From IMG/VR virus record IMGVR_UViG_3300020050_014713, positions 19,713 to 83,712 of that record: DNA of 64,000 nt. The stretch is one strand, 5' to 3'. The position numbers were made by a program, and so were the translations under genes. Origin of the DNA: a virus (taxonomy: Duplodnaviria; Caudoviricetes). Below, piece after piece: positions 1-64,000 of this stretch (its first letter is position 1; each line of letters opens with the position of its first letter). The notes beneath the pieces were generated by a model. The model worked only from the letters and a program-made list of their open reading frames with translations. It made no database searches and was not told the DNA's origin.

Positions 1-4
1 AACC

Positions 5-15
5 ATAGTTAGAAA
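5..15 (-). promoter_or_regulatory. TTTCTAACTAT motif, copy 1 (putative phage late promoter core), pointing out of the window
   Basis: atagttagaaa at 5-15 is the reverse complement of the motif found upstream of three plus-strand structural units; 14 nt (GTTTCTAACTATGG) are identical to the copy at 27282. Confidence 0.45.
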
Positions 16-129
16 CTCAACTATTGATTTTTGGCGTTAGATAACAATCATATAGTTTTTATATACACAATCTTACCTATTGTTGCGGTGTGACTATTCT
101 GTTAACATGGGACTAGCCCAAGACTTCAC

Positions 130-714
130 TTGGGACACAAAGGGACTATTGTGATTGGATGTAAACCCCTAACCCCTACTGAAGTAGCTGATATCACTAA
201 GCATCTAAGCTGTGCTAGGGATAAGTGTTTGTTTATATTGGGATTGCGTACGGGATTGCGTATAAGTGAATTGCTATCGCTGAAAGTCTCTAATGTGTTT
301 TCAACGGGTTCTCTAATGCAATGTATTTATATTGAACGTAGGAATACAAAGGGTAAAACTGCTGGACGATCTATAGCGTTGCACAACGATGCAAGAGAGG
401 CTATAGCTAGTCTACTAGCAACTTGGGACCATAGTCCAGGGGACTGGCTATTCCAATCGTTTAGAACGCCTAATAAGCCCTTAGATCGGGTTATGGCGTA
501 CAGGATGCTACGAGAGGCTACGGATAAGGCTAAAATAGCTGGTAAAGTAGCTACGCATAGTATGCGCAAGACCTTTGCCGAACGGATGTACACTAAGCTG
601 GATAAGGATCTACTTAAGTTACAGAAGGCTTTGGGGCATAGGGACGTTAACAGTACTATAGCCTATCTATCGTTCAATCAACAGGATATTGACGATGCAA
701 TCTTAAGTGACTAA
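130..714 (+). CDS. int: Tyrosine recombinase/integrase, catalytic domain only (194 aa)
   Basis: Complete R-K-H-R-H-Y set: GLRISELLSL, NTKGK, HSMRK, LGH, TIAYL. Confidence 0.9.
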   Translation: MGHKGTIVIGCKPLTPTEVADITKHLSCARDKCLFILGLRTGLRISELLSLKVSNVFSTGSLMQCIYIERRNTKGKTAGRSIALHNDAREAIASLLATWDHSPGDWLFQSFRTPNKPLDRVMAYRMLREATDKAKIAGKVATHSMRKTFAERMYTKLDKDLLKLQKALGHRDVNSTIAYLSFNQQDIDDAILSD

Positions 715-791
715 TGGTACTACGCCTAGGAGTTGAACCTAGCTTTAAGACGCTTATAAGACGCCTTCGGAATACCGTCCCGCCGCGTAGC
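715..791 (-). tRNA. tRNA-Ile, anticodon UAU, encoded CCA end
   Basis: Minus strand folds as a cloverleaf: acceptor GCTACGC/GCGTAGT, D stem CGGG/TCCG, anticodon stem GGCGT/GCGTC with loop CT-TAT-AA, T arm CTAGG-TTCAACT-CCTAG, discriminator A plus CCA. Position 8 is G rather than the usual U. Confidence 0.85.
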
Positions 792-801
792 ATTAAGTAG
801 A

Positions 802-984
802 CTAGTCAGCAAGTACTTCTATTTTGCTAGTAGCGTCAATGTATACAACTTCGTTAACACCTGTTAGCTTGTAGACGTTCTCTTGAGCATTGTAGACGCT
901 AACTTCCTTGACGCACAACACTTTGGATTTATTAGAGTAGATATCTTGGACGTTAACAACCATACCGGGGAATACGTTCAACAT
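802..984 (-). CDS. Hypothetical protein
   Basis: ORF with strong RBS (AGGAGTTACC-ATG). Confidence 0.65.
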   Translation of the reverse strand: MLNVFPGMVVNVQDIYSNKSKVLCVKEVSVYNAQENVYKLTGVNEVVYIDATSKIEVLAD

Positions 985-992
985 GGTAACTC

Positions 993-1085
993 CTAGGTAA
1001 ACAGGTTAATAACAAAGGCTACGGTTACAGCTAGTATAGCAGGGAACAAGAGTATAGCAACGGCTACTAAGAATACAGTTCCCAT
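993..1085 (-). CDS. 30-aa hydrophobic membrane peptide (not in ORF track)
   Basis: MGTVFLVAVAILLFPAILAVTVAFVINLFT*, packed between neighbours, GAGGA RBS upstream. Confidence 0.55.
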   Translation of the reverse strand: MGTVFLVAVAILLFPAILAVTVAFVINLFT

Positions 1086-1086
1086 A

Positions 1087-1257
1087 TTATTCCTCGCTAA
1101 ATCCATAGGTTAACTGGTTCAAGGGACGTGCTTCCAGGTCGCATAGGTCTAAGTCACAAGGGAACATTAGGTCTATGTATTCCCAAGCTTTGTCGTATGA
1201 TGCAAAGGACTTACAGTCAAACATACGGTTATTGTAACTATCGAATACTCCGAACAT
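1087..1257 (-). CDS. 56-aa acidic hypothetical protein (not in ORF track)
   Basis: TTAGGAGGTACC-ATG start; MFGVFDSYNNRMFDCKSF...GFSEE*. Confidence 0.65.
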   Translation of the reverse strand: MFGVFDSYNNRMFDCKSFASYDKAWEYIDLMFPCDLDLCDLEARPLNQLTYGFSEE

Positions 1258-1265
1258 GGTACCTC

Positions 1266-1868
1266 CTAAGCGAACAAGCCGTTAATAAATTTACCGTCCT
1301 TACGTTTAAACGCTAGCTTAGAATGATCCAGGGAGTTGGAACGCTCTTGGTCAAAGGTGCCGGTGAAGTCAGTACAGGTTACGTGAGTACCCATGTCCGC
1401 GAGTTTACAGGAGAACAGTTCGCCGTCCTTCATGGTGATGCAAGACGTTTCGGCATAGCCGGTCAGAGAGTTATGGGCATTGCATCCGTAAATAGGCACT
1501 AGACCGTAGCCAAACACCTCAGCAAGTCCCTCGCCACGGGTATTATCAAAGTAGCGGATACGGGCATTGAACAGTTGACCACGTGTTGCAACGTGTCTAA
1601 TAGCGTCCTGGACCGACTCTTCAGGGCAACGCAAGGCATGTTCTGGCAACGCTTTGGACTTCTTATAGATGCTGAATACATCCCTAGGCATATAGGCGGA
1701 GTGACCAATTGCAACGCCACGGTTATAAGTAGTTGCAATGATACGATCAAACTTATAAGTAGTCTTAGTCTCAGCAACCAAGTAACCCCAAACAACGGTA
1801 ACAAAATCATAGCGTTGTTCAAGTTCGGCGTATGAGCGGGTAACGGAGAGTACTTTACGCTTAGACAT
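1266..1868 (-). CDS. Hypothetical protein with possible C-terminal cold-shock-like OB fold
   Basis: RBS GGGAGTTACC-ATG; segment ARIRYFDNTRGEGLAEV resembles the CSD strand pattern GxVKWFNxxKGFGFI. Confidence 0.6.
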   Translation of the reverse strand: MSKRKVLSVTRSYAELEQRYDFVTVVWGYLVAETKTTYKFDRIIATTYNRGVAIGHSAYMPRDVFSIYKKSKALPEHALRCPEESVQDAIRHVATRGQLFNARIRYFDNTRGEGLAEVFGYGLVPIYGCNAHNSLTGYAETSCITMKDGELFSCKLADMGTHVTCTDFTGTFDQERSNSLDHSKLAFKRKDGKFINGLFA

Positions 1869-1900
1869 GGTAACTCCCTAAGTTGTGGTCCTAGGTCTAT

Positions 1901-1927
1901 ACTATAGCATGGTGCGGCATAGTTCAA
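1901..1927 (-). promoter_or_regulatory. Possible sigma70 promoter with extended -10 (TGc-TATAGT)
   Basis: TTGAAC-15 nt-TATAGT upstream of the 1266-1868 ORF; spacer is short. Confidence 0.35.
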
Positions 1928-2187
1928 TTGATAAAAAGATTGTAATGTATTGATTAGTAGTAGGGTGTAGGAATATCAAGGGGATAGGATAGATAATAGT
2001 TTGGGACGTGGGCATATAAGGATGGTTAGGACATAGCTCTATATGGGACAATGGTTGACGTAGGTATATACTGTAGGGAATAGACATAGCTATTGCATAG
2101 CACAACGTATACCAATCGTAGGAGAATGAATAGTATTCCATTGTAGTATTGGAGAGTTAGAGAATAAACTAATGATTACAGGTAGAT

Positions 2188-2197
2188 GGGGGGGGGG
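2188..2197 (+). repeat. G10 homopolymer inside the longest largely non-coding region
   Basis: Directly visible; lies at a switch from G/A-rich to AT/T-tract-rich plus-strand sequence. Confidence 0.9.
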
Positions 2198-2681
2198 CTG
2201 GCATGGTATGGAAAGTGAAAGGTTACTGCATAAGCTCGCGCACAAACAAGTCATTTTTTAAAAAGTCCTTTCAAATCAAAATCATACACTTCAAACGGAA
2301 TTATCTTCCATCTATTATTTTCTTTCCAATAATTATTTTTCGTAATAGAAATTTTTTTATCAAATGTAAATTTTAAATGCCACCAAAAAAATCTAATATT
2401 GATATAACAATCGCTCATGTATATACCTAACCTATCGTTTTTCCATTAAATGTATGTATATTCCTATTTCCTTAACAATATCAAGCCATTACACAATTTG
2501 CAAACTGTAGCTTATACATACCTATTTTTTAAAACTTTAGTTTTCTAAATAAATCAATTTCAACAGCATGGGTTCCTAAGTATATAATAATCCGTAGATA
2601 TCTCTTAGTATCATCGTTTCTCCACAGCAGTAGAGTTCCAACTTCCAATGCCCAAGTCTTCCTAAGTCTAATTTCCATAAC

Positions 2682-2912
2682 TTACAACCTACTCTTGTAA
2701 ATACCCAATATCTCTTCTATAGCAATGGCTGGCAATTCCAAGTCTGTGTGCTTTACTAACATATCAACATGTTCTTTAATGTGCTCGTGCATTCCCGGAA
2801 CACCTATAAAATCCTTATGTGAAGCTATGTGCTTAGAATGATTATCTAGTATGTGACATTTAGCCTGGCTAGGGTTTTCATTTTCCGCTTTAATCAATAG
2901 TTCCTCGCCCAT
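2682..2912 (-). CDS. Hypothetical protein
   Basis: ORF in the early minus-strand array. Confidence 0.6.
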   Translation of the reverse strand: MGEELLIKAENENPSQAKCHILDNHSKHIASHKDFIGVPGMHEHIKEHVDMLVKHTDLELPAIAIEEILGIYKSRL

Positions 2913-3166
2913 ATTATCCGCCTTTCAATACCTTAGGGGGGTAGGGTCTATTTTCCATCTCTTTCATTTCCCATTTCCGCCGAAAAATTTTTTTCTTTTA
3001 TGCACGCCCATTTTCAACTACTTATGCCTTTGCTGCTGCCGGTCTAATAATTTCAACACTATATACCTAATCACAAAAACAGCAGCCATTACGGCTAGCA
3101 GTTGTGGAACAGATTCTTTAAGAATATGTAACCCAATTGATATAAAAAAATACCCCACACTAGCTC

Positions 3167-3634
3167 CTAGCTATTCTTTTCTGGAAACTGTGCAAGGGCA
3201 GCACACGCAAAGCATTCACATTCTGGCTTAATACAAAACTTTTGGAATCCCTTGAGAGCTTGGCGAAACTCTTTAGCCTCCTCAATAGCGGAATCGCGTT
3301 CGTCCATAATCCTTAGCATTGATGAAATTAACTCACTCTCTTTTTTAGAAAAGTCATCGTAGTATTTTTGCAACTCTTCTTTTTGACCCTGCGCTACATC
3401 CCGTTTAAACTTCCACTCATTAACTTTGTTATTGGCTGTCCGAAGCTGAGAGTGGTAAAAATCAGATTCTGATTGAACTACGGCAATTTCCATATTATAT
3501 CTTTTTAAAATCTTATCTACAATCCTACAAGCTTTTTCACTTTGGAAAACGCCATTTTTATCCCAGCATACAGATGCCTCACCAATACAAATTGCGACAA
3601 GTTCTTCAAATGTATATTGTAAATCTGAATTCAT
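3167..3634 (-). CDS. Coiled-coil protein with C-terminal CxCxxC-AALAQF motif
   Basis: Heptad-like region; C-terminus shared with the 7674-8030 ORF. Confidence 0.7.
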   Translation of the reverse strand: MNSDLQYTFEELVAICIGEASVCWDKNGVFQSEKACRIVDKILKRYNMEIAVVQSESDFYHSQLRTANNKVNEWKFKRDVAQGQKEELQKYYDDFSKKESELISSMLRIMDERDSAIEEAKEFRQALKGFQKFCIKPECECFACAALAQFPEKNS

Positions 3635-3635
3635 C

Positions 3636-3833
3636 CTAACACCATCTTCCTAAATAATTTATAATATGATCCTCCCGGTCTTCCCAAGTAAGTCCGCTTT
3701 CAGTAGCTAGATGTAGCACTAACACTCTGTTATTGTAGTACCACGCTACTAAACTAGACCTAGAGCTTAAGTCTCCACCATGTTTTTTATACAGCGGATA
3801 AATAACGTCTTGTAGGAACTGTTTTAGGCACAT
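3636..3833 (-). CDS. Hypothetical protein
   Basis: Tightly packed ORF. Confidence 0.55.
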   Translation of the reverse strand: MCLKQFLQDVIYPLYKKHGGDLSSRSSLVAWYYNNRVLVLHLATESGLTWEDREDHIINYLGRWC

Positions 3834-3963
3834 TACTTAATCCAAGGAAATATGTATACCCTGCCACCTAGCCCATTACCAAACTCAATTCCCTTGCTCC
3901 AAACCCTAATGTGCCACCGTTTAAACCGCAACACCAGCCCTGTCATCTTACAAGCTCTCATTT

Positions 3964-4179
3964 CTAGCTCCTATTTACAAATCCCTTAGTGGTGCCGTCT
4001 AACCAAGGAATACCCATAACCCTAAACACTACTAACAGTGCCCAGATAAATCCTACCATAAAAACTGTATTAAGGAAAATCCAAAACCCCAGCATAAAAT
4101 AGAACTTAACTATCCACAGCATAACCTGGAAAATATTCTCAGGCTGTATAGAATCTATATAGTTTGGATGGTGTACCAT
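3964..4179 (-). CDS. Small membrane protein
   Basis: Long hydrophobic stretch. Confidence 0.6.
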   Translation of the reverse strand: MVHHPNYIDSIQPENIFQVMLWIVKFYFMLGFWIFLNTVFMVGFIWALLVVFRVMGIPWLDGTTKGFVNRS

Positions 4180-4185
4180 AGGTTC

Positions 4186-4389
4186 TTATTTTACTTTTTT
4201 TAAATCACTAGACTTGTACCTTCCACCAATATCTAAACAAAATGGATACACATGATTATCAATTCTTACAATTTTAGCAACTTGTTGTAGTTGTTCCACG
4301 TATACCATCTCATTTAATTTAAACTCATCCAGATTTTTTCTGGAAGGCATTCTGTCGTAAAATCCATTTTCCCTATAACCACAAAACAT
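4186..4389 (-). CDS. Hypothetical protein (SH3/KOW-like small beta domain)
   Basis: FKLNEMVYV...KIVRID pattern. Confidence 0.55.
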   Translation of the reverse strand: MFCGYRENGFYDRMPSRKNLDEFKLNEMVYVEQLQQVAKIVRIDNHVYPFCLDIGGRYKSSDLKKVK

Positions 4390-4402
4390 AAAGTTCCTAA
4401 TA

Positions 4403-5008
4403 CTAAGAATTAAATGATCCTATTAGCAAATACTTCCCCTTGGAAGTAGCCACTTCAATGACACCAGTACCAATATTGTTACCAACAGCTTTTCTAAAGT
4501 CATCGTCTAGTTTACTTACTAGATTATAATCAGTATCTACTCTTGGTTTAATAGTGTACTTAGTAGTATGGGTTTTTACTATTTTTCCCGCGTCGTCTAA
4601 GAAATTAACCTTGAACCCCTTAACTACTATATCGTTGTTTTCCACTCCCGCCTTTTCCGTCTTCTTGGCATTAATACGCTGTTTCCAAACTTCGTCATCT
4701 TCTCCAGTATAGGTAATGGTACCGTTGGGGTACATTAGGTGTTCAATAGTCTTAAATAGCTCTTCATGCCTTCCTAGCCGCTCCCTTAGGAAATCTGTAA
4801 CTTCAAAATAGGACTTGCGTTCGGTAAGCTCAAAACCAATATCCTCAAATACATCCTGTGGATGCTCTAGGCTACCGTCGAACCTGCACCAATCGCTATT
4901 GGGATGAAGAACATCTCGATTATATTTCTTTAGCACTGCTACAATTTCTTTGGCGTTAGATTTCTTAAACTTGACGCCTTTAAACTTCATTGTTACATCA
5001 TAGCCCAT
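4403..5008 (-). CDS. Hypothetical protein
   Basis: 201-aa ORF with AGGAG RBS. Confidence 0.75.
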   Translation of the reverse strand: MGYDVTMKFKGVKFKKSNAKEIVAVLKKYNRDVLHPNSDWCRFDGSLEHPQDVFEDIGFELTERKSYFEVTDFLRERLGRHEELFKTIEHLMYPNGTITYTGEDDEVWKQRINAKKTEKAGVENNDIVVKGFKVNFLDDAGKIVKTHTTKYTIKPRVDTDYNLVSKLDDDFRKAVGNNIGTGVIEVATSKGKYLLIGSFNS

Positions 5009-5020
5009 TGTAAACTCCTA

Positions 5021-5251
5021 TTATTTATCCCATCTAGTTTTTTCTAAAATAATCGCATTCTCAAACCATTCTTTCATAGTCGTGTATTTGTTAAACGGAT
5101 GCTCGTGTGTCCAATCGTCAATTTCCACAGCTTCTAAACTGGCAACGTGAGGATATAGATATTTAATATTAGCAAGCCAATTGTGCACTTCCTCACTATC
5201 CATTTCATTTTCTGTAAAATATAAAACGGCTTTATATGCTGTCGTTTTCAT
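5021..5251 (-). CDS. Hypothetical protein (start re-called to MKTTAY)
   Basis: Re-called start removes the overlap with the upstream ORF. Confidence 0.6.
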   Translation of the reverse strand: MKTTAYKAVLYFTENEMDSEEVHNWLANIKYLYPHVASLEAVEIDDWTHEHPFNKYTTMKEWFENAIILEKTRWDK

Positions 5252-5252
5252 A

Positions 5253-5474
5253 CTATTTAACCTCGTGGTATTTAACATAGTCAGTTTTAAGCTGATCTTC
5301 TTTTTCTTTAAGTTCCCGCTTATCTTCCTCAATAAACCTGTAAGCTTCCTCTATACTATACATTGTCTTATAGCTAGGTTGCCAAGACCATAGCCAATGA
5401 TCTTTACGCTCTACCTTAAAATAAACTAGTCCATTCTTGGAAGTTTCTTTAATACGCCATTTCATCCAAACCAC
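5253..5474 (-). CDS. Hypothetical protein
   Basis: Packed ORF. Confidence 0.6.
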   Translation of the reverse strand: MVWMKWRIKETSKNGLVYFKVERKDHWLWSWQPSYKTMYSIEEAYRFIEEDKRELKEKEDQLKTDYVKYHEVK

Positions 5475-5701
5475 TCCTCGCGGCTATCTTGTTCCCCTAA
5501 AATCTCAATAGCCCACTTACAAAGGTCTGTTCCAAACAATTGATTACCATACAATAGCTTCTGCACTTCTACTGGATAACCAATTTCAAGTAGCATACCG
5601 CTGTGCTCATCAACCATAACTTCTGCCAATGCCCTAAAGCTATGCATACGTTCGCCGCAACGTAAGTTTTTAATAACCAGTGCAATGTCTTTATTGGTCA
5701 C
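5462..5701 (-). CDS. Hypothetical protein
   Basis: Packed ORF. Confidence 0.6.
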   Translation of the reverse strand: MTNKDIALVIKNLRCGERMHSFRALAEVMVDEHSGMLLEIGYPVEVQKLLYGNQLFGTDLCKWAIEILGEQDSREEWFG

Positions 5702-5758
5702 TTTTTACCCCGGTTTAATTTTGGGCTGGTTTAAGAAATGCAGTTACTGATTATTAAC

Positions 5759-5968
5759 CTATTTTGTTTGATTATTATTTTCTATCTTTAAATCAGCTAA
5801 GTAGTCGATAATTGCATCGGAGGCACCTGGCACTGTTCTTAATGCTGACTCCGCTTTGTCTAGCTTTGCTTTTAGCCGGGAGATTTCGGCTTGTAGATCG
5901 GCGTTAGCATTTGCCAATAGCCGGTTTATCTCTTTTGAAGTTTTAAAGTCTTTTTCTAGGTCACTCAT
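5759..5968 (-). CDS. Small coiled-coil protein
   Basis: Heptad pattern; 1-nt overlap with upstream gene. Confidence 0.6.
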   Translation of the reverse strand: MSDLEKDFKTSKEINRLLANANADLQAEISRLKAKLDKAESALRTVPGASDAIIDYLADLKIENNNQTK

Positions 5969-6192
5969 TATTGCTCCTCAACCCTTACAAACTTAATAGG
6001 CAGCTTAAACTCCGGCAGCCTTTGATCCATAAACTTATAGAACTTGCCATTCTTTGAGACTTCCCCATGAAAGCTTTCATTGCTTTCAAACAACCAATAT
6101 TCCATGTCAAAGTAGTTATCATGGTCTAGAACCACCTTATCTAGCAGTTCCATACAAGCTACAGTTCTTTTAATGTAAGCTCTCACTAACAT
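5968..6192 (-). CDS. Hypothetical protein
   Basis: Packed ORF. Confidence 0.6.
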   Translation of the reverse strand: MLVRAYIKRTVACMELLDKVVLDHDNYFDMEYWLFESNESFHGEVSKNGKFYKFMDQRLPEFKLPIKFVRVEEQ

Positions 6193-6269
6193 CCTAGTAG
6201 AGGTATAGGGGTACCCTCTATTTTTATCCTAGCACGTTTTCAGATTCTGTCAAAAAATTTTTGTAAACT

Positions 6270-6467
6270 TTACAATTCACATACCAAGTCATACTCGTGA
6301 ACCATCCTAATCCACTCCACAAGATATCTCTCCACCTTTTCGGTGCTCCACTTGCCGTCCCTATAGTAGTCAAAGCTTTGCCACTTCCCTTTTGGAGGGT
6401 AGAAAATAAGCAAGTTATCGTTCTCTGATAGAAACACTCCGCCAGTAAGGATTTCATAATTCATCAT
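6270..6467 (-). CDS. Hypothetical protein
   Basis: ATGA overlap with upstream gene. Confidence 0.55.
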   Translation of the reverse strand: MMNYEILTGGVFLSENDNLLIFYPPKGKWQSFDYYRDGKWSTEKVERYLVEWIRMVHEYDLVCEL

Positions 6468-6772
6468 AGTTTGCCTGTCCTATCTTCGGCAGCTTTTACA
6501 GCTCGGTTGAAGGTTTCTTCTGTAATTGGTTCCGGTACAAACACTTCTGACTTGTTAAATAAATTAAACGCAGCCATAAGCTTCTCTGCCGCGTCTTCCA
6601 AACTGACAATGCTATATTGGTCATAGTCCGGACCTTCGCCATTCCAAAACTCCTTAAACAAACAAATCTCATGTTCCCAAGGATGTTCTAGATTTTCTGT
6701 TGGAGCAGACCAAGTTGTAATTGCCAGATTTTTGTTATTGCAAAATTCCAGCAGCTCCTGTAGTTTACTCAT
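6464..6772 (-). CDS. Hypothetical protein
   Basis: ATGA overlaps on both sides. Confidence 0.7.
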   Translation of the reverse strand: MSKLQELLEFCNNKNLAITTWSAPTENLEHPWEHEICLFKEFWNGEGPDYDQYSIVSLEDAAEKLMAAFNLFNKSEVFVPEPITEETFNRAVKAAEDRTGKL

Positions 6773-7074
6773 TCTTCCTCCACTTCTACGTCATCAGCGT
6801 ATACATCTTCTACTGAAAGCCGGTTAAGTTCCTTCTCTTTGCTAACCTCAACAGGATATAGCTTATACCAATCTGTACTGTTTCTATCGTATACCCAGTT
6901 TACTAGCATATCCTCGTCATCAATTGCTTTGATAAGTTCCGCTTCGTATACGTCGTCGTAATTGTCCCCAGAAGTAGTGGCGTAGTAGTGTGCCCGGTCC
7001 TTGGCAACTTCCTCGGCGTCTATCTGGTAGAGGCTGCTTGTTTGCACTTCAATCTTAATTACTTTCTTTTTCAT
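6769..7074 (-). CDS. Acidic hypothetical protein
   Basis: Packed ORF. Confidence 0.7.
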   Translation of the reverse strand: MKKKVIKIEVQTSSLYQIDAEEVAKDRAHYYATTSGDNYDDVYEAELIKAIDDEDMLVNWVYDRNSTDWYKLYPVEVSKEKELNRLSVEDVYADDVEVEEE

Positions 7075-7078
7075 ACAC

Positions 7079-7432
7079 CTAAATCTTATATTTTTTTAAT
7101 AGCCTACTAATGGGTAGGGATACATTGTAGTAGTATAGCTGATAAATTTTAGGAAGCAATCCTCGGTCTAGTAGGAAGCTCCTACGATAGATTCCATTGT
7201 CACATTGAAACATTCCTTGCTGTAGGCTTATATAAGTTGCAAAGGAACCATATGTGCGAGTTTCGTTGTATTCATTGGATTGGTAGGTAGCTAGGAACTT
7301 ATCCAGGTTATTATGGATATATTGATCTTCCGCGTCCCGACAGAAATCGCTTAGGTATCCAGTAAGCTGGTAGAGCTTTACCCCTAGTTTAAATCGCAGG
7401 AATTCGGTTTTATCTTCATAGATGTGTTTCAT
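7079..7432 (-). CDS. Hypothetical protein
   Basis: Packed ORF. Confidence 0.65.
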   Translation of the reverse strand: MKHIYEDKTEFLRFKLGVKLYQLTGYLSDFCRDAEDQYIHNNLDKFLATYQSNEYNETRTYGSFATYISLQQGMFQCDNGIYRRSFLLDRGLLPKIYQLYYYNVSLPISRLLKKYKI

Positions 7433-7677
7433 TCTATATCCTCCGGCAAATTAAACTTAGCCAGGATAGATTCTACCCTATTTCTATCCGCTCCTGTTAG
7501 AGCGGTACGGAACCACAATAGTTCAGAGCGCACATTACTAAGCCTTTCTTGTAATAGGTTACGTTCTGCTGTAAGAGCATCTATTTTCTTTTGCAAATCC
7601 ATCTCAGTTTGAGATTCAAAAATACGGGTTTCTCCAAGCACTTTTCCGTTACCATCAATAACCATTCTACGTTTCAT
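7429..7677 (-). CDS. Small coiled-coil protein
   Basis: Heptads; ATGA overlaps. Confidence 0.65.
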   Translation of the reverse strand: MKRRMVIDGNGKVLGETRIFESQTEMDLQKKIDALTAERNLLQERLSNVRSELLWFRTALTGADRNRVESILAKFNLPEDIE

Positions 7678-8030
7678 TTATTTTCCTCCTTCTCTGAAAA
7701 CTGCGCGAGGGCAGCGCAGGCTATGCATTTGCAAGGGTCTGCTTTTGGAAGATTGTTATGGTGCGAGGTTATTTCTTTCAAGCACGCCCGAAACGCCTTG
7801 GCCTCCTCGCGGGCGGCGGCGAGCTGCTTCAGCGCCAATTCCTGCGGGTCAGGATTAGCATCGCACCACGGGGCCTTGTGCATTTTGAAGTGATGTTCAT
7901 TCTTTTCTTTTAGCTCATCCCTTTCCTTGGTGACGGCGGCGAGCTGGGAGCGGAGGGATTCGATCTCCTTAACGGCGTCCTGCATAGGGTCTGAGTCGTC
8001 TCGATTGTTTTGAATCCTATCCATTCCCAT
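7674..8030 (-). CDS. Coiled-coil protein with C-terminal CxCxxC-AALAQF motif; GC-rich
   Basis: Paralogous C-terminus with 3167-3634. Confidence 0.7.
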   Translation of the reverse strand: MGMDRIQNNRDDSDPMQDAVKEIESLRSQLAAVTKERDELKEKNEHHFKMHKAPWCDANPDPQELALKQLAAAREEAKAFRACLKEITSHHNNLPKADPCKCIACAALAQFSEKEENK

Positions 8031-8271
8031 CCCCCTTCCGCTCTAGCTGGGCGATTTTGGCAAGACATTGAGATGCTTCTGATGAATACCAGCGGGTGTT
8101 GTCATCATTTTCAAAAACCATATGTCTAAGCGTTTCAATCGCCACCTCAAGCTGTTTTTCAAGCAGGTCAATTTTAAAATTTTTTCGATCAATTTCTTCT
8201 AATAGCGAAGAGTGCCCACTCATATTAATTCCATTGTTTGAACTATCCGGAAACTCCAGATAGTTGCCCAT
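8017..8271 (-). CDS. Small coiled-coil protein
   Basis: Packed ORF. Confidence 0.6.
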   Translation of the reverse strand: MGNYLEFPDSSNNGINMSGHSSLLEEIDRKNFKIDLLEKQLEVAIETLRHMVFENDDNTRWYSSEASQCLAKIAQLERKGDGNG

Positions 8272-8276
8272 ATAAA

Positions 8277-8621
8277 TTAAAGCTCTTTTAGTAGCATATC
8301 CCTAAGTTTCAAAACTTCCGGCAAATATAGAAAGTTAACGTCACCCAGCTTACCCACTAGGTACATTCCATCTTCTACTATTTGAGCAGAAACTCCACCG
8401 CCAAGTTCAAAGGTTGTAGATATTTCACACAAGGATTTGACAATGTCTTCATCGGTTGCAACAGACAATCTGCTTAGATATAGGTTTCTACATCCTGATG
8501 GAAACTTGTTTGTAAGGCATCTAACAGATGCGTATTGTCGTTCACCAAATCCACCAATCCAGTCAACCTGGTAAAGACCATCTATGTCCTTACATTTTAC
8601 AATAGTTCCAATAGGTATCAC
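8277..8621 (-). CDS. Hypothetical protein (SH3-like N-terminus)
   Basis: IPIGTIVKCKD pattern. Confidence 0.65.
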   Translation of the reverse strand: MIPIGTIVKCKDIDGLYQVDWIGGFGERQYASVRCLTNKFPSGCRNLYLSRLSVATDEDIVKSLCEISTTFELGGGVSAQIVEDGMYLVGKLGDVNFLYLPEVLKLRDMLLKEL

Positions 8622-8800
8622 AGCTTCTCCTTAGTCTCAGGAACCTTAAAAGGAACCCCTACCATTTTCTTATCATACTCTCGTATTTGATCAAGATACT
8701 TTTGTAGGATTGTATGGAATTTACCATCTATAGGAATATTGCTAGACCTGTCTAGTAAGTCCTTAAAATACTCACGCATTTCCTCCTGAAAAGTTTTCAA
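8618..8800 (-). CDS. Hypothetical protein
   Basis: ATGA overlaps. Confidence 0.55.
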   Translation of the reverse strand: MKTFQEEMREYFKDLLDRSSNIPIDGKFHTILQKYLDQIREYDKKMVGVPFKVPETKEKL

Positions 8801-9012
8801 GGACTAACTCCAAACATGTGCTGTACAAGAGCAACGACAATTGCTCCCAAAAACGTCAAGGATGCCAACGCCATCAGTCCCCAAACTAATATCGCAATAT
8901 AACTCATAGCCTTAGTGGCAGCACTACTAGGTATTGTGCTTAGTATTTCTGCAATTCCCACCAAAATAAACATTACACCAACACCTACTAGAAAATACCA
9001 TAGAAATTCCAT
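8797..9012 (-). CDS. Two-TM membrane protein
   Basis: Two long hydrophobic segments. Confidence 0.7.
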   Translation of the reverse strand: MEFLWYFLVGVGVMFILVGIAEILSTIPSSAATKAMSYIAILVWGLMALASLTFLGAIVVALVQHMFGVSP

Positions 9013-9047
9013 ATTAACAATTCCTTGTTACAATGACGTTTAATTTG

Positions 9048-9335
9048 TTAGAATATATCACATTCCTCAACCGAGTACTTAGTTCCGGTAAAAGGGTCTA
9101 GTTTAGCCTTTGGGTCCAGTTGTTGCAATTTATGCAATACGCCATCTTGCTTTTCCGCATAAGCCATAAAGTGATAATCCCCTACTCGTTCCCCAACCCT
9201 TCCTAACTCATCTAATTGATTAGCCAAGGCTTCGGCATTTTCCCGGCTATAAAATACCTTATAGACAATCCATTGCTGCCGATCAGCATATTCCCCAGTG
9301 GTACCAATAATTATATAAGCTTTAGTAGATTGCAC
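9048..9335 (-). CDS. Hypothetical phage protein
   Basis: YIIIGTTGEYAD...YSVEECD type small phage protein. Confidence 0.65.
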   Translation of the reverse strand: MQSTKAYIIIGTTGEYADRQQWIVYKVFYSRENAEALANQLDELGRVGERVGDYHFMAYAEKQDGVLHKLQQLDPKAKLDPFTGTKYSVEECDIF

Positions 9336-9475
9336 ACAGCTCCTTTACCGTTTCATTTGCAAACTGTACCACTTTTTGGTACTTTTTGCGAACGTAATGT
9401 ATTTATTTTCAGCCATTAGCTACTTCCTAGGACCATTTTACAATGCTTTGACAATGTAAAGGGCTATTATAATAG

Positions 9476-9688
9476 CTATCCTACTAAAATAGTGCCTTTA
9501 AAGATGTAATTTACCCAAGTGTCTCGGTTGTCATAGTTGGCAATGTACAAATTTGCAACAAATTCAAGGGCTTCTACGTAGCTGCCAAAGCTTTTCCTAC
9601 TGGGAGTGCAGTTTTCGGTATAGTCTACGTGCCATTTTACCTCTTTTTCTTGTACCGGGGCTTTTTGGTGCCATGCTTTTTGCGACAT
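9476..9688 (-). CDS. Hypothetical protein
   Basis: ORF; start uncertain because it overlaps 9637-9801. Confidence 0.5.
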   Translation of the reverse strand: MSQKAWHQKAPVQEKEVKWHVDYTENCTPSRKSFGSYVEALEFVANLYIANYDNRDTWVNYIFKGTILVG

Positions 9689-9801
9689 TTTGCGTTTTCT
9701 CCCTTATTTGGCGGACAAATGGGACATTTTAAGGTCAGTTTACGTTCCGCAGCCTTGTAAGTCCTGTTATCTGTGGTGGTTTTATCTTTTTTTATGCCCA
9801 T
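9637..9801 (-). CDS. 54-aa basic CxxC peptide (not in ORF track)
   Basis: MGIKKDKTTTDNRTYKAAERKLTLKCPICPPNKGENAKCRKKHGTKKPRYKKKR*. Confidence 0.55.
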   Translation of the reverse strand: MGIKKDKTTTDNRTYKAAERKLTLKCPICPPNKGENAKCRKKHGTKKPRYKKKR

Positions 9802-10253
9802 TTTGGTTTAAGCTTGTCCATTTTCCAACGTTGTCTAAGATATAGCCTATATGCTAGGTGAACATCGGCTACAGATGTGAAATCTACACCCTTTTCTTGG
9901 TTTCTGGCACAGTTTACAAATTCCGTTAGGGGTCCAGATGGCATTTTAAGCCTATTATAAGCCAAATGGGGCAGGTGCTTCTGACACCCGTGGGTTTTAC
10001 CAGTCCTAGCCTTAAAGTCCCTAGAAAGGGCTATGGCGTGCCGTAGAAGCCACGTATAGGCACCTCTTCCCTCGCTTGCCCACTTGGTGGCTGGGTGGTT
10101 TTTATGGGAAAGTTTGTAGGGTGCTGATATTCCGTTTAGGATGCAGGCTGCAGATAGAAGCTGGCAAGTTTCTACTAGCATTTTATTACGACGTTTTACG
10201 TCCAGGTATTTTGCAGATTTAACCGGGCAAGGATAGGTTGCAAATACATTCAT
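9792..10253 (-). CDS. Pyrimidine-dimer DNA glycosylase-like protein (DenV/PDG-related)
   Basis: MNVF...KMLVETCQLLS...YKLSHKNHPATKW pattern typical of this phage family; start re-called to MNVFAT. Confidence 0.7.
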   Translation of the reverse strand: MNVFATYPCPVKSAKYLDVKRRNKMLVETCQLLSAACILNGISAPYKLSHKNHPATKWASEGRGAYTWLLRHAIALSRDFKARTGKTHGCQKHLPHLAYNRLKMPSGPLTEFVNCARNQEKGVDFTSVADVHLAYRLYLRQRWKMDKLKPKWA

Positions 10254-10447
10254 TCTAGTCCCTAGGTTCTTTTGGCTTTGTAAGGTAAAATACCCAACTG
10301 CCAATTAGGTAGAATATAGCACAAAATAGAAAGAACGCTAGATATAGTTCTAGTGGGTGTGTAAGAAAATACTCTAGCAGTGCCTGTTTAAGTGTCATAG
10401 ATGCCCATATACGGACAAAAACATGGTTAATTGCTCATATATGGACA

Positions 10448-10756
10448 CTATTCTGATACCAGTCCTGGCATGGGAGCATTTAAAGCCTCTATTAGGCGTT
10501 TTAAAGCTCTTTCAGCCTGGGCGCGTGTCTGGTAGCAATTTCCTATGGTCATGCGCCCCATCGCACTATCAAAGCCATCCATAACGGCTATATCCGCTGT
10601 AACAAATGCGTGAGCGTCTAGGATGATATAGTAGTATAGCTCGCCAGGAGCAGGAACCCAAAGCACGCTATTCGCCGGGCTGAGTTTCTGGGTCTTCGTT
10701 TTCGGTAATAAACTCTGCAAAAGGTTCTTCTTTGACAATTTCAATTTCCCCGTCAA
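10448..10756 (-). CDS. Hypothetical phage protein
   Basis: WVPAPGELYYY...GNCYQTRAQAE pattern; true start probably downstream. Confidence 0.6.
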   Translation of the reverse strand: MTGKLKLSKKNLLQSLLPKTKTQKLSPANSVLWVPAPGELYYYIILDAHAFVTADIAVMDGFDSAMGRMTIGNCYQTRAQAERALKRLIEALNAPMPGLVSE

Positions 10757-10892
10757 AACAATAGCCTGAACCTCGTAGAAAGTCTTGGAAGTCTGTTAGC
10801 ACTTCTGGCAGGGTGACAGCATGTGACTGCATTTCTAGGTCTGCAGTGTCATACTGGTTGTTGGGGTCTTTTAGCTTTTTAAAAACAAACAT
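10668..10892 (-). CDS. Hypothetical phage protein
   Basis: LPEVLTDFQDFLRGSGY motif; GGAG RBS. Confidence 0.7.
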   Translation of the reverse strand: MFVFKKLKDPNNQYDTADLEMQSHAVTLPEVLTDFQDFLRGSGYCFDGEIEIVKEEPFAEFITENEDPETQPGE

Positions 10893-10912
10893 AAATCTCC
10901 TTTAGATATGGG

Positions 10913-11260
10913 TTATTTCTTAGTTCCTAAATATAAATCAACATGTAAGTTATTTTCAACAGTCTTGGGTTTATCTTCTTTTGAAATTTTAAGCATAGAA
11001 AACAACTCTTTATAATTACTAAGTTCTTGTTTAACACTATCGTAATCCGGTGCTACTGTTTTTCTCAGTTCTGCTAAAAAATTAAGAAGCGGTTGAACAT
11101 CGTTTCTTAGGTCAAACGGTTCGTCCATTGAGATATACATACGATATCCCATTGTTTCAACCTTTGCTACCAAGTCAAATTGAAGCTTGGAATTAGGTTT
11201 AAAAATGTACTCTCCAGAATTTCTTAGAGTATTAACTAGAGTCGCATAATTTTTACTCAT
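10913..11260 (-). CDS. Hypothetical protein
   Basis: Packed ORF. Confidence 0.65.
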   Translation of the reverse strand: MSKNYATLVNTLRNSGEYIFKPNSKLQFDLVAKVETMGYRMYISMDEPFDLRNDVQPLLNFLAELRKTVAPDYDSVKQELSNYKELFSMLKISKEDKPKTVENNLHVDLYLGTKK

Positions 11261-12056
11261 TTAACTTCTCAATTGGTTTAATATCTACGTCAATTCCTTC
11301 AGCAGCCATAGTTTCGGTCTTATCGCTAGTAGTCCAGAATACTAAAAGATTCCTAACTCCGCTTTCTACCTGTGCCCCACGGTGTAAGGACATACTCCCA
11401 CTAAATAGTAGCACATGTCCTTTTGGAATGGAAGCTATGTGCTCGTAAGAAAAAATTGAGGTTCTAATATCCGTTCCGCCGCCTGTATATAATTCAGGGG
11501 CTAGGTTCACTACTGCAGTCATATCGCTGTAAATATCGTTGTGCCATGTAGTTTCAGCTTTCTTATTACTATACTGAGCAAACTGAATGGTTTCTACCCG
11601 GTCTGGATACTTACACCACATTAAACCAAACAGAGGAAATAGAGCATATTGGGCAAATTCGAATAAACTAATAAATAGTTCATAATCTCTAATTTTTGTT
11701 ACAAACTCAGGAATTTGGTAGTTTTCATGCTCCTTAGGATTCACCGCCATTTGCTTGTCTTGTAGGTACGCAGTAAACAGGTCGCAAATAGTTGGGTTTA
11801 GTAGTGGGATAGATATTGCTTGTCCGTTGGCATAGATACAATTTCCGTAAAACCAATGAACAGCTTTCTGTTGATTATAAGATAGTTTATTAATATCTAG
11901 AACGTCAGCATGGTAGGATTCTAGCATTGGATTACAGATATCAATGATATCGTCAATATAGACATTAAGCTCTGGATGAATCCATTCTCTGGAGAAGGTA
12001 GCTAGGTGCGGAAGCCCCTTGTCTTGTAGGAATTGTTTAAAGGATTTACTTTCCAT
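11253..12056 (-). CDS. 2OG-Fe(II)-dependent oxygenase (prolyl/lysyl hydroxylase-like C-terminal domain)
   Basis: HxD (WHNDIYSD), GGGT, distal H and R (LHRGAQVESGVRNLLVFW). Confidence 0.8.
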   Translation of the reverse strand: MESKSFKQFLQDKGLPHLATFSREWIHPELNVYIDDIIDICNPMLESYHADVLDINKLSYNQQKAVHWFYGNCIYANGQAISIPLLNPTICDLFTAYLQDKQMAVNPKEHENYQIPEFVTKIRDYELFISLFEFAQYALFPLFGLMWCKYPDRVETIQFAQYSNKKAETTWHNDIYSDMTAVVNLAPELYTGGGTDIRTSIFSYEHIASIPKGHVLLFSGSMSLHRGAQVESGVRNLLVFWTTSDKTETMAAEGIDVDIKPIEKLNE

Positions 12057-12221
12057 TTAATTTCTTATTCCACTGCGCTTTTCGATATTGATTTAAATCT
12101 TCTTCAATTTGCTTATGTCGTTCTTCAGCTTCTTTACTAAACCGTATTATTTCTCGTTTAGAATCCTTAATTAAAAAATTTCGTCCAATAATTAAAAGCA
12201 CTAGTAATACTAGTAAACCAA

Positions 12222-12851
12222 TCATTCACTTGCCTTATTTTTATAGTTCACAATCCAGCTTTCTACTTGACCAATGGATACTGGGCGGTATGAATTCCCC
12301 ACTACCCCAATGTCCCACTGTTTATCTTGCTTAACCATTTTACCGTTTATGTTTTGTGAATGGAGGTGCCCGTGTAGAGCGAAGGAATTTCTATTGTCTA
12401 GAGAATATTGCCTATGTCTAGATTCCCCATGCCAGTTCTCTCCAGGAACATGATTGCGCATTCCAGTAGTATCTTCCCTTGGAATGCCGCGCAGCGGACA
12501 ATGAGAGAGTGTTACTTCCTCGCCAGCAATGTAAATGCTGGCACTATTCAATACAACATCAAATCCAATGTTGTACATAGCATTCATGCCTTTGTCATGG
12601 TTCCCTAAGATAAGCACCTTATGCCCATTTAAAGCTGCTGCAATCTTCTTAAGAGATTCTCTGCTGCCCATTCCAAAGTCCCCGAGAAAATAGCATACGC
12701 CATTAGCAGGAACACATGCATTGTAATTTCTTATTAAAACTTCACGCATGTGGTCCACATCGCGGAATGGACGTTGATCAAACACTATGCTGTTAGCATG
12801 GTTGTAGTGGGTATCTGATGTGAAGAATATGGGTTTACGTTCGTTAGCCAT
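12222..12851 (-). CDS. Calcineurin-like metallophosphoesterase
   Basis: FTSDTHY, LGDF, LGNHD, LSH, HGHLH motifs. Confidence 0.9.
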   Translation of the reverse strand: MANERKPIFFTSDTHYNHANSIVFDQRPFRDVDHMREVLIRNYNACVPANGVCYFLGDFGMGSRESLKKIAAALNGHKVLILGNHDKGMNAMYNIGFDVVLNSASIYIAGEEVTLSHCPLRGIPREDTTGMRNHVPGENWHGESRHRQYSLDNRNSFALHGHLHSQNINGKMVKQDKQWDIGVVGNSYRPVSIGQVESWIVNYKNKASE

Positions 12852-13144
12852 TAGCTTTGTTGGTTGATGTAACTGGCAATGTGAGAGGCACTGCCGAACA
12901 CAAAGAGTGTTTCGATATAATCTTCATCGTCAATCGCGGACAATGGATATACCTTAGTGCTGAGTTTAATTTTTGTGTAGACTTTACCTTCTGAGTCGAT
13001 GCCTTCTAGTAGGTATTCAATGTCATTGCGGTTCACGGCTACGTTAGTAGCTTTAGTAGTGAGGATGGTTTTACCAGTATTAGGATTTGTGGCAAAAGAA
13101 TTGGTTGAAAATACAATAAACATATTATTCCTCACAGGTTTCAT
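12851..13144 (-). CDS. Hypothetical protein
   Basis: Packed ORF. Confidence 0.6.
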   Translation of the reverse strand: MKPVRNNMFIVFSTNSFATNPNTGKTILTTKATNVAVNRNDIEYLLEGIDSEGKVYTKIKLSTKVYPLSAIDDEDYIETLFVFGSASHIASYINQQS

Positions 13145-13379
13145 TATAGATAATGTAGCTTTCTACGTTATAGTCTCGAATACCGTTATTGCAAGTTACG
13201 TCAAAAGTATCGTCAGTAGTTTTGTATTTAGTTTGCTTCAATACTCGTACCCCACCATTGCAAAAACAAAAGGCTTCAGCCCTAAGCATAGCTTCTGCAC
13301 GTTCAGCAGCGTGGTTTTTAAATAGCGCTCCGCAAGAAACTAGTAAGAAACTAAGGCAAATAATCTTGATCATTTTCAT
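13125..13379 (-). CDS. Putative lipoprotein
   Basis: Signal peptide with lipobox LVS-C. Confidence 0.6.
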   Translation of the reverse strand: MKMIKIICLSFLLVSCGALFKNHAAERAEAMLRAEAFCFCNGGVRVLKQTKYKTTDDTFDVTCNNGIRDYNVESYIIYNETCEE

Positions 13380-13638
13380 CCCCAGATTTATATTGGTACT
13401 GCAGTTGTTCTAGGCTAATTCGTTTATCATCTTTATCTAACAAAATAAATTTACCATCTCGCATATCAATTCTAAGTGAAATGTACTTACATCTACTGTT
13501 ATAAATCCAACCCCAAGATTTATTTAAGCTAAACATTCCACCTTCAGTAGCTTTTTTAATAAAGGAAATAACTTCCTCTAGGTTAGTATCCCAGATATTT
13601 TCTTTTTGTTTTAGTTCTAAAATTTTGTCTCGTTTCAT
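13351..13638 (-). CDS. Hypothetical protein
   Basis: Packed ORF. Confidence 0.6.
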   Translation of the reverse strand: MKRDKILELKQKENIWDTNLEEVISFIKKATEGGMFSLNKSWGWIYNSRCKYISLRIDMRDGKFILLDKDDKRISLEQLQYQYKSGDENDQDYLP

Positions 13639-13991
13639 TTAATTTCCTGTTTGCAGTCTGGACAATATTTAAAAACTACAGCGTTAGTACCCATGCCTAC
13701 GTAACTATTTCGAGCATTGGTGTGCCAGCATTTGGGATTGGAGGTAGCTTTCATGCCTTGAAGAATTTGATTTTCCAAAGGTTCCATTTTAGCTAGATAT
13801 TCTCTAATGTAAGTATCAGTTGCAACTAACACAAACCTACTACAGTCAAACATAGAACCACCTGTATTTTTTAGTATAACTTGCTCACCTTTTGCAAATG
13901 TACTTTCTACAATATATGATTTTCCAACCTGTAGTATTTTTTCTACGTCAGTATTGTCAATGCATTTAACAATATCGCCTTTAGTAAACAT
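13635..13991 (-). CDS. SH3-like protein with C-terminal CxH...CxxC zinc motif; first gene after the structured RNA
   Basis: TTAGGAGTACT-ATG RBS; FTKGDIVKCID; KYCPDCK. Confidence 0.75.
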   Translation of the reverse strand: MFTKGDIVKCIDNTDVEKILQVGKSYIVESTFAKGEQVILKNTGGSMFDCSRFVLVATDTYIREYLAKMEPLENQILQGMKATSNPKCWHTNARNSYVGMGTNAVVFKYCPDCKQEIK

Positions 13992-14005
13992 AGTACTCCT
14001 AAGAT

Positions 14006-14205
14006 GGGATAGGTAGGACGCTACTCCTACTTACTGTGAAACTCTGCGCCCTTATTTTGCGTCGCGCGGTCCGACTGGTTGGACGACCGTTCACAGCTAC
14101 GGTATCCAATATATTTTCCACAGATTCATTTCTTTTGCGTGTCTCCAGTGCTGACTCGAACGGTGTTGCCACCTCGCCAGACACAGCTTTCCACGCCGCT
14201 ATCCC
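14006..14205 (-). ncRNA. About 200-nt structured RNA (ncRNA or cis-regulatory leader), family unknown
   Basis: GC-rich island starting at the predicted TSS; terminal helix GGGATAG/CTATCCC; internal helices CTGGC/GTCAG, GGTG-GCAA-CACC (GNRA loop), CTGTGAA/TTCACAG, CGGTC/GACCG, GTAGGA/TCCTAC. Confidence 0.75.
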
Positions 14206-14211
14206 AAAACT

Positions 14212-14240
14212 AGAATACGTTTTTACTCAAAAAATGTCAA
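14212..14240 (-). promoter_or_regulatory. sigma70-type promoter TTGACA-N17-TATTCT
   Basis: Consensus -35, 17-nt spacer, 4/6 match to -10; predicted +1 is G14205, the first base of the structured RNA. Confidence 0.8.
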
Positions 14241-14250
14241 TAGACTGTGG

Positions 14251-14445
14251 CTATTTTATAACTTTTACTTGTTCAATTGGAACTGCGCAAATATATCCAG
14301 TATCTAGCTGCACTATTGCGTAAAAATAATTGGTTGCATATCGATTGACATTTGGAATGATATCCATTAGAATGCCATCAACTTCTTTCATTTCATAATG
14401 TTCTGCACAAATTTCTGCTTTTACAATTTGACCGTATTTACTCAT
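14251..14445 (-). CDS. Hypothetical protein
   Basis: Packed ORF. Confidence 0.6.
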   Translation of the reverse strand: MSKYGQIVKAEICAEHYEMKEVDGILMDIIPNVNRYATNYFYAIVQLDTGYICAVPIEQVKVIK

Positions 14446-14746
14446 AATCTACTACCTCTTCCAATATTTCTATGTCTACGCCCGGTTCTAGATTGTCGCT
14501 AGGTCCCATTCCACCGTCTATATTAATCATCCATGCATAATGTCTTGTTCCCATTGATGCATAACTAGGCTTCAATCCATCATTATATACGGTCTTAACT
14601 TCGTCTTTTAGTCCATGTAGAACATTGTAAGAACCGTAAACATCTCTAAGAAACTTAACTCTATAATAGCCCTTCTTTAAGGGCTTAACTTTTCTCCCAT
14701 CTTCCAAGATAATGATAAAGTTATTAAACTTCTCCTTTTTACTCAC
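14438..14746 (-). CDS. Hypothetical protein
   Basis: Packed ORF. Confidence 0.65.
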   Translation of the reverse strand: MSKKEKFNNFIIILEDGRKVKPLKKGYYRVKFLRDVYGSYNVLHGLKDEVKTVYNDGLKPSYASMGTRHYAWMINIDGGMGPSDNLEPGVDIEILEEVVDYE

Positions 14747-15036
14747 TTTGCGCCATCTGGAAATATCTCAGGGTCTTCGTCTTCCCACTCATTTACTTCG
14801 TATGGTGAGTTATCAGGATGTTTACAGTAAGCTCTTTGTTGCGCTGCGTAATCGGCGTGTGCCCAAGAGCTTAAATGTTTAAACTTGGAATTGACAGTCT
14901 TAGGAGGTAACATTCCAGCGTTTTCCATTAGTTCTAGAAGACGCTCTGTGGTTTCTTTACTCATGTAAAGATCGTAATTATGTTCAACATCTTGAATGTA
15001 TTCCCACATTAATTCTAGCATTTCAGAACGCTTCAC
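14743..15036 (-). CDS. Hypothetical protein
   Basis: MKRSEML...MLPP family; similar pattern in 17224-17457. Confidence 0.65.
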   Translation of the reverse strand: MKRSEMLELMWEYIQDVEHNYDLYMSKETTERLLELMENAGMLPPKTVNSKFKHLSSWAHADYAAQQRAYCKHPDNSPYEVNEWEDEDPEIFPDGAK

Positions 15037-15253
15037 TGTCTACCTCATTTATAATTAGCTCTTCAAAAAATTCAAAGTCACTTTTGGCGTTTTGCGAACG
15101 AATATAGAGATTTCGGTACTCAACTGGTAAAGTTTCCTCTACACAATGCTTATAAAACCTAAGAGCTACCAATTCATCAGTAAAAAAGTGTCTAAATTTT
15201 GGACTATCACACTTTACTAAAAATAAATTAGGTTTCATTTTCTTTTCCACCAT
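15023..15253 (-). CDS. Hypothetical protein
   Basis: Packed ORF. Confidence 0.55.
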   Translation of the reverse strand: MVEKKMKPNLFLVKCDSPKFRHFFTDELVALRFYKHCVEETLPVEYRNLYIRSQNAKSDFEFFEELIINEVDSEAF

Positions 15254-15444
15254 TTTACGTCTTCAGTTTTAATAGTTACATATTCAAATTGATTATAAGC
15301 CTTGCCAATGTATTGAACCAAGTTATCTTTCTTTCGAAGATATCTAACCTTGCATTTATAGCCGGTGCTACATGGATACACTGCCATTATATGCAGATAC
15401 AAGTCTGAGTGTGCTGCAGTGTGAATCCAGTAACCTACTGTCAT
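15235..15444 (-). CDS. Hypothetical protein
   Basis: Packed ORF. Confidence 0.55.
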   Translation of the reverse strand: MTVGYWIHTAAHSDLYLHIMAVYPCSTGYKCKVRYLRKKDNLVQYIGKAYNQFEYVTIKTEDVKWWKRK

Positions 15445-15623
15445 TTTTTATTTTCTAAATAGTTGGTTTTGAATGCTGGAGGAAGTGCAACTCCCTTGCC
15501 ATAATGTTTTTTTAGACGCTTATAGAGCTTATAGTTATCCCTGTCATTTTTATCAGCCTTTAGGTTAATAGCTTTGCCTTCACGAGCGTCATAACGTAAG
15601 ATCTTAGCTTTACTTGCGCGCAT
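15441..15623 (-). CDS. Small basic protein
   Basis: GGAG RBS; Lys/Arg-rich. Confidence 0.6.
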   Translation of the reverse strand: MRASKAKILRYDAREGKAINLKADKNDRDNYKLYKRLKKHYGKGVALPPAFKTNYLENKK

Positions 15624-15624
15624 T

Positions 15625-15873
15625 TTAATCTCCCTTTTCTTCAGTAATGTACTCTACCCACGATGTGCGGATAGTAGTAAGATATTGTTTATTATTATAA
15701 GTTGTTTCAATAGTGATAAACTCATTTTCTAGCAAATCCATACCAAAGAAGCATTCAAAATCTTCAGTAAGGTAGCCGTCTAGTGTTACATCTGACAGCT
15801 TTATGCTAATTTTTCTGCGTACTGTAGGCGGTTGTTTATTATCTGATCCACCATTTTTAAATATCTCAAGCAT
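15625..15873 (-). CDS. Hypothetical protein
   Basis: Packed ORF. Confidence 0.6.
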   Translation of the reverse strand: MLEIFKNGGSDNKQPPTVRRKISIKLSDVTLDGYLTEDFECFFGMDLLENEFITIETTYNNKQYLTTIRTSWVEYITEEKGD

Positions 15874-16100
15874 TAGTTTAACCCGGAAATAGAAATAGTT
15901 TTAAAGCTCATATCTACCTTACTAATATACTCAACAGCTTCTTGCTTATAGATTTCAGCAGATTCTTTAGACATAAAAGCATCAATTGTCTTAAAAGCTT
16001 CCATAAGAACTGAGTACCTAGTATCCGTAGATAGCTGAGAATCTACTGCAAACCTATACCGTTGCATATAATTTGAGATATCAAATACTTCAGTTGACAT
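15873..16100 (-). CDS. Hypothetical protein
   Basis: Packed ORF. Confidence 0.6.
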   Translation of the reverse strand: MSTEVFDISNYMQRYRFAVDSQLSTDTRYSVLMEAFKTIDAFMSKESAEIYKQEAVEYISKVDMSFKTISISGLN

Positions 16101-16265
16101 AACCCACCAAATTCCTAAAAATTGCAGTTCCTAAAAGTGAAAATAAAATTGCCAAGATAATTCCTAAGCTAATTCTAGTTCCAGTTACTTTTTCATCCAG
16201 GCGAACTAATTGTCTAGCCAATATACCAGACATAAACCCTATAACGCCGTGTGCTAGTAGGAAAA

Positions 16266-16472
16266 TCATTCGGATTCCCCAAGAATTTTAACTTCGTCTA
16301 CATTCAACAGACGTTTATACATCTCTTTTACCATAAAAATAGAATCTTCAATAGAGTCAATGGTGTTTACCACCTTGTCTTTCCGTATCATAAACCTAAG
16401 CATCTCATTGCATTGGTTTCCAAAAACTAGGATATCCTGTTTGTTTGAAATTGTAAATACCTTCTTGCTCAT
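16266..16472 (-). CDS. Hypothetical protein
   Basis: ATGA overlap. Confidence 0.55.
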   Translation of the reverse strand: MSKKVFTISNKQDILVFGNQCNEMLRFMIRKDKVVNTIDSIEDSIFMVKEMYKRLLNVDEVKILGESE

Positions 16473-16999
16473 AAGACCCTCATTATTTTTTCAAGTGTAT
16501 TTTCATCATTTTCAATAACCGTAAAATCTACTCCACAGGCTTGTAACTGCTTGGTAATGAAACCGTCTAGAGCATTAGCAGCATCCTCAGTTTCGTATCT
16601 ACCTACTTGAACATACGGTACAGTACGTTTAAGCATAAAATTTTTGTAGGTAACTCCGTTATTGGAGGCTTGGCGCATAATTGTACGAGCAATGTCAGTA
16701 GTGCTTTGGTTGTTATTGTAGTGGTTATGGTAGATAGCCGGGAGCAGGAGTGGGCAATCCGTAATTAGGTAGTCAGTAGTGTTGTATAGCTCGTACTCGG
16801 AAACTGCTTGCTTGGAAAATATCTTAATTTGATCAAACATTTGGATGGGCTTACCCATTCTTGCCATACGTTTTACGTATTCAGTAATTAGTTCGCAGTC
16901 TTTATTGGCAAGTTTTAAACGATAGAAAAGACCTGCGGCAGTAGTACTTTTGCCACTTGCTGGTGCCCCAAAGAGGTTAATTACACAAGTTCTATTCAT
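16469..16999 (-). CDS. P-loop nucleotide kinase (NadR/Ttd14-like AAA_28 family)
   Basis: VINLFGAPASGKST Walker A, ELITEY, ITDCPL, R-x-E lid; start re-called to MNRTC. Confidence 0.75.
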   Translation of the reverse strand: MNRTCVINLFGAPASGKSTTAAGLFYRLKLANKDCELITEYVKRMARMGKPIQMFDQIKIFSKQAVSEYELYNTTDYLITDCPLLLPAIYHNHYNNNQSTTDIARTIMRQASNNGVTYKNFMLKRTVPYVQVGRYETEDAANALDGFITKQLQACGVDFTVIENDENTLEKIMRVL

Positions 17000-17231
17000 C
17001 CCACTCTTCCTCTTCCTCAGGTTCCTCATAACTAGTATAATGCTCAAAATCTTCGTAGTCAATCTGATTTTCATCTAAAGATGGAGCGTATCTAACTTGG
17101 TTATTTTTACGCACATTAAAATCAAAGGATTTACAGCAAGTTCCGCAGAATAGTCGCTCGTTCTTTTCTGCCCATTCCTGGTCAACCTCTACCTCACTGT
17201 TACAAAAAGGGCAATAGGTTACGCTACTCAT
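16992..17231 (-). CDS. Zinc-ribbon protein with acidic tail
   Basis: CPFC...CGTC; Glu-rich C-terminus. Confidence 0.65.
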   Translation of the reverse strand: MSSVTYCPFCNSEVEVDQEWAEKNERLFCGTCCKSFDFNVRKNNQVRYAPSLDENQIDYEDFEHYTSYEEPEEEEEWDE

Positions 17232-17457
17232 CTTCAGGTTCCCAGTAAGAAAAAATCTCTACTTCTCGTCCTTGATGTTCTTTTTTGTTTTTATCATATT
17301 TTTTCCCACTTGCCATCAGCCCGGCATAGCACGGAGGTTTCATTCCAAGTTTTTGTAAAATATCAATTGTTTCCTCGGCTTGTTCTTTAGTAACCAAGGA
17401 GGAACTTTTTGCAAGAAGGGTTTTAATGGCGTCACTCTTTTTCATTATGCGCCTCAA
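17224..17457 (-). CDS. Hypothetical protein
   Basis: Packed ORF. Confidence 0.6.
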   Translation of the reverse strand: MRRIMKKSDAIKTLLAKSSSLVTKEQAEETIDILQKLGMKPPCYAGLMASGKKYDKNKKEHQGREVEIFSYWEPEDE

Positions 17458-17720
17458 GTTTAGCTAATTTTGCTTGTGCAGATTCAATGGCTGCTCTAAG
17501 TCTAGCAATTTCTCGTTTCTTAGAAGATTTTATTTCTATAGGTCCTGCAGGAAGGTTTAAAATACATGTATCTCCAGGATTGCCATAGATACTTACTGCC
17601 TCGGAAAGTAATAATTGGTAGATATTTTCAGAAAATGTAATACTATCAATTTCACCACTATATTTACCAATTTCATTGGAAAATTCTGCAAGTATATTTA
17701 ATATTGTATTATTTGACATA
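17432..17720 (-). CDS. Hypothetical protein (start probably MSNNTIL)
   Basis: GGAG RBS before the re-called start. Confidence 0.55.
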
Positions 17721-18341
17721 TGTAAACTCCATAGGTTTATTGGTTGCAAAATATTTTTCATTGCAAACACTTGAGTTTATAATAGTAGTCCAATTGTGAT
17801 CAATCTGACCATAAGACCCGTGAATGTGCCCACAGACGGCATACTTAGGCTTTACTTCATCTATATATTTTCTAATATATCTACAACCAACATGAGTTCC
17901 ATCTTCTAGTTTATCTAGTAAACCATATGCTGGACAGTGTGTAACCAGCACGTCGCAATCTGGGGCACTATCCCAAAAATTAGCCCTGCGTCCATCAACT
18001 TCATTAAAATACCAATTGCCAAAAACAGGCTGGATTGCTGATCCAAAAAATCTAATGCCTTCAAATTCAATTAGCTCATTATGCAACAGAGTCCAGCCAT
18101 ATTGCTCTGCGATTTGTTTTGCAAATCCAGGGCTTTCTTGAAATAATCCATCGTGGTTTCCTGGTGTTATAAATTTCTTACGAAAATTAGTTCCAGCTAG
18201 ACCTAGCTTAAGTGTTTCAAACGCTTCAACAATTTCATGAAAATTTCCACGAAAAGCTAAATCGCCGGAATGTATAACAATATCTCCATCTGGAATTATA
18301 ACGTATCGTAGGTGCGTGTCGCTCAAAGTTACAATTTGCAT
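17709..18341 (-). CDS. Calcineurin-like metallophosphoesterase (MPPED/239FB-like)
   Basis: SDTH, HSGD, PGNHD, VTHCP, CGHIH motifs. Confidence 0.9.
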   Translation of the reverse strand: MQIVTLSDTHLRYVIIPDGDIVIHSGDLAFRGNFHEIVEAFETLKLGLAGTNFRKKFITPGNHDGLFQESPGFAKQIAEQYGWTLLHNELIEFEGIRFFGSAIQPVFGNWYFNEVDGRRANFWDSAPDCDVLVTHCPAYGLLDKLEDGTHVGCRYIRKYIDEVKPKYAVCGHIHGSYGQIDHNWTTIINSSVCNEKYFATNKPMEFTYVK

Positions 18342-18342
18342 A

Positions 18343-19404
18343 TTATTTATCCAATAGAGTTTTGTTCTCTTCCCGTCCTGCTGCTGTAATTTTAACCCAC
18401 TTAGCTTTATTTTGCAACTCTCTAATGTTCCTAGCCCCGCTGTAGCTTAGCCCAGAACGTAAGCCGCCAATAATGTCTTGCATAATAGCATCTGAGGCAG
18501 CTTTGTCTTTGTAAGGAACCATAGTTGAAATTCCTTCTGCTGTTTTCTGACTTCCACCTTTACCGTGGTCTTGATATACTTCGGCACTAGCCATTCCCCT
18601 ATAGATTTTATGCAGTGGTAAGCAATTAGGATGTAGATTATCGTAATCTTTTAAATCTCTAAGTTTTTGCTCATCAAGTCCTCTTACCTCTCCGGGAGTG
18701 TGATATGTTCCGGACAACATAGAACCGACCATGACATAGTCACAGCCTGCTGCAAAAGCCTTAACAATGTCTGCCGGTTTCTTCAATCCGCCATCAGCCA
18801 CGCAACTATTATTAGGAACTGCGCTGGAACATTCAAAAATTGCTTCTAATTGAGGATACCCATGCCCTGTTTTAGACCTTGTAGAACAAGCCGCCCCACT
18901 CCCAATACCAATTTTTACAATGTCTGCACCAGAATCTACTAGAAACTTAGCGCCGTCTGCACTTGCTACGTTTCCGGCAATAACTGTAAGATGCGGGTAG
19001 AAGGACTTTACAAACTGCAAAGTCTTTCCCATTTGCTTACAATGTCCATGCGCTACATCTACCACAATAGTTTTAACACCAGCTTCTACTAGGAATTCAA
19101 GCCTAATTTCATCATTAAATCCAATACTAGCAATAGTATTTTCGGGGCACTTCTGGAAAATCTTAACGTTTTCTTGTGGCGTCATGAACCTATGCATACT
19201 GGCAGCAGCGCCGTAAGTGTTTAACCAATGGGCTAAATCGGGTGAAAAAATAGTATCCATATTTGCGGAAATAATTGGCAAGTCTAATTTAAATTTACCG
19301 CACTTACTCGTAGAGCTAGTATCTACATCTGCTCTAGAAGCAATATCTGAGTATTGAGGCTGTAGCAATACGTCGTCAAAGGTAAGCGCAGTCTTAATTT
19401 CCAC
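18343..19404 (-). CDS. IMP dehydrogenase / GMP reductase family (no CBS domains)
   Basis: LTFDDVLL, ISANMDT, VDVAHGH, AGNV, KIGIGSGAACSTR catalytic loop, YRGMAS, GGLRSGLSYSGA. Confidence 0.92.
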   Translation of the reverse strand: MEIKTALTFDDVLLQPQYSDIASRADVDTSSTSKCGKFKLDLPIISANMDTIFSPDLAHWLNTYGAAASMHRFMTPQENVKIFQKCPENTIASIGFNDEIRLEFLVEAGVKTIVVDVAHGHCKQMGKTLQFVKSFYPHLTVIAGNVASADGAKFLVDSGADIVKIGIGSGAACSTRSKTGHGYPQLEAIFECSSAVPNNSCVADGGLKKPADIVKAFAAGCDYVMVGSMLSGTYHTPGEVRGLDEQKLRDLKDYDNLHPNCLPLHKIYRGMASAEVYQDHGKGGSQKTAEGISTMVPYKDKAASDAIMQDIIGGLRSGLSYSGARNIRELQNKAKWVKITAAGREENKTLLDK

Positions 19405-19664
19405 TATAGTTCTCCAATGTATACACAGTTTTCTTCGTAGTAGGATGAATTAGAACGCTCTAGCATATCTTCAGATACACCTCCACCAAAATTAGCCTCG
19501 ATCTTAATATACCTATATCTGACGGCGGTTCCAGATTCTCGACACAAAAGAGTTGTTACAATGTACATCTGATGGAATAATGTGTCATAGTATACTTTCT
19601 CGGTTTTATATAAGATATCTTTCATTTGTAGCCTTTTGTATAAGGGCACCAGGATTTGCCGCAA
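19404..19664 (-). CDS. Hypothetical protein (start probably later)
   Basis: Packed ORF. Confidence 0.5.
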   Translation of the reverse strand: MRQILVPLYKRLQMKDILYKTEKVYYDTLFHQMYIVTTLLCRESGTAVRYRYIKIEANFGGGVSEDMLERSNSSYYEENCVYIGEL

Positions 19665-19936
19665 GGATTATCTCCGCAAAATTCACAAGCACTCTCTTTT
19701 TTAGTAGATTTAATCCTTACGCTATCTGGTACTAAAGCAAGGGCGCACCACTCTTCGGGATTTTCTGGACAAAACTCACAGGCGGCGGTGCATCGATATT
19801 TAGACTGTATTTTTTCAATAGATATTGAACCTGCTGGGTGCCTAAGTTGATATTTAATAAATTCTTCGCATTCACGTTCATGTTGTTCTTCTGAGTCGCA
19901 TCCATCTAATGCAATGTCAACAATAAATTTAGGCAT
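19622..19936 (-). CDS. Cys-rich protein with duplicated ACEFC-xxNP motif
   Basis: ACEFCPENP and ACEFCGDNP. Confidence 0.65.
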   Translation of the reverse strand: MPKFIVDIALDGCDSEEQHERECEEFIKYQLRHPAGSISIEKIQSKYRCTAACEFCPENPEEWCALALVPDSVRIKSTKKESACEFCGDNPCGKSWCPYTKGYK

Positions 19937-19956
19937 ACTACCTTTAGGTATAAAAT

Positions 19957-20163
19957 TTAAGTATCTAAGTTATTGTCTAAAAATTCTTTAAATTTATCTA
20001 ATATAAAATTTCTACACTCCAATATTGAGTCAAAAGATACTGGGTTTCTGTTAATATCTATATAATTAATCCAGTCTTTGTGCATAGTTTTCATCTGAGG
20101 ATAAAATTTACCTTGACGCTTTCTAATCTTAAATTTAAAATTCATTTCAAACTTTTTGTTCAA
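19957..20163 (-). CDS. Hypothetical protein
   Basis: Packed ORF. Confidence 0.5.
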   Translation of the reverse strand: MNKKFEMNFKFKIRKRQGKFYPQMKTMHKDWINYIDINRNPVSFDSILECRNFILDKFKEFLDNNLDT

Positions 20164-20533
20164 TGGTTTTTGGAACCGCTAACTGAAATACAAGCTTACC
20201 ACGTTTTTCAAACTCTCGTATAACATGCTTGCTACCATTAGAACCATTGTGAATTACCAATAATACATCTGAATATTCTGCAATGGTTTCATTACGTTTT
20301 AACGGAGCAACATTACCTGGAAACTTATCATACTCTGGCTTAAACTCTGTAAATTTATAACGATACTTTGTTGCAAAGTTCCTAGCAGCAGTATCAATGC
20401 CCTCTGCCCCTCCAGAAACAAATTCCCAATCTTTAACTTGAGCATTAGTAAAGGTATTTACAATGTGAATAAGAGCTAGTACATCGTCTGCAAATAGTTT
20501 AATTTTACGGCTGCCACAAATAGCAAATTTCAT
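20147..20533 (-). CDS. SLOG-superfamily protein (YspA/DUF2493-like)
   Basis: ICGSR, VSGGAEGID, LKRNETIAEYSD, GSNGS. Confidence 0.8.
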   Translation of the reverse strand: MKFAICGSRKIKLFADDVLALIHIVNTFTNAQVKDWEFVSGGAEGIDTAARNFATKYRYKFTEFKPEYDKFPGNVAPLKRNETIAEYSDVLLVIHNGSNGSKHVIREFEKRGKLVFQLAVPKTIEQKV

Positions 20534-20886
20534 AGAAACATTCCTTTTACGCCTGCTTCAGTGGTGTAGTAGACCTTTTTTATTCCCGCTTCTACCAACA
20601 TCGAATGGCAGTATTGGCAGGGTTTAGCCATAGCCATATTCCCGTTACGGTCCTCGCGATAAACATATATCGTACAGCCTTTCAAACTTTGTCTAGCAGA
20701 AATAACAGAAACCATTTCGCTATGTAAGCATTTATATGGACTAGTGGATCTACTGTGCGTCTTAAGCTTATTGTAACCTTTAGAAATTTCAGTAGATTTT
20801 CGAACAATTACGCTGCCTACTCGGGCTTTATGATGGCTAGATTTTAGAGATTCTTTCCTAGCACGCTCGAAAAACTTAAACTTCAT
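20530..20886 (-). CDS. Cytidine/dCMP deaminase-fold protein
   Basis: VGSVI, GYN, HSE and PCQYC zinc motifs. Confidence 0.85.
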   Translation of the reverse strand: MKFKFFERARKESLKSSHHKARVGSVIVRKSTEISKGYNKLKTHSRSTSPYKCLHSEMVSVISARQSLKGCTIYVYREDRNGNMAMAKPCQYCHSMLVEAGIKKVYYTTEAGVKGMFL

Positions 20887-21013
20887 ATTTTCCCCGCCAT
20901 CCTGGCAAGAATACCTATAGTTACAATCTCACATAGCAGACCTACAGGATATGCCACTGCAATAAATATACGGTTCTTACTACGCAGTGCAAAATAAAAT
21001 AACAGAGTTCCCA

Positions 21014-21232
21014 TTAATTTGGTCCCCTAAGCAAAACTTGACATTGCCCAAACAAATACTGAAATTGCTCTTTAAGTTCTTTTTCGTTTTGTTTTTCAAT
21101 AAAACAGGTATTTAATAATACTTGGTGTTTGTTATTTAAAATATTATCTTTAAATCCAAGCTTATATCCCCAAGCTCCAATAATTACATGACTTAAAAAT
21201 AAAGAGATGGTGGCAATCAATACAAATTTCAT
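21014..21232 (-). CDS. Small membrane/secreted protein
   Basis: N-terminal hydrophobic helix. Confidence 0.55.
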   Translation of the reverse strand: MKFVLIATISLFLSHVIIGAWGYKLGFKDNILNNKHQVLLNTCFIEKQNEKELKEQFQYLFGQCQVLLRGPN

Positions 21233-21693
21233 GCATTTCCTAGGTCAGCTTTACATTCTGGACATACCCAAAAACTAAGGGATTTTGATAAGTGGTTTTT
21301 ATATTTCTTAGGATGCATACATCCAAGTTCTTTTGCTTTAATAGTACGGTTAAACATCGTGATAGCAGCACCAGGAACATTGTAACTAAGCCTACTAAGA
21401 TGTGTATTATCGTACATAAATTCAAATAAGGCATCGCTATCGTTTCCCCAAAGAGACAAGTCTTCTAGTAGGTATTCGAATAGCTGGTTAATGGGCTTTT
21501 CTACACTATTGTGCTCATCGCTAAAGTATGCCCATGGGATTTCTTTATACCCTTCAATCCAGCCGCTATTTCCGTTTATTGAACACCAGCTAATGTACTC
21601 TTCTTCGTCGGATATTAGCGTATGGGAAATAGACCCATAGGCTATGTCTTTTGACCTAAGAATAATTGGGTATTTTTTAAAGCTGTTGCTCAT
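21229..21693 (-). CDS. Hypothetical protein with C-terminal CxH...CxxC zinc motif
   Basis: CMHP...WVCPECK. Confidence 0.65.
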   Translation of the reverse strand: MSNSFKKYPIILRSKDIAYGSISHTLISDEEEYISWCSINGNSGWIEGYKEIPWAYFSDEHNSVEKPINQLFEYLLEDLSLWGNDSDALFEFMYDNTHLSRLSYNVPGAAITMFNRTIKAKELGCMHPKKYKNHLSKSLSFWVCPECKADLGNA

Positions 21694-22003
21694 TATTTAT
21701 ACTTTTTAATTTGTTAATAAAAGCAATAAATTGATAGGATGGCAAAATATCGTTTTTTTTATGGTTACATCTGTTACAACAAAGTACTAAATTTTCCAGT
21801 TTATTAGAACCGCCCTTAGAAAGAGGCACTACATGGTCGATTGTCATTGTAAGGTCACATCTATCAGTATGTCCTGGTTTTTGCTGAATCATTTCTACGT
21901 TGCAATAGAAACACAACTTACCAAATTTACTAAGAAGCGACCGGACCTTCCTACGCTTTTCTTTTGCGCCTAGTTTGCTTGCTTTTTTTGGCAGATTTGA
22001 CAT
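21677..22003 (-). CDS. HNH endonuclease
   Basis: CFYC...TIDHVVPLSKGGSN...NLVLCCNRCNHKK. Confidence 0.92.
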   Translation of the reverse strand: MSNLPKKASKLGAKEKRRKVRSLLSKFGKLCFYCNVEMIQQKPGHTDRCDLTMTIDHVVPLSKGGSNKLENLVLCCNRCNHKKNDILPSYQFIAFINKLKSINNEQQL

Positions 22004-22088
22004 ACGCTAAAATTCCTCCGCACTCATCATCTCCACACATAGCATACCACACATATATATATGCTTTCCAAATTTCTTAAAAGAAACA

Positions 22089-22385
22089 TTATCCCAGTTT
22101 ATTCTTTTTAATCCTATTAGTTTTTGTAACTTTTCTTTTTGTTTTTTTGTTACTATTTTCATTTTTCAAATACTTTAGAATGTTTTCTAGTTTTCCATCG
22201 TTATCTGGATGGGACAATAGATAGGGGATATTTACTCCGTATGCTATGCACGCAGCGTACAAGTCTCCAAGAGCTTCTCGCAACTCTTGGTTTTCAATAA
22301 CTATTGACTCAATCGTTACTTTATTCTTTTGTGGTTTTGCTATCATATTCTTTTTTCTCAGTAAGTAAGTGAGATAGCATTTCAA
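22089..22385 (-). CDS. Hypothetical protein (start probably MIAKP)
   Basis: Packed ORF. Confidence 0.55.
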   Translation of the reverse strand: MKCYLTYLLRKKNMIAKPQKNKVTIESIVIENQELREALGDLYAACIAYGVNIPYLLSHPDNDGKLENILKYLKNENSNKKTKRKVTKTNRIKKNKLG

Positions 22386-22572
22386 AATGAGGGTTAGTAG
22401 GTTTTATCAGTAGGCTAAGGGATTTAAAGATCAATTTTACATCTTCAAGGGTTTGAACCTTATCTGCGTCTACTACATAGATTGTATTGACAGCAGCGTG
22501 CCTCCTAGCTTCCTGAACAATTTCACTAATTGGCTTACTCTTGTCCTGACTCATCTTCCCCTCCTGCAGCAT
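22321..22572 (-). CDS. Hypothetical protein
   Basis: Packed ORF. Confidence 0.6.
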   Translation of the reverse strand: MLQEGKMSQDKSKPISEIVQEARRHAAVNTIYVVDADKVQTLEDVKLIFKSLSLLIKPTNPHFEMLSHLLTEKKEYDSKTTKE

Positions 22573-22888
22573 TTCCTAGAATATCGATTAGGTCCTGTTG
22601 GCATTGAAGCCTATCAGCCTCTTGCTCATATTGATTACAAAACTCTGTAATGCTTTCCAAGTCTAGCTCTACTTTAAGCTTGTAGTAGTCTAAATAATCT
22701 TGAAAACACTGCTCTTCGGCAATAGCATCTTCCGGATATCTGTTGGCACAAAATTGTCCGGCAGCTTCTAGGTCCGGTCCAAGTGTTACTTTAGTTTCAG
22801 GTCCTTCCTTAGGAAGCTTAACCTTAAAATCCATACCACAACCTACTAAAAACACGAGGCTACTTAAGAATAAAATTGTCTGTTTCAC
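22535..22888 (-). CDS. Putative lipoprotein
   Basis: Lipobox LVG-C after hydrophobic signal; paired Cys in mature part. Confidence 0.7.
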   Translation of the reverse strand: MKQTILFLSSLVFLVGCGMDFKVKLPKEGPETKVTLGPDLEAAGQFCANRYPEDAIAEEQCFQDYLDYYKLKVELDLESITEFCNQYEQEADRLQCQQDLIDILGNAAGGEDESGQE

Positions 22889-23639
22889 TAAATACCTGCC
22901 TGACAGGGTGATCTTGTTCTGGAAAATAATTGTTGACTATGTGAGCAATGTATCGTTTTCCATACTTACGCTCAAGAATATAATCGCATATTTTAGCACC
23001 TAAGCCAAATATAAAGTTTTCTTTTTTCAAAGTGTAAAATTTAAAGGCAGCTAGATGGGTACCGTCGTTTTGTAAATGCCTTAGAGTAAATTCCTTGCCG
23101 TCCTTCCTACGGTAGGTTTCAGCATACCCGGCAAAAATAGGTTCTGTTTTAATTTTTACTGGAAACTGCAGTACGTTATCTAAACGCTCGTACCAAATAG
23201 GTCTTGTTTTAACCCCTTTATAAGCCGAATAGAGGCTTTGTAACGTAGGTAGTAGGGTGATGGGGGTTAGAAGCCATTTAAGGGGTTTTGGGGCTAATAG
23301 ATAGGCATAGAGGGCAGTATCCCAGGGTCGGAACAAGCCGGTATTCCATATTAGTGGTAGGAATTTAATCTTTTTCCTATAGTATGGCATATCAAACTGG
23401 TAAGTGGCTAGTATTAGATAGGTGCTGTTGTCATGGCTAGCTTTTGGAATATATAAGCCATAAATATCCTGGTTTGCTCCAATGTGAGTAAATAGATTAG
23501 TTTTTGCAAACCTAAGAGAATTGTCTGTTACCTTCTCACCAATGGCATATTGAGTAGTGTAGATAATGTTATTAAAGCTTTCTACGTTACGCTGAGGCTT
23601 TAAACCCATTGTGCTGTCAAAAAATGCCATTTCTATCAT
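22860..23639 (-). CDS. Hypothetical protein (259 aa)
   Basis: Long ORF, no family recognised. Confidence 0.75.
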   Translation of the reverse strand: MIEMAFFDSTMGLKPQRNVESFNNIIYTTQYAIGEKVTDNSLRFAKTNLFTHIGANQDIYGLYIPKASHDNSTYLILATYQFDMPYYRKKIKFLPLIWNTGLFRPWDTALYAYLLAPKPLKWLLTPITLLPTLQSLYSAYKGVKTRPIWYERLDNVLQFPVKIKTEPIFAGYAETYRRKDGKEFTLRHLQNDGTHLAAFKFYTLKKENFIFGLGAKICDYILERKYGKRYIAHIVNNYFPEQDHPVRQVFSETDNFILK

Positions 23640-23640
23640 A

Positions 23641-24021
23641 TTATACCGATTGTGTTTTAGAATCTGAGAATTGTTTTAGATTTAGTTCGCCGTCACGCAG
23701 CCTTCTACTAGTAATAAACTTAACCAAGGAATTTTCTACAGAAGCAATAAACTCATAGTCTCCAATAACGCACAAGTATTTGTTATTGGTTAGATGTTCA
23801 AATACAGTTTCTTTAATACGCCCAGTTGCAATGTAGCGTCCAATAGCTCGGTTAAAATTGTCATGGGTGTGACAAAAGGCTACTCCAAGTTTAATAACAC
23901 AAAAACTACCGCTTTTATCAAATTCAACAGGCTGTGTTTTATCAAATACATAAGTTGCACCTCCGCTATTATGAGGAAGTCCATTCTTAAATAGTCGGTC
24001 GTGAACAATGGTTAGTTTCAT
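23641..24021 (-). CDS. Hypothetical phage protein
   Basis: AFCHTHDNFNRAIGR motif seen in small phage proteins. Confidence 0.7.
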   Translation of the reverse strand: MKLTIVHDRLFKNGLPHNSGGATYVFDKTQPVEFDKSGSFCVIKLGVAFCHTHDNFNRAIGRYIATGRIKETVFEHLTNNKYLCVIGDYEFIASVENSLVKFITSRRLRDGELNLKQFSDSKTQSV

Positions 24022-24491
24022 TATTTTTCCTTTAGAATGTAAACGTAAATATCGGTATCCACAAATACTTTGTTAACGATATTTTCTATGATATCCCAGT
24101 CTCCACCACCTAGACCGCTACCAATCTTTGGAATTCCAATTTTACGTTTTCCAAATTCACTTTTTAGTGACTTCATCCCTTTTTCAATTGCTTCGTAGGA
24201 ACAGTAGATTTTACCGTCAGTTCCGTAATCTTCTTGAGTAAACATATTTACAACTATGCCATCTTTAGTATCAACGCTAAGTATCTTGCCAAGTAGGTTA
24301 TCGGGTGGAAGGAAGGCATTGTGTACGCTTACGTATTCTCGGTAGCTGTCTCTTACTATTGCATAGCGGCGTGCAATCTGTTTAGCAATGCCACTTCCAA
24401 AGCCATTTACACAGTTGCATCCATGCGCAATTACATCTACGTCTTTATTTTTTAGAGCGTCTAAAAGATTACCTTCTACATACTTAATCAT
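24021..24491 (-). CDS. Macro-domain protein (ADP-ribose binding/hydrolase)
   Basis: YVEGNLL, IAHGCNC...GSGIA, NMFTQ, IPKIGSGLGGGDW; start re-called to MIKYVEG. Confidence 0.9.
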   Translation of the reverse strand: MIKYVEGNLLDALKNKDVDVIAHGCNCVNGFGSGIAKQIARRYAIVRDSYREYVSVHNAFLPPDNLLGKILSVDTKDGIVVNMFTQEDYGTDGKIYCSYEAIEKGMKSLKSEFGKRKIGIPKIGSGLGGGDWDIIENIVNKVFVDTDIYVYILKEK

Positions 24492-24493
24492 AA

Positions 24494-26113
24494 TTAAATA
24501 CCACAAACTCCATTTAAACACTCTTTCTCTTTTTCCTCAAAAACAACCCCTTCATTCTTTAAAGCTTCTTCGAGAGAAACTTTTGTTAAAGGCTGACCTC
24601 CCCTGCATCCATCCGGATACATAGTAAATCCGCGAAGACGTTTTGCGTATTTGAGTAGTATCTTAGAATTCTCTTTCATAGTTTTTTCGTTGTTGTTTTC
24701 AGTTCCCCAGGCATCAATATTACAAGTAGAACTAATTGCCATATCTACATAATTCTGCACATCGGCTTGAAACTTTACTCGTTGTTTAAATGATAAATCA
24801 TATGAATCTTGGATATTTTCAATTTTAACGCCAGCTTCTAATAGGCGTTTTACAGAACCGTCAACAACGTATTGATAGTGCCATTTATTATCTTTAAAAT
24901 AGCGGCGTTTATATGCTTTGCAAAATAGAGGTTCAATTCCGGTAGTAGTCTCTGCTAAAATTCCAATGGTTCCTGTTGGAGCAATAGCCCTAACTCCTTT
25001 TGGAATGGAAACTCCGAGAGTTCTGGCAGTAACGAATGCCGTACTATCCGACTCCTGTTCCCACACTGAAAGCCATTTATGTAGTTCTGGGGTTACTTCA
25101 TAAGGCATTCCTCGCATCATTAACCATTCGTGAATACCTCCTAAACCTAGTCCAATGCGGTTATTTTTATTACCCACTTCTTTAATTTTTTCGGTAGGTA
25201 CGTCGGAGTACATCCCTCCACACATTAGCAACATTGTTCCGTACTTTGTAACATGTCTAAGTTCTTTAGTGTCTTTAATTCTGTTAAGCCAAACAGTGCC
25301 TAAGTTACACTTGTCACTATCATCTTCGCTGGTCACTTCCGTACAAGCGTTTCGCAACGTCTCGTTATCTTTACGAAAATTAAAACTAAATCCTGGTTCA
25401 GCAGTTGAGAATGCCTGAAGGCAGTTAAGATTCCAAACTTTTAATGCGTGCTCATGAAGTTCGTGATTTTTATTTTCAATAGCAATAAAAAATTCAGTAT
25501 CGTAGTTAACAGAAATGTTAGTAAGTTCCATGGGCATTGGAAAATTAATATCTTTTTCTTTTAGAGCTTTGAGTTCTGGAGAATGATTTTTAAGATTTAG
25601 AAATTTAAATACATCATCATGTTTCCAATTTAGTGATGCGTAAATTGCACTGCGTCGCTGACCACCTTGCATAATATATCGCCCAGCTTCGTTAATCATA
25701 TTAATTAGTGCAATTGGACCCGTACTAGTCCCACCGGTTTTTACAATTTTAGCGCCCTCAGGACGAAGCATACTATAGTCAAAGCCAATCCCGCCGCCGG
25801 TCATAAGAGCCATCGTAGCCTTAAATACAGCATCTGCCCAAGCTTCTCGACTATCTTCTGCTCTAAACAAAAAACAATTATTTACTTGGTGAAATGGACG
25901 ACCAGATGCATATAGATACCTACCGCCGGGGATGAATTGTCGTTTTAGCATAATTTGATAGATGCACTCTTGATCTTCTTTTGAAAGAATTTGTCCGCAT
26001 ACAGCAGTTACAACACGACGACAAAGATCCGCCCAAGTTTCAACACCGTCCATTGAATATTTTTGTAGGAAAATATCTTGAGCAAATTTATTTGAGAAAA
26101 CATCGTATTTCAT
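24494..26113 (-). CDS. nrdJ: Ribonucleotide reductase, class II (B12-dependent) type
   Basis: PGGR, NNCF, NACTE (NPCxE-equivalent), CNLG, APTGTI, C-terminal CLNGVC redox pair; no beta-subunit gene nearby. Confidence 0.85.
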   Translation of the reverse strand: MKYDVFSNKFAQDIFLQKYSMDGVETWADLCRRVVTAVCGQILSKEDQECIYQIMLKRQFIPGGRYLYASGRPFHQVNNCFLFRAEDSREAWADAVFKATMALMTGGGIGFDYSMLRPEGAKIVKTGGTSTGPIALINMINEAGRYIMQGGQRRSAIYASLNWKHDDVFKFLNLKNHSPELKALKEKDINFPMPMELTNISVNYDTEFFIAIENKNHELHEHALKVWNLNCLQAFSTAEPGFSFNFRKDNETLRNACTEVTSEDDSDKCNLGTVWLNRIKDTKELRHVTKYGTMLLMCGGMYSDVPTEKIKEVGNKNNRIGLGLGGIHEWLMMRGMPYEVTPELHKWLSVWEQESDSTAFVTARTLGVSIPKGVRAIAPTGTIGILAETTTGIEPLFCKAYKRRYFKDNKWHYQYVVDGSVKRLLEAGVKIENIQDSYDLSFKQRVKFQADVQNYVDMAISSTCNIDAWGTENNNEKTMKENSKILLKYAKRLRGFTMYPDGCRGGQPLTKVSLEEALKNEGVVFEEKEKECLNGVCGI

Positions 26114-26118
26114 ATTTA

Positions 26119-26460
26119 TTATTTTCCTTCAATGTCTTTTAAAGTTCGTTTAGAAATTCCAAGCTTTTGATTCAACCTATCAAGAACCATTAGTAGGATG
26201 TTGTTAGTGATACCATACCACTCTTGGTCCTTTTCATCCATTTTCTCAATGTTCTCTAGCACCTGGTGAATAATGGACGCAAGACAAGTAATATGCCGTT
26301 TTTCATAGTTGTGTTCTGGATGGAGGCTATTGATTCGGTTATACAACTCTCCGAAAATCATAGCTTCATTCTTAGTCATCTTAACATTTGGTGATTCAGC
26401 AATTTGCTTAAACAATGGTCGTAGGTATAGCTTTTCATCATCGGTAAGAAACAACTTCAT
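26119..26460 (-). CDS. Hypothetical protein
   Basis: Packed ORF. Confidence 0.65.
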   Translation of the reverse strand: MKLFLTDDEKLYLRPLFKQIAESPNVKMTKNEAMIFGELYNRINSLHPEHNYEKRHITCLASIIHQVLENIEKMDEKDQEWYGITNNILLMVLDRLNQKLGISKRTLKDIEGK

Positions 26461-26756
26461 ACTTTTTCCTCGGGAATACGTTTATGCCTTGTATGTACAA
26501 AACCTTTATCAACTAAATCTTGTGCAATGTGAACTAGTACCATGGATGGGTTAAATTGAATGGCTGCCTTGCCATTCTTTTTTACAACTTTAAACTGCCC
26601 AAGATTTTCAATGTACACCCTACCTTCTCCCTTTTCTAGAAAGTCGTAAAATGATTCAATAAAAATCTGATACATAGTTGCAGCTTGTTTTTTGGAAATT
26701 TTATAGTGCTCTGCAAAACGGTCAACAATAGCAAGAGAATCTGGTCTATCGTACAT
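26457..26756 (-). CDS. HU/IHF-like DNA-binding protein
   Basis: Helix-helix then VYIENLGQFKVV...IQFNPS pattern. Confidence 0.6.
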   Translation of the reverse strand: MYDRPDSLAIVDRFAEHYKISKKQAATMYQIFIESFYDFLEKGEGRVYIENLGQFKVVKKNGKAAIQFNPSMVLVHIAQDLVDKGFVHTRHKRIPEEKV

Positions 26757-26827
26757 ATAAAACTCCCAAATATAACCAAGGCAACATTAGTAAAAATAAG
26801 ACAAATGTTTGAATTACCTTAGTAAAA

Positions 26828-27271
26828 TTAATAGACCCACCTACGAATACCCTCACGCTCATCAACGTGGAAAAAATTATTGGCAGTTCCAATAGATGTA
26901 AATTCTTTTTCTAGGCACTTTAACAAATCATCCATATCTTTACTGGATTCCACTTTTGAAGGTCTTACATCCAGTGCAATACAGCCAACATTTCCCTTAC
27001 TATCTACGTAATTCATTTGATGGGTACTCTTATTTACGGCTGTTTTAAAGTTAGGGTCGTTTCTCAAGTCTGCTTGCTTTCTTACACACCTACAAGCACT
27101 TGTAATGGTCAAGGACTTACCAAAATTATCCCGCACCCTTTGGATTTTGTCAACCAAAGTTTTGGATAATGTCTGCTCCTCGCAATCTGAATAATTACAA
27201 TGACATGCAAACTCATGAGTACTAAAATTTGCACTTAGTTTGTACCTGTCAGTTTTCTTAAATTTCAACAT
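26828..27271 (-). CDS. Peptidase M15A family endolysin
   Basis: LSANFSTHEFAC, ITSACRC, STH, ALDV, FFHVD zinc motifs. Confidence 0.85.
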   Translation of the reverse strand: MLKFKKTDRYKLSANFSTHEFACHCNYSDCEEQTLSKTLVDKIQRVRDNFGKSLTITSACRCVRKQADLRNDPNFKTAVNKSTHQMNYVDSKGNVGCIALDVRPSKVESSKDMDDLLKCLEKEFTSIGTANNFFHVDEREGIRRWVY

Positions 27272-27282
27272 AATTTTCTCCG

Positions 27283-27293
27283 TTTCTAACTAT
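27283..27293 (+). promoter_or_regulatory. TTTCTAACTAT motif, copy 2, at the start of the virion operon
   Basis: Intergenic, at the divergence point between minus-strand genes and the structural module. Confidence 0.5.
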
Positions 27294-27423
27294 GGGTAGA
27301 GAAATAAGCAAATCCTAATGTGTCTAGTGGCACAACTTATTTAAGAGGCTAACGCTATTTTTCTTTTTTAACCTATAAATCATCCTTGCTACCCCATTGG
27401 GTGCAAGCAAATGAAGGTGCAAC

Positions 27424-27702
27424 ATGAAGAACGTATCACAATGGGTATTTTTTACCCTATTCATTGTATTCTCAACAGCCTTGTTTTTCAAGCAATCCTT
27501 CGTATTTTGTGTGCCTTTGGTAGTAGCCGCGTATCTCTACTTCCACACTTGCAAGCAATTACACTATAGCGCACTAGAAAAAGAATTCCAAGACCTAAAA
27601 GAAAAATTCCTGGGTTTTGAAGATAACACCAAGAAAATTGCTGAGCTAAGCGACAAAATCAACCAAGTTCAGCTAGCTAACGGTATGAGGAAAATCCGGT
27701 GA
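27424..27702 (+). CDS. Membrane protein with C-terminal coiled coil
   Basis: Two hydrophobic helices then heptads. Confidence 0.7.
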   Translation: MKNVSQWVFFTLFIVFSTALFFKQSFVFCVPLVVAAYLYFHTCKQLHYSALEKEFQDLKEKFLGFEDNTKKIAELSDKINQVQLANGMRKIR

Positions 27703-28079
27703 TAGATTTTACACAGTATAAAACTCGTAAAGAACTTGAAAGCTTTTGCGAAGCTTTGTTTTTACAAGTTTCAGTGCTGAAAAAAGATAACTCAAGCCTA
27801 TCCGACCAGGTACAGCACGCAGAACACCTACTTAAAACAAGTAATGTTCCATCGGTTGGCGCTGAACCATGTACCACAGAAAAACTAATCCTACGAGAAT
27901 TAGATAGGCTAGACCAAAGTAGCAAGTTGGCTTCCCTCGAAACTGAGGAAATTAAGAACTTAAAGATGCTTGTAGAAGCTCTAATTACTCTACGTAAGAA
28001 AGAACCTCTAAAAGAATCAAAGCCAATAAAGAAAAAAATTGATGCTCAAGAGCTTTTATCCATTGTAAGAGATAAATGA
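27699..28079 (+). CDS. Probable terminase small subunit or associated protein
   Basis: Position directly upstream of TerL with ATGA overlap; helical. Confidence 0.45.
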   Translation: MIDFTQYKTRKELESFCEALFLQVSVLKKDNSSLSDQVQHAEHLLKTSNVPSVGAEPCTTEKLILRELDRLDQSSKLASLETEEIKNLKMLVEALITLRKKEPLKESKPIKKKIDAQELLSIVRDK

Positions 28080-29530
28080 CTCGAATAACTAAACAAGAAG
28101 CTATTCAGGAACTTTGGGAAAACGGAATCGTTTGCGATTGGCTATTAGATGACAACCAAAAAGACGTTGTCACCATGATTGAAACCAATAGAGCTTCTCA
28201 AATCTGCGTTTCCTTAAGTCGTCAGTCCGGTAAATCATTTGGTACACTTGCGTATCTAGTAGAAAAGTGTATGCAAACTCCAAATATCATTGCAACATTC
28301 GTAGCCCCGTACCAGTCACAAGCTAAAAAAATTGCTAAGACTACTATGCGGGAAATATTATCTACTTGCCCAGAGCATCTTCGTCCAGAATATAAAACTC
28401 AGGAAAACCATTTTCTATTTTCGAATGGGAGCGTTATTGAGTTGTGCGGAAACAATGCTGGACACATTGAAAAAGCCAGGGGACCTAAAGCTCATATTAT
28501 TGTTTGCGATGAGGTAGGCTTCTGGGTAGATCTAAAGTACAGCATTAAATCTGTTCTCTTACCTAAGTTAAACACTACTAAAGGTAAGCTGATAATGATT
28601 TCTACCCCTCCTGCATCTGCTGGACACCCGTTCCAAGAGTTTTTCGAAACTGCTAAGTTTAGAGAAGCTGCAATTGTTAGAACAATTTTTGATTGCCCCA
28701 GATATACAAAAGAAGATATTGATAAGTTTGCCGAGGAGTGTGGAGGATACGACAGTATTGACTTTAGAAGAGAGTACGGATGCGAGTTCGTAACGGATAC
28801 CTCTCGTGCAGTTATTCCAGAAGCTACTAGCGAACTTTTAGAAGAAATAACAAAAGACTGGGAACGCCCTCCATACTACAATACCTATGTTTCAATGGAC
28901 ATTGGTTTTAAAGACTTAACTGTTATTCTTTTTGCCTACCACGATTTCCGTTCTGGAAAAGTAATTATTGAAGACGAAATAGTATTGGATACTCCTGAGA
29001 AACTTCGTACAGATAGCTTTGCCTACGCTATTTACGACAAAGAACAAGCTCTTTGGGGCGGTATAGACGGCGAACACCATGAACCATACAAAAGGGTATC
29101 GGATATTAACCACATCCTATTAAACGATCTATACCTTGCTCACAACCTTAGTATTATTCCCACAGCTAAAGATGACCTCGATGGACAAATCAACAATACT
29201 CGCCTAATGGTTGGCGGCGGAAAAGTCATAATTAATCCAAGATGTAAAACTCTTATCTTCCACCTTAAGAACGCCATTTGGAAAAACGAAAAACGCAAAG
29301 AGTTTTCTCGTAGTGCTGATGCTGGTCACTATGATGCTCTAAGCGCACTCATCTACCTACTAAGAAACGTTGACTACCATAAAAACCCATATCCTGAAAA
29401 GTTTGATCTTCGACTAGAAAAAGAATCGTTTATATCTCCACATTGGAAACCTAAAACCGACGACATTAAAAAAACTTTAAGAGAAATCTTTACAATTAAT
29501 AAAGACAAGAAAAAAGTGAGAATGAGATGA
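28076..29530 (+). CDS. terL: Terminase large subunit
   Basis: Walker A LSRQSGKS, Walker B ICDEVGF, nuclease SMDIGFKD and HYDALSAL. Confidence 0.93.
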   Translation: MTRITKQEAIQELWENGIVCDWLLDDNQKDVVTMIETNRASQICVSLSRQSGKSFGTLAYLVEKCMQTPNIIATFVAPYQSQAKKIAKTTMREILSTCPEHLRPEYKTQENHFLFSNGSVIELCGNNAGHIEKARGPKAHIIVCDEVGFWVDLKYSIKSVLLPKLNTTKGKLIMISTPPASAGHPFQEFFETAKFREAAIVRTIFDCPRYTKEDIDKFAEECGGYDSIDFRREYGCEFVTDTSRAVIPEATSELLEEITKDWERPPYYNTYVSMDIGFKDLTVILFAYHDFRSGKVIIEDEIVLDTPEKLRTDSFAYAIYDKEQALWGGIDGEHHEPYKRVSDINHILLNDLYLAHNLSIIPTAKDDLDGQINNTRLMVGGGKVIINPRCKTLIFHLKNAIWKNEKRKEFSRSADAGHYDALSALIYLLRNVDYHKNPYPEKFDLRLEKESFISPHWKPKTDDIKKTLREIFTINKDKKKVRMR

Positions 29531-31530
29531 GTAACAATACCTACTTTGCAGCACAAGAAAAAGAAAAGCTTGCCTCTACGCTAATTGCTAAAAAGAATAA
29601 GTTTTACGAAAGTCTTATGGCAAGTGGCTATGTAGAGAAAATTAACCGTTTGTACGCCATGTACCACGGCATGGATTTTTACGAAAGCGTTTCCGGTCAC
29701 GACATTAAGTTTGAAGGGGAGCAAGGAGAGCTTGTTTCAATGAACGTAAACCATTTACGTAACATTGCTTCAAACATGCATACGCTCATCACTTCTACCC
29801 GTCCAGTAATGGAAACTAGGGCTATTAACACCGATTATAAGTCCAGGGTACAGACCAAGCTTGCTAATGGTCTATTGGACTATTATATGCGTGAAAAACG
29901 CCTAGAGTGGATTTTACGCCGTGCTTGCGAATACGCCATTGTTCTTAGTAGTGGGTGGGTACGAATGGAGTGGGACGCCACTGCTGGGGAAGAGATTGAT
30001 ACTGATGAGGAAACTGGAATCAAGGTTTATGAAGGGGATGTAAGAATTGAGGTTCTATCTCCATTTGATATTTTTTTTGACGCCTGTAGAGAAGATCAAG
30101 ACCATGATTGGTACGTTGTCACCAGTTATAAAAATAAATACGACTTAGCCAGTAAGTATACAGAGTACGCAGATAAAATCAGAGACTTACCCACTAAAGA
30201 CAAGCTTGAGTATAAAGGCGGGGTAAATTTTGGTGTAGATGAAACCACTCTAATTCCTGTATTTGAATTTTTTCACAGAAAAACTGATAGCCTTCCAGAA
30301 GGTCGCTACCTAATGTTCCTATCTACCGATATTGCACCAATAGACATGCCTTTGCAATATCCTATGATTCCTCTATTTAGGATTTCTGCTGGGGATATCT
30401 TAGGAACTCCATTTGGCTACACTCCTTTGTTTGACCTAATGGCGCTTCAAGAAGCTGCCTCAATGCTATACAGCGTTATTCTAACTAACCAACAGGCTTT
30501 TGGTGTTCAGAATATTTGGGTTCCATCCGGAGCAGGAATTTCTATTGAAAGCTTAGCTGGTGGACTAAACATTATTGAAAGTAATGCATCTGCTGGAAAA
30601 CCTGAAGCTCTTAACTTTACTAATACCCCAAAAGAGATTTTTGAATATCTACAGTTTCTAATTCAATCAATGGAAACTATCTCTGGTATTAACAGCGTTG
30701 TGCGCGGTAATCCTGAAGCTAGCTTACGCTCTGCTTCCGCTTTGGCGCTTGTGCAATCCAATAGTATCCAGTTTATGAGTGGTCTAGCTGCTCAATATAA
30801 CCAGCTTATTGAAGATGTTGGAACTGGTCTATTTAGAATTCTAAAGCTTTACGCAAAGACCAAACGTGTAGCATCCATTGTTGGAGTAAATAATAGGTCC
30901 TACCTAAAAGAATTTAACAATGACGATTTGAGTAACATTAATAGGGTTATTGTTTCTGCGGGTAACCCTTTGCAAAAAACTTCAGCCGGTCGTCAACAAA
31001 TGGCAAGTGAGCTAGTTCAATATACTGAACTCACTCCACGTCAGTATTTGACCGTATTGGAAACAGGAACATTAGATAGCGTAACTGAGGGAGCAATGAA
31101 AGATGAAAATCTAATTGTTTCTGAAAACGAAATGCTACTAGATGGTAAAACTCCAGTAGTTGATGTTCTTGATAAACATAGCATTCACATTATGCGCCAC
31201 AGAGAGGTAATTTCTGATGCCAGTTTACGTGAAAATCCAGAGTTAGTAAAAGCTGTTCACGAGCATATTCAAATGCATATTGACCAGTTGCGTACAGCAG
31301 ATCCTACTTTCTTGGCTATGATGGGGGAACAATCACTGGCTCCTCAACCCATGCCTAATACAGGTCAGAATTTGCCTCCAATGGGTCAGGGGGATGCTTC
31401 TGCTGGTGCCCCTATGCCTAGCGCCCCAATGCCTCCAGAACAGGCTAATACAGGGCTTCCTAGCCCTCCACAGGGATTTGAGAATCAGCCCATTAATGCT
31501 GAACAGTTACAACAAAAAATTACAGGTTAA
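29527..31530 (+). CDS. Portal protein (P22-like) with Pro-rich tail
   Basis: Size, position after TerL, FDIFFD clip region, ETISGIN. Confidence 0.88.
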   Translation: MSNNTYFAAQEKEKLASTLIAKKNKFYESLMASGYVEKINRLYAMYHGMDFYESVSGHDIKFEGEQGELVSMNVNHLRNIASNMHTLITSTRPVMETRAINTDYKSRVQTKLANGLLDYYMREKRLEWILRRACEYAIVLSSGWVRMEWDATAGEEIDTDEETGIKVYEGDVRIEVLSPFDIFFDACREDQDHDWYVVTSYKNKYDLASKYTEYADKIRDLPTKDKLEYKGGVNFGVDETTLIPVFEFFHRKTDSLPEGRYLMFLSTDIAPIDMPLQYPMIPLFRISAGDILGTPFGYTPLFDLMALQEAASMLYSVILTNQQAFGVQNIWVPSGAGISIESLAGGLNIIESNASAGKPEALNFTNTPKEIFEYLQFLIQSMETISGINSVVRGNPEASLRSASALALVQSNSIQFMSGLAAQYNQLIEDVGTGLFRILKLYAKTKRVASIVGVNNRSYLKEFNNDDLSNINRVIVSAGNPLQKTSAGRQQMASELVQYTELTPRQYLTVLETGTLDSVTEGAMKDENLIVSENEMLLDGKTPVVDVLDKHSIHIMRHREVISDASLRENPELVKAVHEHIQMHIDQLRTADPTFLAMMGEQSLAPQPMPNTGQNLPPMGQGDASAGAPMPSAPMPPEQANTGLPSPPQGFENQPINAEQLQQKITG

Positions 31531-31568
31531 CCTATACCCATAATGGATTAGGTATTTAAGGAGAAGAT

Positions 31569-32546
31569 ATGTCCGACGTAAAAACAGATGCACCCGTAGA
31601 GAATCAAGTAGAAGAAGTTAGCGAGGAGAATCTAACAGAAGAGGAACTTGCTGCCTTGGAAGCTGAAGAAGGCGAAGAAAAAGCTAAAGAAGAACCAAAA
31701 GACAAGGAAGCCGCAAAACCTACCTCTGTCAAAAAATTTAAACTTAAAGTTGATGGCAAAGAAGAGGAGGAAGAAATTGATCTTGCAAACGAAGCTGAGC
31801 TAGTAAAACGTTTACAGCTAGCCAAAGTAGCTCAAAAACGAATGCAAGAAAGTGCTGCAGATAAAAAAACTGTAGCCAAAATGAACGAAGAACTAAAAGA
31901 ATTTGTAATTGCATTGAAAGAAGATCCATTTAGTGTTCTTTCTGATCCACGATTTGGATTGGATCTTAAAAAGCTAGCTTATGACTATGTTGCAAAAGAA
32001 GTTGAACAAGCTACAAAAACTCCAGAACAGCGTGAAGCTGAGGCAAAAGAAGCTAAAGCAAAAGAACTTGAAGAAAAACTAGCTAAACTAGAAAAAGAAA
32101 AAGTTGAAGCTGAGAAAAAATCAATTCAAGAGAAGTATGAGCAAGAACTTCAAAAGGGAATTATTGAATCCATTAAGGAAAGTGGATTACCAGAAGACGA
32201 ACCTGAAGTTCTAAAACGTTATGCTCAAGCTATGAAAATTGGCTTGAAGTTTAAAATGGAACTAAATCCAAAAGAACTTGGTCCCATTATCAAACAACAA
32301 CTCTATCAAGAATCTAAGAAGTTTGCTTCTTTCTTGAAAGATGAAGAGTTTGAAGAGTTTGCTGGAGTAGACCGCATTAAAAACGTCCGTAAAAAGATGT
32401 TAGATAAAATTAAAACTAACGTAACTTCTAGTAAGCAAATAAAAGACACTGGTTCTGAAAAAGATGAAGACAGTCTCAATAGGGACAAAAAGAAATATGT
32501 CCGTAATAGCAAGAGTTTCTGGAAAGATTTAGAAAAAGGAAGCTAG
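31569..32546 (+). CDS. Capsid scaffolding protein
   Basis: Acidic N-terminus, LKVDGKEEE motif, coiled coil, position between portal and capsid. Confidence 0.8.
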   Translation: MSDVKTDAPVENQVEEVSEENLTEEELAALEAEEGEEKAKEEPKDKEAAKPTSVKKFKLKVDGKEEEEEIDLANEAELVKRLQLAKVAQKRMQESAADKKTVAKMNEELKEFVIALKEDPFSVLSDPRFGLDLKKLAYDYVAKEVEQATKTPEQREAEAKEAKAKELEEKLAKLEKEKVEAEKKSIQEKYEQELQKGIIESIKESGLPEDEPEVLKRYAQAMKIGLKFKMELNPKELGPIIKQQLYQESKKFASFLKDEEFEEFAGVDRIKNVRKKMLDKIKTNVTSSKQIKDTGSEKDEDSLNRDKKKYVRNSKSFWKDLEKGS

Positions 32547-32600
32547 TAACCTATTGAAATTACATGATGTAGCATAAAAATGATAGAAAGTAAAAACGAT

Positions 32601-32611
32601 TTTCTAACTAT
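32601..32611 (+). promoter_or_regulatory. TTTCTAACTAT motif, copy 3, upstream of capsid genes
   Basis: In the intergenic gap before 32721. Confidence 0.5.
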
Positions 32612-32720
32612 GTAGTAAGTAGGTAATTAAAACTGTGATGCAAGCACTCGCCCATTACATAATTTTAACGCTGAAAACTAAAAAACTTTTAACAAAAACT
32701 AAATAATTGAGGTTAATAAA

Positions 32721-33158
32721 ATGGATCGCTTAGAAAAAAATGAATATCTCTATGACCGCTGCCTAAAGGCTGTCTCCTTGCCCTTCCGCGTGAAGGTTGA
32801 AGGTAGCGCCACTCCTGCCAGCAAACTACTCTCCAGCGACTTGCCTGGTGTTTGTTTGATTGGTGCCGAAGGTCTTACCGCTGAAATCACCGCTGTTGAA
32901 TCTGGCTTGAGCTACGCGGCTGTTGATGCCAACGGTACCTACGCTGTTTTCTTGAAAGGTTCAGAACTTGGCGACGTTAAAGAAGTCTACTCGGTTTCTT
33001 TGATGCGCACTCTAGATGGCGGTACCACTACTGCTGCTCTAGTTTCTAACGGTTTGACTGCTGGCGGCAACATCTTAATTCAAATTGATGCCACTGACGC
33101 CTTAAACAGCACCGATGATTCTGAACTATATCTTGAAGTAAAATACTGTCTTAAATAA
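32721..33158 (+). CDS. Probable capsid decoration or minor head protein
   Basis: Directly upstream of the MCP with the same high-expression codon style; beta-rich. Confidence 0.5.
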   Translation: MDRLEKNEYLYDRCLKAVSLPFRVKVEGSATPASKLLSSDLPGVCLIGAEGLTAEITAVESGLSYAAVDANGTYAVFLKGSELGDVKEVYSVSLMRTLDGGTTTAALVSNGLTAGGNILIQIDATDALNSTDDSELYLEVKYCLK

Positions 33159-33172
33159 TTAGGAGTTTATAA

Positions 33173-34390
33173 ATGTCTACTACTGTTAATATTACAACCC
33201 TCAATGGTAACTTTAAAAAAGTTTATGCCGATAAAATGGATAAACTCATCCCCATGGATATCAAGATTTCTCCCGAAATCGACTTTATCCCCTCAGAAAA
33301 AATGGGCGGTCTAAATTACAACGTGCCCGTAGCTGTTGCTAACGAGCATGGCGTAACTTACGGTGGGGAAGAAGGCGAAGCTTTCAACCTACTACCTCCT
33401 GTTTCTGGTAACATCAAGGAAGCAAGCGTAAAAGGTTCTGAAATCGTAATGCGCTCTTTCATCTCCTACGGTGCTGCTAGCCGTGCTGAAAAGTCACAGG
33501 CTGCCTTCGTTCGTACTACCAAGTACATCGTTGAAAACCTCACCGAATCCATCAACCGTAAACTAGAAGCCGAGTGCCTCTACGGTCAAATGGGTCTTTC
33601 TGCTGTTTCTGCCGTTTCTGGTAACATCCTTACTCTAGCTGCCGCTGAATTCGCTCCTGGTATTTGGTTCGGTGCTAAAGGTATGCGTCTAGAAATCTAC
33701 GACAGCACTGGTGCTACTCTTCGTGGAGAAGCTCAAGTTGATAAAGTTGACCTAGACAACAAGCAACTAACCCTAAACGCTATGCCTGCTGGCGTAACTG
33801 CTACCGATGTTATCTTCGAAAAATCTGCCAAAGGCAAAGAATTCGTTGGTATCCACAAGATTCTATCCAACACTGGTACTCTCTTCGGCATTAGCGCCTC
33901 TACCTATGAAGTTTGGAAATCTACCGTATTCCCTGTCGGCGGTAACTTGTCTTTCGGTAAAATCACTGAAGGTCTAGGTAAAGCTGCTGGTCGCGGTCTA
34001 AACGTAGACATTAAACTCTACGTCTCTAACGCTACCTGGGCTAAAATGGTTCAAGACCAAGCTGCTTACCGTCAGTATGATACCAGCTACAAAGCTGATA
34101 AAGCTGAAAACGGTTTCCGCTCTATCATGTTCCACTCTCAGAACGGTTCTGTTGAAATCATCCCCCACACCTACGTAAAAGAAGGCTACGCTTTCGGTCT
34201 AGTTCTTGAAGACTGGGAAAAAGTCGGTTCTACCGATGTTACCTTCAAAATCCCTGGTTCTGGTGGAGAAGAGTTCTTCCGCCCTCTTTCTGATGCCGCT
34301 GGTTTCGAACTACGTTGTTACGCTGATTGGGCTATCTTCTGCCATAAGCCTAACCGTCAGATTCTTTACTCCGGTATTACTAACTCCTAA
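33173..34390 (+). CDS. Major capsid protein (HK97/P22-like fold)
   Basis: 405 aa, position, high-expression codon bias, followed by a terminator. Confidence 0.85.
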   Translation: MSTTVNITTLNGNFKKVYADKMDKLIPMDIKISPEIDFIPSEKMGGLNYNVPVAVANEHGVTYGGEEGEAFNLLPPVSGNIKEASVKGSEIVMRSFISYGAASRAEKSQAAFVRTTKYIVENLTESINRKLEAECLYGQMGLSAVSAVSGNILTLAAAEFAPGIWFGAKGMRLEIYDSTGATLRGEAQVDKVDLDNKQLTLNAMPAGVTATDVIFEKSAKGKEFVGIHKILSNTGTLFGISASTYEVWKSTVFPVGGNLSFGKITEGLGKAAGRGLNVDIKLYVSNATWAKMVQDQAAYRQYDTSYKADKAENGFRSIMFHSQNGSVEIIPHTYVKEGYAFGLVLEDWEKVGSTDVTFKIPGSGGEEFFRPLSDAAGFELRCYADWAIFCHKPNRQILYSGITNS

Positions 34391-34399
34391 TTTGGGTAT

Positions 34400-34431
34400 G
34401 GGGCGGTACTTGTTGCCGCCCCTCCCTTTTT
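34400..34431 (+). terminator. Rho-independent terminator after MCP
   Basis: GGGGCGG/CCGCCCC stem followed by TCCCTTTTT. Confidence 0.8.
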
Positions 34432-34456
34432 CTTGAGTTTATAACGGAGTGGCTTA

Positions 34457-34951
34457 GTGAAAACAGTCGTAGTAAATAATACATCATTTCAAATCCCAGA
34501 AGTTGGGGATGAAAACTATGGCGAAAACCTAACAGCATTCTTTTTGGAACTTGCTGAGGTTTTAAATGGAGTTTCTGCTCCATTAGATATTCAAGAAACA
34601 GATTTTAATTTTGCAAACAATCAGTCCTCTCCTACTAACGTAACTGGAATGGCTTTTCCCACTTCAAACGTTGCAGGATTTGAGATTAAATATATCATCA
34701 CACGAGAAAATATAAGCGATAAAATCACCGAAAGTGGAATTCTACGTGGATTTCAAGGAGATGGCGGTTGGTACATTGCTCGTGGAGATGTTCAGAGTGA
34801 TGTTAATAATACCAATTTTCCCTCTTCGGATGGGGACGTTGGAGTGTACTTTGATATAACAAGCGGAGGTCAAGTGACTTACACCTCCAATAACTTTCCT
34901 GGGCAATTAGCTGGTAAAGTAACTTTCATTGCTAAAACGATTCAACAGTAG
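34457..34951 (+). CDS. Virion structural protein, sharing a domain with the C-terminus of 39718-41532
   Basis: ETDFNFANNQSSPTNVTG vs ETSFALANDQSTPANVTG. Confidence 0.7.
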   Translation: MKTVVVNNTSFQIPEVGDENYGENLTAFFLELAEVLNGVSAPLDIQETDFNFANNQSSPTNVTGMAFPTSNVAGFEIKYIITRENISDKITESGILRGFQGDGGWYIARGDVQSDVNNTNFPSSDGDVGVYFDITSGGQVTYTSNNFPGQLAGKVTFIAKTIQQ

Positions 34952-34957
34952 GATAAT

Positions 34958-37675
34958 ATGGCTAATAAATTTTGGGGATTTTTTAAAGGCGTTCTTCTTA
35001 GAAAAGAAGCTTCTGCCGTTTCGTATGCTGCTGAAAACGAAGGTGCAATATATAACAACAATAACCTTGAGCTTCGTACTCAGCTTGCTGGTGCTGATAG
35101 GGAAATTGTAACTGAAGACCAGACACAAACCCTTACTAACAAAACTATCAATGCTGATTCCAATACCATTACCAATATTGAAAACGCTGATATTAAAGCT
35201 GGCGCTGCTATTGATGCTTCTAAAATTGCTGATGGTAGCGTTTCTAATACCGAATTCCAATATCTTGCTAACGTAACAAGCGATATTCAATCTCAATTTT
35301 CTGGAACTGCAAGCGCTGCCGACGTAGCAGATTTAGTTACTTTAAGTGGCGTAGCTTCTGGTAGTGAAGATTTAGGTACCTTTACCGGAGCAACAATCCC
35401 AGACAATTCAGATAACAAAGAAGCTTTTCAAGCCCTAGAAACAGCCCACGAAGCCCACGTAAATGACTCTTCTGCCGCACACGCAGCTTCTGCGGTATCC
35501 AACACCCCATCTGGCAACCTAGCTGCTACAGACGTTCAGGGAGCTTTAAACGAGCTTCAGTCAGATGTTGACACCAGGGCTACTAGCTCCGCTCTAACCA
35601 CCCATACCGGAGCTTCTACTGGAGTTCATGGAGTAACTGGTTCAGTAGTGGGTACGTCTGATACTCAAACTTTATCTGCCAAAACTTTCTCAGACGCCGT
35701 TACCTTGGCAGAAATTTCTACTCCTACTACACCCTCTTCAGGCTTTGGTAAAGTATATTTTAAAGCTGATGGAAGCTTGTATCAACTAAGTGATAGTGGT
35801 GCAGAAACTAAAGTTGGTTCTGGTTCAGGGTCTAAAAATTATATTTCAAATTTTGATGCCGCTCAGGGTACTACTGGCTATGCCACTTATGCTGACGCTG
35901 CTGGAACTAGTCCTGTAGATGGAACTGGCGGTAGCCCTAGCGTAACCTTTGCTGCAAATACCTCCTCTCCTCTTTCTGGGGCTGCAGATTTCTTATTTAC
36001 TAAAGATGCTGCAAATAGACAAGGTCAGGGTGTAAGTTACGCTTTTACAATTGATAATGCCGACCGTGCTAGTGTTCTTCGCATTGCTTTTGACTATTCA
36101 ACTTCTGCCAGTTTTGCAGACGCTGATATGCGAATGTATATCTACGATGTAACTAACTCCCGTCTAATTGAAGGTGTTCCTGTTGAAATTGGTGCCAATG
36201 CTCAAGGACATTTTGCTTCTGAATTTCAAACAAGTCCTGATAGCACTAGCTACCGTTTAATTTTTCACGTAGCTTCTACCAACGCTTCAGCTTATACATT
36301 AAATTTTGACAACGTTGTTGTTGGTCCACAATCAGTTGTTAAAGGACCAATTGTTACAGATTGGGTTTCCTTTACTCCCACTGGTGGGTTTTCTACTAAC
36401 TCTACATATACTGGAAAATATCGAAGAGTAGGAGATAATTTAGAAGTTTCTGCAAAAATTGCTTTTTCTGGAGCACCTAACAGCACCGACTGTACCTTTA
36501 ACTTACCAAGCGGTTTATCAATTGATTCTAATAAAGTTTTAAGCACAACTCCACAAAGTGCTAATTTTGGTACTGGTAACATATTTGATACTAGTGCTGG
36601 ATTTAACTATGTAGCGCAAGTAACGTACCATTCGTCTACTGCTATACGATTAAGGGGCGGAAACGGATCTAGTAACGTTTCTGATACAAGTCCGATAACT
36701 TTTGCAAACGGCGATACTATTGAAGTTATTTTTAGAGTGCCTATTTCTGGATGGTCTTCTAACCAAGTTCTTTCTCAAGATAATGGACAAAGAGTCGTAT
36801 CATTTAGTGCTCGCAGAAGTTCTTCAGATCAATCAATTACCACTGCTACTGAAACTAAAGTACAATTTAACTCAGTCTCCTTTGATTCTACCAATTCATT
36901 TAGTACTTCCACGTATAGATTTACTGCTCCTGAAAATGGATTTTATTTTTTAAGTGCAACTTGCCAAATTAATAACTCTACTCAAGATACTCTCAATAGT
37001 ATTAGAATTAAAAAGAATGGTACAACAGACTTAGTGGTAAAAAACGAGGATAAGGCATATGCTAGTTTTTATGCTTCTGCAAATGCCGTAGATCAAGCTA
37101 TTAAAGGGGATTATTACGAAGTTTACATGCTAAGTAACGACACTTCTTATGAAGTTGTAAATTCTGTATCATCATTTTTTTCCGGATTTAAAATCCAATC
37201 TGCACAACAAATTGCCGCAAGTGAGGTAATTGCTTGTTCTTATGAAACTAATGCTGGACAAGCAGTTGCAAACAATACTGTTACACTTGTAACCTATGAA
37301 GATAAATCTTTTGATACTCATAATATCTATAATACATCTACTGGAGAAGGCACGGTTCCAGTGTCTGGAAAATATACGCTTAGTGCAAGTGTTTATTATG
37401 ATGGATCTACTGACTGGGCTGTCGGCGAATCTGCAAATATCAGACTAGAAATAGATAGAGGTTCTGGTTTTAATACAGAGGCGGGAGTTGAATTGTTTCC
37501 GCCTACTGCATCATCTGCGGTAGGATTATCTATTGGAGCAAATAAAGTATTTGATTTAGTAAAGGGTAATAAATTTAGAATTAGAACGTATCAGGTTTCC
37601 GGAAATAGTAGAAACCTAATTGCAGTTGCTGCATTTAATTATATGTCTTTTGCTAGAGTTGGAGGAGTTGAATAA
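34958..37675 (+). CDS. Tail fibre / receptor-binding protein (905 aa)
   Basis: QTLTNKT repeats, Ser/Thr/Gly-rich, C-terminal C1q-like beta domains. Confidence 0.8.
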   Translation: MANKFWGFFKGVLLRKEASAVSYAAENEGAIYNNNNLELRTQLAGADREIVTEDQTQTLTNKTINADSNTITNIENADIKAGAAIDASKIADGSVSNTEFQYLANVTSDIQSQFSGTASAADVADLVTLSGVASGSEDLGTFTGATIPDNSDNKEAFQALETAHEAHVNDSSAAHAASAVSNTPSGNLAATDVQGALNELQSDVDTRATSSALTTHTGASTGVHGVTGSVVGTSDTQTLSAKTFSDAVTLAEISTPTTPSSGFGKVYFKADGSLYQLSDSGAETKVGSGSGSKNYISNFDAAQGTTGYATYADAAGTSPVDGTGGSPSVTFAANTSSPLSGAADFLFTKDAANRQGQGVSYAFTIDNADRASVLRIAFDYSTSASFADADMRMYIYDVTNSRLIEGVPVEIGANAQGHFASEFQTSPDSTSYRLIFHVASTNASAYTLNFDNVVVGPQSVVKGPIVTDWVSFTPTGGFSTNSTYTGKYRRVGDNLEVSAKIAFSGAPNSTDCTFNLPSGLSIDSNKVLSTTPQSANFGTGNIFDTSAGFNYVAQVTYHSSTAIRLRGGNGSSNVSDTSPITFANGDTIEVIFRVPISGWSSNQVLSQDNGQRVVSFSARRSSSDQSITTATETKVQFNSVSFDSTNSFSTSTYRFTAPENGFYFLSATCQINNSTQDTLNSIRIKKNGTTDLVVKNEDKAYASFYASANAVDQAIKGDYYEVYMLSNDTSYEVVNSVSSFFSGFKIQSAQQIAASEVIACSYETNAGQAVANNTVTLVTYEDKSFDTHNIYNTSTGEGTVPVSGKYTLSASVYYDGSTDWAVGESANIRLEIDRGSGFNTEAGVELFPPTASSAVGLSIGANKVFDLVKGNKFRIRTYQVSGNSRNLIAVAAFNYMSFARVGGVE

Positions 37676-38040
37676 TGTACCGGGTTAAAATACAAAATTT
37701 AAATGATAACAGACGCTGGCAAGCAGATTTTTCTACTGAAGAGCAAGCTCAATCTTGGTTAGCAGAGCAAAAGTTAAAAATTGGACGTAGAGAAGCTAGA
37801 GAAGAGCAAGTTGAAGAAGAGCAGGTTCAGTTTGAAGCTGAAGCTAGTTATGAAATTGAAAACTTATCAGAAAACTACGACTATTTATTAGCTCAGTGTT
37901 ATAAAAATCGCAGAGCTGCTTATCCTCGTATGGAAGATTACATGGATGCCATCGTAAAGGGAGACGATGCTCAAGCTCAAGCTTATATTGATGCTTGTTT
38001 AGCTGTTAAGGCTTTATATCCCAAGCCCTCTGAGGAATAA
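37675..38040 (+). CDS. Tail-fibre assembly/chaperone-like protein
   Basis: R-x-x-AYP...AVKALYPKP motif, directly after the fibre gene. Confidence 0.65.
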   Translation: MYRVKIQNLNDNRRWQADFSTEEQAQSWLAEQKLKIGRREAREEQVEEEQVQFEAEASYEIENLSENYDYLLAQCYKNRRAAYPRMEDYMDAIVKGDDAQAQAYIDACLAVKALYPKPSEE

Positions 38041-38759
38041 TGGATCAGAAAAAATTTGCAGAATTGGCTAAAAAATATATTGGAAAGGTTCAGCCTTCTG
38101 AAAAAAGTTCATACTCTGCAGATGAATTTAACGCTCTTGTAAGTAAAATGCAACAAGCCAAAGATATGGACCCAAGGCTTGCTCTAATTGCTAAAAAAAT
38201 GGCAGAGAAAGCACATTCTCCTGTAGAGGGTATGGGTTCTGGAATGGATGCCAACCTTAATAATTTAAAAGAAATTGTAAGGGGAAGTAAGCCAGACCTT
38301 GAGGAAGTCATTAAAGTTCCTGGTGGAGAAGGTGGTTGGATTCAAGATATCCACAAAGTAAAGGGCAAGATTCCTGTTGATGCTTCTACTATTGTACCTT
38401 CTAGTGAATCAACTGCCGATAAAGTTTCTAGTGTCATTAAAAATGTTACTGACCGCATAGATTCTCCAACAATGATGAAAGAACTTAAGGGTCCTGAGTT
38501 TACAGAATCTCTTGCTAAGAAACTTGGTAGAACTGGATTAAAGGCTTTTTCAGCCCTTGCTGGACCTGCTGTGGGTGTTGGAGCAGCACTAGCTACCGGA
38601 GATGCCTCTGCCGCCCTTCCAGAAGCCCTACAGTCGGAAGAAGTGGGTCGTGGTAGCGATACTCAAAAAGCTTCTGAAATGGATAGACCTTCTGAAGGAG
38701 GCTATATGTCCCCTGAGCGTAGCAGGCGTTTGTTTGAAGCTTTTAGGAACAAGTACTGA
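38040..38759 (+). CDS. Putative virion protein resembling the N-terminal half of 56593-58341
   Basis: IVPSS motif and Gly/Ala amphipathic segment. Confidence 0.55.
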   Translation: MDQKKFAELAKKYIGKVQPSEKSSYSADEFNALVSKMQQAKDMDPRLALIAKKMAEKAHSPVEGMGSGMDANLNNLKEIVRGSKPDLEEVIKVPGGEGGWIQDIHKVKGKIPVDASTIVPSSESTADKVSSVIKNVTDRIDSPTMMKELKGPEFTESLAKKLGRTGLKAFSALAGPAVGVGAALATGDASAALPEALQSEEVGRGSDTQKASEMDRPSEGGYMSPERSRRLFEAFRNKY

Positions 38760-38992
38760 TGAAAGATTTTTTTAAAAAACTTATTTACAACGGAAGTACT
38801 GGGGAACCTTCTCTTACTGCTTTGCTTGTAATTGTATTTGCTGTTGTTGCTGGGTACGGCGCTATTAATGAGTTTGTTATGGGCGGAGCAGAACCCAAAG
38901 CTGCTGTAGATTTATTTTGGGGAGTGTTAGTTGCATACACAGGGCGTAGAATTTCAGTGGGAAATAAAAATTACTCAGGTGAGGATAAATAA
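38759..38992 (+). CDS. Putative holin (2 TM)
   Basis: 77 aa, two hydrophobic helices, charged C-terminus. Confidence 0.55.
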   Translation: MKDFFKKLIYNGSTGEPSLTALLVIVFAVVAGYGAINEFVMGGAEPKAAVDLFWGVLVAYTGRRISVGNKNYSGEDK

Positions 38993-39705
38993 TGGAAAAT
39001 GATAAAAAGTTTGGGTTAAATTCTTTAATCCAAGGCACAAAGGTTCTTGCCAACGGCATAGACATCTCTGATGAAGCTAAAGTGCGATTTGTGATTGAAG
39101 GTGCTGCTGGAGGCAACACAGTTGTTGTAAAAGGTAAAATTACCGGAGAAGATACTTTCTCTACAACTCTTGCAACTCTAAGCGGTTCTATCAATCAAGT
39201 AGTAAACGTTGCTACTTATGATCAAATTTATGTTGAATGTACGGTTTATGCTTCTTCTGGAAGCTACGTAAAGGTTATTGCAAGTTCTTTTAATGATGCC
39301 GGAGGTTCTGCTATCGATCAGATAGGTGTACTTACCGGCGACAACTTAACTGACTTTTCAGAATTCAGCTTTACTTCTTCAGATGGAAGCATTGAAATTG
39401 AAGGCAATAATACTACTAAAGAAATTGATCTTCGTGCAATTGGCGGAGGCGGTGGTAGTTCTTACGTAGATACTTTTAATGATAGTGCTGATTGGGGTTC
39501 TGCTTCTGGCGGTAACTATTCTTTAACTGTTACTCAAGGTACTCACGGCAGGGGTACATCTCCAAAGGTTCAAGTATTTGAACTTGTTGGAGCTTCCTAC
39601 GAATTAGTGTATTTGAATACTGTAGTATCTGCTACAGGAAACGTAACTATATCTGTAAATGAAACTCCGGATCTAAGATTCGAAGGTAAAATAATTATTT
39701 TTTAA
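38992..39705 (+). CDS. Virion structural protein (N-terminal domain paralogous to 41532-42605)
   Basis: AAGGNTVVVKGKITG vs AAGGNTIVARGKITG. Confidence 0.7.
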   Translation: MENDKKFGLNSLIQGTKVLANGIDISDEAKVRFVIEGAAGGNTVVVKGKITGEDTFSTTLATLSGSINQVVNVATYDQIYVECTVYASSGSYVKVIASSFNDAGGSAIDQIGVLTGDNLTDFSEFSFTSSDGSIEIEGNNTTKEIDLRAIGGGGGSSYVDTFNDSADWGSASGGNYSLTVTQGTHGRGTSPKVQVFELVGASYELVYLNTVVSATGNVTISVNETPDLRFEGKIIIF

Positions 39706-39717
39706 AAGGGAAATACA

Positions 39718-41532
39718 ATGGCTGTTCAAAAGTTTAAAAATGGCGTGCGAGTTGAGGGTGATCTACAATTACCAAACCAAACCGCTAGCCGTGCATTAGC
39801 AACTGATGGAAGCGGCAATGCTGTTTCCACGTCCGTAACAAGCACAGAACTAGGATATTTATCTGGAGTTACTAGTGCTATCCAAACTCAACTAAATGAT
39901 GCTGGTACAGACCTTTCTGACCACATTAGTGATGCTTCAGATGCTCACGATGCCAGTGCTATTTCTAACTCACCAAGTGGAAACTTAGCTGCTACAGATG
40001 TACAGGCAGCTCTAAACGAACTTCAATCTGATGTTGATAGCCGTGCTCTAGATAGTGCTGTTATTAAAAAAGACGGCAGCGTAGCATTTACTGCCGATCA
40101 ATCTATGGGAGGTTTTAAACTAACCTCCTTAGCTGCCCCAGTATCTTCCTCTGACGCCGCTACTAAAGGCTACGTAGACAACGCTTTAGAAGGTCTACGT
40201 CCTAAAGAAGCTGTTCGCGTTGCCACTACTGCATCTTTAAACTTAGCCAATGCACTAGAAAACGGAGACACTGTAGATGGAGTAACCCTTGCTACTGGGG
40301 ACCGTGTACTAGTAAAAGATCAGGCTGCTCCTGAACAAAACGGTATCTACGTTGTTGTAGCTTCTGGCGCTGCTTCTCGTTCTACCGACTTCGATTCTTT
40401 AAGTCCAATTGATGAAATTAATAAAGCTTACGTTGCTGTACAAGAAGGTACTGCCAACGCTGGTAAACTATTTGTCCAGTATGGTGATGTTGCTGTACTA
40501 GATACTGATCCCATTAACTTTACATTCTTTAACTCTGTTTCTGGGCTTACTGGCGGAGATGGTATTACCGTTTCTGGTTCCAATATTTCTGTTGACCACG
40601 ATGGAGAAGGTCTTACCTTTGTTGCTACTCAGCTAGCCATAGAACTAGATGGCGCTACCTTGTCTAAGGGTGCTTCTGGTCTAAAACTAACCGACACTGC
40701 CGTAACTCCAGGTTCATTTGGTTCTGCTACTGAAACTGTTACCTTCACTGTAGACCAGCAGGGTCGTCTTACCGCAGCTTCTGAACAATCAATTTCTATT
40801 CCTGCTTCTCAAGTATCTGATTTTGACGAAGCCGCTCAAGACGCTGTTGGCGGTATCCTAACCGACAGTTCTTCCATTGACTTTACCTATACTGACGGCG
40901 GACCTACTATTTCTGCAGCGGTGTTGCCTGCTGGTGTTGACCACGATGCTTTGGCTAACTTTGTTGCCAACGAACACATTGACCACACTACAGTTCAAAT
41001 TGCTACTGCTGCTGATTCCGGTCTATCTGGCGGCGGTACCATTGCAGCTACTCGTAACCTTGTTGTAGATATTAACGGCACCACTGCTGAAACTTCTGCA
41101 GACAACGCCGACAAGATCCTAATCTACGACAACTCTGCTACCGCGCTAAAGAGCATGACTAGGGCTAACTTCCTATCAGGAATTCCTACCGCTTCTGCCG
41201 GAGACATTAGTGAAACGTCTTTTGCTCTAGCCAATGACCAATCCACTCCTGCTAACGTTACAGGATTTGCATTTGCCAACGCAACTGTTCGTAGTTTCTT
41301 TGCCCTAGCTTCTGTATTTATTGACGCTACTTCTGACTTGTACGAAGAATTTACTCTACAAGGAGTTCAGAAAGGTGCTAGCTGGGACATGAGTGTTTCC
41401 TCCGTAGGCGACAATAGTACTGTCGTATTTACAATTACTAACGCCGGACAGATTCAATACGTTTCTGCCGACAACGCGGGATTCTCTGCTGGAGCAATGA
41501 GATTCCGCGCTATTACAACTAGTGTAGCCTAA
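39718..41532 (+). CDS. Tail fibre protein (604 aa)
   Basis: DAATKGYVD motif, VRVATT...GDRVLVKDQ...NGIYVV fibre module, TVDQQGRLT repeat. Confidence 0.8.
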   Translation: MAVQKFKNGVRVEGDLQLPNQTASRALATDGSGNAVSTSVTSTELGYLSGVTSAIQTQLNDAGTDLSDHISDASDAHDASAISNSPSGNLAATDVQAALNELQSDVDSRALDSAVIKKDGSVAFTADQSMGGFKLTSLAAPVSSSDAATKGYVDNALEGLRPKEAVRVATTASLNLANALENGDTVDGVTLATGDRVLVKDQAAPEQNGIYVVVASGAASRSTDFDSLSPIDEINKAYVAVQEGTANAGKLFVQYGDVAVLDTDPINFTFFNSVSGLTGGDGITVSGSNISVDHDGEGLTFVATQLAIELDGATLSKGASGLKLTDTAVTPGSFGSATETVTFTVDQQGRLTAASEQSISIPASQVSDFDEAAQDAVGGILTDSSSIDFTYTDGGPTISAAVLPAGVDHDALANFVANEHIDHTTVQIATAADSGLSGGGTIAATRNLVVDINGTTAETSADNADKILIYDNSATALKSMTRANFLSGIPTASAGDISETSFALANDQSTPANVTGFAFANATVRSFFALASVFIDATSDLYEEFTLQGVQKGASWDMSVSSVGDNSTVVFTITNAGQIQYVSADNAGFSAGAMRFRAITTSVA

Positions 41533-42605
41533 TGCAATTTAGCAAAGTTGGTCTAGTAGATTTTCGCGTTGCTGGTACAGGGGTTTTTTACGAAGCTTCC
41601 TGTGCTGGCAACTTTACTGCTAGATTAGTTATTGCTTTTGCTGCTGGTGGTAACACCATTGTAGCTCGCGGTAAAATTACTGGTCAGAATAACTGGGAAC
41701 TCATTGAAACGGTTAATGGATCAACTAGTATTGCATTTTCTTTAAATACTTATGACCACGTACAATTAGAATGTACTAGCTTTGGATCTACAGAAACTCC
41801 AGCTTATATTGAAGTTAACTTTTCAGGATTTTCAGAACCATTTGGCGCTACTATTGATGACTCTGATATTTCTCTTACTGAAACCTGGTCATCTAGTAAA
41901 ATTAGTAGTGCTATTTTAGGACTTGGAGATATATATGTTCGATCAACGAGATTTGCATCTATTAGCTCAGGCACAAGCGGAACCATTACAATCCCACCTG
42001 AGCAAGAAATTGTCCTCGATGACTTCGGAGGAACAATCGACGCAATTGTTGCAACTATCTCCGGAGGTCGCCCGACGATTACTCCTGCGCAAGATTCCGG
42101 TGGCACAATCATTGCTACGACGTTCAATGCCTTGGGTGCTTATAGCCTCACTGGTACTCCAAGCAGCTACCCTGTTGCTCTTATTTACAGAGTTCGGCAG
42201 AAACTTTCTACGTATGTAGACACTGATTCTAACATCATTGGCTTTGCTCAATACGACGAAGTTAAATCTGTAAACGGTAAAAGTGGTGCCGTAGTACTTA
42301 CCGCTACTGACGTGGGCGCTCTTGATGCTGTAAATGCTCTTACTGTTGAGCTTCTGTGGAATCAAACATATCCATCCTTTTATACAGAAATGACCTACGA
42401 TATTTCAGATAAGGTAACTCAAGTTGATATTTGGGAAAGTGCTTCTAAAGTAACCCACATATTTACAAAAGAATTTACCTACTCTGGAAACCAGGTTACC
42501 ACGGTAGAGGTTACTCATCATATTGATGGAGCAACTTTAGTTAAAAATTTTACATATGATATAGACGGCTTTATTACTAACGTAACAAGAGTATATACTC
42601 CATAG
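41532..42605 (+). CDS. Tail-associated structural protein
   Basis: SVNGKSGAVVL fibre motif; TWSSSKI motif. Confidence 0.7.
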   Translation: MQFSKVGLVDFRVAGTGVFYEASCAGNFTARLVIAFAAGGNTIVARGKITGQNNWELIETVNGSTSIAFSLNTYDHVQLECTSFGSTETPAYIEVNFSGFSEPFGATIDDSDISLTETWSSSKISSAILGLGDIYVRSTRFASISSGTSGTITIPPEQEIVLDDFGGTIDAIVATISGGRPTITPAQDSGGTIIATTFNALGAYSLTGTPSSYPVALIYRVRQKLSTYVDTDSNIIGFAQYDEVKSVNGKSGAVVLTATDVGALDAVNALTVELLWNQTYPSFYTEMTYDISDKVTQVDIWESASKVTHIFTKEFTYSGNQVTTVEVTHHIDGATLVKNFTYDIDGFITNVTRVYTP

Positions 42606-42610
42606 GATTT

Positions 42611-43048
42611 ATGCTAGTAGCTATTGTAAATGATAATATTGTAACTTCAATTGTAGAATTAAGTGAATCTGAATATTCTTACGAAGCTACCAAAAATCAA
42701 CTACTTATCGATATTTCAACAATTTTTCCAACTCCAAAGGTTGGGTGGACTTTTGATGGAATTAATTTAGTTAGTAATGGCAATATTGATTGGAAAATCA
42801 CTAAGTTAGCAATGCGAAATAGATTTACCATATCCGAACTTACAGCATTTTATAATCTTACCTTGGTAAGTGTGCCGTTTAAGATTATGTTGGATAATTT
42901 AAGCGTATCTACTTTTATTGACTTAAAAAGACCGGAAACATATGCTGGAGTAATGGCATTAGTAAGTGCTGGTGTTTTGACAAGCGATAGGGCATATGCT
43001 ATTCTAAATACTGAACCAAATGAAACAGAAGTTTACAGAGGCGTATAA
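42611..43048 (+). CDS. Tail assembly chaperone-like protein
   Basis: PKVGWTFDG and KITKLAMRNRFT motifs typical of fibre-adjacent genes. Confidence 0.55.
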   Translation: MLVAIVNDNIVTSIVELSESEYSYEATKNQLLIDISTIFPTPKVGWTFDGINLVSNGNIDWKITKLAMRNRFTISELTAFYNLTLVSVPFKIMLDNLSVSTFIDLKRPETYAGVMALVSAGVLTSDRAYAILNTEPNETEVYRGV

Positions 43049-45105
43049 TGGGAATTTATAAAAAGCTAGATTTACTAAGTGATGTAACAGGCACTTATGA
43101 TCAAACAAAAACCACTATTCAAGGAAGGGTTTTTCAAAAGACTATTGCTTCTGAAGCTGCTTTAGGTCCTCCGGTTAGTAGATTCGTAGATGTGTTTACT
43201 GACAGCGGTCAAACTCCTACTGGTGGAATGGAAGTTACTGAAAACGGACGAATGTTTGTTTGCGGTGCCGTGTCTGGTGGTGTTTTGCCAATAATGCTAT
43301 ATTCTTTTAATATTTCCACTGGCGTCAGTGCTTACATTGGTAGGATTAACGTAGCGCTGCCAAACTCTGCTGCAACAACTCATACTTTAAAAAACATCCG
43401 AGTTGTTGATTCTGGAACAACTGGTTGGAAAATATTTTTAAGTACTACTGGATCTGTTGTTATTAACGGAGGATTATTCCTAGTTAACAAAGTTGATTTG
43501 GCAGATTTCGTGCCAATTGGGTTTCCCACAATTGCCTTTGCTACGGGGGACGACCAAAAAGCAGTATATTTTTTACAAGATCCTGCCTCTATGGGAGTTT
43601 CTAATTTATTAACTGCATCTGCTGGAAGTTGTCTATATCCTTCTTCTTCAGAAGTTTATGTTTTAAACGGAACCGCAACCGTTTATCAAGTACATAAGTT
43701 TTCTTATTCATCAGCACCCACTTACGCAACTCAAACCTGTACCGCAGCTACTACACCAGCCTCCCCTACTTACACTCTTACAGGTCACGGCTATTCTAAC
43801 AACGATCAAATTGTAATAATTTCTAGTAACCCTGGTGGATTTACAATAGGAACTGTTTATTTTGCAAGAAACGTATCTGCAAATACATTTGAACTTTCTG
43901 CAACCTCTGGGGGAGCGTCTATTAACGCAACTACGGCTGTAACTCCAGTAGTTGGTAGGGCATTTGGTATTACAGGTTCTTATTTTACATTAAAAACTGG
44001 AAACTTACCAGTTATGACAGGAACTCTGGTAACTAACGGATCGGTAGATTGCGCTACTCCATCTCATACTACAAACGCCGGATTTGATTGTTTATTTTTT
44101 GCAACTTCTACTAACTTATACCTAGGAAAACTTAGCGAACTTACCTCAGGAGTTACTACCTGGGCTTCATTAGTAACTTCTAATATTTCTGGAACAATAA
44201 ACCAAATAACTGGTCCAACTACTACCATTGCTACTTGGTCTGATACATTAGATTCAGCAACTTATACTACCAATACATCTATTTTCATAACTAAGCAAAT
44301 TGTAAATAACGTTATACAAACCCAGACCGGATCACTAATCAACACCTACTACGAGGGGTTTACTGTAGATACTGCTGCTTTAGGGTTTGTTACTGTAGGT
44401 GCTTTGGCTTCCAGAAGCGGCTGGATGTTTTGTAATAGTAGCACTGCCGGTCAACGTGGTGTTCTTTGTTCAGACTTTAGGTCAGATTATCTATATGATT
44501 ACTCATACATTGTAACAAAGGTAATCAATACTCCAAATTCAACTTTAGAAACTATATCTTCTATTGAATCTTTGTACCACAAAACTGGGAACTTATATTG
44601 TTACTATAGAACTTCTGGGTTTGGAAGCATTTCTGGCGGTTGGATTCATATTGATTTGGGACAGGATTTATCCGCCCTATCTGCACATCCACAAGTTCAA
44701 TTTAAGTTAGCCTTTGCTATGCAATCGGAGCAGAGTTCTTCTCCTGCTCAAGTTAATGAGTTTGTAGTTACTTTGAATTCTGATAATCAAATTTCAGACT
44801 ACTGGGAAGGTTCTGTTGAAAATACAATAAGCACCTCTCCCGCAAAATCTGCATTTAGACTTCAAAGAGTTTACGAATCCGGAACTGTTCCAAAGATGTA
44901 CTTTAGGGCTTATGATGACAGTGGTGTGCTAGTAGCAAGTGGTAATACTGTAGACGATGCATCTTTCTTTGAATATACAACCAATAACGGTTCAAGTTGG
45001 AACTCGTTGGGAACTATTCCAAACACTGCACTTACCACTGAACTTAGATACAATTGGGCAACTCCTCCGGGAGTAAGAGTAACCGTTTCCCTAAGAGAAG
45101 AATAA
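43048..45105 (+). CDS. Virion structural protein (685 aa) with an inserted E1-FCCH-like beta domain
   Basis: Thr/Ser/Gly-rich; TGHGYSNNDQIV...ANTFELS. Confidence 0.7.
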   Translation: MGIYKKLDLLSDVTGTYDQTKTTIQGRVFQKTIASEAALGPPVSRFVDVFTDSGQTPTGGMEVTENGRMFVCGAVSGGVLPIMLYSFNISTGVSAYIGRINVALPNSAATTHTLKNIRVVDSGTTGWKIFLSTTGSVVINGGLFLVNKVDLADFVPIGFPTIAFATGDDQKAVYFLQDPASMGVSNLLTASAGSCLYPSSSEVYVLNGTATVYQVHKFSYSSAPTYATQTCTAATTPASPTYTLTGHGYSNNDQIVIISSNPGGFTIGTVYFARNVSANTFELSATSGGASINATTAVTPVVGRAFGITGSYFTLKTGNLPVMTGTLVTNGSVDCATPSHTTNAGFDCLFFATSTNLYLGKLSELTSGVTTWASLVTSNISGTINQITGPTTTIATWSDTLDSATYTTNTSIFITKQIVNNVIQTQTGSLINTYYEGFTVDTAALGFVTVGALASRSGWMFCNSSTAGQRGVLCSDFRSDYLYDYSYIVTKVINTPNSTLETISSIESLYHKTGNLYCYYRTSGFGSISGGWIHIDLGQDLSALSAHPQVQFKLAFAMQSEQSSSPAQVNEFVVTLNSDNQISDYWEGSVENTISTSPAKSAFRLQRVYESGTVPKMYFRAYDDSGVLVASGNTVDDASFFEYTTNNGSSWNSLGTIPNTALTTELRYNWATPPGVRVTVSLREE

Positions 45106-45662
45106 TGCAGTATTTTAGTGGATTATTTTATCAAGAAACTCCCAATGCCAGTGTAACGGACTTAACTCCTCCGACTTTTGCTGGAATAGATAGCGTATCT
45201 GATAGACCAAATGGTTCTTTAAGAGTACAATGGTTAGCTGCAACTGACTCTACAACTCCTATTAGGTACGAAATTTATGTTCAAGCCAGTACAGCAACTG
45301 GTTTGTTTAATACTGCAAACATAGCATTAGTATGTAATTCTTTGAGTCAGGATGTTTATCAACTAGCCAATGGCAGTAACTTAATTAAAGGAACTGTTTA
45401 TCATGTTGGAGTTAGAGCAGTTGATGCTGTTGGAAATAGAGATTCTAATCTAGTTAGCTTAAGCGAAACTTCTGTTGGAGTTTTGGACGACGACTTGGCT
45501 ACCATTGCCGCAAGTTTAGCAGCGACTCAAGTATCTTTTGCTGCAACACAAGCATCCTTAGCTGTATCTGAAGCTAGTTTGGCAGTAAGTGCTCCTTCTA
45601 TTGCTGCAGATGCTGATAGAATTGAAAATGCTGCTAACTTACTACTTTCTACGGTATTATAA
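45105..45662 (+). CDS. Fibronectin type III-like virion protein with C-terminal Ala-rich coiled coil
   Basis: PPTFAG...LRVQWLAA...YEIY...YHVGVRAVDAVGN; start re-called to the ATG at 45105. Confidence 0.7.
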   Translation: MQYFSGLFYQETPNASVTDLTPPTFAGIDSVSDRPNGSLRVQWLAATDSTTPIRYEIYVQASTATGLFNTANIALVCNSLSQDVYQLANGSNLIKGTVYHVGVRAVDAVGNRDSNLVSLSETSVGVLDDDLATIAASLAATQVSFAATQASLAVSEASLAVSAPSIAADADRIENAANLLLSTVL

Positions 45663-45664
45663 TT

Positions 45665-46153
45665 ATGAGTAGAATTGTAATAGGTTTTTCAAGAGCTAAG
45701 GGATTTAAACTTTTTAGTAAGTTTATAATGTTGTTTGAAAAAACTAACTATTCTCACGTATTTATTAAGGTTTATAATTCTGAATTTGGGGACTATGATA
45801 TTTATCAAGCCTCCAAAGGGATGGTAAACCATGTTCTAGAAACAAGCTTCTTAGAAAAGAATATCGTTGTTCAAGAATTTGCTGTAAATGTTCCAGAAGT
45901 TGATAAGCTAAATGCTGTTAATTTTTTAAGGACTAGATTAGGTAAACCATATTCTTTTTTGTCCCTAGCAATTATATTCCTACGACGATTTGGCATTAGC
46001 CTACGGTCTTTTTCTGACGGCGAAAAGGCTTATATTTGCTCCGAATTAGCGGCTTTGCTACTTAATAATTTTGTATTAAAAAACTTAAAATGTAATTTAG
46101 ATTTAGTGACTCCCAAACAACTGCACCATATTTTGCAGAATTTGAAAGAGTAA
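45665..46153 (+). CDS. Permuted papain-like amidase (YiiX/YebB, permuted NlpC/P60)
   Basis: His before Cys: YSHV, then GKPYS, then YICSEL. Confidence 0.8.
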   Translation: MSRIVIGFSRAKGFKLFSKFIMLFEKTNYSHVFIKVYNSEFGDYDIYQASKGMVNHVLETSFLEKNIVVQEFAVNVPEVDKLNAVNFLRTRLGKPYSFLSLAIIFLRRFGISLRSFSDGEKAYICSELAALLLNNFVLKNLKCNLDLVTPKQLHHILQNLKE

Positions 46154-46192
46154 CTAGTTGTTTTTATTGGGTATATTAGTAAATTAACTGAC

Positions 46193-46203
46193 TTTCTAAC
46201 TAT
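46193..46203 (+). promoter_or_regulatory. TTTCTAACTAT motif, copy 4
   Basis: Intergenic, before the acidic ORF, adaptor and nozzle genes. Confidence 0.5.
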
Positions 46204-46213
46204 AAGAAAGCAC

Positions 46214-46597
46214 TTGGAGATGAGTATGATGAATGAAATCAAAGACCTACTAAAAAAGAAAGCTGCTGGTGGCTACAAGCCTATGTCCAAAATGGAACAA
46301 GATTCCAAAATGGAAATGCTTGATGAGCTAGAAAACTTGGCTGACGAAGGCATTGCTAAGAAGATGCAAAAAGTCACCGTTGCCGCTCCCGATCAGGAAG
46401 GTCTTAAAGCCGGTTTAGAAATCGCTGAAGACAAAGTTGAAGAAATGGGAGAATCTGAAGGCTTAGGCGAAGTTGAAGAAGAATCTGATGAAATGGATTC
46501 TAGCCTTCCAGAAATGAAACAAGATATGTCATCTGAAGAAATTGACAAAATGATGAAACATCTTGAAAAAATGAAGCTCAAAAAGATGAACGGCTAA
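46214..46597 (+). CDS. Acidic, Met/Glu-rich low-complexity protein
   Basis: ORF in the virion module. Confidence 0.7.
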   Translation: MEMSMMNEIKDLLKKKAAGGYKPMSKMEQDSKMEMLDELENLADEGIAKKMQKVTVAAPDQEGLKAGLEIAEDKVEEMGESEGLGEVEEESDEMDSSLPEMKQDMSSEEIDKMMKHLEKMKLKKMNG

Positions 46598-46598
46598 T

Positions 46599-47765
46599 AT
46601 GGCAGGCAAAGCTCCATACTTAACTAGTACTACTTTCGTAGAATCAGTTCGGCGCAGATGTTCTTTGCCTGAATCAGATAGCTTATACTCTGAGGATGAT
46701 ATCCTAGAATTAGGCAACGATCAGATTCAAGAAACTCTAGTTCCTACCATTAAAGCAACTCAAGAAGAATACTTTGTTGCTCACAAACTAGTGCCAATTG
46801 AACCTGCAAAATCAAAGTATCCTATTCCAGAAAGGGCTGTAGCTAATCAGTTAAGAGCTTTGAGCTATATTGATAGCAGCAATCAGGAATATAGGCTTAC
46901 TAGGATTCAAAGAGAAGACAGGTACGATTTCCAATTTAACAGCGATCAGCCATATTGTTTTTTTATTGAAAACGACTCTGTTATTTTGTATCCAGAAATT
47001 GTTAGCGACGACGGCAGCTTAAAGTTTACATACCTACTAAGACCTAACAATTTAGTGTCTAGTAGTAGAGTGGGTAAAATCCAATCTACAAGTGAAGGGT
47101 TTGTTTTAGTTTCTTCTATATCGGTTGGAACTTCTACTACGTTTATAACTACAACTCCACACACTTTGTCTAGCGGCGAAACGGTCACTATTGGTTCGGT
47201 TACTGGAGCTAGCAACTCTTTACTAAATACCAGTCATGTAGTTACAGTTGTTGATAGCAATACCTTTACTGTGCCCGTGGATACTTCCGCACTTGGACCA
47301 TTCGCTGCAGGAGTTGTATACAATAATACAACTAATTATGTTTTAAACAACCTCCCCACTATTTTTTCAACTGCAGATACTATTGATTTTCTAAAGAGTA
47401 AATCTCCACATAATACATTGTCAATTGATGTATATCCAAAAGTTTTAAATTTTATTACAAAAACTATAAACTTTAAAAACTCCGATATCCCAGATACTTT
47501 GGAGCTTGGAGACACTGTAGCTTTATCATACGAAACAGACATTCCTGGGGTGCCAACAGAACTTCATAGGCACTTAGTTACTCTTACTTGCGAATTGGTT
47601 CTAGAGGGCATTAAAGATGCTCAGGGACTTGGCTTTGCTAAAGCAAGGTCTGCTCAATCAAAACAAAACGCTGAAATTTTAATCGAGAATAGGGTAACTG
47701 GTTCTCCTTTAAAAATTAAACCTAGTTTCGGTCTTCTAAAAGGAAATCGAAGAAAGAGGTTCTAA
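46599..47765 (+). CDS. Head-tail adaptor (T7 gp11/P22 gp4-like) with FCCH-like insert
   Basis: N-terminal helix bundle, KYPIP, IPGVPTELH; position before the nozzle. Confidence 0.65.
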   Translation: MAGKAPYLTSTTFVESVRRRCSLPESDSLYSEDDILELGNDQIQETLVPTIKATQEEYFVAHKLVPIEPAKSKYPIPERAVANQLRALSYIDSSNQEYRLTRIQREDRYDFQFNSDQPYCFFIENDSVILYPEIVSDDGSLKFTYLLRPNNLVSSSRVGKIQSTSEGFVLVSSISVGTSTTFITTTPHTLSSGETVTIGSVTGASNSLLNTSHVVTVVDSNTFTVPVDTSALGPFAAGVVYNNTTNYVLNNLPTIFSTADTIDFLKSKSPHNTLSIDVYPKVLNFITKTINFKNSDIPDTLELGDTVALSYETDIPGVPTELHRHLVTLTCELVLEGIKDAQGLGFAKARSAQSKQNAEILIENRVTGSPLKIKPSFGLLKGNRRKRF

Positions 47766-50700
47766 GTGCCGCAACAAATAGTAAACCTAAAGATTGCAGG
47801 TTTAAATACTAATGCTCAGTATATCGGAGAAGTGCCTCCCGGCGCTCTTCTAGAGGCTTCCAATTTTAACCATGATAGATTGGGAATACTTGAGAAACGT
47901 CGTGGATTCTTTTTGTACGGTGATTTACTATCTAGTTCTTCTTATAGAGTAAAAGAGTTATTTACTTACAAAGAAAGAATTTTTCGCCACTACGAAACTA
48001 AGTTAGATTGGGACAACGGTAGCGGAACTTTTACTCAGTTTTCTGGCGACTACACAGAACCTGAATCTGCTAGACTAAGAATCAAAACTCAAGAAAGTAA
48101 TGGCAATTTATACATTACTACTAATAAAGGCATTAAAAAACTTAGTGCTAATAGTTCTGCAGATTTTACTAATGGAATTACTGACGCTGGTGGAAAAAAT
48201 GCTCTCAATCTTAAAGCTAGTGCCAATTATGTTAATGCTGGGTTTTTACCTGCACTGTCTAAAGTTGCGTACACAGTTACTTGGGCGTATAAAGACCTAA
48301 ATAACAATCTAATAATTGGCAAACCAAGTTCCACTGCAATTGTTTCTAATACTTCAGAAACTAATAGCTGTACTGTAGATTTAACTTTTCAAATACCTGA
48401 TGACATAACATCAGACTACTTTTACCAAGTTTACCGCAGTGCTTTTGTAACTACTACCGATATAAATGAATTAGCTGACCTAGTTCCAGAAGCTGAATTT
48501 TTTCTAGTTATTGAAGATTTTCCAGCTACTCTTACTGGAACTGTAACTATTAACGATATTACTCCAGAAGATTTTAGAATTGGAGCTACTCCACTATATA
48601 CCAATCCAATTTCTGGAGAAGGTATCCTACAGGCTAATGAAATTCCTCCCATTGCAAATGACATTACCTTATATAAAAATTACATGTTCTTTGGTAACAC
48701 AAAGACTAAATACAAACTAACTTCCTCTTTACTTAGCACTGATTCGTTTGTGTCTAGTGACACTAAACTTGTAGTAACCACTGGGGATACTACAGAAACT
48801 TATACTTTTGTTGGTCAAGAGGCTGAATCCACCATAGTATTTGCCACTGCCAACTACGCTTCTAAAGCTGCTTTAAAAGGAACCTACTTTCTATTGCGAT
48901 CAGCGTCTAATGAAATTGTAGCCTTTGTGTGGTTTGACGACGATGGAACTACAACCGAACCATCCAACGCAGAAACTTCCGGCAAGATGGGAGTTAAGGT
49001 TGATTTGTCTTCTCTTGGCGCTACTCCTACAAATGAACAAATAGTAGATGAGGTTATCTCAACTCTACTAAATAGCCTATACTTTACTGGATCTAAAACC
49101 GGAACTGGCATTAACGTTACTCTTACTATAGCAAACGATTTTAACGGAAACACCAGTCCCTGGCACCTTCAGAATAGTTCTACTGTTCCTGTTCCAGCTC
49201 CTGCTGGCGGTACCATTACTTTTAATGATCAGGTAGTGGCTGGTGATGGAGAAGATGCTGCTTTAAAACATATCCTACTATCTTCTAAGCCTACTCCAGG
49301 TCAAAGAGTAGAAGAAACCGCTCAGTCTATTGTAGAAATAATTAATGCTCAGGCTGGCGGGCTTTTAATTGCAACTTATACTTCTGGACTAGGTGAAATT
49401 CCCGGTCAAATGCTTTTAGAAACTCGTACTATTACCGGAACTGCATTTTATATTGGCATTGAAGAAACTACCCCTGGCGCAAATACAAAATTTAATCCAC
49501 AACTTCCAAGCATTAAATCGGTATCTAGTTATACACAAGCCAATCCTGCGGTACTAACAGTTCCAACTCACGGCTATTCTACTGGAAATAGCGTAGTGCT
49601 ATTTAATACATCCGGAGATAGTCCTAATATTGATGGCAAAAGAACCATCACAGTACTATCCGCAAATACTTTTTCTATTCCTGTTAATACTTCTGTAGGT
49701 TCTCTGGGAACTGGCACTAAGGTTATGTTGGCTTCTAGTGCAGCCGACAATGAAGTTAATCCCAATAGGATCTTCTTTAGTAAGCTACAGCAGCCGGAAG
49801 CTGTTCCTATCGTAAACTTTTTTGATGTTGGAAGAAAAGATAAAGTAATCCAGCGTATTATAGCTTTACGAGACAGTTTATTTATTTTTAAAGAAGATGG
49901 CATTTTCAGATTGTCCGGGGAAGCTCCGCAAAACTTTTCAATTGCATTATTTGATCCTACAAATATTATGCTTTCTCCTGACACCGGATCTATTCTCAGC
50001 AATGAAATTTGCGCACTGACTAATAGGGGCGTAGTAGTAGTTTCTGATACTGGTGTTCAGACCATATCAAAACCTATTGAAAACTTGCTAAATAAAGCAA
50101 TTCTAAACGCAGCATTTAAAAGACAGTCGTTTGCAGTATCTAGTGAAAACGACAGGTCATACCATTTATTTATTACCGAAAAAACTACAGACACCGTAGC
50201 CACTCAATGTTTTAGGTATAATAATGACACTAGTAGTTGGACTAAATGGTCTGTGTCAAAAACCTGTGGAGTATTAAATTCTTCAGATGACAAGATTTAT
50301 CTTGGTGCTGCTGACACAAATCAAATAGAAAAAGAAAGAAAAACTTTAGATAGAACTGACCATGTGGACCGAGAGTTTACTGTTCAGATTAATGCTGGCG
50401 GTATTGCTAACAATATTGTGTCTAGCTTATCCACTCTTACAAATGTTGAAATTGGAGATGTTCTATTTCAACAACAATACCTAACCATTGCTCAAACTAA
50501 TATTTTATTGCGTAAATTAGATTTAGACTTGCTTCTAGACAAGCCCATTACTACCATTACAACAGGAGTAGCTACTACTTTTGCTGTTACAGGGCACGGG
50601 TTAGTTACTGGAGAGTACGCTCTACTTACTGGAATAACAGGAACTGGAGCAGATGTTTTAAACGGTATTCATCAAGTAATTGTATTGGATGCTAATACTT

Positions 50701-51518
50701 TTACCATTGCCATCAATAGTCAAATTTATACAGCATTTGGCGGTAAAGCTAAATATTCCTTCAATTCTAACTTAGAAGCCGTTGCTGGTATAAATATTAT
50801 TAATAAGCTGGCATCTATTTGCACTAAATTACAGCTATTTCTTACAGATTCCTTTTCCGATTCTAATAGCTATACTGGGTTTTATGGAAACGGAAGTGGA
50901 TTTATTTACGACACCAGCAATCCTCCAAATGATTGGGTAGAAGCTCAGACCGTATTTAATTTTGCAATGGATAGATTAAATGAATCTTCTGAGGTTCAAT
51001 TTACAAATTATAGGTATTCTGACGATACATCAAACTTTGAGCAGCTAATTGTTGATAAAGATGCCACTGCAATGGTAGTAACTCTTTCTGGAAGTCCTTT
51101 ATTCCTAGAAGGCGACACTACTGTATACAAGGGAATTAACTCCCTAGTTACTTGGGTTCCAAATCCCTCTGGAGATCCTAGCGTTTTGAAACATGCGTCC
51201 AGTGCGACAGTTATTTTTGATAATCAAGGGTTTTCTGGCGGGGAAATACGGTATTCCAGCGATTTGAGTAAAGGATTTGATGGTAGAGAGTTTGTTGCTG
51301 AAGGAACTGGTATTTTTGGTCAGAATGGGTTTGGGGAAGAAGGTTTTGGGGGTGTATCCTCTAGTGAACCTGTAAGAACTTTAGTTCCTCGTAATAAAGC
51401 TATGCATAGGTACATTTCATGCCAATTTAGGCATTTAAACGCCCGAGAAGCGGTTTACATCTTCGGCATGTCTCTTACCATAGAGATGGTGTCTGAGAGG
51501 GCTTATAAGGGCAAATAA
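47766..51518 (+). CDS. Tail nozzle / tubular protein B (T7 gp12/P22 gp10-like), 1250 aa
   Basis: Beta-propeller-like repeats, NRIFFSK, LFIFKEDGIF, WTKW; two FCCH-like inserts. Confidence 0.75.
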   Translation: MPQQIVNLKIAGLNTNAQYIGEVPPGALLEASNFNHDRLGILEKRRGFFLYGDLLSSSSYRVKELFTYKERIFRHYETKLDWDNGSGTFTQFSGDYTEPESARLRIKTQESNGNLYITTNKGIKKLSANSSADFTNGITDAGGKNALNLKASANYVNAGFLPALSKVAYTVTWAYKDLNNNLIIGKPSSTAIVSNTSETNSCTVDLTFQIPDDITSDYFYQVYRSAFVTTTDINELADLVPEAEFFLVIEDFPATLTGTVTINDITPEDFRIGATPLYTNPISGEGILQANEIPPIANDITLYKNYMFFGNTKTKYKLTSSLLSTDSFVSSDTKLVVTTGDTTETYTFVGQEAESTIVFATANYASKAALKGTYFLLRSASNEIVAFVWFDDDGTTTEPSNAETSGKMGVKVDLSSLGATPTNEQIVDEVISTLLNSLYFTGSKTGTGINVTLTIANDFNGNTSPWHLQNSSTVPVPAPAGGTITFNDQVVAGDGEDAALKHILLSSKPTPGQRVEETAQSIVEIINAQAGGLLIATYTSGLGEIPGQMLLETRTITGTAFYIGIEETTPGANTKFNPQLPSIKSVSSYTQANPAVLTVPTHGYSTGNSVVLFNTSGDSPNIDGKRTITVLSANTFSIPVNTSVGSLGTGTKVMLASSAADNEVNPNRIFFSKLQQPEAVPIVNFFDVGRKDKVIQRIIALRDSLFIFKEDGIFRLSGEAPQNFSIALFDPTNIMLSPDTGSILSNEICALTNRGVVVVSDTGVQTISKPIENLLNKAILNAAFKRQSFAVSSENDRSYHLFITEKTTDTVATQCFRYNNDTSSWTKWSVSKTCGVLNSSDDKIYLGAADTNQIEKERKTLDRTDHVDREFTVQINAGGIANNIVSSLSTLTNVEIGDVLFQQQYLTIAQTNILLRKLDLDLLLDKPITTITTGVATTFAVTGHGLVTGEYALLTGITGTGADVLNGIHQVIVLDANTFTIAINSQIYTAFGGKAKYSFNSNLEAVAGINIINKLASICTKLQLFLTDSFSDSNSYTGFYGNGSGFIYDTSNPPNDWVEAQTVFNFAMDRLNESSEVQFTNYRYSDDTSNFEQLIVDKDATAMVVTLSGSPLFLEGDTTVYKGINSLVTWVPNPSGDPSVLKHASSATVIFDNQGFSGGEIRYSSDLSKGFDGREFVAEGTGIFGQNGFGEEGFGGVSSSEPVRTLVPRNKAMHRYISCQFRHLNAREAVYIFGMSLTIEMVSERAYKGK

Positions 51519-51537
51519 ACGGTAATAGAGAGGGTTT

Positions 51538-51810
51538 ATGGACAGCATGTTGGCTAAAAAACGAATGGAAGAGGGTACCTTGGACGATGAAGGTACAATT
51601 GGGGTACTTCCTGGGGAAGAAGATTCTAGTAAAAAGAGTAAATTTTTAGAAGTACTCGGTAAGTTTGGAAGTGGTATGGCGGATAGTGGTGCTTCTGCAA
51701 TGCCAAAACAACTCGATACATCTATGAATTTACAAGGATTTGCCAACCAGCAAGCTGCTCCTATGCAATCTAAGTATATGAATTTGCGCAAGCTATACGG
51801 ACTTGAATGA
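51538..51810 (+). CDS. Hypothetical virion-module protein
   Basis: GAGG RBS; packed. Confidence 0.6.
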   Translation: MDSMLAKKRMEEGTLDDEGTIGVLPGEEDSSKKSKFLEVLGKFGSGMADSGASAMPKQLDTSMNLQGFANQQAAPMQSKYMNLRKLYGLE

Positions 51811-52436
51811 AAATAAGTGGTAGTAGGCGTCTATTAAAGGAAGACTTCAGGTCCGAAGACCAAGAATTAGTTGGAAGGATTGGTTTTGCCTTAAATCCAC
51901 TACTTGAGCAACTTTATCTTATTTTTAACAAGAGAATTACAATTGGAGATAACCTAGACCAGGAATTTCGAGAAGTTACTCTAGAGGTTGATCAACTAGG
52001 CGCTCCAGTAAACCAGATTCTTTTAAAATCTCCTATTAGTAAAATCAATGCTATACAAGTTGCCGACTATAAAATAGCTTCAGCTTCCCAAGCCATTGCA
52101 ATAAGTTCAATAGCTGCAGGAGATTCATCCATTGTTACAACTACGCAACCCCATGGATTTACTAGCGGACAATACGTTACATTAGGTTCAACAAATAGTA
52201 CTCCAAATATTAACGGAAGCTTTAAAATTACTGTAAAAAATGATACAATGTTTGAAGTTCCCAAGCTTACTACTGTAAGCGGAAGTGCTGGAAATGTCGT
52301 TAGTTTAGATAGTTCTATCATGTCTTTTCCATTTGTTACGTTTAGGCAAGATGGCACTACTACTAAAATTTTACAGATTACTGGGCTAAATCCAAATACT
52401 AAGTATAAACTTAAATTTTGGATAATTGGACAATAA
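51807..52436 (+). CDS. Tail-associated protein with FCCH-like insert
   Basis: TQPHGFTSGQYVTL...NINGSFKIT. Confidence 0.7.
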   Translation: MKISGSRRLLKEDFRSEDQELVGRIGFALNPLLEQLYLIFNKRITIGDNLDQEFREVTLEVDQLGAPVNQILLKSPISKINAIQVADYKIASASQAIAISSIAAGDSSIVTTTQPHGFTSGQYVTLGSTNSTPNINGSFKITVKNDTMFEVPKLTTVSGSAGNVVSLDSSIMSFPFVTFRQDGTTTKILQITGLNPNTKYKLKFWIIGQ

Positions 52437-54519
52437 GGATTCTAACTGTATAAGTATGGATTATTTAAACGACGAAGAAAAAAAGAAACAACAGCAACAA
52501 GGACAGGTTTCTGCTCCAAGTGGTCAAGTTGTTACAGGTCAACCTGTTCAAGGTCAATCCGTACAAGCTCCTGCTGACAACGCAAATAAAGTTGCCGGTA
52601 GTGGAAGGTTCCAGAATCTACAGAAATTTATTGGAGCTAATCAAGGCGCTGGACAACAACTTGGTAGTAAGATTAGCCAAGACATTACAAAAAATCAACA
52701 AAACGTTCAAAATAAAATTGATACTCAACAGCAAAATATTAAAAATGCAGTTGAGGCTGAAAAAACTAGAATGCAGAGTGCTCAGGGTCTAGTTACTCAA
52801 GCAACTCAAGACGCGTCTACTTTCTTAGGCAATGATCAAAATAAACAACAATTACAATCTGCTCTTAGCGGACAGTATCAACAACAAGAAGTTAACAACC
52901 TTCCAGAACTTCAGCAAAATCTACAAGGACTACAGCAAAAAGCTGCGCAGGTAGGTTCTGAGGGTGGAAGATTTGATTTGCTTCGTCAAAATTTTGGTTT
53001 GCCATCTTATAGCCGTGGTGCTGCACGCCTAGATCAGCTACTACTACAGACTGCGCCAGATGCTCTAAACCAAATTAGCTCTACTGCACAAAAAACATCT
53101 CAGCAGCAAACTGCGCTTTCTGGACTACAGGATTTAACTACAGCTAGCAATACTGACTTAAATGCACTAGCCACTTCTACTGCCGACAGTCTAAATTCTA
53201 CCTTAATGGGAGATATTACTAATAAACGCGGAGCTATTGGACAACGTGCTCAAGACGCACTTACTGGGTTACAAGGTAAAAAAACTGCCATTGAAGAGAA
53301 GCTTAAAACCGCTACAGCACTATCTTCAGAAGAAATGGATGCTCTTGGTATTCCAGCAGCACAACGCACAGTATTCAATGAACTAGTGTCTTTGCGTGGA
53401 CCTGAAATTCTAAATCGTATTACAGTCCAAAATGCAGATAATACTAAATATGATATTACTGGAGATGCTTTAAGTTCTTATCAGAAAGCAAACTTATTAG
53501 ATCGTGTAAATAATGGCGTAATTTCTGAAATGGAATATCGTCGCGATCCACGTCTACAGATGGCACAATACTTAAAAGATATTGATGCTAGCCAGTTTAA
53601 CGAACAGAATGCTGTTAGTGCTGATGAAATGGAAGACATTAACATGCTCAATCAATTGTTGGGCAAAGGCGACGTATATCAGAAACCTGGTAGTTTACCG
53701 GGCACTTTGGGATATGACTACAGCACTGCCATTGGCAGAGGTCTTTCTGACATTGCTCCACAGTATACTTATGGAGAACAGACTGGAGAGTTTACCGATC
53801 AGGCTACTGGCAGTACCTTTGGGTCTTTATTGCCAGCTCTAATGGCTAATCCAGAAGCTGCTGCTCTTTATGGTCTAAATCCCATGGTAACTAGTAGTAT
53901 GTTAGGTGCAGATGTTGCAAATACTGCTGTAGTACAACCAGCATTAAATACCATAAATAGTGTAGCCAACATGGCACCGGCTCCTCTAAGAATAGCTGCT
54001 GCCGCTCCTTTGGAGCTTAGTAGAGTTGCTGCTAACGTTGCTTCCGATGTTGCAAGCAAAGCTGCTAAGACAGTCTCTAATGCTGTGTCGTCTATCTTCT
54101 GTTTTGCCAAAGATACTATGGTTGAAATGGCAGATGGTACAGAAAAAGCTATTCAAGATATCAAGCTTGGGGATGTTGTTGCCCTTGGTGGACGAGTAGT
54201 AGCTCACGGTAGCGGCTATTGTGATAGTATTTACGACTATAAAGGAATTAAAGCTTCTGAAAGTCACACTGTCTATCATTATGGCGAATTTATGCGTTTA
54301 AAAAATTGTCCGGACGCTAAATTCTATACCAATGAAGAAACTGTTGTTTATCCAATTTGTACCGAAAGGCATTTGATAGTTTCTAATGCTAAAATCTTTA
54401 CCGATACATACGAACATGATGATCAAGATTTAACTTACGAAGAAATTATCTATGAACTTAATAGCGATCACAAAAAGATTATCTTAGTAGAAGATTACCT
54501 ATATAAGAGAACTCGATGA
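52426..54519 (+). CDS. Putative internal virion/ejection protein with C-terminal Hint domain
   Basis: Gln/Ala-rich helical body; Hint begins at C559 (CFAKDTMVEMADG). Confidence 0.8.
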   Translation: MDNKDSNCISMDYLNDEEKKKQQQQGQVSAPSGQVVTGQPVQGQSVQAPADNANKVAGSGRFQNLQKFIGANQGAGQQLGSKISQDITKNQQNVQNKIDTQQQNIKNAVEAEKTRMQSAQGLVTQATQDASTFLGNDQNKQQLQSALSGQYQQQEVNNLPELQQNLQGLQQKAAQVGSEGGRFDLLRQNFGLPSYSRGAARLDQLLLQTAPDALNQISSTAQKTSQQQTALSGLQDLTTASNTDLNALATSTADSLNSTLMGDITNKRGAIGQRAQDALTGLQGKKTAIEEKLKTATALSSEEMDALGIPAAQRTVFNELVSLRGPEILNRITVQNADNTKYDITGDALSSYQKANLLDRVNNGVISEMEYRRDPRLQMAQYLKDIDASQFNEQNAVSADEMEDINMLNQLLGKGDVYQKPGSLPGTLGYDYSTAIGRGLSDIAPQYTYGEQTGEFTDQATGSTFGSLLPALMANPEAAALYGLNPMVTSSMLGADVANTAVVQPALNTINSVANMAPAPLRIAAAAPLELSRVAANVASDVASKAAKTVSNAVSSIFCFAKDTMVEMADGTEKAIQDIKLGDVVALGGRVVAHGSGYCDSIYDYKGIKASESHTVYHYGEFMRLKNCPDAKFYTNEETVVYPICTERHLIVSNAKIFTDTYEHDDQDLTYEEIIYELNSDHKKIILVEDYLYKRTR
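54100..54405 (+). other. Hint (Hedgehog/intein) domain 1
   Basis: Block A CFAKDT-V-MADG...IKLGD, block B SESH, block F VYPICTE, ends FTD with no His-Asn. Confidence 0.85.
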
Positions 54520-54944
54520 TGCTTATTAGAGGCTATAAACCGGAAGATTATTCCACTCTTTGTAAGTGGTTTGATGCCATTCAATGGTCACACTGGGATG
54601 AAAAACTTATCTCTCCTTATTCCTATATTATTTCTTACAATGATCAAGATGTTGCTTTTTCTAGTTACTTTAAACTTGAAGGTACAGTTGGTTCTATTTT
54701 AGGATTTACAATAGCTGATAGTACATTTAGAGAAGATGTAAGATCTGAATGTTTGGATGCTCTGTTGAATCATGTATTTAAAGAAGCTAAGAATAATGGT
54801 GTGCAGTACATGCACTACTACACTGATAGTAAATCTATGGTTAAAAGGCTAAGTGACCGTCATGATATGACCATTACAGATAACGGGGACGCCTATATCC
54901 TATTAAAAGTATTTGGTGCTGATGGTAGGTTTTTAAATGAATAA
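54516..54944 (+). CDS. GNAT-fold acetyltransferase-like protein
   Basis: IRGYKPEDY start; beta-alpha pattern ...LDALLNHVFKEAKNNG. Confidence 0.65.
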   Translation: MMLIRGYKPEDYSTLCKWFDAIQWSHWDEKLISPYSYIISYNDQDVAFSSYFKLEGTVGSILGFTIADSTFREDVRSECLDALLNHVFKEAKNNGVQYMHYYTDSKSMVKRLSDRHDMTITDNGDAYILLKVFGADGRFLNE

Positions 54945-55284
54945 CATGTGGTGTAATTATATTAAGGAACGTCTAGGACATGAATCTGTCTACAATGAAA
55001 GTGGTTTTCTTACTTATACTTCTTCACCTAATTCAGTTCTTATTCTAGATGCTTATGTCGTTCCGGAAAAAAGAAATAGCGGTGTTATGCAGGAACTATT
55101 TAACGACGTATTTGTAAAAGCTGTAGAATCTAATAAAGATAATTTGTACGCATCAGTAGCACCAAACGAACAGCTTAAAAATACAAATACTGCAGCCCTA
55201 AAGTTTTTATTAAAAAATGGGTTTCAGTTACTAAAAGCTGATAATAAAAATGTATTTTTTGTCAAAAATTTGAAGGATAAATAA
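54937..55284 (+). CDS. GNAT-fold acetyltransferase
   Basis: Motif A YVVPEKRNSG; FLLKNGF. Confidence 0.8.
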   Translation: MNNMWCNYIKERLGHESVYNESGFLTYTSSPNSVLILDAYVVPEKRNSGVMQELFNDVFVKAVESNKDNLYASVAPNEQLKNTNTAALKFLLKNGFQLLKADNKNVFFVKNLKDK

Positions 55285-56592
55285 ATGGGTATTATTAAGG
55301 ATACATTAGGTTCAGTAGGTATTGGTAAGACCAGTTGGCAAGAAACGGCTGAAAAGGGTGGGGCGCAGTTTGACCGAGCTTTAGCTGAGTTACAAAAGCT
55401 TGGCATTCCTACTGTAGAAGCTCAGCGTATTATCCTAGAATCTCCAGAACTTGTTGGGGAATTGGTTCCAGAGCTTGAAGGTTTTGCTGAACAATTGGAC
55501 CCTTCTGCTATGGAAGGAGTGGCTGCTCCTGAAGAACTTAAAGCTGCTCAAATGGGAGCTTTGAATACTTTATTAGCCCAATCTGAAGCTGGTGGACTTA
55601 CTCCAGAAGATGAGGCTGAACTTAATGACATTATGCGAGAAGCTGCTGGAGTTGGTCAATCTAGAGATGCAGCTATTCTACAAAACATGGCTGAACGTGG
55701 AGTAGCTGGTAGCGGTATGGAACTTGCTACTAGGCTTAAAAGTAGCCAGGATGCTCAACAACAAGCTGCTAAACAAGCTGAAGCTAGAGCAGCAATGGCA
55801 TTTGCAAATAAACAAAGTGCTTTGGATAAAATTGCTAATCTTTCTGGTCAAATGCGTACTCAAGACGTTGGAGAGCAAACTCAAAAAGCTCAAGCCGCTG
55901 ATTTAATTAATCAATTTAATTTACAACAACGTGCTGGTCAAACTCAAAGAGACTTAGATAGAAAAAACCAAGCACAAGCTACTAATCTTGCAAATAAGCA
56001 ATCCATTGCAAATACTGCTACAAATACTCGAAATATGCAAGAGCAGTACAACAAAGAACTACTGCAACAACAGTATCAAAACCAGGTTCAAAAAGCTGGT
56101 GGTGCTGCCAGTGCTATGCAAGCCAAAGGAAATCTACTACAAAATCAAGCCCAATCTCAGCAAGCTGGATTTAATCAAATGGTTGGCGGCGGTATGCAAA
56201 TTGCCGGTGCTAAAATTCAGTTTGGTTGTTTTGGTCCTGGAGAAGCAATTGAAATGGCTGACGGCAGTTTAAAGGATATTGAAAAAATTAAAGTTGGCGA
56301 CGAAGTAGCTCTTGGTGGAAAAGTTTTGGGTACTAGCCAAAGTCAAGTAGATCCATCTGAAATTTACAACTACATGGGAATTGTAGTAACTAAAGACCAC
56401 ATGGTTGAAGAAGATGGCGTTTTCTTGCCAGTAGAAAAAGCAAAATACTCAGTTCCTTTTAAATCAAATATTTCAAAAGTTTACAACATTTCTACTGAGA
56501 ATCAGCGCATTGTAAGTAATGGTGTTGTGTTTGGCGACTCAGAAATGATTAAAGCCTACGAACTAAGTAAATCGTTCCACGAGGGTGAATAA
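55285..56592 (+). CDS. Putative internal virion/ejection protein with C-terminal Hint domain
   Basis: Ala/Gln-rich body, RGVAGSG motif; Hint begins at C315 (CFGPGEAIEMADG). Confidence 0.8.
   Translation: MGIIKDTLGSVGIGKTSWQETAEKGGAQFDRALAELQKLGIPTVEAQRIILESPELVGELVPELEGFAEQLDPSAMEGVAAPEELKAAQMGALNTLLAQSEAGGLTPEDEAELNDIMREAAGVGQSRDAAILQNMAERGVAGSGMELATRLKSSQDAQQQAAKQAEARAAMAFANKQSALDKIANLSGQMRTQDVGEQTQKAQAADLINQFNLQQRAGQTQRDLDRKNQAQATNLANKQSIANTATNTRNMQEQYNKELLQQQYQNQVQKAGGAASAMQAKGNLLQNQAQSQQAGFNQMVGGGMQIAGAKIQFGCFGPGEAIEMADGSLKDIEKIKVGDEVALGGKVLGTSQSQVDPSEIYNYMGIVVTKDHMVEEDGVFLPVEKAKYSVPFKSNISKVYNISTENQRIVSNGVVFGDSEMIKAYELSKSFHEGE
56227..56538 (+). other. Hint domain 2
   Basis: Block A CFGPGE-I-MADG...IKVGD, block B TKDH, block F VYNISTE, ends FGD. 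Confidence 0.88.
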
Positions 56593-58341
56593 ATGGATTT
56601 CCGGGACAAAAGCTTTATTGACCAATTGCTAGAAGCTGGGCAAAACGAAGAAGCTCTTAAACTTCTTAACGAAGAGGGTGAGCTTAAGCAAAAATTAGCT
56701 AAGGGTAAAAATCTTGATGCTCTAAAGCAACTTTCTCAGGATTTAAATTATAAAGACATTACGCAAGATGAACTATATAAAACTAAGCCCAATTTTAAAT
56801 TGGTAGGGGAACCTACAGAGACTGCCTTTTCTCAAGTAGCCGATGATTTTGGAAAGGGAAAAGATCTAGTTGTACGTCAGGCTGACGATATTGTTCCATC
56901 CTCTAAGCCAATTACTGATTTAGTTAAATCTTCATCCAATGCTGCTGGAATGGTTGATGATGCTATTTTAACTACGGGTAGAAAAGTTGCTCCTGGAATG
57001 GGCAAAAAAGCTCTAGGACTATTAGGTCGTTTCTTGGTTCCTGGTGTTGGTATGGCGGCTAATGCTGCTGCAGCTTTAGACCAGCCTCCTGCTAATGAAG
57101 AAGCCAATCAAGAACAAGCTTTAATTGAAAATCCTGGTTTGGTAGATAAAGCTGCTGGTGCTATGAAAGCTGCGGAAGAATCAAACAAAGAACTAGACAA
57201 AATGTTCTATGATTTTTCCGACTCTGATGAGCAACATAAGTTTATTGATGATGTGGAAAAAGATGCTAAAAAAAGAGATTTAGCATCCATTACTAAAAAA
57301 TCAGAATTTGTTAAAGAAAACATTGCTCTACTAAATGAAGAAATTGGCAAGCCTGGTCGTAATGAGCAGGAAATGCAAGAAGCTCTTGATGCTAGAGATA
57401 GTATGATTAAAACCACTATGTTATTAGAAGGCATTGCTAAGTTTATTGGCGGTGGTGCTCAGTATCATAGCGGTGTTAAGGGTGATCCTGTTAACTTAAA
57501 CCTACAAGCTATGAGAGATTTGGCTGGGGAAAAAGTTAAAGACATTGATAAGAAGCGTGCCGCAAGATTACGCGATAACCAAAGCCCAGAATCCAAAGAA
57601 ATGAGAGATGCTCTAAAGGCTGCCGGAATTACAGTACCAGATAATTTAAGCGGTGAAATGGCGCTGAAAATGTTCCCACAACTAGCTTCGCTTGAAGCAC
57701 GCAAAGAAGACAGAGCAGCCAGAAAAGAAATGGCAGATTTAAAACGCGAAGAAATTGCTGCAACAAGAGATAATAAAAAGTCAGAAAAATCACGAGAATT
57801 TGCAAACAAACTTTCTACTCAAATTCAAAGTCGTAAAAGTTACGATAAAATGCAAACTATTGATAGTGCTTATAGGCAAGTTCTTAGTGGAATGGGTAAA
57901 AAAGATGGTATGGCTGATTTGCAAGCTATGTACACTTTTGCCAAATCAGTAGACCCTACTACTGGTGTTAAAGAAGGGGAACTAAACCTTATTAAAAGTG
58001 CTGGATCATACGGCGATCAAATGAAACTAGCACTTTCTAATTTACGCAACAAGCGACTATTAACAAACAAACAACGAACTGCGGTTAACGAAGCAATTAA
58101 AAACATGCATAAAAATGCATATCAACAGTTTGAAAATGATATTAAGCCGTTTATTAGCCAAGCTGAAAAAGCTGGTATCCCAAAAGAAGATTATTTACCA
58201 GGACTAGAATACTACAAAACTGCAGATACTCAACAACAGTCTTCTACTGATCCTAAAGTTGAAGAGTATGCTAAGCAACATGGCTTGGATTATGCCAAAG
58301 CTAAGTCTATTCTAGAAAAGAGGGGCTATGTCTCAAAATAA
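56593..58341 (+). CDS. DNA ejection / internal virion protein
   Basis: Helical, Lys/Ala-rich; FAKSVDPTTGVKEGE motif common in podoviral ejection proteins. Confidence 0.65.
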   Translation: MDFRDKSFIDQLLEAGQNEEALKLLNEEGELKQKLAKGKNLDALKQLSQDLNYKDITQDELYKTKPNFKLVGEPTETAFSQVADDFGKGKDLVVRQADDIVPSSKPITDLVKSSSNAAGMVDDAILTTGRKVAPGMGKKALGLLGRFLVPGVGMAANAAAALDQPPANEEANQEQALIENPGLVDKAAGAMKAAEESNKELDKMFYDFSDSDEQHKFIDDVEKDAKKRDLASITKKSEFVKENIALLNEEIGKPGRNEQEMQEALDARDSMIKTTMLLEGIAKFIGGGAQYHSGVKGDPVNLNLQAMRDLAGEKVKDIDKKRAARLRDNQSPESKEMRDALKAAGITVPDNLSGEMALKMFPQLASLEARKEDRAARKEMADLKREEIAATRDNKKSEKSREFANKLSTQIQSRKSYDKMQTIDSAYRQVLSGMGKKDGMADLQAMYTFAKSVDPTTGVKEGELNLIKSAGSYGDQMKLALSNLRNKRLLTNKQRTAVNEAIKNMHKNAYQQFENDIKPFISQAEKAGIPKEDYLPGLEYYKTADTQQQSSTDPKVEEYAKQHGLDYAKAKSILEKRGYVSK

Positions 58342-60181
58342 AAAAGATATGTTTGCTCCTCCTAGTAAGGAGGAACTTGAAATGTTTGCTGCTCCTTCTG
58401 AAGATGAGCTTGCAGAAAATTCTAATTCTGATGATTCTGGTCCCAACGAGCTTCAATCTCTCTTAAGGGGCGCTGCTCAGGATGTTACTTTTGGCACGGC
58501 TGATGAAATGGCAGGTGCTTTGGAATCTCCTATTGGTGCAGGTAAACAGATCCTAAACCTACTAGGTGCTGGTATTTCTCCAGAAGACCCATCTATCAGA
58601 GAGTATAAGGCTTCTAGAGATGAAAGTAGAGAGGCTTATAAAGCTGCCGAGGAAGCCAATCCAGCTTCTTATATGGCTGGAGAAGTATTAGGAGGAGTAT
58701 TGCCTGCTGTAGCCTCTGGTGGGGCTAGCGTGCTTGCTAAGGGCGGCTTAAAGGCTGCTGCTAAAGTTTTGGCTAATCAAGGTAAAAAGGAATTATTCTC
58801 AGAGGCTACTAAAGCTGCAGCTAAAGCTGGCGCTAAATATGGCGGACTAAATGCTCTTGGAACATCGGAAGAAGAAAATCTACCTGGATTAGCTAAAGAC
58901 ACTGCTCTAGGTGCTGCGGGCGGCGCTGCTGTTGGCGGAGCTTTAAATAAAGGGTCAGATTACCTAAGTAATAAAGGTGGCAAAGTATTCAATTGGCTTA
59001 AAGACCAGTTTGAAACTGTAGATACTGCCGCCACGGCATCAAGGCTTACAAAACAGGGCGAAGACCTAGTAGGTAAAGAGGCTAGATCTAAAATTGAGGG
59101 TGGATTTAAGACTAAAACACAAGAACTTATTGGTAAAATTAACAATACATATAAGCAAATTGACGATGAATTTAACACTGTCTTTAAAAATGCCAAAGCT
59201 GCAAATACTGGGCTAGATAATGCTAGTGTTAAAAAAAGTATACAGGATACACTATCCTCAGAGCGCTCAGTAGGTCCTGGTTTTGACGGCGATGCAAACA
59301 AGATGTTAGATGCTATCTACTCCAAAAACCAAGGCGAAGATTTTGCAAAAACAATTCAAGCCCTGAAAGACAAGCTATCTTCCTTACCTGAATTTTTATC
59401 AAGTGAAGAGTTACACCATCAAAAGCTAGTATTCCGCCAACTTGGCGATGCTTTGGAATCCAAAGGGGACGCCTACGGTTCTAAACTTGCCAAAGACATG
59501 TCTAAAAACTTTGACTCTCTAACCAAACAATCTTTAGGAAATGAGACTAGCCCTTTAAGACAGGGGTATGAGGCTGCAAATGCCCTAAAATCTAACCTAG
59601 AAAATATGCGTACTCGTTTGGGAGTAGATAGAAATGCTTCTAGGGAAGTTGCTGGTCAAAAGTTAGAAGATAAGATGGGAGCACTCATTTCGGATATCCA
59701 ATCTGGCAGTAAAGGTGGGTATAAGTCTAATCGAGTATTGAACGACACTTTTGACTACTTAAATCGTATTGATCCAAAATTTGCCGCTAGTTTCAAAGAA
59801 GATATCCAAAAACTTGGTGAAAAAGCTGACATTAATAAAGCCGCTACCAAAAGCGGTATGGGTATTCTATTTGGGTCATTAGAGGGTACCGCTGCTAGGG
59901 GTGCTGTACTTGGTACCAAAGGCGCTATGGTAGCTAAAAAGGGCTTAGATAAGGCTTATAAGGTAGTAGACCTTCCACAACAAAAGTTTCTACAAGCTGC
60001 TGGAATGGCTTCTCAAAAGTTTGGTAAAAAAGGTGAGGCACTAGCTAACCTACTAAACGAAGCCTCTGGAAGTGAAAAATCTAGGAAAGTTGCACTTATG
60101 TTCAGTGCTGCTCAAAATCCCAATTATCGAGAAATGCTACAAGATATTTTCCCCGAAATGTTTGGAAATGAAGAGGAATAG
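58328..60181 (+). CDS. DNA ejection / internal virion protein
   Basis: RGAAQDVTFG-ADE and NP-SYMAGEVLG motifs; Gly/Ala-rich amphipathic helices. Confidence 0.7.
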   Translation: MSQNKKDMFAPPSKEELEMFAAPSEDELAENSNSDDSGPNELQSLLRGAAQDVTFGTADEMAGALESPIGAGKQILNLLGAGISPEDPSIREYKASRDESREAYKAAEEANPASYMAGEVLGGVLPAVASGGASVLAKGGLKAAAKVLANQGKKELFSEATKAAAKAGAKYGGLNALGTSEEENLPGLAKDTALGAAGGAAVGGALNKGSDYLSNKGGKVFNWLKDQFETVDTAATASRLTKQGEDLVGKEARSKIEGGFKTKTQELIGKINNTYKQIDDEFNTVFKNAKAANTGLDNASVKKSIQDTLSSERSVGPGFDGDANKMLDAIYSKNQGEDFAKTIQALKDKLSSLPEFLSSEELHHQKLVFRQLGDALESKGDAYGSKLAKDMSKNFDSLTKQSLGNETSPLRQGYEAANALKSNLENMRTRLGVDRNASREVAGQKLEDKMGALISDIQSGSKGGYKSNRVLNDTFDYLNRIDPKFAASFKEDIQKLGEKADINKAATKSGMGILFGSLEGTAARGAVLGTKGAMVAKKGLDKAYKVVDLPQQKFLQAAGMASQKFGKKGEALANLLNEASGSEKSRKVALMFSAAQNPNYREMLQDIFPEMFGNEEE

Positions 60182-60183
60182 TT

Positions 60184-60516
60184 ATGTCTGACGCAAGATT
60201 TAATCGAATTGAAGATAAAGTAGATAAAATTGACGATAAGGTTGAAAAGATAAATCTTGAGTTAGTAGATATGAAACATGAGTTTAGATCCCAGAATGAT
60301 CTTATTAGAGTTCATATCCTAGGTGATAATAAAATTATCGATGTGCTAGAACCTCTTATTCCTCAGCTACGTGAAATGACTGAAGATTACGGATTCCAAA
60401 AACAGCAATCTAAGCTAAGAATGAAAGCTTTTAAAAAATACAGCATCTATTTTGGAGCAGCTTCTGCGTTTGCTTCTTTAATCGGCGGTGTTGTAAAAAT
60501 CTTTGATTTGTTGTAA
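60184..60516 (+). CDS. Coiled-coil protein with C-terminal TM (XhlA/holin-like)
   Basis: RIEDKVDKID heptads; hydrophobic C-terminus. Confidence 0.55.
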   Translation: MSDARFNRIEDKVDKIDDKVEKINLELVDMKHEFRSQNDLIRVHILGDNKIIDVLEPLIPQLREMTEDYGFQKQQSKLRMKAFKKYSIYFGAASAFASLIGGVVKIFDLL

Positions 60517-60897
60517 TAGGTCGCGTACTTGGTCTTTAGATACTAGCTGCATTCTTTTTTCTACAATGGCTAGGATTTCTTCTAAAGTAAATGTCTCGTT
60601 CTCGGAAACCCTATTTAAAAGCTCTTCTGGTAGTAATACCTTGCTTGCCTGAGCTATATTAAACTGACAAATTCTCCGATAGCTATCTTCTCTCCAAATA
60701 GCCCGGTGGTTATCCTCACCCTGTATTAAATTTTTACTGTCATCTTCGCTAAAAACTCCACCATAGTATTCATCAGTAAACTTACTAAGAAATGCTCTAT
60801 CTTTTTTTGATAATTTGTTTACATAGTCGTAATCAATAAATGATTGTCTAGGTTTTGTCTGATGATTAGGATTGAGTGGATTTCTCTTCTTTGCCAT
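60478..60897 (-). CDS. Hypothetical phage protein
   Basis: IDYDYVNKL...FLSKFTDEYY. Confidence 0.7.
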   Translation of the reverse strand: MAKKRNPLNPNHQTKPRQSFIDYDYVNKLSKKDRAFLSKFTDEYYGGVFSEDDSKNLIQGEDNHRAIWREDSYRRICQFNIAQASKVLLPEELLNRVSENETFTLEEILAIVEKRMQLVSKDQVRDLLQQIKDFYNTAD

Positions 60898-61258
60898 TTT
60901 CTGTATTCTTTAATATCCACTTTAAAATAGTTTTATTCCTATCTTGTCTAGATGGATGAAGTTTATTGTTATCTACAAAATATTTAGTTCCAGTTCTAGC
61001 ACTTTTTTTAATACGCAACTTTAGAATTCTATTAAGACTTCTAGGTTTAAATGCACCATCGTGCCAAGATTCAAACCAAGTTTCTAAATAGAACTTCCAT
61101 ATAGGGTCTGTACCTGGAGATACTTTGTGTTTTTTCATAAACTCAAAATACTTAGATACGTCTTCTTTTTGTTTAACAGCAGGCTTTTTCTTATTAGCCA
61201 GCTTTTCTTCGTGTGTTTTTTTTGCAATTTCTAATAATTGCGCTAAATTATATTTCAT
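60866..61258 (-). CDS. Basic hypothetical protein
   Basis: Packed ORF. Confidence 0.65.
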   Translation of the reverse strand: MKYNLAQLLEIAKKTHEEKLANKKKPAVKQKEDVSKYFEFMKKHKVSPGTDPIWKFYLETWFESWHDGAFKPRSLNRILKLRIKKSARTGTKYFVDNNKLHPSRQDRNKTILKWILKNTENGKEEKSTQS

Positions 61259-61608
61259 TTTATAGTTCTAATTGTAGCGTAACTAATTGCACCAGTCAAT
61301 ACCGCCCCACCAATAAAATATAAAATATTTACAAGGTTATTAGACTTATAGTGTTCTTCACGTAGCTTATGATAGGAGTCATCTTGTACTTTGATTTGCT
61401 CATCTTTTTTGGCAATAATTTGGCTATCAATAACGCGCAAATCTTCTAATTTAATGATAGTTTGCTTTTGCTTCTCGTTTCTTTCATAGTGTTTTTGCTC
61501 TTCTTCTTTAGTAAGAAAGAACCCATCATTGGGAGCACCTTCTCCTTTTTTAATGGGAGTCATGGCAACGGCATTAAAACTAATTAAAAATGCTAGTAAT
61601 AGTTTCAT
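61255..61608 (-). CDS. Signal-peptide protein with coiled coil and C-terminal TM
   Basis: GGAGG RBS before MKLLLAF; AVA cleavage-like site; C-terminal hydrophobic helix. Confidence 0.7.
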   Translation of the reverse strand: MKLLLAFLISFNAVAMTPIKKGEGAPNDGFFLTKEEEQKHYERNEKQKQTIIKLEDLRVIDSQIIAKKDEQIKVQDDSYHKLREEHYKSNNLVNILYFIGGAVLTGAISYATIRTIK

Positions 61609-62018
61609 TGTACCTCCATAAATAAACCGCTCCACTCTTCATAGGTCAAATCAAAAGCTTTCATACAAACAGCCCTAGCACATAGCAGTTCTTCACTAAT
61701 AGCCCAAGCCGCTCCGTTTTTTTCAGTATCTTTTTTCTTAAATGCTAAGATTGTTTCAATTAGATGTTTTAAAAGTTCTTTTTTAGTAGCTTCCGTTTCT
61801 AATTTTCCCAATTCTCTAACATAATAACTATAGGAAACTACATAAATTCTAGGTCCAGATGCAAGTTTATACTCATATTCAGTAAATCCTGGAAAATAAC
61901 CAATAATTTCCTGAGCATTACGATTTTCAAAAGATGCTACAGATTCTACATAGCCAAAATACTTCTTATCATTGATAGTATATGTTATAATTTTATTTAA
62001 AAAATCACAATTACTCAT
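61605..62018 (-). CDS. Hypothetical protein
   Basis: Packed ORF. Confidence 0.65.
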   Translation of the reverse strand: MSNCDFLNKIITYTINDKKYFGYVESVASFENRNAQEIIGYFPGFTEYEYKLASGPRIYVVSYSYYVRELGKLETEATKKELLKHLIETILAFKKKDTEKNGAAWAISEELLCARAVCMKAFDLTYEEWSGLFMEVQ

Positions 62019-62260
62019 TTTTCTTCATCCCAGTACTTTTTAACATCTTCAGAACTTCTATTTTTATCAAAAACTACATCTCGCTTTTCTACTTCTCGTT
62101 TTGCTGATTGTAATACGTTAATATCTTCTTCTAGCGCGCCAAGTTTTTCTTTCCGCTCATCTTCCATTTTGTCAAACTTAGACCTTTTAAATACTAAAAT
62201 ACTTGCTAACCCAACAACTAATCCTACTAACAACTGCCAATATTTCTTTAAAAAACTCAC
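62015..62260 (-). CDS. N-terminal TM plus coiled-coil protein (i-spanin-like architecture)
   Basis: Hydrophobic N-terminal helix, charged helical remainder. Confidence 0.55.
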   Translation of the reverse strand: MSFLKKYWQLLVGLVVGLASILVFKRSKFDKMEDERKEKLGALEEDINVLQSAKREVEKRDVVFDKNRSSEDVKKYWDEEK

Positions 62261-62413
62261 TGCATATCTTCCTTGTTAGTACTCATTCCTTCTGCAAAAT
62301 CATCGATGAATTCTTCATCTCCAATTATCACTCCTCGAACTTCTCCAACTTCGTCATATAGCACAACGCAATCTAGTCCCATTTCAGCAGCAACTTCAGT
62401 AAATCTTTCAAAA

Positions 62414-63163
62414 TTATAAACTTTTTTCATAACGATTTAAAAACCCTTGAATTTCCATATTTGAAACCGCAATGCCAAACAATCCGCTCATTGTCTGAGA
62501 AATAATCCCGTGTACATAGCCAAAACCATCGTAAACAGGACTTCCGCTATTTCCAGGAACTGTAATCATATTGTACATATTCATAATAGCAATATCTAGG
62601 CACAACGATTTAAGTCCAGTAATAAGCATTAGCATTCTAAATGCTTGATTTTCAACGTTCTTAAATTCTGTAGCTTTGTGGGGGCATTGGTCTGGTGGAA
62701 ATGGTGCAGCAGTTTCCATGATTTGAGTTTGCACAAATCTACCAGTAGAAATTACTTGTTCAAATCCAAAAGGATGACCTAAGCTTTTAAAGTTTTTAGC
62801 ATATACCTTACTAAATGGGTAAAAAACTAGAGGTATCATATTTTCTACTGGTGTTAATAGACAAAGGTCTGTTTTTTCCTCTTTATAAAGTACTGTTAGG
62901 TTAGAAAAAGTCCCCAGTCTTTCAGCTTGCAATTCTGTAAGTCCCTCACACACGTGGTTATTGGTTAGAACATACTTATAACCTTTATGGTTAATTGCAA
63001 ATCCAGTGGCAACACTTCCTCCGCCTTTCAAGCGGACAACGCTTCTAGCCACCATAATATCTACTAATTCTGTATCGTTTTCTCGATATACGTAGGCAGT
63101 TGTTGCTAAAGCAGCAAATAAAGCCAGCATCCCCAAGGCACACATTTTGACAACTTGTTTCAT
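62414..63163 (-). CDS. Trypsin-like serine protease with N-terminal signal/anchor
   Basis: Catalytic triad TNNHVC / DLCLL / PGNSGSP. Confidence 0.9.
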   Translation of the reverse strand: MKQVVKMCALGMLALFAALATTAYVYRENDTELVDIMVARSVVRLKGGGSVATGFAINHKGYKYVLTNNHVCEGLTELQAERLGTFSNLTVLYKEEKTDLCLLTPVENMIPLVFYPFSKVYAKNFKSLGHPFGFEQVISTGRFVQTQIMETAAPFPPDQCPHKATEFKNVENQAFRMLMLITGLKSLCLDIAIMNMYNMITVPGNSGSPVYDGFGYVHGIISQTMSGLFGIAVSNMEIQGFLNRYEKSL

Positions 63164-63615
63164 TTCTTTTCCTTTAACTTACTCAGTTCTTTTTCTAGAT
63201 TTATCTTTATTAAAGCGGGGATATCTTCTTTTGAAATTAACCCTTTTTTAAACTCTCTACGAACTTGGTTTTCAATATTTGTCTTAGCTTTATGAGCTTT
63301 TTTAGAAATTACCTGTAGATTATCTTCACTACAGTACATATTTTCTATGACGACTTTCCAATCCCAATAATCCTCTGCCCAATCTAATGGTACTACTGGA
63401 TTTATGTGATCTACAACTTTTTCTTTAGAGGCACATATTGCCCCGGTAAGTTCACATTCCCAAAAAACTTGATATTTTTTAGATACACTACCATCTTTGT
63501 TTTTTGGATATACCTTAATCTTTGTACGTTCTAGGGCTACATACTTTGCTTTCCACTTATACGTACCGCGTCTAAGTATTTGAACAATGAAATTTTTAAA
63601 ATGTGTCTCATTCAT
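63160..63615 (-). CDS. HNH-type endonuclease
   Basis: VDHINPV...NLQVISKKAH. Confidence 0.75.
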   Translation of the reverse strand: MNETHFKNFIVQILRRGTYKWKAKYVALERTKIKVYPKNKDGSVSKKYQVFWECELTGAICASKEKVVDHINPVVPLDWAEDYWDWKVVIENMYCSEDNLQVISKKAHKAKTNIENQVRREFKKGLISKEDIPALIKINLEKELSKLKEKK

Positions 63616-63964
63616 CTTTTTCTATAGTCTTTCTATTACACTTTTTGCAAAAACTAATGGTTCCAAACGGAACTTTTAGCTTAATTCGGTCTTTGCAATA
63701 GCATGCGTTTTCTGGCTTTTCTTCTTTCAGTTGTTTTAATGACTTATCTTTTTTTGCGGCATCAATACAGGCTTCTACTGAAAATTCATCGGTGGATTCT
63801 TTTAAGAAATCTTCAGTTTTTTTAAATGCTCTTTCGTAGGTTTTTAGTTCACTTTTAAGTCTTTTAATTTCCTTTTCTAGTTCTTTAATCTTTTGTTTGT
63901 GCTTTTTTTCACGTTCTTTTGAACCGTCTTCATTATGATAGAAGGTTCTACGATTGTTGCTCAT
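63608..63964 (-). CDS. Coiled-coil protein with C-terminal zinc ribbon
   Basis: Heptads; CYC...FCKKC. Confidence 0.65.
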   Translation of the reverse strand: MSNNRRTFYHNEDGSKEREKKHKQKIKELEKEIKRLKSELKTYERAFKKTEDFLKESTDEFSVEACIDAAKKDKSLKQLKEEKPENACYCKDRIKLKVPFGTISFCKKCNRKTIEKDE

Positions 63965-64000
63965 TTTTAACTCTTGTTAGTGCTCCTAATATTATCTCCA

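Follow-up and report, generated by a model that had tools for sequence, protein, structure and literature searches.

Viral Hint caps with a GNAT-fold partner gene on probable internal proteins of a marine phage: a candidate self-cleaving cassette

Results

Gene context of the two Hint-capped ORFs

The window, i.e. the whole stretch of 64,000 nucleotides that was analysed, belongs to an uncultured marine phage with a complete genome of 83.7 kb and an SU10-type adaptor (features in Table 1). Two of its proteins, ORF A and ORF B, end in a Hint module followed by a short tail, and the first-pass annotation had placed both modules correctly, with their Cys1, block-B His, F-T/G-D ends and tails of 37 and 17 residues. 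The ATG at 52456, for a protein of 687 aa, is likely the true start of ORF A, since it agrees with the orthologue P0005. The body of ORF A is rich in Q, A and L and gave zero matches in Pfam and PHROG, and that of ORF B is A/Q-rich and probably a coiled coil. In five related phage lineages, every orthologue of ORF A comes with the cassette; body orthologues of ORF B in loci L003, L016 and L017 (E 7e-11 to 5e-28) have neither Hint nor tail. The synteny of the 1,250-aa ORF is kept in L003, L015 and L016. The two large proteins encoded after ORF B in the same operon are without a Hint and are candidate internal or ejection proteins. It may be noted that in SU10 the ejection proteins gp20-24 are encoded after the nozzle and needle genes (PMC9509320). 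From this order and the SU10_adaptor match upstream, both Hint-capped ORFs probably encode internal or ejection proteins as well, judging by gene position and synteny alone. The name "ejection protein" given to them earlier therefore stands as far as the genes occupy the ejection slot of an SU10-type podovirus, but not as to homology, as no sequence homology of either ORF to characterised ejection proteins was detected.

Table 1. Positions of the adaptor, Hint-cap and GNAT-fold features and their neighbours in the window
Feature	Coordinates	Strand	Basis
SU10-type adaptor protein	46599..47765	+	Pfam SU10_adaptor, 29.4 bits against a cutoff of 27
1,250-aa tail protein, nozzle position	47766..51518	+	Assigned by position only
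ORF A, Hint-capped virion protein	52426..54519	+	697 aa from TTG start
ORF A Hint core, 102 aa	54100..54405	+	AF2 model and structural alignment
ORF A tail, 37 aa plus stop	54406..54519	+	AF2 model
GNAT1, divergent GNAT-fold protein, 142 aa, phrog_17252	54516..54944	+	AF2 (pLDDT 84.8), Foldseek
GNAT2, probable GNAT, 115 aa	54937..55284	+	Weak matches: Acetyltransf_7 (1.1e-3), PHROG acetyltransferases, PDB GNATs
ORF B, second Hint-capped protein, 435 aa	55285..56592	+	ORF call and family match
ORF B Hint core, 104 aa	56227..56538	+	Family HMM, E 1e-43
ORF B tail, truncated variant, 17 aa plus stop	56539..56592	+	Sequence
Two large proteins, 582 and 617 aa	56593..60181	+	phrog_5880 (function unknown)

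Structure and residues of the Hint modules

The ORF A module was modelled together with its tail by AF2 from a 40-sequence alignment (pLDDT 93.6, pTM 0.87), and the matches of Foldseek and VIA-align to this model were exclusively Hint-fold proteins. The top match was Tetrahymena BIL2 (6y75; Z 13.0, rmsd 1.9 Å over 112 residues; Foldseek E 5e-6), and many inteins aligned with Z of 10-12, so the check by structure prediction and Foldseek suggested earlier did recover the Hint fold. Model residues 11..112 span the inteins from residue 1 to the last (1..454 in PI-SceI, 1..440 in Mtu RecA), which places Cys1 and the terminal Asp exactly at the positions of the intein Cys1 and terminal Asn. The Pfam Hint search matched block A alone, at 23.4 and 16.4 bits, under the cutoff of 32.1; with Pfam alone the domain would have been missed. 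In ORF A, Cys1 (54100-54102) lies in the junction SIF/CF, block B reads S-E-S-H and the core ends in F-T-D (54397-54405, the Asp at 54403-54405), with Phe before Cys1 and Thr at +1 after the Asp. In ORF B the corresponding features are QFG/CF (Cys1 at 56227-56229), T-K-D-H and F-G-D (56530-56538, the Asp at 56536-56538), with Ser at +1 and S/E/A/E at this position in close homologues. Both modules are true Hint folds with the N-terminal catalytic pair intact, and, as paralogues with 38% identity over 105 aa (E 2e-19), they sit on bodies that are unlike, all as had been proposed. The tail of ORF A has an acidic start, TYEHDDQD, and continues as a predicted helical hairpin (model residues 123-132 and 134-148, pLDDT 92-95) with a family-conserved L-N. 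ORF B carries Glu in place of the conserved block-A Thr and a shortened tail without the +3 Glu, because of which its cap may be less active than the family norm; there is no GNAT1 of its own directly 3′.

A virus-specific family

The caps had been taken for an oddity of two proteins. Instead, they belong to a viral cassette, made up of Hint, tail and a partner gene for a GNAT-fold protein, that is widespread and sits on many unrelated virion-protein bodies. The family has 2,383 cluster representatives, which carry no annotation and of which every one examined is viral, and the exhaustive profile search returned 1,152 cluster representatives at E<=1e-10, so the match level is far above chance. 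The Hint caps are thus a large virus-specific family that is functionally undescribed; our literature search found no paper describing this Hint-cap/GNAT cassette. In every case the module stands C-terminally, its core followed by a tail of ~39 aa, and it is fused to at least 37 bodies unrelated by BLAST, which include Phage_lysozyme2 plus LysM, SLT and DUF4815. The members with SLT or tail-lysozyme domains are other than those of the window.

The family is marked by Cys1, a block-B [ST]-x-x-His, a terminal Asp and the tail, with a +1 residue that is no nucleophile. On counting residues over 168 modules, Cys1 was found in 151, the block-A Thr in 156 and the block-B His in 153, and the terminal Asp was present in 166 of 167. 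The residue before this Asp is Thr, Ala or Gly instead of His, so the family lacks the penultimate His by which cyclisation of the terminal residue is usually helped. The +1 residue is Tyr in 112 cases, Phe in 19 and Met in 10, and Gly precedes Cys1 in 81 of the 168, mostly behind a poly-Gly linker. The block-B His accompanies Cys1 in each of the 151 modules that have the latter, and is absent from all 15 with Gly at position 1, 13 of them retaining the Asp. Modules lacking both Cys1 and His (second copies in tandem proteins, and a 151-aa stand-alone ORF in L003) still keep the Asp, the aromatic +1 residue and the tail L-N. Such conservation suggests that the terminal Asp is probably functional.

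Linkage to a GNAT-fold gene

The ATG of GNAT1 overlaps the stop of ORF A (ATGA). The GNAT1 model had 486 GNAT matches in Foldseek, with Ard1, RimI and NAGS as the best (E 1.7e-7, TM ~0.7); the top ones are protein N-alpha-acetyltransferases. By inspection, the canonical CoA loop [QR]-x-x-G-x-[GA] was not seen in the GNAT1 family, which makes the enzymatic competence of GNAT1 uncertain. Among loci picked by short peptide patterns, which represent a few abundant groups of marine phages, a GNAT1-family ORF lies directly 3′ of the Hint-capped ORF in 84 of 93 cases (after dereplication, in 51 of 58 clusters drawn at 90% identity, and in 8 of 11 groups by body homology), and in the reverse test all 66 GNAT1 ORFs have a Hint-capped ORF in the same operon. 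The linkage suspected at first is thus very strong. The pair has three different settings: in the window it follows the nozzle region, in L006 the portal and in L014 the terminase. The GNAT is absent from giant-virus-like tandem members and from L017, and GNAT2 is limited to one lineage (window and L015). An Asp/Asn beta-hydroxylase and an SDR are found in the same operon in 27 loci. GNAT1 is most likely the dedicated functional partner of the Hint cassette.

Discussion

Self-cleavage as the favoured reading

On the conserved residues, we consider it fairly probable that the cassette works by thioester-mediated self-cleavage at X/Cys1, that is, by autoprocessing and not by splicing, with the GNAT protein as partner. 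Cys1 and the block-B His would bring about an N-to-S acyl shift at the preceding bond (F/C in ORF A, G/C in ORF B), and the thioester would then be resolved so that the cap separates from the body. The cassette would act with GNAT1, whose gene shares the operon in nearly all members examined. We infer that cleavage takes place from conserved residues only; any timing of it would be putative too. The invariant Asp and the tail would serve either in a C-terminal cleavage via Asp cyclisation, which Asp-terminated inteins do perform (PMC4031507), or as a structural or regulatory part. A Hint and GNAT cassette of this kind points to an unstudied route of maturing, or possibly of covalently attaching, phage particle proteins.

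The closest bacterial parallel is with the type A BIL domains (Amitai 2003; Dassa 2004; summarised in PMC4031507 and PMC7765530). These share the Hint fold (C. thermocellum BIL, PDB 2LWY; Z 11.7, rmsd 1.7 Å over 104 residues), Cys1 and the block-B His, an unconserved +1 nucleophile, hosts that are variable, non-conserved proteins, and an expected outcome of cleavage instead of splicing. In them cleavage occurs, and ligation is possible without a +1 nucleophile (PMC4031507); a Magnetospirillum BIL also has Tyr at +1 (PMC4031507, PMC7765530). The phage module differs in ending in [TAG]-Asp where BILs end in His-Asn, in a core of just ~102 aa, in its place at the extreme C-terminus followed by the conserved helical tail, and in being viral with a near-obligate GNAT-fold partner gene, whereas BILs are bacterial.

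Alternatives to simple self-cleavage

A two-component ligation, which we hold as a tentative possibility, would pass the C-terminal carboxyl of the body from the Hint thioester to a putative amine or hydroxyl acceptor, possibly a Lys of another virion protein, a host envelope lipid or peptidoglycan. The GNAT-fold partner could then catalyse or direct the acyl transfer, taking the protein thioester as donor instead of acyl-CoA. GNAT-fold enzymes typically transfer acyl groups from a thioester to an amine; the near-obligate operon link and the missing CoA-binding loop of GNAT1 fit a ligation, a partner would be superfluous for plain hydrolysis, and the Gly that often precedes Cys1 after a poly-Gly linker also favours it. 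There is a precedent in the nearest structural match, BIL2 of the Tetrahymena thermophila BUBL1 locus (PDB 6Y75/6TMM), which joins its N-extein to Lys side chains by an ATP-free isopeptide bond (PMC8616854). However, BIL2 has a terminal Asn143 and ubiquitin-like flanks and only 15-19% sequence identity to the phage module, and the conjugation belongs to BIL2 whereas the phage family is known here from sequence and models. Against ligation, the role of the GNAT could be an unrelated one, Phe rather than Gly precedes Cys1 in ORF A, and the giant-virus-like tandem members and L017 do without the gene. We know of no GNAT partner for BIL2.

It is a similarly tentative possibility that the module cleaves itself twice, the Asp cyclising and cutting D/Y besides the N-terminal cut, so that a predicted acidic peptide of ~39 aa is freed, which the GNAT may modify, joined in some lineages by the Asp/Asn hydroxylase and SDR. 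The invariant Asp at the intein terminal-Asn position, the conserved tail sequence, the survival of Asp, aromatic +1 and L-N where Cys1 and His are lost, the N-alpha-acetyltransferases as best matches of GNAT1 and the 27 operons with hydroxylase and SDR agree with this, as does the cyclisation known for Asp-ended inteins (PMC4031507). Yet the penultimate His is missing, the tail of ORF B is truncated and divergent, and the tail is modelled confidently inside the folded unit, which a purely structural role fits too. In the Asp/Gln-terminated inteins an Asp at G:7 is likewise able to cyclise and cut the downstream bond (PMC4031507), but the phage caps have neither a conserved +1 nucleophile nor a conserved host-protein insertion site, nor an intein-less allele joining the flanks.

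The persistence of modules without Cys1 and His, as tandem second copies or the stand-alone L003 ORF, with tail and Asp conserved independently of the nucleophile, would suit a catalytically inert cap in which Hint and tail form a structural or docking domain that remains attached, possibly for loading the GNAT or targeting the body into the procapsid. This is unlikely, since the co-variation of Cys1 and block-B His in 151 of 151 modules, both window modules included, is hard to account for without thioester chemistry.

That the caps are genuine mini-inteins, atypical in their C-terminal Asp, which use Ser/Thr at +1 to join the short tail to the body, is very improbable: Thr and Ser do stand at +1 in the window and inteins ending in Asp are known (PMC4031507), but the family has mostly Tyr/Phe there and close ORF B homologues S/E/A/E, the +1 residue is nucleophilic in just 6 of 25 ORF A-type representatives, three Hint-less ORF B body orthologues stop without the tail, and the module is always terminal, on unrelated bodies, without a homing endonuclease. 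A canonical splicing intein was rejected on the unconserved +1 nucleophile and the tail-less orthologues, in agreement with the first-pass annotation, whose argument that lack of a terminal Asn precludes splicing was too strong, as inteins ending in Asp or Gln cyclise and splice (PMC4031507).

Other systems that resemble the caps

The Hedgehog Hog domain (PDB 1AT0, Z 10.8) is also a C-terminal Hint on a cargo that does not splice, and a short extra region follows it at the sterol-recognition position. The tail had been likened to this adduct-recognition region; the same topological position and the predicted helices bear this out, but homology was not found. Hedgehog has no counterpart of the terminal Asp or of a GNAT partner, and a phage is unlikely to use its eukaryotic cholesterol chemistry. 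The Peptidase_S74 intramolecular chaperones of phage tailspikes and fibres are likewise C-terminal modules of virion proteins that remove themselves after their task, but with an unrelated fold and chemistry (a Ser-Lys dyad, as against the Cys thioester of the Hint caps).

Hint modules of ORF A and ORF B

The source record is 83,712 bp long, carries direct terminal repeats and is rated complete, and the window covers its bases 19713-83712. ORF A and ORF B are both open, and the coordinates and motifs that the first-pass annotation gave for a Hint module at the C-terminus of each were found to be correct (see table). It had also described the two Hints as alike and the rest of the proteins as unlike, and indeed paralogy is limited to the ~105 residues that precede the tails (38% identity, E 2e-19), the N-terminal bodies being unrelated. 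Against the Pfam Hint profile only the first 27 residues (block A) match, with 23.4 bits for ORF A and 16.4 bits for ORF B where the cutoff is 32.1, and neither ORF passes any of the Pfam Hint-clan models (Hint, Hom_end_hint, Hint_2, PT-HINT, Vint, Intein_splicing). As the scores are sub-threshold and confined to block A, the domain would escape automatic annotation.

With an alignment of 40 sequences as input, AlphaFold2 modelled the ORF A module and its tail with very high confidence (pLDDT 93.6, pTM 0.87). The model consists of an all-beta core followed by two helices in the tail (model residues 123-132 and 134-148). The Hint fold that had been read from the sequence is borne out by Foldseek, which matched the model to Hint-fold proteins exclusively (probability 1.00 to bacterial intein-like (BIL) domains, inteins, Vint and Hedgehog). 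The top match is the Tetrahymena Hint domain BIL2 (E 5e-6), and further matches include a C. thermocellum BIL domain, mini-inteins, Vint and Hedgehog. Using VIA-align, the model superposes on BIL2 (PDB 6y75) over 112 residues with a Z of 13.0 and an rmsd of 1.9 A. Dozens of inteins follow with Z of 10-12, and of the 70 chains with Z of at least 8, all those listed have the Hint fold. In these alignments model residues 11 to 112 correspond to the first to last residue of PI-SceI, Mtu RecA, gp41-1 and other inteins. Therefore Cys1 occupies the position of the intein Cys1 and the terminal Asp that of the intein terminal Asn.

Coordinates of the features discussed, in the window and on other viral contigs
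Feature	Sequence	Coordinates	Strand	Remark
Ribonucleotide reductase large subunit	window	24494-26113	-	phrog_84, E 8e-62
Structural protein	window	34958-37675		905 aa; C1q-like domain, 38.5 bits (cutoff 23.7)
Adaptor	window	46599-47765		SU10_adaptor
Large protein	window	47766-51518		1,250 aa
Small protein	window	51807-52436		209 aa
ORF A	window	52426-54519	+	
Hint core of ORF A	window	54100-54405	+	block B SESH; +1 Thr
GNAT1	window	54516-54944	+	142 aa
GNAT2	window	54937-55284	+	115 aa
ORF B	window	55285-56592	+	
Hint core of ORF B	window	56227-56538	+	block B TKDH; +1 Ser
Degenerate stand-alone Hint	L003	12463-12915		151 aa
Tandem Hint gene pair	L004	10001-12992		Tara Oceans scaffold
P0009-type tandem protein	L060	2437-2904		
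P0009-type tandem protein	L080	1179-1646		
Two ORFs between Hint gene and GNAT1	L135	2266-3484		

A viral family of C-terminal Hint caps

An exhaustive profile search over 1.84 billion representatives gave 2,383 proteins at E<=1e-3, of which 1,152 also pass E<=1e-10. In every one of the best 150 the module is C-terminal, or is a tandem repeat at that place, and it is followed by a short tail of 17-45 aa (median 39 aa). The core from Cys1 to the terminal Asp is 95-110 aa long (median 102), and together with the tail it forms what we call the cap or cassette. Among 168 modules, Cys1 is present in 151, the block-A Thr in 156 and the His of block B ([ST]-G-x-His) in 153, and the terminal Asp in 166 of 167. 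The first residue after this Asp (+1) is Tyr in 112, Phe in 19 and Met in 10 of the 168 modules, the +3 residue is Glu in 153, and the tail has a conserved L-N close to its end. It may be noted that the block-B His accompanies Cys1 in every one of its 151 occurrences. Gly takes position 1 in 15 modules, which are second copies in tandem proteins, and all 15 of them lack the His; thus Cys1 and the block-B His behave as a coupled catalytic pair. The Asp is kept in 13 of these 15, and the aromatic +1 residue and the tail motif in most. Since the Asp-and-tail element is retained in modules without Cys1 and His, it is conserved for a separate reason.

The bodies under the cap fall into at least 37 groups that are unrelated by BLAST. 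Some can be recognised as virion proteins, namely Phage_lysozyme2 with LysM, an SLT lytic transglycosylase and the giant structural proteins of the DUF4815/phrog_358 type. Of 40 family members compared with the Pfam Hint clan 30 match weakly, and the cutoffs are exceeded only by tandem members. NCBIfam gave no meaningful match. All members that could be placed are viral, from phage contigs and giant-virus-like contigs. Among the matches listed from 185,579 prokaryote species genomes, a single relative is full-length; it lies on a 15-kb contig in a marine Verrucomicrobia MAG, and this contig may be a binned phage; absence of the family from cellular genomes is thus only suggested. Also, by blastn and tblastn none of 50,697 deposited phage genomes matched the region, the ORF A module, a typical member of the family (P0086) or the 617-aa neighbour, so that at this sensitivity the family is not represented in cultured phages. 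In UniProt and BFVD some relatives in uncultured phages and giant viruses are labelled 'Hint domain containing protein', and hence the bare Hint domain in such viruses is already known at the annotation level.

Tandem and degenerate arrangements were also observed. In the P0009-type tandem proteins (P0006-P0014) the first, more divergent Hint ends in VVHN and the Cys1 of the Asp-type module lies two residues past it, and therefore a His-Asn-type and an Asp-type Hint stand back to back. Two Tara Oceans scaffolds (L004 and L005) have two adjacent genes, each with tandem Asp-type Hints of which the second copy is without Cys1 and His; the bodies are short and hydrophobic, and no GNAT1 partner is present there. 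Because an mRNA-capping enzyme fusion and FtsJ are also present, this contig is probably from a giant virus. The stand-alone degenerate Hint of L003 has neither Cys1 nor the block-B His and keeps the ..TTD-Y.. motif. It lies between a GNAT1 orthologue and a Hint-less ORF B orthologue, the place that GNAT2 takes in the window. A 45-kb ENA contig (L013) encodes cellular-type giant surface proteins of 2,780-3,469 aa with Peptidase_C25, PT-HINT and repeated partial Hint matches. Their similarity to the profile is confined to blocks A-B, and they do not belong to the family.

Comparison with inteins and other Hint classes

As inteins ending in Asp exist (PMC4031507) and the +1 residue in the window is Thr or Ser, we put the possibility that the modules are canonical inteins to test. 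In close homologues of ORF B the +1 residue is S, E, A and E, and in the ORF A-type clades a +1 nucleophile is found in only 6 of 25 representatives. Orthologues of the ORF B body in three related phages (L003, L016 and L017; E 7e-11 to 5e-28) have neither the Hint nor a tail-like end. No endonuclease or conserved insertion site was found, and the module is always terminal on its at least 37 unrelated bodies. From the variable +1 residue, the orthologues without Hint and tail and the lack of an endonuclease and insertion site, it follows that the cassette is an appended C-terminal unit and not an intervening sequence. The proposal of the first-pass annotation that these Hints do not splice agrees with the failure of these intein tests and also with the homologues, where the residue before the terminal Asp is Thr in 94 modules, Ala in 36, Arg in 14, Gly in 8 and never His. 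Release of a toxin, as by PT-HINT, is dismissed since the 17-45-aa tail is too short for a toxin and there is no PT-HINT match in Pfam.

Class 1 inteins have a conserved Cys/Ser/Thr at +1 and a His before the terminal residue, whereas the phage family has neither; they also lie within a conserved host protein whose flanks are contiguous in intein-less homologues, which is not so for the cassette. Type A BIL domains, which cleave autocatalytically at both their N- and C-terminal ends, finish in His-Asn and the phage module instead in [TAG]-Asp, but both are without a conserved +1 nucleophile and sit in variable, non-conserved proteins. Type B BIL domains match Hint_2 and have no block-G-like end, whereas ORF A and ORF B do not match Hint_2 and have a block-G-equivalent strand ending in Asp. 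In being an appended C-terminal unit, and presumably in its mode of autoprocessing, the cassette resembles type A BIL and Hedgehog domains. In the Hog part of Hedgehog the Hint is followed by the adduct (sterol) recognition region, which recruits the nucleophile; in position, the conserved tail of the phage proteins, predicted to be helical in ORF A, corresponds to it. We would class the cassette as a new family of the Hint superfamily. Its hallmarks are an end in Asp, a core that is very compact, a conserved tail predicted to be helical, hosts that are virion proteins and exclusively viral among the members placed, and a GNAT partner of its own.

The GNAT partner gene

The start of GNAT1 overlaps the stop of ORF A (ATGA). 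By sequence it has a weak match to phrog_17252 in PHROGs, and its profile gave only spurious CENP-N matches in the PDB, so that the GNAT fold is seen by structure only. The predicted structure (AF2, pLDDT 84.8) has 486 Foldseek matches in the PDB at E<=1e-3, with GNATs in all those listed and a TM of ~0.7. The top matches are the protein N-alpha-acetyltransferases Ard1 and RimI, NAGS and EctA. As modelled, GNAT1 has a clear GNAT fold. By inspection of the family consensus, the canonical CoA loop [QR]-x-x-G-x-[GA] after strand beta4, which binds the pyrophosphate of acetyl-CoA, is not visible. GNAT2 is probably a weaker, lineage-specific GNAT, judging from its sequence.

The linkage of the Hint cap with a GNAT gene, which the first-pass annotation had suggested surveying, proved strong both ways. 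For the forward test 80 were retrieved of 187 viral contigs that had been selected solely via Hint peptide patterns, and a GNAT1-family ORF lies directly 3′ of 84 of the 93 Hint-capped ORFs with enough downstream sequence. After dereplication it follows in 51 of 58 clusters (90% identity) and in 8 of 11 unrelated body groups. GNAT1 is not directly downstream in the giant-virus-like tandem proteins, in L017 or in ORF B-type proteins, where it lies two genes upstream. For the reverse test, loci were retrieved through one GNAT1 subgroup, and a Hint-capped ORF is the immediate upstream neighbour of 39 of its 66 GNAT1 ORFs. In the remaining 27 loci the Hint-capped ORF is likewise upstream and on the same strand but separated from GNAT1 by two small ORFs, and hence all 66 have a Hint-capped ORF in the same operon. 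The two intervening ORFs of L135 are an Asp/Asn beta-hydroxylase (PF05118, 43.4 bits) and a short-chain dehydrogenase (SDR, 31 bits). From the matching ORF sizes we infer the same pair in the remaining 26 loci, which are among L110-L165 and belong to one large phage group. This insertion between the Hint gene and GNAT1 is of note given that the Asp of the cassette is invariant and that its tail carries a conserved Asn. The Hint/GNAT1 pair lies after the nozzle region in the window, after the portal in L006 and after the terminase in L014, and so, being found in different gene neighbourhoods, travels as a unit. In the literature searched, we found no published description of a Hint-cap/GNAT cassette, and surveys of polyvalent proteins and of jumbo phages do not mention Hint caps.

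Proposed mechanism

The most likely course is an N-to-S acyl shift driven by Cys1 together with the block-B His, a reaction that we infer from the observed fold, register, conservation and coupled loss of Cys1 and His. The thioester would be resolved in such a way that the cap leaves the body, either by hydrolysis or by transfer to an amine in the manner of BIL2, which transfers its thioester acyl group to an amine (PMC8616854). Transfer becomes more probable in view of the near-obligate GNAT partner. As for the invariant Asp and the tail, they might bring about C-terminal cleavage via Asp cyclisation, as may be compared with Asp-type inteins and type A BIL domains; alternatively, they could act as a structural lid or recognition element. 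A more far-reaching reading, which we consider rather unlikely, is an ATP-independent, two-component viral ligation. Here the Hint would make a C-terminal thioester on a virion protein and the GNAT would move the acyl group to an amine of another virion protein, of a host envelope lipid or of peptidoglycan, covalently anchoring or cross-linking the DNA-delivery machinery, with the hydroxylase and the reductase added in some lineages.

Hint chemistry underlies inteins and Hedgehog lipidation and is widely used in protein engineering. As a natural Hint the phage cap is very compact (~102 aa); it terminates in Asp and is abundant in marine phages and giant-virus-like contigs. If it only cleaves itself, this would be an unrecognised, widespread and protease-free step in the maturation of ejection and fibre proteins of phages. 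Resolution of the thioester by the GNAT would instead amount to a new ATP-independent protein conjugation of obvious value as a ligation tool, and would explain how the DNA channel of some phages is fixed to the host envelope.

ORF A and ORF B in the phage genome

The portal of this phage is weakly P22/SU10-like and the adaptor is of the SU10 type above the Pfam cutoff; the nearest major capsid protein, from a Silvanigrella phage, is 29% identical. In SU10 five ejection proteins (gp20-24, with gp20 a transglycosylase) are encoded just 3′ of the nozzle and needle genes (PMC9509320). In the window, the adaptor is followed by the 1,250-aa protein, two small ORFs, ORF A, GNAT1, GNAT2, ORF B and proteins of 582 and 617 aa, an order kept in four related lineages (L003, L015, L016 and L017). 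By SU10 gene order, ORF A and ORF B are thus encoded 3′ of the adaptor as podovirus ejection proteins are, and their bodies are Q/A/G-rich. Neither ORF has a match in PHROGs, Pfam or the phage database or homology to characterised ejection proteins, and the ORF A body has no usable match in the ESM Atlas (best score 0.80). The label of ejection proteins used in the first-pass annotation thus stands as regards position downstream of an SU10-type adaptor and composition, but finds no counterpart in family matches or homology; from position and composition it is a reasonable one.

A small domain similar to Pfam E1_FCCH (E 4e-7 to 3e-5) occurs in the adaptor and in both the 1,250-aa and the 209-aa protein. 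It is also present in a Hint-capped DUF4815 protein (L076) and looks like a small beta-domain common to these tail proteins. Elsewhere in the window, the 905-aa structural protein has a C1q-like domain, and the ribonucleotide reductase large subunit lies in the oppositely oriented early/replication region.
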